A stretch of DNA of 16,267 bases from Rubritalea profundi. GTDB lineage: Bacteria; Verrucomicrobiota; Verrucomicrobiia; Verrucomicrobiales; Akkermansiaceae. The stretch is from contig NZ_MQWA01000001.1 of NCBI RefSeq assembly GCF_002954445.1, forward strand, positions 2,696,192 through 2,712,458. Direction: 5' to 3'. The translations under genes and the position numbers were made by a program. Under the pieces are notes generated by a model that worked only from the letters and a program-made list of their open reading frames with translations, did no database searches and had not been told where the DNA came from. Positions 1 through 16,267 of this stretch are shown here, piece by piece; within the stretch, counting starts at the first letter, position 1, and each line of letters starts with the position of its first letter.

Positions 1-51
1 AAAGAAGGGGAAAGGATAAAGGGAAAAGTTATACCGGTTGCCGAGCTGGGG

Positions 52-1086
52 TTAGTCTAAGAAGCTGCTTGTCATAAGGCTGATGACTCGTTTCCCTAGG
101 CTAGTGGGTGTGGCCTGTTTGCCAGTACCAGTAAGGATTCCTTTGGTGTGGTATTTATGATTTGACTGAGTGGGCTTAACGTAAGTCACAGTTGGGCGAA
201 TCACTGCACGATTGCTGGGGGTGATGGCGAGTGGGAACCCTGAGCTAGCAAAGCTAATTTCCCAAGCGGGGGTCATGACTGAATGATCACCTTGGCACAT
301 CCAACTATAGCGTTTCGCTAGGTCTAATTCACGCCGTCGAGGGATAGTGACCTTAAAATAAGTTGGTATCTTGGAGATGAATGATGTGAGGGTCAGGTTG
401 GGGTTATTTTTGTGCCTAATGAATAGCTCTGAAATATTGAGGCCATTCATATTGAGGCCATTATAGAGTCCGTGGTGATTTTTGGAGGGAAAGTAGGCGT
501 TATGCCATTGTTCAAAATCTTTATTGGCCAAGAGTCCCAGTTCAAGGTGGAGGTGGGAGCGCTCACGTGTGATACCAGCTCCAGTGTAGCCCATTTTACC
601 TAGTGGTGAACCTGCTGAGACTTTTGCCCCAGTTTTGCATGAGATCGACTGAAGATGGGCGTAAAGGCTGTAGAATGGTCCAATGCCCCAGTCGTGTTCG
701 ACAACCACGTAATGGCCATAGTTTGAGTTGCCTGCAACTTTATTGGTGTAGACGACCTTGCCGTCGGCTATGGCTGAAACTATATCCATCGGGCGGCTGT
801 AGCGGTCGCGTTTTATGGGGCGAATATCGATTCCTTCGTGAAATTTGGTGGCTATAATACCCTCAGGTGTTCGGCGTAGAGTTCTGACATAACCGTACTT
901 TCCAGCTGTCCAAGGGTGGGAGTCAACACCCTCAAAGTTCCTAAACGTGTACATGTAGAATTTCTCAGGGGTCTTACTGAAAATGTATTGGTTCTCCGTG
1001 GGCAGTTTGAGGCTTAGAGCCGACCCTGCTGTCAGGTTAGTCAGAGCAAGTGATGAGCTGGCGAGAGCTGTGAATAAAATTTTCAT
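52..1086 (-). CDS. M23 family metallopeptidase (secreted, LytM/NlpD-like)
   Basis: 344-aa ORF with an N-terminal signal peptide (MKILFTALASSSLALTNLTAGSA). Carries the M23 zinc-ligand motifs HEGIDI (HxxxD) and SHLHLE (HxH). Confidence 0.85.
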   Translation of the reverse strand: MKILFTALASSSLALTNLTAGSALSLKLPTENQYIFSKTPEKFYMYTFRNFEGVDSHPWTAGKYGYVRTLRRTPEGIIATKFHEGIDIRPIKRDRYSRPMDIVSAIADGKVVYTNKVAGNSNYGHYVVVEHDWGIGPFYSLYAHLQSISCKTGAKVSAGSPLGKMGYTGAGITRERSHLHLELGLLANKDFEQWHNAYFPSKNHHGLYNGLNMNGLNISELFIRHKNNPNLTLTSFISKIPTYFKVTIPRRRELDLAKRYSWMCQGDHSVMTPAWEISFASSGFPLAITPSNRAVIRPTVTYVKPTQSNHKYHTKGILTGTGKQATPTSLGKRVISLMTSSFLD

Positions 1087-1234
1087 CGTATTTTGTGATG
1101 CTTGAGTAATGTTTTTCCTAGTATTCGAGACGAACCTTCCAGTTTTTTTGAATTCACCGATTATTGGGGGTGAGATGGTTACATGCGTTGAGCGTTGCTT
1201 TATCTACGCCTCTCCAGATTAGTAATGAAGCGGC

Positions 1235-2868
1235 TTATTTACAAGTCGGGCAGCTGTTGAGCTGCTGGAAGAAGTCGTTTCCTTTGTCATCAACGAGAAT
1301 GAAGGCTGGGAAGTCCTCGACGCGGATCTTCCATACAGCTTCCATTCCAAGTTCCGGGAAGTCGACGACTTCGACTTTCTTGATGTGATCTTTGGCCAGG
1401 ATGGCTGCTGGTCCGCCGATAGAGCGAGGTAGAAGCCGCCGTGTTCTTTACAGGAATCTGTCACCTGCTGTGAGCGATTGCCTTTAGCTAGCATCACCAT
1501 CGAGGCGCCTTGAGCTTGGAAGATCGGCACGTAGCCATCCATCCGGCCAGCTGTGGTTGGGCCAAAGGAGCCCGATGCCAGCCCCTCTGGAGTCTTCGCA
1601 GGTCCAGCGTAGTAAATAGGGTAGTCCTTGACGTAGTCTGGGAGTTCTTGGCCGTTATCGATCATTTCCTTGAGCTTTGCGTGAGCGATGTCGCGGGCAA
1701 CGATGATGTGGCCACTGAGCGAGAGAGCAGTGGTGACTGGGTACTTGGAAAGGGTTTTGAGTGTTTTCTCCATGCCTTGATCGAGATCTATTTCTACACC
1801 TTTGAATTTCCAGTCCTTGAATTTTTCTGGGATGTACTGGCCTGGGTTTGTTTCGAGCTTTTCGAGGAAGATTCCGTCCTTGGTGATTTTCGCTTTCGCC
1901 TGGCGGTCAGCCGAGCAGGAAACTCCGATGCCGACCGGGCAGGAGGCTCCGTGGCGTGGTAGGCGAATGACGCGCACATCGAGGGCGAAATGCTTGCCAC
2001 CGAACTGAGCGCCAATGCCGATGTCGGCAGAGAGTTTGAGAAGTTCCTTCTCGAGCTCGATGTCGCGGAATGCTTGGCCATGCTCGTTGCCTTCGGTTGG
2101 AAGTTCGTCGTAGTAGCGCGTCGACGCCATTTTGACGGTTTTGAGGTTCATCTCAGCCGAGGTGCCACCGATGACGATAGCGACGTGGTAGGGCGGGCAG
2201 GCCGAGGTGCCGAGGGTTGTCATTTTAGCGATGCAATACGAAGTCAGTGTCTTCGGGTTGAGCAGCGCTTTGGTCTCTTGGAAAAGGAATGTTTTGTTGG
2301 CTGATCCACCGCCTTTGGTGATGAAGAGAAATTCATAAGAGTCTCCCTGAGTAGCGTAGAGGTCGATTTGCGCTGGAAGGTTGGTCTTCGAGTTTATCTC
2401 CTCGTACATGGTGAGTGGGACGGTCTGCGAGTAGCGCAGGTTTTCCTCGGTGTAGGTCTTGTAAATGCCGTGAGAAAGCGCTTCCTCGTCGTTGGCGCCA
2501 GTGTAGACGTTCTCGCCTTTTTTACCCATGACAATGGCGGTGCCTGTGTCTTGGCAGTTAGGGAGGATTCCGTTCACTGCGACTTCCGCATTGCGCAGGA
2601 GCGTGAGGGCTACCATGCGGTCGTTCTCTGTCGATTCTGGGTCGTCGAGGATTGCCGCTACCTGTTTGAGGTGGGATGGGCGGAGTTTGAAGGAGATTGC
2701 TTTGATCGCCTCATTCGCGAGTAGGGTGAGAGCTTCTGGTGCGACGGTGAGGATCTCGCGCTCGCCGAGTTTGGCGACGGAAATGCCATCGGTGGAAATG
2801 AGTTCGTATTGGGTCTGGTCTGGACCTAGTGGAAATGGCTTTTGAAAGTGAAATGGTTTATCGGACAT
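1235..2868 (-). CDS. fumA: Class I (Fe-S, FumA/FumB-type) fumarate hydratase; frame broken by an apparent 1-nt loss near 1425
   Basis: Collinear with E. coli FumA from [14 protein letters not shown] through CQDTGTA, GGGSANK and [12 protein letters not shown] to KEHGGFYL. After ~1425 the tracked frame gives nonsense down to 1219. The adjacent frame reads [62 protein letters not shown] with a stop at 1235-1237. Confidence 0.9.
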
Positions 2869-3022
2869 CAGTGTGAAAGTGTTTGGTTGGAGGTATTAAG
2901 TTTGAAGTGGGCGGGGTTTTCAATGGAAAACCCTAAGAGTGGTAGAATATTTTCTCGGTGCTGATATTAAAGTGAAAATTTTGGGTGCTATTTTTTGAAT
3001 ATTTTAGATCTAACTAGATCTT

Positions 3023-3952
3023 ATGTTTAAATTAACTCCTATGATTTATGGAGCCGCCCTGATGGCCGCTCCTATGGCTAGTGCAGATAGTTTCGGAACT
3101 GGGGGCAATGCCTTCACTATGGATTTTGTGAATATTGGAAACGCAGGAAATGTAGGGGACGGCACTGGCTACGGTTCTGTAGACAATAATTTCCGCATGG
3201 GGACGCACGAGGTGAGTGAGTCTATGATCGATTCTTACAATGCATTGAGTGCGGGTCCGGATATAACACAAAGTAACCGTGGAATGGATAGTCCATCAAC
3301 TAATGTGAGTTGGAATGAGGCGGCGCGTTTTGTGAACTGGCTCAACACCAGTTCTGGTCACAGTGCGGCTTACCAGTTCGATATTGCTGGGGGAAATGAT
3401 AATATAGCGCTGTGGGATTCTGGAGATGCCGGCTATGAAGCTAGTAACCGCTTCCGCAACAGCAATGCGCACTACTTCCTGCCGAGTGAGAATGAGATGT
3501 ATAAAGCCGCTTACTACGATCCGAACAAGTCCGGTGGGGCTGGTTACTGGGATTATGCAACAGGCAGTGACACAGCTTCTACTACCACGAGTGGTGGAGT
3601 AGCTGCTGGTACAGCGGTGTACAGTCAGTCAGGCCCCGCAGATGTGACCAAGGCTGGTGGTCTGAGTGCGTATGGCACGATGGGGCAGGGCGGCAATGTC
3701 TGGGAGTGGTCAGAGTCTGGCTATGACGCTTCAAATGACAGCGCAGCTGAGTCGCGCGTTTTCCGCGGGGGTGGCTGGTTCGACTACTCCCTCGCCCTGC
3801 AGTCGTCTACCCGCAACGGCCTCAGCCCGGGCCCTGAGAACAGCGCCATAGGTTTTCGAGTCGCAGCCGTGGCTGCGGTTCCAGAGCCATCGTCAGTGAC
3901 TTTGCTGGTATTAGGTGCCATTAGTCTTCTCATGCGTCGTAAACGTGGATAA
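3023..3952 (+). CDS. DGR variable (target) protein: secreted FGE-sulfatase/C-type-lectin-fold protein with C-terminal VR and PEP-CTERM sorting signal
   Basis: 309 aa with a signal peptide (MFKLTPMIYGAALMAAPMASA|DS). FGE-sulfatase-like motifs: SWNEAARFVNWLN, YFLPSENEMYKAAYY, GNVWEWSESGY, RVFRGGGW...IGFRVA. The C-terminus VPEPSSVTLLVLGAISLLMRRKRG has the PEP motif, a TM helix and a basic tail. The VR lies at codons 241-282. Confidence 0.9.
   Translation: MFKLTPMIYGAALMAAPMASADSFGTGGNAFTMDFVNIGNAGNVGDGTGYGSVDNNFRMGTHEVSESMIDSYNALSAGPDITQSNRGMDSPSTNVSWNEAARFVNWLNTSSGHSAAYQFDIAGGNDNIALWDSGDAGYEASNRFRNSNAHYFLPSENEMYKAAYYDPNKSGGAGYWDYATGSDTASTTTSGGVAAGTAVYSQSGPADVTKAGGLSAYGTMGQGGNVWEWSESGYDASNDSAAESRVFRGGGWFDYSLALQSSTRNGLSPGPENSAIGFRVAAVAAVPEPSSVTLLVLGAISLLMRRKRG
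3743..3866 (+). repeat. DGR variable region (VR)
   Basis: 124-nt ungapped match to 5503-5626 (offset 1760). There are 103 identities and 21 mismatches, and every mismatch sits opposite a TR adenine. Confidence 0.95.
3862..3877 (+). promoter_or_regulatory. GC-rich hairpin/cruciform at the 3' edge of VR (candidate DGR target-recognition element, next to the IMH-like invariant 3847-3866)
   Basis: CGCAGC-CGTG-GCTGCG forms a 6-bp stem with a 4-nt loop. The left arm is the last 5 nt of VR/TR homology. The right arm has no counterpart after the TR, where 5627 onward reads GCTCCAGG. Confidence 0.6.
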
Positions 3953-4035
3953 TATTACCCTTTTCCTCTTTGTCTCTTTTCCCTTTTCTTTAGAAGGGTA
4001 AAAGGGCTGAGGAGAAAGGCGAAATTTTCTGGAAT

Positions 4036-4066
4036 CGTGTCGGCGTAAGCCGGCGCGATTTTTTTT
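4036..4066 (+). terminator. Rho-independent terminator between the target gene and avd
   Basis: CGUGUCGGC-GUAA-GCCGGCGCG forms a 9-bp stem (two G-U pairs) with a GNRA-type loop. After one A comes a run of eight T (4059-4066). It ends 6 nt before the avd ATG. Confidence 0.75.
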
Positions 4067-4072
4067 AGTAAA

Positions 4073-4432
4073 ATGAAGATAGAAAAAGCAAAAGACCAGC
4101 CAGTGGTGCTGGTAAAGTGGTATGACTACACCAAGTGGGTGCTAGACCGTGTGGATGGCTTCCCAAAGAATCAGAGGTTTGTGCTAGGGACTAGGCTCGC
4201 GGATGCCGTGGTGCTGGTGGTCGAGCTGCTAGGAGAGGCTACCTTCTCTGAAAAGGGTAAGAAGCGTGAGCTTCTAGATCAAGCAAACCGTAAAATAGAG
4301 GTGGTGCGCTGGCTCATGCGCTTGGCATTGGATAGAAATCTGGTGAGTAAGAAGCAATTCCTCTTCAGCATCCAATCGCTAGAGGAATGCGGCAGGATGG
4401 TCGGTGGCTGGGCACGCTCAATCAAGCTGTGA
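4073..4432 (+). CDS. avd: DGR accessory variability determinant (Avd-like four-helix-bundle protein)
   Basis: 119 aa, basic and predicted all-helical. Resembles the four-helix-bundle/23S-IVS protein family (KWYDYTKWVLDRVDGFPKNQRFVLGTRL...). Sits immediately upstream of the RT, and its stop overlaps the RT start. Confidence 0.85.
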   Translation: MKIEKAKDQPVVLVKWYDYTKWVLDRVDGFPKNQRFVLGTRLADAVVLVVELLGEATFSEKGKKRELLDQANRKIEVVRWLMRLALDRNLVSKKQFLFSIQSLEECGRMVGGWARSIKL

Positions 4433-5469
4433 AGCGGCATAAACATTTATGGAACCAGGTTGCTAGCCTGAATAATCTAGTGGCTGCCGCACAGGCTGCT
4501 ATGTCAGGAAAGAGGACGGGAGCGAGTGGGGCTGCATTCTCAAATGTGTGGGAGACCGAGGTAGTGAAGCTAGAGCGTGAGCTGCGAACAGGTGAGTACC
4601 GCCCAGGCGAGTACCATTACTTTGAAATCCTAGAGCCTAAGAGGCGAATGATAGCGGCAGCGCCATTTAGAGATAGAGTGGTACATCATGCGCTGGTTAG
4701 GGTGCTAGAGCCGCTGTTTGACCCACGCTTTATCGAGGATAGCTATGCCTGTAGAACGGGCAAAGGAACCCATGCAGGAATGCGGAGAGCTTTATTTTTT
4801 AGTAAGCGCTACGCGTGGGTTCTAAAATGTGATATCCGGAAGTATTTCCCTTCTATCCGGCATGACTTGCTGCTGAGTAAGCTAGAGCGGGTGGTGGGGG
4901 ACAAGCAAGTGCTGAACCTGATAGCGCTGATCGTGGGATCACATTCTGAGACTGTGACCCAGGAATGGCGGAAGAATGGTAATTTATTTGATGTGAAAGC
5001 GGTGCGGTGGGGGCTGCCGATAGGGAACCTAACGAGTCAGTTCTTTGCTAATATCTACATGGATGCATTTGATCACTACGTGAAGCAAGGCATCCGAGTG
5101 AAGGGATATGTGCGCTATGTGGATGATTTCTTGCTGTTTGGAGAAGATAGGGCGGAGCTGCGTAGGATAGGTGAACGCTGCCACAAGTATCTAGAGGGTG
5201 AAGGGCTAGTGATACACCCTGACAAATACAGGATGTGTAGGACGGCTGATGGAGTGGACTTCTGTGGCTTTGTTCTGCGTGCTGATGGGCGTGTGAAGGT
5301 GCGCTCGGCTGGTGTGAGGAGATTTCAGCGAAGACTGAAGCAGATGCGCTACGAGGTGTCTCACGGTGATCTGGGGTGGAAGGAGGTTGGCGTATCCGTG
5401 AGATCATGGATAGCGCATGCCGAGCATGCGCAAAGTTGGCGCTTGCGTAGTAGGATACTGGGAGGCTAG
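4429..5469 (+). CDS. DGR reverse transcriptase (RNA-directed DNA polymerase)
   Basis: RT motifs present: LKCDIRKYFPSI, the DGR-typical LPIGNLTSQFFANIYM (IGxxxSQ), YVRYVDDFLLFG (YxDD), IHPDK and VDFCGF. The N-terminus (V)KRHKHLWNQV matches the usual DGR RT start. The likely GTG start at 4429 overlaps the avd TGA (GTGA). The longest ORF begins at 4387. Confidence 0.92.
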   Translation: MKRHKHLWNQVASLNNLVAAAQAAMSGKRTGASGAAFSNVWETEVVKLERELRTGEYRPGEYHYFEILEPKRRMIAAAPFRDRVVHHALVRVLEPLFDPRFIEDSYACRTGKGTHAGMRRALFFSKRYAWVLKCDIRKYFPSIRHDLLLSKLERVVGDKQVLNLIALIVGSHSETVTQEWRKNGNLFDVKAVRWGLPIGNLTSQFFANIYMDAFDHYVKQGIRVKGYVRYVDDFLLFGEDRAELRRIGERCHKYLEGEGLVIHPDKYRMCRTADGVDFCGFVLRADGRVKVRSAGVRRFQRRLKQMRYEVSHGDLGWKEVGVSVRSWIAHAEHAQSWRLRSRILGG

Positions 5470-5502
5470 ATTCTAGATTGTCGGGGCTTTCGGAGACTAA
5501 CG

Positions 5503-5626
5503 GCAGCTGAGTCGCGCGTTATCCGCGGGGGTAACTGGAACAACAACTCCAACAACCTGCAGTCGTCTAACCGCAACAACAACAGCCCGGGCAATGAGAA
5601 CAACAACATAGGTTTTCGAGTCGCAG
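5503..5626 (+). repeat. DGR template region (TR)
   Basis: Starts 33 nt after the RT stop and contains 38 adenines. Read in VR register it holds 13 AAC and 1 AAT codons (...GG N W N N N S N N LQSS N R N N N SPG N E N N N IGFRVA). It is the invariant partner of the VR. Confidence 0.95.
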
Positions 5627-5826
5627 GCTCCAGGATAGAGATACCTCCTAAAAGAGTGACTCTAGCTGAGCTCATGTTCACGGTGAGAACCGTAGTGGAC
5701 AAGTGTCTCTACGGCAGTGCCGCGCTCTGGAACCACCGGTAGCCCCAGAGCTGGGATGGGTAACCATTCTAGGTCAAATAAGAATAGGAAAAGGTATTGC
5801 GGTGAGTAAGCGATAAGCTGAAAGCC

Positions 5827-6066
5827 GTGATGCTTAGTGAATGTGAGAATTTTAAGATAGATATGAATGAGTCTGGAGGAAATGAGCGGTCAGAGAGCGA
5901 GGTGACTCGCCGGAGGCGCAGTAAGAGTGATAATCATAGTCAAGAGGATCAGTCTGAAATACGAGGTTGTGCTGTCGCGATTCTTGTGGTGGTGGCTCTG
6001 GTGTTAGGGGGAACTATATGCTATCTGGAGGCGAGGAGGAAGTGGTTGCCGATAGGCAAGTGGTAG
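5827..6066 (+). CDS. Hypothetical N-terminal fragment with one TM helix (probably the 5' part of the next ORF)
   Basis: 79-aa ORF with a charged N-terminus followed by the hydrophobic segment CAVAILVVVALVLGG. It overlaps the next ORF by 100 nt in another frame, with a GGGGG run at 6006-6010. Confidence 0.35.
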   Translation: MMLSECENFKIDMNESGGNERSESEVTRRRRSKSDNHSQEDQSEIRGCAVAILVVVALVLGGTICYLEARRKWLPIGKW

Positions 6067-6704
6067 CGTCGGCGATTGTTCAAAAAGAACCGAACGCTGA
6101 AGAGGTAGCGAGAGCATTTATCGCCGAGATAAATGTGGAGAAACGGCTGACAATGGTACGAAATAGGGAAGTGGTGAAAACGCATCTAAGCAGTTATACG
6201 GAAGAGGCGCTTAAAGAACCAGGTGTGGAGATCCGAGAAATGATGCGCAGGACTTTTGGAGACAAAGAGAGGACGTCTTATGCTGTGAGTTTTACCAGCG
6301 GTAGTCTACGGCTGCTCAATGTGCTAGAGACTGATGAGGGACCTAAGGTGGACTGGGATAGCTACGCACGCTACTGCTCTGTTAGCTGGGACACCCTAAC
6401 CAACGGGGAAAGTGTTGATCCAGCTCTCGTGCGGGTTTTTGTGCGACCAGGGAGTCATTACGCAGGTGAATACCTGGATCAAAAGAAGTGGCTGTGCTTC
6501 CAGCTAGAAACACCCGACTGTGGCGAGACTCTCTATGCCTACGGAAAAGTAGGTGAAGAAAATGCCGAGAAAATGAAGGAGATTGTGCTGCGAGCTAAGA
6601 ACTATCGACAGCACATGACTCTGGAGCTGGAGGCTAAGGGAAAGCTAGATGGCGCATGTCTGTTCGAGGTGAAGAGGCTTGTGACTGTTGGCTGGGTGGA
6701 GTAG
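6018..6704 (+). CDS. Hypothetical protein (no family recognised) adjacent to the DGR
   Basis: Long open frame (5967-6704 in the track, first ATG at 6018). Its CTA-Leu/AGR-Arg codon style matches avd and RT. Confidence 0.6.
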   Translation: MLSGGEEEVVADRQVVASAIVQKEPNAEEVARAFIAEINVEKRLTMVRNREVVKTHLSSYTEEALKEPGVEIREMMRRTFGDKERTSYAVSFTSGSLRLLNVLETDEGPKVDWDSYARYCSVSWDTLTNGESVDPALVRVFVRPGSHYAGEYLDQKKWLCFQLETPDCGETLYAYGKVGEENAEKMKEIVLRAKNYRQHMTLELEAKGKLDGACLFEVKRLVTVGWVE

Positions 6705-6726
6705 CGGCGTCATGGATGACCGTAGA

Positions 6727-8313
6727 TCAACCGTGAGTGGGATGGGGCAGCTTATGGCTATCTAGCTCGATGACATCTTCCGCAAATTGGATGCCAGCCT
6801 GGGATTTTAGGCTCCACGCTTTGTCGATCCCTGCCGATTCTAAGGCTTGAGCTTGGTCGTCATAATCGGAAACTGCAAATCGTACAGCCCCCAGATGCTG
6901 GCTGAGTTTCGTAACCGCGATATTGGTTTCGTGGTCATGCATCGCCAATAGGAGCATTCTCACATTCCCTAGTGACAGGCGATGCCAGAATTCTTCATTC
7001 GTCGCGTCAGCTAGAATTACTTTGCGGTCGTTCTCTCTGTGCCCAGAGACAACAGACGAGTCAGTATCGACGCCCACTATAACCTCGCCAAATTCCTTAA
7101 CGAGCGTGTCGTAGGCTCCACAGCCAATGCTGGCCATGCCGATGATGACGATCTGAGTGGCGGTTGGTACGACAGCAGAATCCTCCTGTAGAATGTTATC
7201 AGATTGGTGGCTGTCGAACTTTGTTTTGTATCGGCTATAGATGGCGCGAGCGTGGTTGTTGAGTGGGGATGCGGCAATAAATGTGAAGGTGAGTGCCAGT
7301 GCTATAACCACCACCCAATCTCCGCTGAGCCATTGGTTGGCTAGGGCCACGGAAGCCACGATTAGGCCAAACTCACTGAAGTTTGCTAAATTGAACGAAC
7401 TCAGCACTGCCGTACGGGAGCGAAGCCTCAACTTGGTAAATAGCCAGAAGAATAGGACTACCTTCAGGACTGCTGCGAGGGCGAGTACGCTAGCTGTTAG
7501 GACTGTAGCGGTAGTGATCGAGCCAGACATGCCGATGCTCAAGAAGAAGCCGACAAGTAAGAGTTCCTTGAAGCTCAATAGCTTTTTAGCCATCGAGTTG
7601 GCAGAGGGGTGAGCCGCAAGCATTGCTCCAAAGATCAGCGCTCCAAGGTCTCCTTTCACACTGACTAACTCAAAGAGAAAGGCTCCGCCAAAGGCTATGC
7701 TTAGACCGAGTAGAGCCATCAGCTCACCATGGCCGACATCGCTCATAACTCGGAGCAGGAATCGACGCAATGGGATAAGTAAAATCAAAGCCAGCGCCCA
7801 CGGTGACGGCGCTTTACCTGTCGAAAGGGCAAGAAATAGGATAGCGAAGATATCCTGCATGACCAGTACGCCAATGGCGATCTGACCATGGCGGGAGCAC
7901 ATTTCTCCTTTTTCTTCCAAGGTCTTGATTGCAAAGACTGTACTGGAAAAACTCAGAGCAAAGGCGATCAGAATGGCTGTGGTGAAGCCTACGTCGACGA
8001 GCAGAGCAACACCTGTGAAGCTCATGCAGAAAATTGCGAGGCCAAACAGAGCCACCGTGACAAGCATGTGTAGTGAGGTTCCCGCCCAAATCACGGGTTT
8101 TAGCAAGGAACGAACATCGAGTTTGAGCCCGATGGAAAACAACAGGAGTGTCACACCCATGTTGCCGATGCTTGCTAGGTTCACGCTGTTGCCATCGACG
8201 AATAGATTTAGCAAGAAACCGCCCGCTAGGTAGCCAATCATCGGTGGTAGGCCGAAGCGGGTGGCGACCAAACCAAAAATGAGGGCTGGGCCGATCCAGG
8301 CTAAATCATTCAT
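6727..8313 (-). CDS. CPA2-family cation:proton antiporter with C-terminal TrkA-N/RCK domain (KefB/YbaL-like)
   Basis: Multi-TM Na+/H+-exchanger-like region followed by the Rossmann motif IVIIGMASIGCGAYDTL. The ORF is open to 8406. Starting at 8313 (MNDLAWIGPALIFG) avoids a 59-nt overlap with the upstream gene. Confidence 0.85.
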   Translation of the reverse strand: MNDLAWIGPALIFGLVATRFGLPPMIGYLAGGFLLNLFVDGNSVNLASIGNMGVTLLLFSIGLKLDVRSLLKPVIWAGTSLHMLVTVALFGLAIFCMSFTGVALLVDVGFTTAILIAFALSFSSTVFAIKTLEEKGEMCSRHGQIAIGVLVMQDIFAILFLALSTGKAPSPWALALILLIPLRRFLLRVMSDVGHGELMALLGLSIAFGGAFLFELVSVKGDLGALIFGAMLAAHPSANSMAKKLLSFKELLLVGFFLSIGMSGSITTATVLTASVLALAAVLKVVLFFWLFTKLRLRSRTAVLSSFNLANFSEFGLIVASVALANQWLSGDWVVVIALALTFTFIAASPLNNHARAIYSRYKTKFDSHQSDNILQEDSAVVPTATQIVIIGMASIGCGAYDTLVKEFGEVIVGVDTDSSVVSGHRENDRKVILADATNEEFWHRLSLGNVRMLLLAMHDHETNIAVTKLSQHLGAVRFAVSDYDDQAQALESAGIDKAWSLKSQAGIQFAEDVIELDSHKLPHPTHG

Positions 8314-8347
8314 GATGGCTATAGAAGATTGGGGGAGGGTGGAATGG

Positions 8348-9517
8348 TTAGCGAATGTTCGCTTTGGCCATTTCGTCGATAAGGACGTCGCGGAGTTCTT
8401 GCTCATCGAGGCCTCCAGTTTTACGCCAGACTACTGTGCCTCCTGGGGCAATGAGCAGAGTGTGCGGGATAGGGCCTTGCCATTTTGGATCGATCGCATT
8501 GGCCAGAGCTTCGAGGTCACCACCACGGTAATGGAAGTTGTTGGTCTTGCGTCCTTCTTTTTCCACAGATTTCTTGGTCCATCTGGCGAGTGGGAGGTGT
8601 TGTTCCTTGATGAAGCTTGAAACTGAATCCGCATCTTTCTTAGGATCAATCGAGATAGTGATGAGTTCAAACGGACGCAGAGAATGGCGTTGGTAGGTTT
8701 CTACCAGCATTGGAAACTCAGCGACACAAGGACCACAGCTGGTCGACCAGAGATTGATGAGGCGCATTTTTCCAGTGTCGTTTTTAGCGAGCTTCGTGGC
8801 GAGTTCTACATCGATAGCTTCAACGGAGATTGGAAGGGCATTCCATTGCTTATTGTATTGATCGACGAGTTCAGACTTTCCCTTCCACTTAGTGGAGCAA
8901 CCGAAGACGCGGGTCTTAGCTTCAGGAACGGGCTTTCCTGCTAGAAGTGCATCCATCGTATTGAGGACGGTTTTCTTTTTCGCTGGACCTGGGTCGCGCT
9001 TGGCGTCGTCAAAATGTCCTTGGTAGAGGAGCTTTCTCTCGGGACCGAAGATGAAGACGTGGGGTGTGGCGACTGCTCCGTAGGCGATTGAGGCCGTCTG
9101 ATTTTCGCCGTCGTAGAGGTAAGGGTGTGACAGCTCGTATTCTTTTGCCACGGCTTTCATTGATTTAAAGTCGTCGTTGTACTTTGAGTAGGCATTCTCC
9201 CAGATCTGGACGCCGGCCATCGACGCGCTGGAGATTGCTACGACCTCGACTCCTTTATCCGCGTAGTCTTTTGCGAACTGGTTGACCTTACCACGCGCAG
9301 CTATGGCGTCAGGGCAGTGATTGCAGGTAAAGACAGCGACAAGGTACTTAGCATCTTTAAAGGAGTTGAGTGTGTAGATTTTGCCATCGGTGGCTGGGAG
9401 TGAGAAATCCGGGGCTGATGCGCCGATTTCTAATGTGGTCACATTCTGAGGTGCCGCAGTGGCTGAAAATGTGAGACTAGCTACCGCGATTATTGCGGTG
9501 AGTGGTTTGGTGATCAT
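8348..9517 (-). CDS. Secreted two-domain thioredoxin-fold protein (AhpC/TSA-redoxin domain plus TlpA-like domain)
   Basis: 389 aa with a signal peptide (MITKPLTAIIAVASLTFSATAAP). Two CxxC centres are present: FTCNHCPD and WSTSCGPCVAEFP. Confidence 0.8.
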   Translation of the reverse strand: MITKPLTAIIAVASLTFSATAAPQNVTTLEIGASAPDFSLPATDGKIYTLNSFKDAKYLVAVFTCNHCPDAIAARGKVNQFAKDYADKGVEVVAISSASMAGVQIWENAYSKYNDDFKSMKAVAKEYELSHPYLYDGENQTASIAYGAVATPHVFIFGPERKLLYQGHFDDAKRDPGPAKKKTVLNTMDALLAGKPVPEAKTRVFGCSTKWKGKSELVDQYNKQWNALPISVEAIDVELATKLAKNDTGKMRLINLWSTSCGPCVAEFPMLVETYQRHSLRPFELITISIDPKKDADSVSSFIKEQHLPLARWTKKSVEKEGRKTNNFHYRGGDLEALANAIDPKWQGPIPHTLLIAPGGTVVWRKTGGLDEQELRDVLIDEMAKANIR

Positions 9518-9572
9518 AGTGGGTAGTTAATTAAGTTAGCTTAATGACTTGGGCCAGAAACATGTTCTTCGC

Positions 9573-9597
9573 GGGTGATTATGTATAGTAATCACCC
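9573..9597. promoter_or_regulatory. Perfect 9-7-9 inverted repeat in a divergent promoter region (candidate operator)
   Basis: GGGTGATTA-tgtatag-TAATCACCC. It lies 56 nt from the redoxin start and 79 nt upstream of the rpsN ATG. Confidence 0.35.
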
Positions 9598-9675
9598 AGC
9601 TAGAAGGAAGAACTTCAGAAAAAGACCAAAAATGTCTTGATTGACGAGAGGTTCTAGATACACATCGCAATCCCT

Positions 9676-9944
9676 ATGGCAAAGAAGAGCTGGATCGCGC
9701 GGAACGAGCGCAAAAAGAAAACTGTAGCTAAGTATGCGAAACTTCGTGAGCAACTTAAGCAAGACAAAGATTATGTTGGACTAACTATGCTTCCACGTGA
9801 TGCATCGCCAACACGCGTTGTAAACCGTTGTGAGTACACAGGACGTCGTCACGGTTTCCTACGTCGCTTTAAGCTTTCTCGTATTGCTTTCCGCGAACTT
9901 GCATCACACGGGATGATCCGGGTGTTACCAAGTCCTCTTGGTAG
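9676..9944 (+). CDS. rpsN: 30S ribosomal protein S14, long non-zinc (C-minus) form; frame broken by an apparent 1-nt loss at ~9918
   Basis: MAKKSWIARNERKKK...LPRDASPTRVVNRCEYTGRRHGFLRRFKLSRIAFRELASHGMI, after which the tracked frame diverges. Restoring one C (atc ccg ggt) gives PGVTKSSW and a stop at 9942-9944, the canonical S14 C-terminus (89 aa). Confidence 0.9.
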
Positions 9945-9982
9945 TCGGCACTACAGTGCTATAGACACAAATTTTTTATAAG

Positions 9983-10015
9983 CGTGAGATGGTGAGATAC
10001 CCATCTCACGTTTTT
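9983..10015 (+). terminator. Rho-independent terminator after rpsN
   Basis: Perfect 10-bp stem CGTGAGATGG/CCATCTCACG with an 8-nt loop, followed by TTTTT. Confidence 0.85.
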
Positions 10016-10054
10016 ATGTTTATTTTTGTCTACGTTATCACCCATACTTAGAAT

Positions 10055-10315
10055 ATGCCTTTATACGAATACATATCCAAATCTGCCGGTGTAGCTGGTA
10101 AGAGTTGTCGTATGTGTTCTAAAGGTTTCGAGCTAAGACGACCAGTGGATAGAGCCCCTTTGGAGGTTTGCCCACTTTGTAAACACCCAGTGAAAAAAGT
10201 GATCAGTCTGACTAATACCCCGACCATCACCAAACCAATGTCCACTATTGATGCGAAGAACGCTGGATTCACAGTTCTTGAAAAACGTATTGATGGAAAC
10301 TACGAAAAATTGTAA
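10055..10315 (+). CDS. FmdB-family zinc-ribbon protein (CxxC...CxxC)
   Basis: 86 aa with the MPLYEY N-terminus typical of the family. Cysteine pairs: CRMC and CPLC. Confidence 0.75.
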   Translation: MPLYEYISKSAGVAGKSCRMCSKGFELRRPVDRAPLEVCPLCKHPVKKVISLTNTPTITKPMSTIDAKNAGFTVLEKRIDGNYEKL

Positions 10316-10410
10316 ACGGTTGGAATTCCAACAACTGGGTTGATAGGACATCAACCACTCCCAGCGACTGCCAGAGATTCAAAGAACCACCATGGCAGTT
10401 GTGATCGCTA

Positions 10411-11862
10411 ATGAATACACTAGAAATTGAGCCTTACAGTATGATGCTGCAGAGTAGTCTGCAGCTATTATCCTCCGCCACGACAGAGATCCCCACAGAG
10501 TGGCCATCGGTGACTTATACCGTATTTTTTGTGCTTGGGTGCGTGTTCTTTCTCTTGCTTAATGCATTTTTCGTGGCATCTGAATTCGCCATCGTCAAAG
10601 TGCGCCCTAGCCAGATTGATACGGCTAAAAAAGATTTCCCAGAGCGCGCAGCAAAGGCGCGTAAGATTGTTGATAATTTGGACGGCTACTTGTCTGCTAA
10701 CCAGCTGGGAATAACGATAGCTTCATTGGCACTAGGTCTTTTGGCTGAGCCTTATATCGCGGGAGTGCTGAACTACCTCCTGTTGAATCGTTTTTATGAA
10801 TGGACTGATGGCACAGTGGATCTACGTGAGTATCAGAGGTTTATTGGCGGTCTATCCTACTTCACAGCGCTGGCTCTGTTCACTGTGCTTCACGTGGTGA
10901 TTGGTGAGTTGATTCCGAAGGCGATCGCTATCCGCAAGCCATTAGAGACTACTCTAGCGCTGTCTAGGTGGTTGGATTATTTTTTCCTAGCCTTCTATCT
11001 ACCTATCAAATGGCTCAACGGGCTGGCGAATATCGTGTTGAAGAGGGTTTTCAAAATTGATCCATTGAGTGAGGCCGAGCACGCGCATAGCTCTGAGGAG
11101 TTGGCCTTGCTGGTAGAGGAAAGTGAGAAGAAGCATGAGGTTACGGAAACTGAACGCGAGATTCTGATCAATGCTCTGGAGCTCAATGATGTTTATGTGA
11201 AGGACGTCATGACGACCCGCAGTGATGTGGTGGCTCTCGATGTTGATGATTCTTTCCGTAAGAATCTCGATATTGCAAATCATACGAAGCACACACGGTT
11301 TCCTCTGATCAAAGGGCATCTCGACAATGCTATTGGCTTGATTCATATCAAAGATTTGTTGCGTTTCTCACACGATGATCAACCAGATTTGATGACGGTG
11401 AAGCGCGAGCTAAAGGTGGTTCCAGAGACTATGCCGCTCGATGTGTTGCTCAAATTCTTCCTTAAAGAGCACGCGCATTTGGCGATGGTCGTGGATGAAT
11501 TTGGTGATCCCGCTGGCCTAGTTTTCCTCGATAACGTGATCGAGGAGCTGGTTGGCGATATTCAAGATGAGTTTGACCAAGAGGTGAGCTCATTCACCCG
11601 TGTCAATAAAAGCGAATTCGTGGTGGAGGGCTCACTCACGCTCAATGAGCTTTCGGACCACGAGCCGAGAATTGCTTTGAATAGTAACGAGGTCACCACT
11701 GTCGGTGGTTACATCACTCAGCAGATGGGGAGAATCCCTGAACCTGGTGAAATCTGTGAAGTCGAGGGCTTTGAAGCGCGTGTGACCAGCACTGATGGCC
11801 GACGTGTCAGCCAAGTACATTTTAGGAAACTGCCAGAGCCTGAACCTGTTGAGGCAATCTAG
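10411..11862 (+). CDS. HlyC/CorC-family transporter (CNNM/DUF21 TM domain, CBS pair, CorC_HlyC domain)
   Basis: 483 aa. The TM region carries the ASEFAIVKVR and GELIPKA motifs. The central CBS pair includes VKDVMTTRSDV. C-terminus: TVGGYITQQMGRIPEPGE... Confidence 0.85.
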   Translation: MNTLEIEPYSMMLQSSLQLLSSATTEIPTEWPSVTYTVFFVLGCVFFLLLNAFFVASEFAIVKVRPSQIDTAKKDFPERAAKARKIVDNLDGYLSANQLGITIASLALGLLAEPYIAGVLNYLLLNRFYEWTDGTVDLREYQRFIGGLSYFTALALFTVLHVVIGELIPKAIAIRKPLETTLALSRWLDYFFLAFYLPIKWLNGLANIVLKRVFKIDPLSEAEHAHSSEELALLVEESEKKHEVTETEREILINALELNDVYVKDVMTTRSDVVALDVDDSFRKNLDIANHTKHTRFPLIKGHLDNAIGLIHIKDLLRFSHDDQPDLMTVKRELKVVPETMPLDVLLKFFLKEHAHLAMVVDEFGDPAGLVFLDNVIEELVGDIQDEFDQEVSSFTRVNKSEFVVEGSLTLNELSDHEPRIALNSNEVTTVGGYITQQMGRIPEPGEICEVEGFEARVTSTDGRRVSQVHFRKLPEPEPVEAI

Positions 11863-11923
11863 AGGTATAAATAACCGATAGATTAATAATCGACCTGTCT
11901 AAATTTTTAGTTAGAGTTACAGC

Positions 11924-12097
11924 ATGAGTGCGTCAGCAAATGAACCAATGATAGGCGGAGTGTGTTACACTCTAGCTAAGAAATTCAATATCGAAACTTG
12001 GATCATGAGAGTGATCTTTGTGTGTTCAGTAGTCTTCGCAGGTATCGGACTTATCCCATATATTATTTTATGGGTCTTCATGCCGAAAGCGCCGTAG
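11924..12097 (+). CDS. PspC-domain small membrane protein
   Basis: 57-aa ORF absent from the supplied track: MSASANEPMIGGVCYTLAKKFNIETWIMRVIFVCSVVFAGIGLIPYIILWVFMPKAP. This matches the PspC-domain pattern (GVC..LA..F......R..F........G.....Y..LW..MP). Confidence 0.7.
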   Translation: MSASANEPMIGGVCYTLAKKFNIETWIMRVIFVCSVVFAGIGLIPYIILWVFMPKAP

Positions 12098-12120
12098 AAG
12101 AACCATCTTGGTTCTTTCTG
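12098..12120 (+). terminator. Possible weak terminator after the PspC-domain gene
   Basis: AAGAACCA-tct-TGGTTCTT forms an 8-bp AT-rich stem, followed by the T-rich TCTGTAATTTCT. Confidence 0.35.
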
Positions 12121-12200
12121 TAATTTCTCAAGCGAATCAAAGACGCTTCGTGTCGCTTTCTTATTCCACCGGGCTCTAGAAGAGGTGAGAGACTAATCCG

Positions 12201-13520
12201 TTAGTCCTTGCTGCGTGGTGGGCGCTTTGCTTTAGAACCACTTCGTCCCCCACCGCTAAACTTTCGCTTGGCGGGCCTTTTTTCAGCACTGCCGCGAGGC
12301 GGACGAGGTCCTCGTTCTTTAATCATTTTATTGCGACGCGCATCACGTGCTTTTTGCACTTCATGGGTGGTTGGCATGCGGGCTGGCCATTCTTTCGGCT
12401 CATAGCCTTTTCTTATTTCTAGTTCGATGCTCTGACCGATTAGTTGCTGAATGTCTGTGAAGAATGCGCGCTCCTCATTACTCACTAATGAAACTGCTTC
12501 ACCCTCTTGTCCGGCGCGGCCAGTGCGGCCAATACGGTGAATATAGTCTTCGGGGACATTGGGCAGTTCGTAGTTCATGACGTGGGGCAATTGATTGATA
12601 TCAATCCCACGTGCAGCGATATCGGTGGCAACCAGCACACGGATGCGGCCCGCTTTGAAATCATCCAGCGCTCGCACACGGGCATTCTGAGATTTTCCAC
12701 CGTGGATAGCGGCCGATTCGATCACTGAAGCGTTGAGGTGCTTAGTGAGCCTGTCAGCTCCATGCTTGGTGCGGGTGAAGACGAGCACTTGCTTCCACTT
12801 ACCTTTAGCGATGAGTGTGACGGCTAAGTTTGGTTTCTCAGCACCATCACAACGATAGGCACGTTGTTTGACTGTCTGGGCTGCGGTAGTCTTGTTATCG
12901 ACTTCAACAGAAACTGGGTCATTGAGGAATTCTTTGGTGAGCACGCGAATCTCTTTCGAGAAGGTGGCAGAGAAAAGTAGGTTCTGACGCTTTTTAGGAA
13001 GCAGCTTCACGATCTTGCGGATGTCACTGATAAATCCCATATCGAGCATTCTGTCCGCTTCGTCCAACACCAGCATTTCAACTGCCTCAAGATTGCAGAG
13101 GCCTTGGTCGCAAAGATCCAGAAGGCGGCCGGGTGTGGCAACGACAATGTCGACTCCATATTTCAAATCTTGGATCTGAGGGCCCGCACTCACTCCGCCA
13201 AAAAGCACTGTGTTCTTAAGCGATAGATATTTCCCGTAAAGGTTCAAGTTGTCTTGAATCTGAGCTGCAAGCTCACGCGTCGGAGTGATGATAAGAGCCT
13301 TGATCTGACGCTTACTAGAAGAAGACTTCGATAGAGCGTGCATGATCGGCAGAGTGAATGCCGCGGTCTTGCCTGTTCCCGTCTGGGCTGCAGCAAGCAC
13401 ATCTCTTCCCTTCAGTACCACGGGGATAGCCTTCAACTGAATAGGAGTAGGTTCTTTGTAGCCCTTTTGCTCTAAAGCTTTAACGATGGGTGCGGAGAGC
13501 CCTAGATTAGCGAATGTCAT
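12201..13520 (-). CDS. rhlE: DEAD-box ATP-dependent RNA helicase (RhlE-like) with a basic C-terminal tail
   Basis: Helicase motifs present: Q motif (TPIQ), AQTGTGKT, PTRELA, DEAD, SAT and HRIGRTGRAG. The likely start is MTFANLGL at 13520. The ORF is open to 13556. Confidence 0.9.
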   Translation of the reverse strand: MTFANLGLSAPIVKALEQKGYKEPTPIQLKAIPVVLKGRDVLAAAQTGTGKTAAFTLPIMHALSKSSSSKRQIKALIITPTRELAAQIQDNLNLYGKYLSLKNTVLFGGVSAGPQIQDLKYGVDIVVATPGRLLDLCDQGLCNLEAVEMLVLDEADRMLDMGFISDIRKIVKLLPKKRQNLLFSATFSKEIRVLTKEFLNDPVSVEVDNKTTAAQTVKQRAYRCDGAEKPNLAVTLIAKGKWKQVLVFTRTKHGADRLTKHLNASVIESAAIHGGKSQNARVRALDDFKAGRIRVLVATDIAARGIDINQLPHVMNYELPNVPEDYIHRIGRTGRAGQEGEAVSLVSNEERAFFTDIQQLIGQSIELEIRKGYEPKEWPARMPTTHEVQKARDARRNKMIKERGPRPPRGSAEKRPAKRKFSGGGRSGSKAKRPPRSKD

Positions 13521-13693
13521 ATAACTGGATAAGGATCTGGCAGGGACCAAACACAATTCCTAGTGAAATCATTTCTTTTTTGAGGGGCATCGCACAGGGT
13601 ATTGGTCGCTGTCATATCCGCAGATCTGGGTTTATTTATTGAGAGAGTTCTAAAAAACGTGCATCACGCCCGATTATTGAGTACTCGTTTTTC

Positions 13694-14443
13694 ATGAAAA
13701 TATTCACACTACTTCTAGCGATAGTGGCTCTTACCAGCGCTGCCACAGCACAGAAGAAAGAAGCTAAGCTTACCACTGTCATCCAGCCTAAATGGGTAAG
13801 TCTTTTCAACGGTGAAGATCTCTCAGGATGGGTCGATGTGAATACCAGTAAAGCCACTTGGAAGGCTGTTGATGGCGAGATGCACTGCACAGGGTTACCG
13901 ATCGGTGTGATGCGTTCTGAGAAAATGTATGAAAATTTTATTTTGGAAATTGAGTGGAAGCACATGAAGAAAAAGGGCAATAGCGGGGTCTTCCTGTGGT
14001 GTGATGCTGTCCCTGGTCGCAACAGGCTTCCAAGTGGCATGGAGGTTCAGATGCTAGAGCTGGACTGGATAAACAGGCCCAATGGAACTAAAGCACATCC
14101 CAGCTATATCTCAGGAGAACTATTTGGTGCTGGAAAGCTCACTGCAACTCCAGACAACCCGAGACCTGATAATCCCAAAGGTCCACGCAGTATGTCTAAG
14201 GAGTTTCGTTGTAAGGGAGTAGGCGAATGGAATCATTACAGCATCGTTGCTATCAATGGGACAGTAAACCTAAGTATCAATGGCAAGTTCGTGAACAGCA
14301 TTCGCAACAGTTCTAAAAAAAAAGGCTATCTCTGCCTTGAGGCTGAGGGCTCTGATGTGCGCTTTAGGAACATTCGCATCATCGAACTTCCTAGTGGCGT
14401 GATCACGCCCGAGGAAGTTGTGAAACCAATTACTAAAAAGTAA
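13694..14443 (+). CDS. Secreted DUF1080 (3-keto-disaccharide hydrolase-like) domain protein
   Basis: 249 aa with a signal peptide ([20 protein letters not shown]). Shows the DUF1080-like pattern: [46 protein letters not shown]. Confidence 0.75.
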
Positions 14444-14663
14444 GGTTTTCACTAAGTAGCCTCATTTGTTGAATTTCTAGAGACTTTCTCAAGTGACCTT
14501 GGATTGTCTGAAGAAAGAACTAGGCAATGATTGCTTCCCGCCAATCGAAACATCCATTTTCGGCATACAGGTTGCGTTTTCATAAGCCATTGATAAGCTT
14601 ACTCGAAGGTGATCGAGAGCAAGGGTTGCAAATTGCTCAGCTTCGAGTTACCGATTTCCTGCT

Positions 14664-16267
14664 TTGACTACTTTAGCTACAACAAGCACGGTTCCAGCCG
14701 TCGCCGCCCGCGAGATTTTACGTCGCCGAACCTTTGCGATCATATCCCACCCGGATGCGGGGAAGACGACTCTCACCGAAAAGCTGCTTCTCTACGGCGG
14801 AGCGATCGGCTTGGCCGGGAGCGTCACATCAAAGAAAGAAAAACAGTCCACCTCCAGTGACTGGATGGATATGGAGAAAGAGCGTGGGATTTCGGTTTCC
14901 TCGACTGTGCTTCAATTTGACTACAAAGATTACTGCGTCAATCTGCTCGACACACCAGGGCACCATGACTTTTCCGAGGACACTTACAGGGTTCTTTCCG
15001 CTGTGGATGCAGCCATAATGGTTATCGATGCAGGTAAAGGGATTCAGGCGCAGACTTTGAAGTTGTTCGATGTTTGTCGTAAGCGCGGCGTCCCCATTTT
15101 CGTGTTTATCAACAAAATGGACCGTCCTTCGCGTCCGCCTTTGGAATTGATCGACGAATTGGAAACTGTGCTGAAACTAGCACCGGCTCCAGTCAACTGG
15201 CCGCTCGGTGATGGACCACGATTCCGTGGTGTTTTCGATAGGCAAAAAGGGCAGGTGAATCTTTTTGAGAAAACCGCGCACGGAGCGTTCAAGGCTCCTC
15301 TTTCAGTCGCCGGTATCGAGGATGATCAGGTCCGTGAGGCTATGGATGATGATATCTATGAGGCAGTGACCCAGGAGATCGAAATGCTCGATGGTCTGAC
15401 CGAACCATTAGATATCGAACAAGTGCTGGCTGGCGAGCAGATGCCGATTTATTTCGGTAGCGCTATGAACAACTTTGGTGTGCAGAACATGCTGGAGAGC
15501 TTTCTGGAGTTGGCTCCCGCTCCGGCTGGTCGAGTGAATGGCGGAGAAATGGTCTCTCCAAATACCGATAACTTTTCAGGGTTTGTTTTCAAGATTCAGG
15601 CAAACATGAACCCACGCCACCGCGACCGAGCTGTGTTCGTACGGATCGTTTCCGGAATCTTTGAACGTGATATGCAGGTTGTCGATCAACGCACTGGCAA
15701 GAAAGTCCGACTTTCGAATGCCCAGAAGTTGTTTGGTCAGGACCGCGAAACTCTCGATATTGCCTATGCTGGAGATATTCTAGCCCTTGTTGGAAACTAC
15801 GATTTCCTCATCGGGGACACCCTGACGACAGATTCTAAAGTTGTTTATAATGAGATGCCACGCTTCACTCCTGAGTGTTTCGCTTACATCCTCAACAATG
15901 ACACTGCCGGTATCAAACGCTACCGTTCAGGAATGGCGCAGTTGATGAAGGAAGGCGTGGCTCAGGCTTACCGTGTGCACGGCAGTTCTCAGGCAGTCCC
16001 TATGCTGGGAGCGGTTGGCCCCCTCCAGTTCGAGGTGCTCCAAGCGCGACTTCTTTCGGAGTACAAAGTCGAAACCCGAGTGGAAAGCCCGCCGTGGTCG
16101 GTTGTCCAATGGTTCAAGGAAAACGAGCCTGACACAGCAAGAAAAGCCCAAGATCCACCCAAAGTGAACCTCACCTCGGGATGTGTCCTAGCACAAGACC
16201 AAGATGGCAATTGGGTCGTTCTATTGAACTCCAAATACCTTGTATCCTTCGTCAAGGACCGCAACGA
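14664..16267 (+). CDS. prfC: Peptide chain release factor 3 (partial, continues past the window end)
   Basis: Absent from the ORF track because it has no stop in the window. Collinear with E. coli RF3: RRRTFAIISHPDAGKTTLTEKLLLYGGAI, DWMDMEKERGISV, LLDTPGHHDFSEDTYR, INKMDR, FVFKIQANMNPRHRDRAVFVRIVSG, GAVGPLQFEVLQARLLSEYKV. The frame opens after TGA 14610-14612 and has no ATG or GTG before the G1 motif. TTG at 14664 is the proposed start, and that position is uncertain. Confidence 0.9.
   Translation, partial: MTTLATTSTVPAVAAREILRRRTFAIISHPDAGKTTLTEKLLLYGGAIGLAGSVTSKKEKQSTSSDWMDMEKERGISVSSTVLQFDYKDYCVNLLDTPGHHDFSEDTYRVLSAVDAAIMVIDAGKGIQAQTLKLFDVCRKRGVPIFVFINKMDRPSRPPLELIDELETVLKLAPAPVNWPLGDGPRFRGVFDRQKGQVNLFEKTAHGAFKAPLSVAGIEDDQVREAMDDDIYEAVTQEIEMLDGLTEPLDIEQVLAGEQMPIYFGSAMNNFGVQNMLESFLELAPAPAGRVNGGEMVSPNTDNFSGFVFKIQANMNPRHRDRAVFVRIVSGIFERDMQVVDQRTGKKVRLSNAQKLFGQDRETLDIAYAGDILALVGNYDFLIGDTLTTDSKVVYNEMPRFTPECFAYILNNDTAGIKRYRSGMAQLMKEGVAQAYRVHGSSQAVPMLGAVGPLQFEVLQARLLSEYKVETRVESPPWSVVQWFKENEPDTARKAQDPPKVNLTSGCVLAQDQDGNWVVLLNSKYLVSFVKDRN

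Follow-up and report, generated by a model that had tools for sequence, protein, structure and literature searches.

The DGR of Bordetella phage BPP-1 is phage-borne, has the gene order mtd-avd-TR-brt, with the TR lying between avd and brt, and diversifies a tail fibre. Its ribonucleoprotein contains a Spacer (Sp) RNA, a TR:Sp primer duplex and an upstream:Sp stop duplex, with conservation across taxa (bioRxiv 10.1101/2023.10.23.563531). Most DGRs are chromosomal (70-90% of cases), and the commonest class is chromosomal with FGE-sulfatase-type targets. Among the published cassette layouts, architecture B2 has the order target-avd-RT-TR, and B2 DGRs of category 'b' have FGE-sulfatase/CLec1 targets (Wu et al. 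2018, PMC5758913). The chromosomal DGR of the bacterium Treponema denticola also diversifies a C-type-lectin protein of the FGE-sulfatase type that lacks catalytic residues, in this case a lipoprotein, from a cassette of architecture C that includes an HRDC accessory gene (Wu et al. 2018, PMC5758913).

Here a 16,267-nucleotide stretch of the Rubritalea profundi chromosome (hereafter the window) was analysed, and we conclude with a probability of roughly 0.93 that it carries a functional resident DGR with cassette architecture B2, in which target, avd and RT are followed by the TR. The locus matches B2 category 'b' DGRs in the order of its genes, in its accessory gene, in the class of its target and in being chromosomal, but its VR is not at the extreme C-terminus, as 28 further codons encode a PEP-CTERM signal. 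With BPP-1 it shares Avd, a bRT-like RT, adenine-specific TR-to-VR transfer, an AAY-rich TR and a target of probable C-type-lectin fold whose VR lies near the C-terminus. It differs from BPP-1 in being cellular, in placing the TR and its RNA downstream of the RT, and in having an FGE-type secreted protein as target. The Treponema DGR is alike in host, location and type of target; in contrast to that cassette, the R. profundi locus has Avd as its only accessory gene and a PEP-CTERM target. This is a known kind of system and a well-behaved example of it. Because the element is a textbook DGR whose Avd is already labelled as a DGR protein in RefSeq, it brings no conceptual change; what is added here is a ~210-nt structured RNA 3′ of the TR and a PEP-CTERM tail beyond the VR.

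An earlier note on this DNA had described four co-oriented parts with uninterrupted ORFs (a target with a VR, avd, RT and TR), and all four are located where it had placed them, the ORFs being intact with catalytic motifs (Table 1). The note had also remarked on the order of the parts and on the housekeeping setting. Both observations hold, but neither sets the locus apart. The order is not unusual: it corresponds to the published architecture B2 and is what relatives of the R. profundi RT usually show. In most of these relatives, where a TR/VR pair is visible, the TR starts near the RT stop; chromosomal location is likewise the norm for DGRs. The flanking genes encode an M23 peptidase, class I fumarate hydratase, a Kef-type antiporter, AhpC/TSA, S14, CNNM/CorC, a DEAD helicase and RF3, and no phage or integrase genes were found within the 16-kb window. 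Self-comparison of the window returned a single A-biased repeat pair, and no second VR or remote target within it.

Table 1. Features of the R. profundi DGR locus (window coordinates).
Feature	Coordinates	Strand	Description
Target gene	3041..3952	+	Signal-peptide-like N-terminus, FGE-sulfatase/C-type-lectin domain, VR, PEP-CTERM tail
VR	3743-3866	+	Codons 241-281 of the 309-aa target ORF; mismatches to TR all at TR adenines
PEP-CTERM sorting signal VPEPSSVTLLVLGAISLLMRRKRG	3875..3943	+	Downstream of VR; motif aa 285-307
Terminator-like hairpin and T-run	4031..4070	+	14-bp stem between target stop and avd ATG; from consensus scan
avd (accessory variability determinant)	4073..4432	+	119 aa; passes curated DGR-Avd models
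DGR RT	4429..5469	+	346 aa from GTG 4429; longest ORF from ATG 4387, 360 aa
Segment upstream of TR GGGGCTTTCGG	5483..5493	+	Predicted to pair with 5736-5746; putative equivalent of BPP-1 'cPRT Stop' duplex
TR	5503-5626	+	Non-coding; identical in both strains
Structured RNA, putative Spacer (Sp) equivalent	5626..5835	+	~210 nt, directly 3′ of TR; covariation
Helices of the Sp-like RNA	5626-5632/5728-5734, 5691-5699/5705-5713, 5714-5715/5719-5720, 5748-5757/5766-5775, 5792-5803/5824-5835, 5809-5811/5817-5819		
Gene X	5830-6704		Conserved single-pass membrane protein; would accompany target genes even without a nearby RT (family reading)

TR and VR align without gaps over 124 nt at an offset of 1760, with 21 mismatches. 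All 21 fall at TR adenines, such that 21 of the 38 adenines are hit (P = 7e-11, hypergeometric, calculated on a 127-nt stretch that includes three non-A flank mismatches). The TR begins 33 nt past the RT stop (stop 5469, TR 5503), as had been claimed, and the ORF list contains no ORF of at least 80 aa over it. Read in the VR frame the TR has 14 AAY codons, and no codon can be converted to a stop by an A-to-N change in the TR; the theoretical diversity is ~10^20 protein variants. DGRs can carry an IMH at the VR 3′ end, a non-identical IMH* in the TR and a GC-rich inverted repeat past the IMH. Substitutions in the VR extend over 3761-3848, and its final 18 nt (3849-3866) match the TR in both available alleles, making this segment a candidate IMH; no distinct IMH/IMH* difference was found inside the repeat, which counts against our best explanation. 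A GC-rich, VR-specific inverted repeat (GCAGCC-GT-GGCTGC, 3862-3875, 6-7 bp) is located at the VR end, a feature present in just 34% of DGRs (Wu et al. 2018, PMC5758913); relatives do not conserve it, a further point against that explanation. A VR-proximal cruciform was rejected as a defined part, there being no conserved hairpin past the VR in relatives, and the locus differs from BPP-1 in lacking a conserved GC hairpin after the VR. The flanks of the TR are more structured than those of the VR (mean folding energies of -6.5 and -2.4 kcal/mol, respectively).

A sister strain, represented by metagenome contigs, is 99.56% identical to the window over 9,949 bp, and comparison of the two revealed 27 differences within the 124-nt VR and 17 across the remaining 9.8 kb (Fisher p 1e-41), corresponding to divergence at 22% of VR positions versus 0.17% elsewhere. 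The TR showed no differences, and 25 of the 27 VR differences are at TR-A sites, the remaining two (3760 T>G and 3765 G>T) being at non-adenine TR positions. With both alleles taken together, variation reaches 29 of the 38 TR adenines. Because VR differences accumulate at TR-A sites between nearly identical strains while the TR is unchanged, the DGR has been active recently, since these two strains split; the basis for this is two alleles.

The target shares 100% identity with R. profundi WP_105043604.1, which RefSeq names 'SUMF1/EgtB/PvdO family nonheme iron enzyme'. Its longest ORF is 3023-3952 (309 aa), while other gene callers start at 3041 or 3062. In the sister strain a 1-nt deletion at 3040 puts the ATG at 3023 out of frame, which disfavours that start and makes 3041 or 3062 the most likely one. 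A PF03781 FGE-sulfatase match (E 1.6e-16, aa 84-281) has the VR within it. FGE catalysis depends on a cysteine pair or metal ligands, and the 309-aa translation contains no cysteine, therefore the target is not a catalytic FGE. A phmmer match to pFGE/SUMF2 covers the C-terminal scaffold alone, and the top PDB match to an AlphaFold model of the target is the Treponema DGR target TvpA (2Y3C, E 1.5e-6, TM ~0.5, the VR segment being of low confidence with a pLDDT of 40-50, a point against our best explanation). By inspection, the N-terminus is hydrophobic and ends ASA|DS. The target is thus a catalytically dead FGE-type protein, probably of C-type-lectin fold, with a predicted signal peptide for export. 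Exosortase-sorted proteins combine an N-terminal signal peptide with a C-terminal PEP motif, a hydrophobic helix and a cluster of basic residues. Beyond the VR, the tail scores above the cutoffs of both PEP-CTERM models (PF07589, 22.4 bits, cutoff 20.7; TIGR02595, 19.3 bits, cutoff 16) and is found in 103 of the 119 closest target homologues. Given the signal peptide and this tail, the target is presumably a client of an exosortase, ending up displayed on the cell envelope or released from it; by extension from BPP-1, its role would presumably be to bind ligands with variable specificity. No exosortase gene (EpsH/Xrt) was found within the 16-kb window. Literature searches gave no relevant paper on R. 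profundi, and the searchable literature yielded no mention of PEP-CTERM or exosortase linked with DGRs.

The 119-aa protein encoded upstream of the RT had been described as an Avd-like four-helix bundle, and this was borne out. It is identical to WP_105043605.1, annotated in RefSeq as DGR protein Avd. As a phmmer search against PDB sequences returned no hits, HMM libraries and a fold search were used: the protein passes the curated NF033474 DivGenRetAVD model (81.9 bits, cutoff 80) and PF22296 bAvd (53.5 bits, cutoff 40), matches phrog_3206 (PHROG 'Avd protein of DGR', E 4e-17) and is predicted to form four helices, bAvd 4DWL being the third-ranked PDB match (TM 0.60-0.65). Immediately 5′ of avd is a hairpin with a T-run, and an equivalent with compensatory changes occurs in the same position at five other loci; it is a putative terminator. 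This hairpin counts against our best explanation, bearing as it does on where a transcript of avd, RT and TR would originate. A scan with the sigma-70 consensus, which may not hold for Verrucomicrobiota, found no promoter-like site on the plus strand 5′ of the target or of avd. For the RT, the most likely start is GTG 4429, where the gene would overlap the avd stop as GTGA; most homologues, and RefSeq WP_165788809.1, have the same length of 346 aa.

Directly 3′ of the TR, the sequence folds into a conserved RNA (Table 1), and the element thus reaches past 5626, where the earlier note had ended it (3023-5626), to ~5835. RNAalifold on 16 loci detected compensatory changes in 32 of 40 pairs. In a 30-sequence alignment 37 of the 40 pairs covary and 94.3% of cells are paired, compared with ~40% when the partner is slid. 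A covariance model identified 58 related loci, 27 among 80 genome loci plus the window and 31 among 80 metagenome loci; its matches are on the RT strand without exception, and the RNA was seen solely adjoining TRs. Judged from these alignments, the RNA is under purifying, structure-preserving selection. No Rfam family matched anywhere in the window at E <= 1, so the RNA is uncatalogued and intron or retron RNA is absent.

By comparison with BPP-1, this RNA looks equivalent to the Spacer RNA: in both systems a structured RNA 3′ of the TR pairs with the TR end (TR-end:Sp helix) and with the upstream segment (upstream:Sp duplex), although the R. profundi RNA is ~210 nt versus 140 nt in BPP-1 and sequence similarity is undetectable. 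Pairing between the segment upstream of the TR and the Sp-like RNA was stronger for cognate than for non-cognate combinations (mean -21.3 versus -15.1 kcal/mol, RNAduplex, 16 loci, permutation p ~5e-5). A column-wise count gave 76.9% paired versus 42-64% with the partner slid, support that is weaker than the energy test and just moderate because the internal loop aligns poorly. Between the two duplexes lies A5735, which is unpaired and near-invariant and is a candidate priming nucleotide.

On the BPP-1 model, one transcript would contain the upstream segment, the 124-nt TR and the ~210-nt 3′ RNA, and would be bound by the Avd-RT complex. The 3′ RNA may fold back and bring helix 5626-5632/5728-5734 up against the last templated nucleotide, with a second duplex (5483-5493/5736-5746) closing the template. 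cDNA would then be primed in cis at or beside A5735 and synthesis would proceed 5′-ward along the TR, bases being misincorporated at random opposite its adenines. Finally, the mutagenised cDNA would replace the VR (3743-3866) in the target while the TR is kept intact, and as many as 14 AAY codons, along with a small number of others, would be recoded without a stop codon ever being created.

The alternatives to a functional resident DGR concern the identity of the RT, the activity of the element and its owner. DGR RTs are distinguished by an [I/L/V]GxxxSQ motif together with YxDD, and the R. profundi protein has IGNLTSQ and YVDD, which align with the same motifs of bRT. An RT of group II intron, retron or defence type next to a coincidental repeat pair is the least probable of the readings considered, even though the top-scoring NCBIfam match is the group II RT/maturase model TIGR04416 (E 8.8e-41) and homologues are annotated 'retron-type RT' by JGI. 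The RT reaches 140 bits with TIGR04416, whose cutoff is 300, and its scores against retron St85 (52 bits, cutoff 235) and Drt2/Drt3a (53-56 bits, cutoffs 200-390) also fall far below threshold. Moreover, the nearest solved structure is BPP-1 bRT (8ub7, E 1.5e-41, 146 bits), 60 bits above the best group II intron RT (2e-23, 86 bits) and likewise much closer than retron RTs, the protein matches phrog_1423 (E 4.7e-112), the window matches no RNA family of group II introns or retrons, and the RT gene shows translational coupling to a genuine avd, with a TR after it. The assignment of a DGR-type RT, as proposed in the earlier note, is therefore upheld.

It is also improbable that the locus is a decayed or domesticated relic, with DGR activity only in the past and strain differences in the VR due to ordinary mutation, recombination or selection. 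The observation of just two VR alleles, one of them shared by the isolate genome and the window, the two differences at non-A sites and the terminator-like hairpin preceding avd would fit a relic. However, the intact ORFs with catalytic motifs, the fully conserved TR beside a VR that diverges far more than its surroundings (22% against 0.17%) and nearly always on TR adenines, and a cis RNA under structure-preserving selection argue for a functional element. Less probable still is a DGR borne by a phage or mobile element, lying in a prophage remnant and diversifying a receptor-binding protein rather than serving the host. M23 peptidase domains, such as those encoded at 52-1086, are known in phage proteins too, and an Oceaniferula locus has the same cassette, including the PEP-CTERM target, in another genomic neighbourhood, so the cassette moves; its recurrence there also counts towards a functional DGR. 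Against a prophage, genes for capsid, tail, integrase or terminase are absent from the 16 kb, the cassette is flanked by genes of core metabolism and ribosomal genes that are collinear in the sister strain, and the target carries a signal peptide and the tail of a cellular sorting system. In addition, the closest RT relative among 2.9 million viral contigs shares just 36-37% identity, compared with 50-70% for relatives in cellular MAGs. The RT-clade, Avd and VR-polymorphism comparisons thus support the reading first put forward from the sequence, of a complete and intact cellular DGR diversifying a protein that is secreted or at the cell surface.

With a cultivated marine verrucomicrobium as host and natural allele pairs showing activity, R. 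profundi offers a tractable cellular DGR of the abundant, little-studied avd-RT-TR type. Its 3′ RNA provides a concrete, testable cis-priming model for DGRs with the TR after the RT, and could be the starting point of an RNA family for use in annotation. The link to PEP-CTERM points to exosortase-pathway display of DGR-varied lectins in Verrucomicrobiota, which, if true, would join two systems, neither of which has known natural ligands. More tentatively, and at slightly less than even odds, the cassette may belong to a large Verrucomicrobiota-wide family, so far not described as such, that combines a DGR-diversified, PEP-CTERM/exosortase-sorted lectin, the shared ~210-nt covarying 3′ RNA, candidate priming at A5735 and a co-travelling gene X. 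In such a family the hypervariable tip would lie just upstream of the sorting signal, and the homing signals would therefore be inside coding sequence. One contig carries five tandem target paralogues with avd, RT and TR all absent there, indicating that paralogue arrays are possible without an adjacent DGR.

The window carries a complete diversity-generating retroelement (DGR) that has been active recently; its architecture and its class of target are both common. As the earlier note had described, it contains three intact, co-oriented ORFs (target, avd and RT) and a template repeat (TR) whose first base lies 33 nt past the RT stop; ORF mapping and repeat comparison returned the same coordinates for this layout. 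When the window was compared with itself, the TR and the variable repeat (VR) differed at 21 positions, all 21 of them TR adenines, such that 21 of the 38 adenines in the TR were affected. Read in the target frame the TR contains 14 AAY codons, and the 14 residues recoded in the VR lie between codons 247 and 275 of the target. No A-to-N change can create a stop codon from the TR, and the theoretical repertoire computed from its codons is ~10^20 proteins.

Coordinates of DGR features in the window
Feature	Position	Strand	Remarks
target ORF	3023-3952	+	uninterrupted (ORF map)
VR	3743-3866	+	124 nt, inside target CDS, offset 1760 to TR
terminator-like hairpin	4031-4070	+	14-bp stem and T8, between target stop and avd start
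avd ORF	4073-4432	+	uninterrupted (ORF map)
RT ORF	4387-5469	+	uninterrupted (ORF map)
upstream:Sp-like duplex	5483-5493 / 5736-5746	+	predicted pairing; 5' strand just 5' of TR
TR	5503-5626	+	124 nt
conserved 3' RNA	5626-5835	+	~210 nt, from alignment of 16 relatives downstream of TR
first helix of 3' RNA	5626-5632 / 5728-5734	+	begins exactly at end of TR/VR homology
A5735	5735	+	near-invariant, unpaired, directly 3' of strand 5728-5734
gene X	5830-6704		downstream of DGR; one TM helix; frameshift in G-run at about 6005-6009

A sister allele was recovered from three metagenome contigs (L082-L084), of which L082 was 99.56% identical to the window across an alignment of 9,949 bp. The 124-nt VR accounts for 27 of the 44 differences between the two sequences and the other 9.8 kb for 17, with the TR identical in both (Fisher p ~1e-41), showing that mutagenic homing occurred after these strains diverged. 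The earlier note had expected heterogeneity confined to VR positions opposite TR adenines; with two strains in place of sequencing reads, 25 of the 27 VR changes were found at such positions and the TR was unchanged. At the other two changes, 3760 T>G and 3765 G>T, the TR has a thymine and a guanine that adjoin adenine sites; these changes arose through ordinary mutation or through RT misincorporation at bases other than adenine. Of the 38 TR adenines, 29 were substituted in at least one of the two alleles, all within 3761-3848. The final 18 nt of the repeat were invariant in both, making this segment a candidate IMH (the homing segment at the repeat 3' end).

A GC-rich palindrome (GCAGCC-GT-GGCTGC, 3862-3875) starts within the final bases of the VR and has no counterpart in the TR. 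It recalls the cruciform of BPP-1 but showed no conservation among relatives, and it may be a mere by-product of encoding Ala-Ala-Val-Ala-Ala.

The reverse transcriptase proved to be of the DGR type proposed previously, rather than of group II intron or retron type. Its nearest solved relative is the BPP-1 DGR RT (8ub7, E 1.5e-41, 146 bits), which outscored every group II RT by 60 bits, and its IGNLTSQ and YVDD motifs align with those of bRT. All matches to the NCBIfam models for group II, retron and DRT enzymes fell far under their cutoffs, and an Rfam scan of the window at E <= 1 returned no RNA family, intron and retron included. The protein matches WP_165788809.1 exactly. The RefSeq model, like most homologues, has a length of 346 aa, and the true start is probably the GTG at 4429, which shares the bases GTGA with the avd stop. 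The anticipated Avd identity of the 119-aa protein was likewise confirmed, with scores above cutoff for the NF033474 DGR-Avd equivalog (81.9 vs a curated 80) and Pfam bAvd (53.5 vs 40) and a match to PHROG 'Avd protein of DGR'. A single-sequence AlphaFold model has four helices, and bAvd 4DWL (TM 0.60-0.65) is among its top PDB matches, which belong to the pentameric four-helix-bundle family. This protein was already annotated, since the exactly matching record WP_105043605.1 is named 'diversity-generating retroelement protein Avd'. Together with that of the target, these exact matches place the locus in Rubritalea profundi (Verrucomicrobiota, Rubritaleaceae); the window was itself traced to an 18-kb metagenome scaffold.

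The target (exact match, WP_105043604.1) matches PF03781 FGE-sulfatase over aa 84-281, the VR included (E 1.6e-16). It contains no cysteine and therefore cannot be a catalytic FGE. The best PDB match to its AlphaFold model (pLDDT 71.5 overall) is TvpA, a Treponema DGR target, although the VR part of the model is of low confidence (pLDDT 40-50). The hydrophobic N-terminus ends in ASA|DS, and most of the 28 codons that follow the VR encode a PEP-CTERM signal (PF07589, 22.4 vs 20.7; TIGR02595, 19.3 vs 16). A PEP-CTERM tail was also found in 103 of the 119 closest target homologues, which are mostly unnamed metagenome proteins, the named ones coming from Akkermansiaceae, Haloferula, Rubritalea marina and Chthoniobacterales. 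A search of the open-access literature found no paper tying PEP-CTERM or exosortase to DGR targets. The likeliest reading of these sequence features is a secreted, exosortase-processed surface protein that would bind ligands with variable specificity, in agreement with the cellular DGR diversifying a secreted or surface protein that had been proposed. All three sister contigs carry a 1-nt deletion at 3040 that places the 3023 ATG out of frame, and the annotated start of the 309-aa RefSeq protein is therefore doubtful; starts at 3041 or 3062 would give a short signal-like peptide lacking a basic N-region.

A component that the earlier note had missed is a structured RNA 3' of the TR. RNAalifold analysis of 16 relatives gave 40 pairs in six helices, with compensatory changes in 32 of the 40. 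A covariance model built on this alignment (R1) matched 58 related loci (27 of 80 genome loci plus the window, and 31 of 80 metagenome loci), including loci of other phyla outside the seed; all matches were on the RT strand and adjoined the TR wherever its position was cross-checked. Across an alignment of 30 sequences the share of cells that pair is 94.3%, falling to ~40% if partners are shifted by 1-3 columns, and covariation is seen in 37 of 40 pairs; these figures are somewhat inflated by the fitting of this alignment to R1. For the predicted duplex between 5483-5493 and 5736-5746, the stability of cognate pairs exceeded that of non-cognate pairs by 6 kcal/mol (16 loci, permutation p ~5e-5), and a column-wise pairing count gave moderate support only. 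In the BPP-1 RNP, the priming Sp A56 is presented by a duplex between TR and Spacer RNA (Sp), after which comes an upstream:Sp 'cPRT Stop' duplex, and elements of this kind have been predicted for 207 of 278 DGRs that contain an Avd (bioRxiv 10.1101/2023.10.23.563531). The R. profundi order of helix, unpaired A and upstream duplex mirrors that of BPP-1; by this analogy cis-priming would occur at or next to A5735, with ~5625 as the first templated nucleotide.

The strong hairpin between target and avd ends 3 nt 5' of the avd ATG, and a comparable hairpin and T-run with compensatory changes precedes avd in five related loci (L001, L004, L005, L002, L092). The arrangement suggests separate transcription of the target, with expression of avd, RT and TR dependent on read-through. 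The hairpin may thus attenuate DGR expression, and dependence on read-through would, hypothetically, keep mutagenesis rare.

The traits initially thought most striking turned out to be typical. The avd-RT-TR order is shared with architecture B2 of Wu et al. 2018 (PMC5758913), a study in which 70-90% of DGRs are chromosomal and FGE-sulfatase/CLec1 is the largest target class. Among 164 related loci, A-biased TR/VR pairs were detected in 91; the TR begins near the RT stop in most loci with a visible pair, and lies between avd and RT in a minority, Chlorobiaceae among them. The 3' RNA defined by covariation, the family of targets with PEP-CTERM tails and the linkage of an unknown gene to the target genes are modestly new.

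The cassette is flanked by ordinary cellular genes (M23 peptidase, class I fumarase, Kef-type antiporter, AhpC/TSA-thioredoxin, S14, CNNM/CorC, PspC, DEAD helicase, 3-keto-disaccharide hydrolase and RF3), which are collinear in the sister strain, and its GC content was not distinguishable from that of its flanks. RT relatives with up to 50-70% identity came from cellular MAGs and from metagenomes (Oceaniferula, Opitutus, Victivallales, Planctomycetota, Acidobacteriota, Desulfobacterota, Poribacteria), and the best match among 2.9 million viral contigs was only 36-37% identical, placing the element in a cellular lineage. Oceaniferula locus L001 has the same cassette (PEP-CTERM target, avd, RT, TR and 3' RNA) with unrelated genes (GNAT, UbiE, aminotransferase) after it, and therefore the cassette does not occupy one fixed chromosomal site across genera.

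Gene X, the ORF downstream of the cassette, had no match in Pfam, NCBIfam or PHROG. In the sister strain it is a single 291-aa ORF (L082:5874-6749), which a homopolymer difference (G5 vs G6) splits in the window. A homologue follows the cassette in L086 (3621-4217) and none does in L001, L089 or L139. Another (L165:11982-12854; 41% identity, E 3e-52) follows five PEP-CTERM FGE-type paralogues without a DGR, and gene X thus seems linked to the target family, not to the RT. These tandem paralogues (L165:6792-11646; 306-331 aa) each carry a PEP-CTERM tail and a VR region that looks hypervariable, and no avd, RT or TR was found on their 15.5-kb contig; they may be remote DGR targets or else a DGR-independent array. 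Further downstream, the AhpC/TSA-thioredoxin fusion is a single 389-aa ORF in the window (8348-9517), and its counterpart (L082:8393-9562) was called as two genes of 202 and 172 aa, the split coinciding with a T>A change at window position 9001.

Follow-up and report, generated by a model that had tools for sequence, protein, structure and literature searches.

The locus described here raised the question whether two repeats differing only at adenines are the variable repeat (VR) and the template repeat (TR) of a genuine diversity-generating retroelement (DGR), and whether that element has been active. The window, i.e. the whole stretch of 16,267 nt that was analysed, is chromosomal DNA of the marine bacterium Rubritalea profundi (Verrucomicrobiota). 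Our results point to a genuine and complete chromosomal DGR, a reading to which we attribute a probability of about 0.93. Its components are arranged in the order target - avd - reverse transcriptase (RT) - TR - structured RNA, and this core order is exactly that of the known Architecture B2 (avd-RT-TR; Wu et al. 2018, PMC5758913), with no difference in architecture. The R. profundi DGR fits the known system as a textbook example with a few unusual accessories, and does not alter the accepted concept of a DGR. The main components are:

3023..3952, + strand: target (variable protein) gene from the ORF list, 309 aa, with a signal-peptide-like N-terminus, an FGE-sulfatase/C-type-lectin fold, the VR and a PEP-CTERM tail
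3743..3866, + strand: VR, encoding target residues 241-282, 103/124 identical to the TR, with another allele in strain 2
4073..4432, + strand: avd (accessory variability determinant), 119 aa, Pfam bAvd and NCBIfam NF033474
4429..5469, + strand: DGR RT, 346 aa from GTG 4429, Pfam RVT_1 (E 2e-25)
5503..5626, + strand: TR, non-coding, starting 34 nt past the RT stop, with 38 adenines (14 AAY codons account for 28)
5679..5835, + strand: conserved structured RNA (spacer-like DGR RNA) 3' of the TR, found with covariance model R1

The initial annotation had aligned VR and TR by hand, without gaps, and counted 103 identities. The computed alignment reproduced this exactly (103/124), together with all 21 listed mismatch positions, each of which is a TR adenine replaced in the VR by G (8), C (7) or T (6). 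None of the 86 non-A positions was altered and the total of 38 TR adenines was confirmed; tested against the adenine fraction of 38/124, 21 mismatches out of 21 on adenines had a hypergeometric P of 9.7e-14. The VR lies in frame 0 of ORF 3023-3952 and, read in this frame, the TR contains 13 AAC codons, one AAT and one ATC. Twelve of the 14 AAY codons and the ATC are recoded, and the proposed replacement of one I and twelve N by F, G, F, D, Y, L, A, T, G, L, P, S and A was recovered unchanged. The estimate of 15^14 protein variants from AAY codons alone was likewise right (2.9e16), and enumeration of all 38 TR adenines gave 1.5e20; no TR codon is able to mutate to a stop, as had been claimed. 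The similarity stops abruptly at both boundaries of each repeat, and a repeat finder independently returned VR and TR as the sole long repeat in the window. That the pattern is a signature of mutagenic retrohoming gained support from the DGR parts adjoining the repeats, namely Avd, a DGR-type RT and a target with C-type-lectin (CLec)/FGE fold.

A second strain of the species provided a direct comparison. This strain 2 is represented by four syntenic loci (L082, L083, L084 and L085), and its VR, allele 2, was recovered from three metagenome assemblies. Its TR is 124/124 identical to that of the window (L082 5547-5670, L085 1447-1570) and the TR-following RNA is identical as well. Strain 2 VR differs from TR at 25 sites, 23 of which are adenines (P = 5.5e-13). 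The two non-adenine differences, T5520G and G5525T, call for another source, be it non-canonical errors of the DGR or ordinary point mutation. Over 9.9 kb, window and L082 displayed 44 differences, 27 in the VR (0.21 expected, P = 7e-47; 25 of the 27 at TR-adenine positions) and 17 elsewhere, so that strain divergence outside the VR is 0.17%. All 27 fall within one segment:

3760..3848, + strand: VR core differing between the strain alleles

Since an identical TR coexists with a replaced VR in near-identical strains, retrohoming took place after strain divergence, which bears out the past activity that had been proposed from the window; it has occurred since the strain split and current activity is not implied. 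R. profundi is thereby a cultivated marine Verrucomicrobiota species added to the carriers of a demonstrably recently active DGR, and its two natural VR alleles in a near-identical background offer a clean natural experiment on the ligand specificity of a variable lectin.

The adenine pattern could also be that of a fossil or dormant DGR, left by past retrohoming and inactive in present-day R. profundi populations. Each VR allele was fixed across independent assemblies: the isolate genome and metagenome contig L001 share an identical allele 1, and L082, L083 and L084 an identical allele 2. Only these two alleles were found, and two scans of JGI metagenomes, one with the TR (every A replaced by N) and one with the VR end plus the PEP-CTERM coding junction, gave no further ones; the hairpin at the VR end is also weak (see below). 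Against dormancy, avd and RT are intact with catalytic and mutagenesis-linked residues, both strains have the same TR and TR-following RNA, and a VR wholly re-drawn at 0.17% divergence elsewhere places activity in the evolutionarily very recent past; moreover, minority variants are hidden by assembly consensus sequences. Dormancy was therefore judged unlikely, and a recently active DGR is the reading retained here.

The same organization was encountered well beyond the species. Adenine-biased TR/VR pairs were detected in 57 of 80 RT-relative loci, mostly in the same RT-then-TR order (60 of 86 sequences scanned once the window and loci L001 and L082 of the same species are counted). In the window and in most of the 80 RT relatives fetched, the TR lies 30-80 nt past the RT stop, and the TR of an Oceaniferula MAG is 112/124 identical to that of R. 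profundi. These data bear on the proposal of an ordinary diverged duplication, or of diversifying selection or recombination on the C-terminus of a surface protein, in which the adenine bias would be coincidental and the RT an unrelated neighbour. Allelic hypervariability between strains is common in surface proteins, and the two non-adenine differences in strain 2 VR would suit this view. Yet, adenine restriction would arise by chance with a probability of ~1e-13 in either of the two independent alleles, and the non-coding copy stays constant whereas the coding one changes. Dozens of relatives show the same pattern and gene set, and Avd and a DGR-type RT adjoin the repeats. Such an explanation is scarcely credible and can be considered effectively refuted.

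Both DGR enzymes were readily recognized. Avd matched Pfam bAvd at 53.5 bits (cut-off 40) and the NCBIfam equivalog NF033474 DivGenRetAVD at 81.9 bits (cut-off 80); a PDB sequence search with Avd gave no match. The RT starts at GTG 4429, in a GTGA that also contains the avd stop codon; the mechanical ORF of 360 aa begins at ATG 4387. In residues of this longer ORF, IGNLTSQ starts at residue 212 (from nt 5020) and YVDD lies at residue 244 (5116-5127), i.e. the RT displays the [I/V/L]GxxxSQ of the DGR clade instead of QGxxxSP, plus YxDD. The top PDB match was 8ub7 (a 328-aa 'Reverse transcriptase', E 1.5e-41 over residues 16-352), which we take to be Bordetella bRT, compared with 2e-23 for the best group II intron RT. 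None of the NCBIfam group II, retron and DRT models reached its cut-off, all being far below. The equivalents of bRT R74 and I181, residues that promote adenine mutagenesis (PMC7826257), are kept, and neither avd nor RT is disrupted, every catalytic and mutagenesis-linked residue being present.

Many DGRs are phage-borne, and 178 phage relatives of the RT were recorded. The element might accordingly be carried by a prophage or plasmid and diversify a phage receptor-binding protein, as in Bordetella phage BPP-1, rather than a cellular protein. However, phage RTs reach at most 36% identity, against up to 69% for those of cellular Verrucomicrobiota. The neighbouring genes are housekeeping ones (fumarase, M23 peptidase, K+/H+ antiporter, peroxiredoxin, ribosomal protein S14, CorC and DEAD helicase), no phage genes were seen in the gene annotation of the window, and the GC content of the DGR is similar to that of its flanks. 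Synteny is the same in both strains, and the target carries a PEP-CTERM cell-sorting signal. A phage or plasmid origin is thus very improbable, and we consider the DGR as a chromosomal one that diversifies a cellular protein.

The target protein is 100% identical to R. profundi PQJ29111.1 / WP_105043604.1. Residues 84-281 matched Pfam FGE-sulfatase (PF03781, E 1.6e-16), and the PDB sequence match to pFGE extends over the VR. The AF2 model (pLDDT 80) had Treponema TvpA (2Y3C) as top Foldseek match (E 1e-10, TM 0.52-0.57). The VR forms the C-terminal part of this FGE-sulfatase/CLec fold. At the other end, a signal-peptide-like segment was judged by eye (MFKLTPMIYGAALMAAPMASA, followed by DS). 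The second ATG, at 3041, may be the true start: T3040 is missing in strain 2, which leaves ATG 3041 as the only start in frame in both strains, the shorter form MIYGAALMAAPMASA alone being in frame in strain 2. Directly after the VR, 28 coding residues follow, which include a sorting signal:

3875..3943, + strand: PEP-CTERM sorting signal (VPEPS, hydrophobic helix, RRKRG), Pfam PF07589

PF07589 scored 22.4 bits (cut-off 20.7) over residues 285-307 (VPEPSSVTLLVLGAISLLMRRKRG), and the NCBIfam PEP-CTERM subfamily models gave only weak matches to the tail. The ending is common to at least 103 of the 120 closest target homologues. Judging from these sequence signals, the target is most likely a variable binding protein that is exported via the exosortase route and exposed on the cell envelope or outside it. 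The recurrence among homologues further suggests that a large family of aquatic Verrucomicrobiota may display hypervariable binding proteins through the exosortase pathway, a connection that would tie two poorly understood systems. Our literature search found no paper joining DGRs with PEP-CTERM, and the papers found on R. profundi do not concern the DGR locus. The searchable supplements of Roux et al. 2021 contained neither 'Rubritalea' (hence not R. profundi) nor 'PEP-CTERM' or 'PF07589'; Verrucomicrobia were not mentioned in the main text of Wu et al. 2018 (PMC5758913).

Two features were recorded at the 3' end of the VR:

3849..3866, + strand: IMH-like invariant 3' end of the VR, TAGGTTTTCGAGTCGCAG, identical in the TR
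3862..3877, + strand: small GC hairpin CGCAGC-CGTG-GCTGCG across the VR end (6 bp, 4-nt loop), absent at the TR end

The constant segment past the last variable adenine measures 18-20 nt and is the same in VR and TR, divergence appearing only beyond 3866/5626. Its three adenines (TR 5610, 5619 and 5625) never change. An IMH that equals IMH* has been described for some DGRs (Wu et al. 2018, PMC5758913). According to the same study, a GC-rich inverted repeat downstream of the VR is required in Bordetella and Legionella and occurs in only 34% of DGRs. We do not claim a hairpin of the Bordetella type as a functional part for R. profundi: the one at 3862-3877 folds as DNA at -6.8 kcal/mol with a z-score of only -0.74, and among relatives comparable hairpins occurred at 4/31 VR ends versus 7/31 TR ends, so that it is neither significant nor conserved. 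Its role as homing element is doubtful.

The region following the TR is conserved. Model R1, a covariance model built from 35 relatives with the window excluded, gave a single match in the window (5679-5835, 25.8 bits, E 5e-5), in which the following pieces were distinguished, all on the + strand:

5682-5687: GGTGAG
5690-5695/5709-5714: helix
5724-5730/5745-5751: helix
5754-5769: GUAA hairpin
5774-5788: A-rich linker
5791-5802/5825-5835: long helix around GAGUAAG...GAAAG

In the alignment, 85.7% of cells were paired versus 53% in shuffles, and the covariation score was 0.714 versus 0.206 in shuffles and 0.11-0.20 in slid controls (0 of 500 shuffles as high). The RNA stays 3' of the TR in relatives, RT upstream or downstream of the TR alike. 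This agrees with BPP-1, where a non-coding segment downstream of the TR has a role (PMC6182149). At gathering thresholds, neither the window nor any of 17 relatives held an Rfam family, save one unrelated tRNA, and a tRNA search of the window found none. Rfam RF03022 (Phage_DGR) nevertheless aligned weakly over its full length, at the expected place and strand, with 14.1 bits (E 3.5-6.4) against a gathering score of 50, which was reached by 0 of the 17 relatives; the clade-specific R1 detects the window RNA at 25.8 bits. Both RNAs lie directly after the TR on the same strand and share the order of their pieces (hairpin, A-rich AAUA linker, long helix around GAGUAg...GAAA). The TR-following RNA would work like Phage_DGR and is not a member of it by the Rfam criterion. 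We take RF03022 to be the RT-10 motif put between TR and RT in BPP-1 by Weinberg et al. 2017 (PMC5737381).

A further module was encountered behind the target gene:

3958..3991, + strand: pyrimidine-rich tandem units of ~9 nt (CCCTTTTCC TCTTTGTC TCTTTTCC CTTTTCTTT) after the target stop codon
4031..4066, + strand: terminator-like 14-bp hairpin and T-run between target gene and avd, from a terminator scan

Like units occur behind target stop codons across the RT clade, remote second targets included, their 6-mers being ~10-fold enriched relative to other ORF ends, and similar hairpin and T-run sites follow them in relatives. The module consists of 2-4 units (CCCTTTTAC-like) with a GC hairpin and T-run behind them, and is retained at remote second targets. 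It is conceivable, though on balance rather improbable, that it serves retrohoming, or the control of the target gene, as a cis element in place of the Bordetella-type cruciform, and that the targets of Verrucomicrobiota make up a large, so far undescribed family of hypervariable lectins sorted through PEP-CTERM and exosortase. If true, exosortase sorting would add a third way of displaying DGR proteins at the surface, next to phage tail fibres and lipoproteins. The TR-following RNA and the post-stop repeats are concrete candidate cis elements for the DGR homing step, which is still undefined. Two other proposals were discarded. H-DNA (a mirror-repeat polypyrimidine structure) does not suit the units of most relatives, in which adenines interrupt the homopyrimidine tract. 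Complementarity of the DGR RNA to the repeats, seen by eye for GGAAAAGG (5788-5795) and CCTTTTCC (3963-3970), was inconsistent in L006, L010 and L016. In L041, GTAAAAG of the DGR RNA was observed by eye to be complementary to CTTTTAC of the repeats.

For the R. profundi DGR, the biochemistry of the cycle, the display at the surface and the ligand are inferred. By homology with BPP-1, the RT-Avd complex would bind an RNA holding the TR (5503-5626) and the structured segment (5679-5835). The RT would copy U, C and G of the TR faithfully and place random nucleotides opposite adenines, and the mutagenised cDNA would replace the VR (3743-3866) in the target gene, leaving the TR unchanged. Because TR adenines are concentrated in 14 AAY codons, some 13-15 residues of the ligand-binding face would be re-drawn per round with no stop.

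Comparison with characterized elements underlined both shared and distinct traits. With BPP-1 (mtd-avd-TR-brt), the R. profundi DGR shares adenine-specific TR-to-VR transfer, an AAY-rich TR, Avd, an RT with [I/V/L]GxxxSQ (its best PDB match, at E 1.5e-41, presumably being bRT), a VR in the C-terminal part of a CLec-fold protein and a structured non-coding RNA right after the TR. In contrast to BPP-1, it is chromosomal, its order is avd-RT-TR instead of avd-TR-RT, and its RT is about a third identical to bRT (estimated by eye from the alignment). Its target is no tail-fibre protein and has an FGE-subtype CLec fold with PEP-CTERM tail, within the repeat its IMH-like end does not differ from IMH*, the GC hairpin behind the VR is unconvincing, and its RNA scores only 14 bits against Rfam Phage_DGR. 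The TvpA DGR of Treponema denticola (2Y3C) is likewise cellular, with a secreted or surface protein of FGE-like CLec fold, yet TvpA is only ~20% identical in sequence to the R. profundi target. TvpA is a lipoprotein, whereas the R. profundi target carries a C-terminal PEP-CTERM signal. Wu et al. 2018 (PMC5758913) also assign the Treponema DGR to Architecture C (with HRDC) rather than to B2. The LdtA DGR of Legionella pneumophila is chromosomal, uses avd and acts on a CLec-fold protein displayed at the surface. According to the title of Arambula et al. 2013 (cited in PMC8144416), LdtA has its anchor as a lipoprotein at the N-terminus, unlike the R. profundi target, where the sorting or anchor signal is a C-terminal PEP-CTERM within the 28 coding residues past the VR.

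Downstream of the element, an ORF of 291 aa was considered as an accessory gene; it had no Pfam or NCBIfam match, is frameshifted in the window strain and was not counted in the DGR. In the present annotation of the genome, the target gene is labelled 'SUMF1/EgtB/PvdO family nonheme iron enzyme' and the RT gene 'reverse transcriptase/maturase family protein'.

By every defining feature testable in silico, the locus belongs among the diversity-generating retroelements (DGRs): it combines adenine-specific mismatches of the template repeat (TR) with the variable repeat (VR), a DGR-type reverse transcriptase (RT), an accessory variability determinant (Avd), a target with C-type-lectin (CLec) fold, and a TR that stays invariant beside a variable VR. 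The element is of a known kind, a DGR of the established B2 architecture: its avd-RT-TR order is that of Architecture B2 in Wu et al. 2018 (PMC5758913). Beyond this core finding, the locus offered a natural two-allele comparison, a family of predicted PEP-CTERM-anchored targets, a TR-linked RNA module and post-stop repeats. Its parts are as follows (window positions).

3023-3952, target gene, in the frame of the VR (3743-3866); 309-aa protein in which the VR encodes residues 241-282
3958-3991, ACCCTTTTCCTCTTTGTCTCTTTTCCCTTTTCTTT, pyrimidine-rich ~9-nt tandem units after the target stop codon
4031-4066, terminator-like hairpin between target gene and avd
4073-4432, avd (Pfam bAvd, 53.5 bits; NCBIfam DivGenRetAVD, 81.9 bits, cut-off 80)
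4429, most likely RT start (GTG), overlapping the avd stop codon
5503-5626, TR, 34 nt downstream of the RT stop
5679-5835, + strand, structured RNA after the TR (DGR RNA; covariance model, 25.8 bits, E 5e-5; single match in the window)

The VR/TR pair was the sole long repeat that a repeat search found within the window, and its similarity broke off sharply at both boundaries. The initial annotation had counted 103 identities over 124 positions and placed all differences at TR adenines. Ungapped alignment of 3743-3866 with 5503-5626 reproduced this count without any need for indels, and exactly the same 21 mismatch sites were recomputed (5521, 5533, 5534, 5539, 5540, 5542, 5545, 5551, 5552, 5554, 5555, 5570, 5578, 5579, 5581, 5582, 5593, 5594, 5603, 5605 and 5606). 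All 21 are A in the TR, opposite G (8), C (7) or T (6) in the VR, and none of the 86 other TR positions differed; with 38 adenines among 124 bases, the probability that 21 random mismatches all fall on adenines is 9.7e-14. The coding consequences previously described were also borne out. Read in the frame of the target ORF, the TR holds 13 AAC, one AAT and one ATC codon, and 12 AAY codons plus the ATC were changed in the VR (to F,G,F,D,Y,L,A,T,G,L,P,S,A). Mutation of TR adenines turns no TR codon into a stop, and the estimate of 15^14 (2.9e16) protein variants is correct for the AAY codons, the ceiling from all 38 adenines being 1.5e20.

It had further been proposed that this pattern is the signature of mutagenic retrohoming and that the element has been active, a view supported by both the adenine pattern and the VR of a second strain. 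One variant (P0122) in the target's 90%-identity cluster showed three residue differences outside the VR and differences throughout it. Its DNA was found in three assemblies (ERZ27293894, ERZ27293827 and a TARA sample), and the strain 2 locus is syntenic with the window. The two TRs were identical (124/124), whereas the strain 2 VR departed from the TR at 25 sites, of which 23 are adenines (P = 5.5e-13). Over 9.95 kb, the strains showed 44 differences, none in the TR and 27 in 3760-3848 (0.21 expected, P = 7e-47); 25 of these 27 were at TR-adenine positions. Such a distribution is what directional TR-to-VR mutagenic retrohoming predicts. The comparison puts at least one retrohoming event after strain divergence; it does not prove present-day activity. 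Taking both alleles together, 29 of 38 TR adenines were seen varying. The nine never-varying ones lie at both TR ends and in non-AAY codons, with the exception of 5546 (second position of an AAC codon). The window allele was identical in the isolate and in a same-species metagenome contig (L001), and the strain 2 allele was identical across its three assemblies; two scans of JGI metagenomes yielded no further VR alleles. The two non-adenine differences of the strain 2 VR (L082 3787-3910), T5520G and G5525T, adjoin the first variable adenine and come either from non-canonical errors of the DGR or from ordinary mutation.

The RT displayed the motifs IGNLTSQ, which fits the DGR signature [I/V/L]GxxxSQ, and YVDD. 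Its best match among solved structures was the 328-aa RT of entry 8ub7 (E 1.5e-41), which we take to be Bordetella bRT, with group II intron and retron RTs far behind; none of the NCBIfam group II, retron and DRT models came near its cut-off. At the positions that align with bRT R74 and I181, which promote adenine mutagenesis (PMC7826257), the residues are conserved. Target and RT were 100% identical to Rubritalea profundi PQJ29111.1/WP_105043604.1 and PQJ29113.1/WP_165788809.1, respectively, both encoded on a 4.16-Mb contig, and the source record carries no DGR annotation of the element.

In the Bordetella phage BPP-1, a non-coding segment 3' of the TR binds Avd and lends processivity to cDNA synthesis (PMC6182149). 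The RT-10 motif of Weinberg et al. 2017 (PMC5737381) was placed between the TR and RT of that phage. The R. profundi DGR RNA shares this position and, by analogy, may work like the BPP-1 spacer RNA. It matched Rfam RF03022 (Phage_DGR) over its full length, yet weakly (14.1 bits, threshold 50), and by that threshold is not a member. Among 86 sequences scanned (80 RT-relative loci of other genomes, the window and same-species loci), 60 contained A-biased TR/VR pairs, including 57 of the 80 relatives, and in most such loci the TR lay 30-80 nt 3' of the RT stop. Alignment of the 200 nt downstream of these TRs revealed conserved motifs (GCCnGAG, GnGUGC, UCCnGG, CGAAnA and GGUAG...CGAA) and helices rich in compensatory changes. 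Named helices had 85.7% of cells paired, versus 53% in shuffles, and scored 0.714 for covariation, where shuffles gave 0.206 (0/500 as high) and slid partners 0.11-0.20. The covariance model was built without the window. It also matched between TR and RT in relatives where the TR precedes the RT, so that TR and DGR RNA make up a single module regardless of where the RT stands. The upstream arrangement was encountered in a minority of loci (L026, L058, L063, L065, L070, L076, L077 and L081) from Chlorobiaceae/Chlorobium, KSB1 MAGs and other MAGs labelled only 'bacterium', 'archaeon' or Pseudomonadota; the module has therefore changed places with the RT as the RT clade evolved.

The target domain was assigned to FGE-sulfatase (CLec fold, E 1.6e-16), following a signal-peptide-like N-terminus. 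An AlphaFold2 model (71 homologues in the input, mean pLDDT 80, pTM 0.82) found its best PDB match in TvpA (2Y3C, E 1e-10), the Treponema denticola DGR variable protein, then in FGE, EgtB and similar proteins. A PEP-CTERM motif above the Pfam threshold occupies the C-terminus, the constant VR end GFRVAA passing directly into VPEPS, a hydrophobic helix and RRKRG. With this tail after it, the VR is not at the extreme gene end: its variable part is followed by the invariant IMH-like segment (3849-3866) and 28 further codons. The same arrangement occurred in at least 103 of the 120 closest homologues, which are mostly metagenomic (named ones include Haloferula, Rubritalea marina and Akkermansiaceae), and in an Oceaniferula relative with a TR identical to the window TR at 112/124 positions. 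No link between DGRs and PEP-CTERM was found in the literature searched. With T3040 missing from strain 2, the first ATG (3023) falls out of frame in that strain; the second (3041, MIYGAALMAAPMASA|DS) is the sole start usable in both strains, and the signal peptide is then unusually short.

Target genes of the RT clade carry two to four pyrimidine-rich ~9-nt units directly after the stop, then a GC hairpin and T-run. A typical unit in relatives is CCCTTTTAC, and similar ones follow target stops in L004, L005, L006, L009, L016, L019, L046, L056, L064, L066, L069 and others; they occur across phyla, with variants in Bryobacterales and Chlorobiaceae loci. The units were kept after remote second or third VRs despite divergence of other flanking sequence, and where targets bear a PEP-CTERM motif they come after the stop codon rather than the VR end. 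Compared with the 60 nt that follow 1118 other ORFs of the same loci, their 6-mers showed about 10-fold enrichment, in a test with a crude choice of reading frame. The available portion of the DGR survey text does not mention them. As explanations of the units, pairing with the DGR RNA and H-DNA formation both failed across loci. A 6-bp hairpin across the VR end (3862-3877), with no counterpart at the TR, was not accepted as an established part, given its unremarkable stability (z = -0.74) and the frequency of equivalents in relatives (4/31 VR ends versus 7/31 TR ends).

The element lies among housekeeping genes (M23 peptidase, fumarase, K+/H+ antiporter, peroxiredoxin/thioredoxin, S14, CorC, DEAD helicase and 3-keto-disaccharide hydrolase) and its GC content is in line with these flanks. 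RT identity reached 69% with other Verrucomicrobiota and at most 36% with phage RTs. The element is a resident cellular DGR.

Compared with two independent metagenome assemblies (L001 and L082), the window is one base short at ~1424 (fumarase gene, 549 vs 544 aa) and at ~9917 (S14 gene, 101 vs 89 aa), probably through single-base assembly errors in the isolate genome. Two metagenome assemblies interrupt the locus where the terminator hairpin and a T8 run separate target gene from avd; TARA contigs L083 and L085 overlap by 27 nt (window ~4057-4083), about where L084 (ERZ27293827) ends. The TR/VR repeat or low coverage may have caused these breaks through the assembly graph. In strain 2, the gene that directly follows the DGR RNA (5827-6704; L082 5874-6749) is an intact 291-aa ORF matching no Pfam or NCBIfam model; it is split into two overlapping ORFs in the window and L001 by a 1-base deletion near 6006. 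A two-domain AhpC/TSA and thioredoxin-like ORF (8348-9517, - strand, 389 aa) is intact in the window; in strain 2, T-to-A at window position 9001 splits it into 202 and 172 aa.

Follow-up and report, generated by a model that had tools for sequence, protein, structure and literature searches.

To our knowledge, the destination and ligands of cellular DGR targets are mostly undescribed, and the processing and final location of bacterial PEP-CTERM proteins are scarcely documented by experiment. The nearest described cellular DGR target is TvpA of T. denticola (PDB 2Y3C), placed in category 'b' (FGE-sulfatase/CLec1) by Wu 2018, and a second cellular target, LdtA of Legionella pneumophila, is reported to be presented at the outer membrane, where its variable C-terminal domain lies exposed. 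In most DGR targets the variable repeat (VR) lies at the extreme C-terminus, a premise of the original prediction with which Roux 2021 and the main text of Wu 2018 agree; Roux 2021 relates this position to cis elements, which can then be intergenic or non-coding. Within the main text of Wu 2018, which we used for target position and cis elements only, internal VRs occur almost exclusively in Ig-type targets, and a GC-rich hairpin shortly downstream of the VR is a feature of a minority of DGRs (34%). Guo et al. located such hairpins 4–34 bp past the VR, with function dropping as the spacer lengthens. The PEP-CTERM signal was first noted in Verrucomicrobia, as recounted in PMC4960237, which also describes 23 PEP-CTERM proteins in A. 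muciniphila, nine of them detected by mass spectrometry, together with an EpsH-like gene; exosortases are reported to move PEP-CTERM proteins to the cell exterior.

Our analysis concerns a DNA stretch of 16,267 nucleotides from Rubritalea profundi, referred to as the window, in which a DGR target carries such a sorting signal. The DGR is a compact chromosomal cassette on the + strand with the order target, avd, RT and TR. Its target gene (3023–3952, +) encodes a predicted secreted FGE-sulfatase/C-type-lectin-fold protein of 309 aa with a PEP-CTERM tail, and is followed by avd (accessory variability determinant; 4073–4432, +), whose 119-aa product passes NF033474 (DivGenRetAVD; 81.9 bits, cut-off 80) and Pfam bAvd (53.5 bits, cut-off 40). 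The reverse transcriptase (RT) gene (4387–5469, +; 360 aa; RVT_1 90 bits) encodes two DGR motifs, IGNLTSQ (residue 212) and YVDD (residue 244), and its product is 65% identical to the DGR RT of Haloferula sp. A504. Two 124-nt repeats, at 3743–3866 and 5503–5626 (both +), are 83% identical, and all 21 of their 21 mismatches fall at adenines of the downstream copy, in codon position 1 or 2, which identifies the downstream copy as the template repeat (TR) and the upstream copy, codons 241–282 of the target, as the VR. With 38 adenines and 14 AAY codons, the TR has a coding potential of at least 10^16 protein variants. Judged from sequence, the DGR anatomy is thus complete, comprising Avd, RT, TR and VR. 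Reverse transcription of the TR RNA inserts random nucleotides opposite adenines, and the resulting cDNA takes the place of the VR. Retrohoming of this kind changes roughly 15 codons, of which 14 are AAY, within the final 40 residues of the C-type-lectin/FGE-fold domain, its predicted ligand-binding surface. The original prediction, which had proposed a diversified VR at codons 241–282 of an open reading frame of this extent, is borne out by the repeat pair, avd and RT.

The target begins with a predicted Sec signal peptide (3023–3085, +), MFKLTPMIYGAALMAAPMASA, which ends in A-S-A and is followed by DSFG; read by eye and with the family alignment, it has a lysine-containing n-region, a hydrophobic core and an A-x-A site, and is without a lipobox cysteine. 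All members of the aligned target family share the N-terminal hydrophobic segment, the A-x-A site and then a conserved D/E-[TS]-F-G. The database gene call starts at M7 and gives 303 aa instead of the 309 aa of the open reading frame; in a sister strain (see below) T3040 is missing, so that the target there must begin at M7, with a shortened N-terminus.

At the other end of the protein, the fold closes with GFRVA and is continued by A282-V-A-A285, V286-P-E-P289, the hydrophobic segment SSVTLLVLGAISLLM and RRKRG. The PEP-CTERM sorting signal (VPEP, hydrophobic helix and RRKRG; 3878–3949, +) thus lies exactly where it had been predicted, after the VR and the AVAA linker. Its identity was confirmed by the model proposed as a check, TIGR02595 (19.3 bits, cut-off 16; the tail on its own reaches 26 bits), as well as by Pfam PF07589, where 22.4 bits clears the gathering score of 20.7 by a small margin. 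The segment exceeding both thresholds is formed by the last 24 residues, and the tail also matches those of the PepA and XDP1 families. Over the lectin domain, NCBIfam contained no PEP-CTERM subfamily, and no model spanning the whole target. In an alignment of 33 homologues, P-E-P is unchanged in 33 of 33 and the hydrophobic residues of the helix vary, an invariance indicating that the tail is more than a chance resemblance.

CLec folds are built so that the last strand, here GFRV, goes back into the core. Because of this return, the PEP-CTERM tail probably leaves the domain pointing away from the variable face. The proposal that the hypervariable face sits next to the sorting site therefore stands for the primary sequence and probably not beyond it.

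We regard it as likely that an active DGR diversifies this target and that the target undergoes exosortase-dependent sorting. Under this joint explanation, the protein would be exported by Sec, and its C-terminal helix would keep it in the inner membrane with RRKRG facing the cytoplasm. An exosortase would then recognise VPEP and cut off the helix, and the lectin domain would be handed to the cell surface or to the exopolysaccharide layer, where it could serve as a variable adhesin or ligand receptor. The data show the anatomy of the DGR, adenine-directed mutagenesis, its activity in nature, the fold, the match of the tail to PEP-CTERM models and its conservation across the family; Sec export, exosortase cleavage, the final location and the ligand are inferred.

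The main rival explanation is that the tail is a plain C-terminal membrane anchor, left uncleaved with the lectin domain in the periplasm, and that its likeness to a PEP-CTERM signal is superficial or vestigial. This reading gains from the exosortase searches, which found none in the window and none among 28 multi-pass membrane ORFs scanned from the flanks of relatives' loci (L001–L167; two overlapping lists of 25 and 35 such ORFs had been filtered from these loci). The scanned ORFs were transporters, UbiA, TauE, a CPBP protease and similar proteins. It also draws on HMM scores that are marginal or sub-threshold in several family members, and on the linker between the last strand of the fold and VPEP, which is only 0–4 residues in most members and so leaves little space for protease access. 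Yet a plain anchor would not need P-E-P to be fixed in every aligned homologue while the helix residues vary, and the tail exceeds two independent curated models. The flanks of relatives, that of Haloferula (L087) included, further contain 23 other PEP-CTERM-like ORFs, and a PEP-CTERM system is known in Akkermansiaceae (PMC4960237). On balance we consider the uncleaved anchor unlikely, and retain exosortase-dependent sorting as our working explanation for the tail.

The original prediction had treated the combination as a single case. The tail proved instead to be the norm in a large PVC family: it is present in 108 of the 120 closest homologues (the best 120 of more than 6,000 database relatives), with the pattern GFRV-A[AS]-(0–8 aa)-[VI]PEP-helix-RRKR, and in 62 of 79 genomic copies from species-representative genomes of Verrucomicrobiota, Planctomycetota and Kiritimatiellota. 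Hosts of the family include, within Verrucomicrobiota, Akkermansiaceae, Rubritalea marina, Prosthecobacter and Chthoniobacterales, alongside Planctomycetota, Kiritimatiellota and a few Cyanobacteriota MAGs. A profile search at E ≤ 1e-30 retrieved 1,922 clusters at 50% identity, and a PEP-CTERM-like tail was found in 67 of the best 150. In the alignment of 33 homologues, the hypervariable columns match the AAC-templated codons of the window. Pfam tags the tail in only about one-tenth of members, and PF07589 fell below its gathering score in four of seven other DGR-linked tails (L087, 13.5 bits; L094, 14.1; L001, 14.4; L092, no hit). This low sensitivity probably explains why domain-based surveys missed the tail.

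Among DGRs, the tail follows RT identity closely. Where the RT shares at least 50% identity with that of the window, all evaluable DGRs have a PEP-CTERM target; the loci combining such a target with an adenine-biased VR/TR pair are those of Haloferula sp. A504 (L087) and of the metagenome contigs L088, L090, L092, L094/95 and L096/97. In contrast, the 33 targets of RTs with 39–47% identity have the classical layout and end no more than 6 aa past GFRC. From these sequence comparisons, the PEP-CTERM target architecture is a hallmark of one RT sub-clade together with a large PVC target family. IMG/VR contigs L168–L170, found through the target protein rather than the RT, likewise hold a PEP-CTERM target, an RT and an adenine-biased TR.

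That these three contigs are catalogued as 'viral' is the point that speaks for a phage or prophage origin of the DGR, in which case the target would be a receptor-binding protein as in BPP-1. The window itself argues otherwise, as its flanks are housekeeping genes (fumarase, M23 peptidase, K+/H+ antiporter, rpsN and DEAD-box helicase) with no phage genes, the same synteny recurs in the sister strain, and a signal peptide with a PEP-CTERM tail suits a cellular envelope protein. We therefore consider a phage element very improbable and treat the DGR as a cellular one. Downstream of the TR lies a conserved neighbour gene, 'orf291' (5830–6704, +), whose product spans the membrane once and has two NTF2-like domains; the gene is split in the window by a difference in G-run length at 6006. 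Homologues of orf291 adjoin PEP-CTERM CLec genes whether or not an RT is present; searches with the protein gave no Pfam family and no PDB match under E 1e-3. An Rfam scan of the window returned no matches.

Within 10 kb of most genomic copies of the target there is neither an RT nor a TR. Beside 80 genomic homologues we detected no TR-like repeat of at least 70% identity, with the window as a positive control that worked. The RT-less copies often carry a codon footprint at the positions homologous to the 13 AAC codons, where 72% of codons end in C; in the remainder of these genes, codons for the same amino acids do so in 46% of cases. For leucine, valine and alanine the difference is larger still (70–77% C-ending at these positions versus 23–28% elsewhere), and residues that NNC cannot encode make up only 5%. 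The NNC footprint is individually significant (P < 1e-3) in 28 of 79 copies. RT-less copies with this footprint could be targets in trans of a remote DGR, or their own DGR could have disappeared recently. That DGR loss does occur is indicated by the Avd remnants of L006, L007 and L012.

These RT-less members, some of them with Avd remnants only, could suggest that the DGR of the window is itself a fossil, with the likeness of VR and TR a relic and the protein no longer variable. Comparison with a sister strain speaks strongly for the opposite. The strain was reached through the target's 90% cluster variant in ENA/Tara Oceans metagenome assemblies (contigs L081–L084), which have the gene order of the window and are 99.68% identical to it over 13.9 kb. 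The 124-nt VR accounts for 27 of the 45 differences, 25 of these at TR-adenine positions, and the remaining 18 are spread over about 13.8 kb (99.9% identical); the TR and the PEP-CTERM segment show none. Differences that are concentrated in the VR and directed by adenines imply mutagenic retrohoming since the strains diverged. On this population-level comparison of two strain sequences, the DGR is active in nature. With avd, RT and TR intact in the window as well, we can set the fossil reading aside as highly improbable. The changed VR of the sister strain also indicates that homing works with the VR 86 nt upstream of the stop codon.

This distance bears on the cis elements. An inverted repeat, CGCAGC-CGTG-GCTGCG (3860–3875, +), straddles the VR/TR homology boundary and encodes the extra A-V-A-A linker. 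As a candidate DGR cruciform, the 6-bp stem at the VR boundary was rejected: its folding energy of −6.8 kcal/mol corresponds to a z of −1.57, 17 of 200 shuffles were as stable, which is not significant, and it is not conserved in Haloferula (L087). After the stop codon come a pyrimidine-rich CCCTTT-type spacer (3953–3991, +), a module that recurs past the VR or the stop in related DGRs, and a terminator-like hairpin with T-run (4031–4062, +; 14 pairs, 7 of them G-C, a 4-nt loop and a T8 tail), located 79 nt past the stop codon. This hairpin is possibly a displaced DGR hairpin. Classical relatives of the RT clade have a CCCTTT-rich spacer and a 6–11-bp GC hairpin 30–55 nt past the VR; PEP-CTERM-type relatives have the same spacer with a GC hairpin whose loop is often GAA, 38–44 nt past the stop and more than 120 nt from the VR. 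When the two arrangements are compared, it looks as if the tail-coding segment was inserted between the VR and an old downstream module. The spacer/hairpin module may have a role in homing or merely in termination. The comparison of hairpin positions amounts to a natural experiment on how far cis elements can shift.

The fold of the target was assessed by profile and by structure. Pfam FGE-sulfatase (PF03781) matches residues 84–281 with 61.2 bits against 23.3. An AlphaFold2 model built with 33 homologues reached a pLDDT of 70.6 and a pTM of 0.75, moderate values with low confidence in the VR. In a Foldseek comparison its closest PDB structure was TvpA of T. denticola (2Y3C; E 1.8e-8), ahead of CarF, PvdO and FGEs. 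Both results agree with the expectation of an FGE-sulfatase/CLec fold of the TvpA class. Members of the catalytic FGE family rely on a conserved copper-binding cysteine pair. The target contains no cysteine at all, which makes an FGE copper site impossible and identifies it, by its sequence, as a binding protein rather than an enzyme. The notion that it is a SUMF1/EgtB/PvdO-family enzyme with a mere anchor for a tail, encouraged by its Pfam match and by NCBI/JGI names of homologues ('SUMF1/EgtB/PvdO family nonheme iron enzyme' or 'formylglycine-generating enzyme'), can be dismissed with near certainty given the missing cysteine pair, the hypermutation of the C-terminal part of the domain by the DGR, the non-enzymatic variable protein TvpA as closest structure, and EgtB, SenA and GldK scores far below their cut-offs. 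The implication is that the public name 'SUMF1/EgtB/PvdO nonheme iron enzyme' is wrong for the cysteine-free target of this window.

Our literature search yielded no paper joining PEP-CTERM with DGRs, or with FGE-sulfatase/CLec proteins, among the matches listed, and the text and 15 supplements of Roux 2021 do not mention the pairing of PEP-CTERM and DGR. What is known is a standard DGR mechanism and a standard sorting signal; what is new is that the two are combined, how widely this occurs and that it is linked to one RT clade. The family links two fields, in that DGR targets of Verrucomicrobiota and Planctomycetota acquire a testable export route and the exosortase field gains a substrate with a naturally randomised binding face. 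It also constitutes a recurrent CLec1 exception to the rule of a VR at the extreme C-terminus, as that rule is given in Roux 2021 and the main text of Wu 2018. We further postulate, tentatively and with more doubt than conviction, that PVC bacteria maintain a dedicated and ancient pairing of a DGR clade with exosortases, in which an exosortase would covalently hand hypervariable lectins to the surface or exopolysaccharide as a reprogrammable coat of adhesins or receptors, the clade may recognise its target site differently from BPP-1, and a remote DGR would act in trans to diversify RT-less copies with the NNC footprint. The suggestion about target-site recognition arises from the roughly 85 nt of coding sequence that lie between the VR and the conserved spacer/hairpin module.

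Set against the systems described at the outset, the window target is most like TvpA, with which it shares the fold, a VR that makes up the final ~40 residues of the fold and ends in G-F-R, an AAC-rich TR and a cellular rather than phage setting, at a sequence identity of 23%. It differs from TvpA and the 71 surveyed category-b targets, whose VR is C-terminal according to the main text of Wu 2018, in having 28 further codons with a PEP-CTERM signal. Like LdtA, it is a cellular DGR target, with export that is predicted here and outer-membrane display in the Legionella protein; LdtA is reported to be a CLec2/DUF1566 protein with an N-terminal lipoprotein anchor, whereas the window target has no lipobox and bears a C-terminal sorting signal. 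With PEP-CTERM/exosortase proteins (Haft 2006, 2012), such as those of A. muciniphila and the floc protein PepA, it has in common a predicted signal peptide, PEP, a TM helix and an Arg/Lys cluster, and it differs from them in being a DGR target, a role in which we found none described in the literature searched. Finally, the DGR resembles its prototype, that of Mtd in Bordetella phage BPP-1, in TR-to-VR adenine mutagenesis, in the presence of Avd and RT, and in a homology that ends at an IMH-like constant segment. In BPP-1, a GC hairpin is reported to be needed 4 bp past the VR and longer spacers to cut homing; in the clade described here, the comparable module comes after the stop codon and over 120 nt away from the VR.

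A conserved neighbour gene (window 5830-6704, + strand), encoding a single-pass membrane protein of ~290 aa, has homologues at six loci of relatives (L001, L002, L004, L027, L086 and L087). We found this gene adjoining PEP-CTERM lectin genes, the family of the diversified target, both with and without an RT, so it is associated with the target rather than with the DGR. The protein matched no Pfam or NCBIfam family, and its own family comprises 31 clusters whose taxonomic range, as read from those clusters that carry a source name, lies entirely within Verrucomicrobiales/Akkermansiaceae. A predicted model (pLDDT 87.7) contains two NTF2/cystatin-like domains, and comparison of this model with the PDB returned nothing below an E of 1e-3. 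The window copy of the gene is broken at 6006, in a run of G (G5 versus G6).

PEP-CTERM lectin genes also occur as tandem paralogues on contigs that carry no RT, with five copies at L086 (6792-11646) and four at L014 (5150-10882). The VR regions of these paralogues are <70% identical to one another, and so they have no recent TR in common. At three loci where no RT is detectable, L006 (6639-6749), L007 (1951-2031) and L012 (11140-11421), a PEP-CTERM target is followed downstream by what resembles a remnant of Avd; this suggests that the DGR decayed beside targets that were kept. In the DGR of Haloferula sp. A504 (L087) no Avd is detectable, and GIY-YIG, DUF7387 and HicA genes (11088-11850) are located between target and RT.

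A metagenome locus with a DGR and a PEP-CTERM target (L092) carries a gene for a CPBP/Rce1-like intramembrane protease (5673-6467) directly upstream of the target (6696-7532). The tail of this target has the sequence VPEPCS... and gave no match to the Pfam PEP-CTERM family; the protease matches the C-terminal-signal proteases MrtJ/MrtS, as well as TIGR03008 (pepcterm_CAAX), at scores below threshold. This protease may be an enzyme dedicated to sorting, or else a chance neighbour.

Large proteins with copies of the target's lectin domain in tandem were observed on IMG/VR contigs of up to 170 kb that are classed as viral (L172-L200). Here the next copy starts directly after GFRV, and the PEP tail is absent.

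Comparison of the window with a sister strain of 99.7% identity showed indels of 1 nt at 1424, 3040 and 9917, which alter the fumarase C-terminus, the target N-terminus and rpsN, respectively. Through a T/A difference at 9001, two redoxin genes become a single ORF of 389 aa. These four differences represent either sequencing errors or real pseudogenisation.

Lastly, we compared the region downstream of the target in the window (3953-4062), L087, L090, L094 and L096 with that of the classical relatives (L100-L167), whose VR is at the extreme C-terminus. A pyrimidine spacer rich in CCCTTT, followed by a GC hairpin, is kept 3' of targets across the window's RT clade, and in PEP-CTERM targets both elements are positioned after the stop codon, not after the VR.
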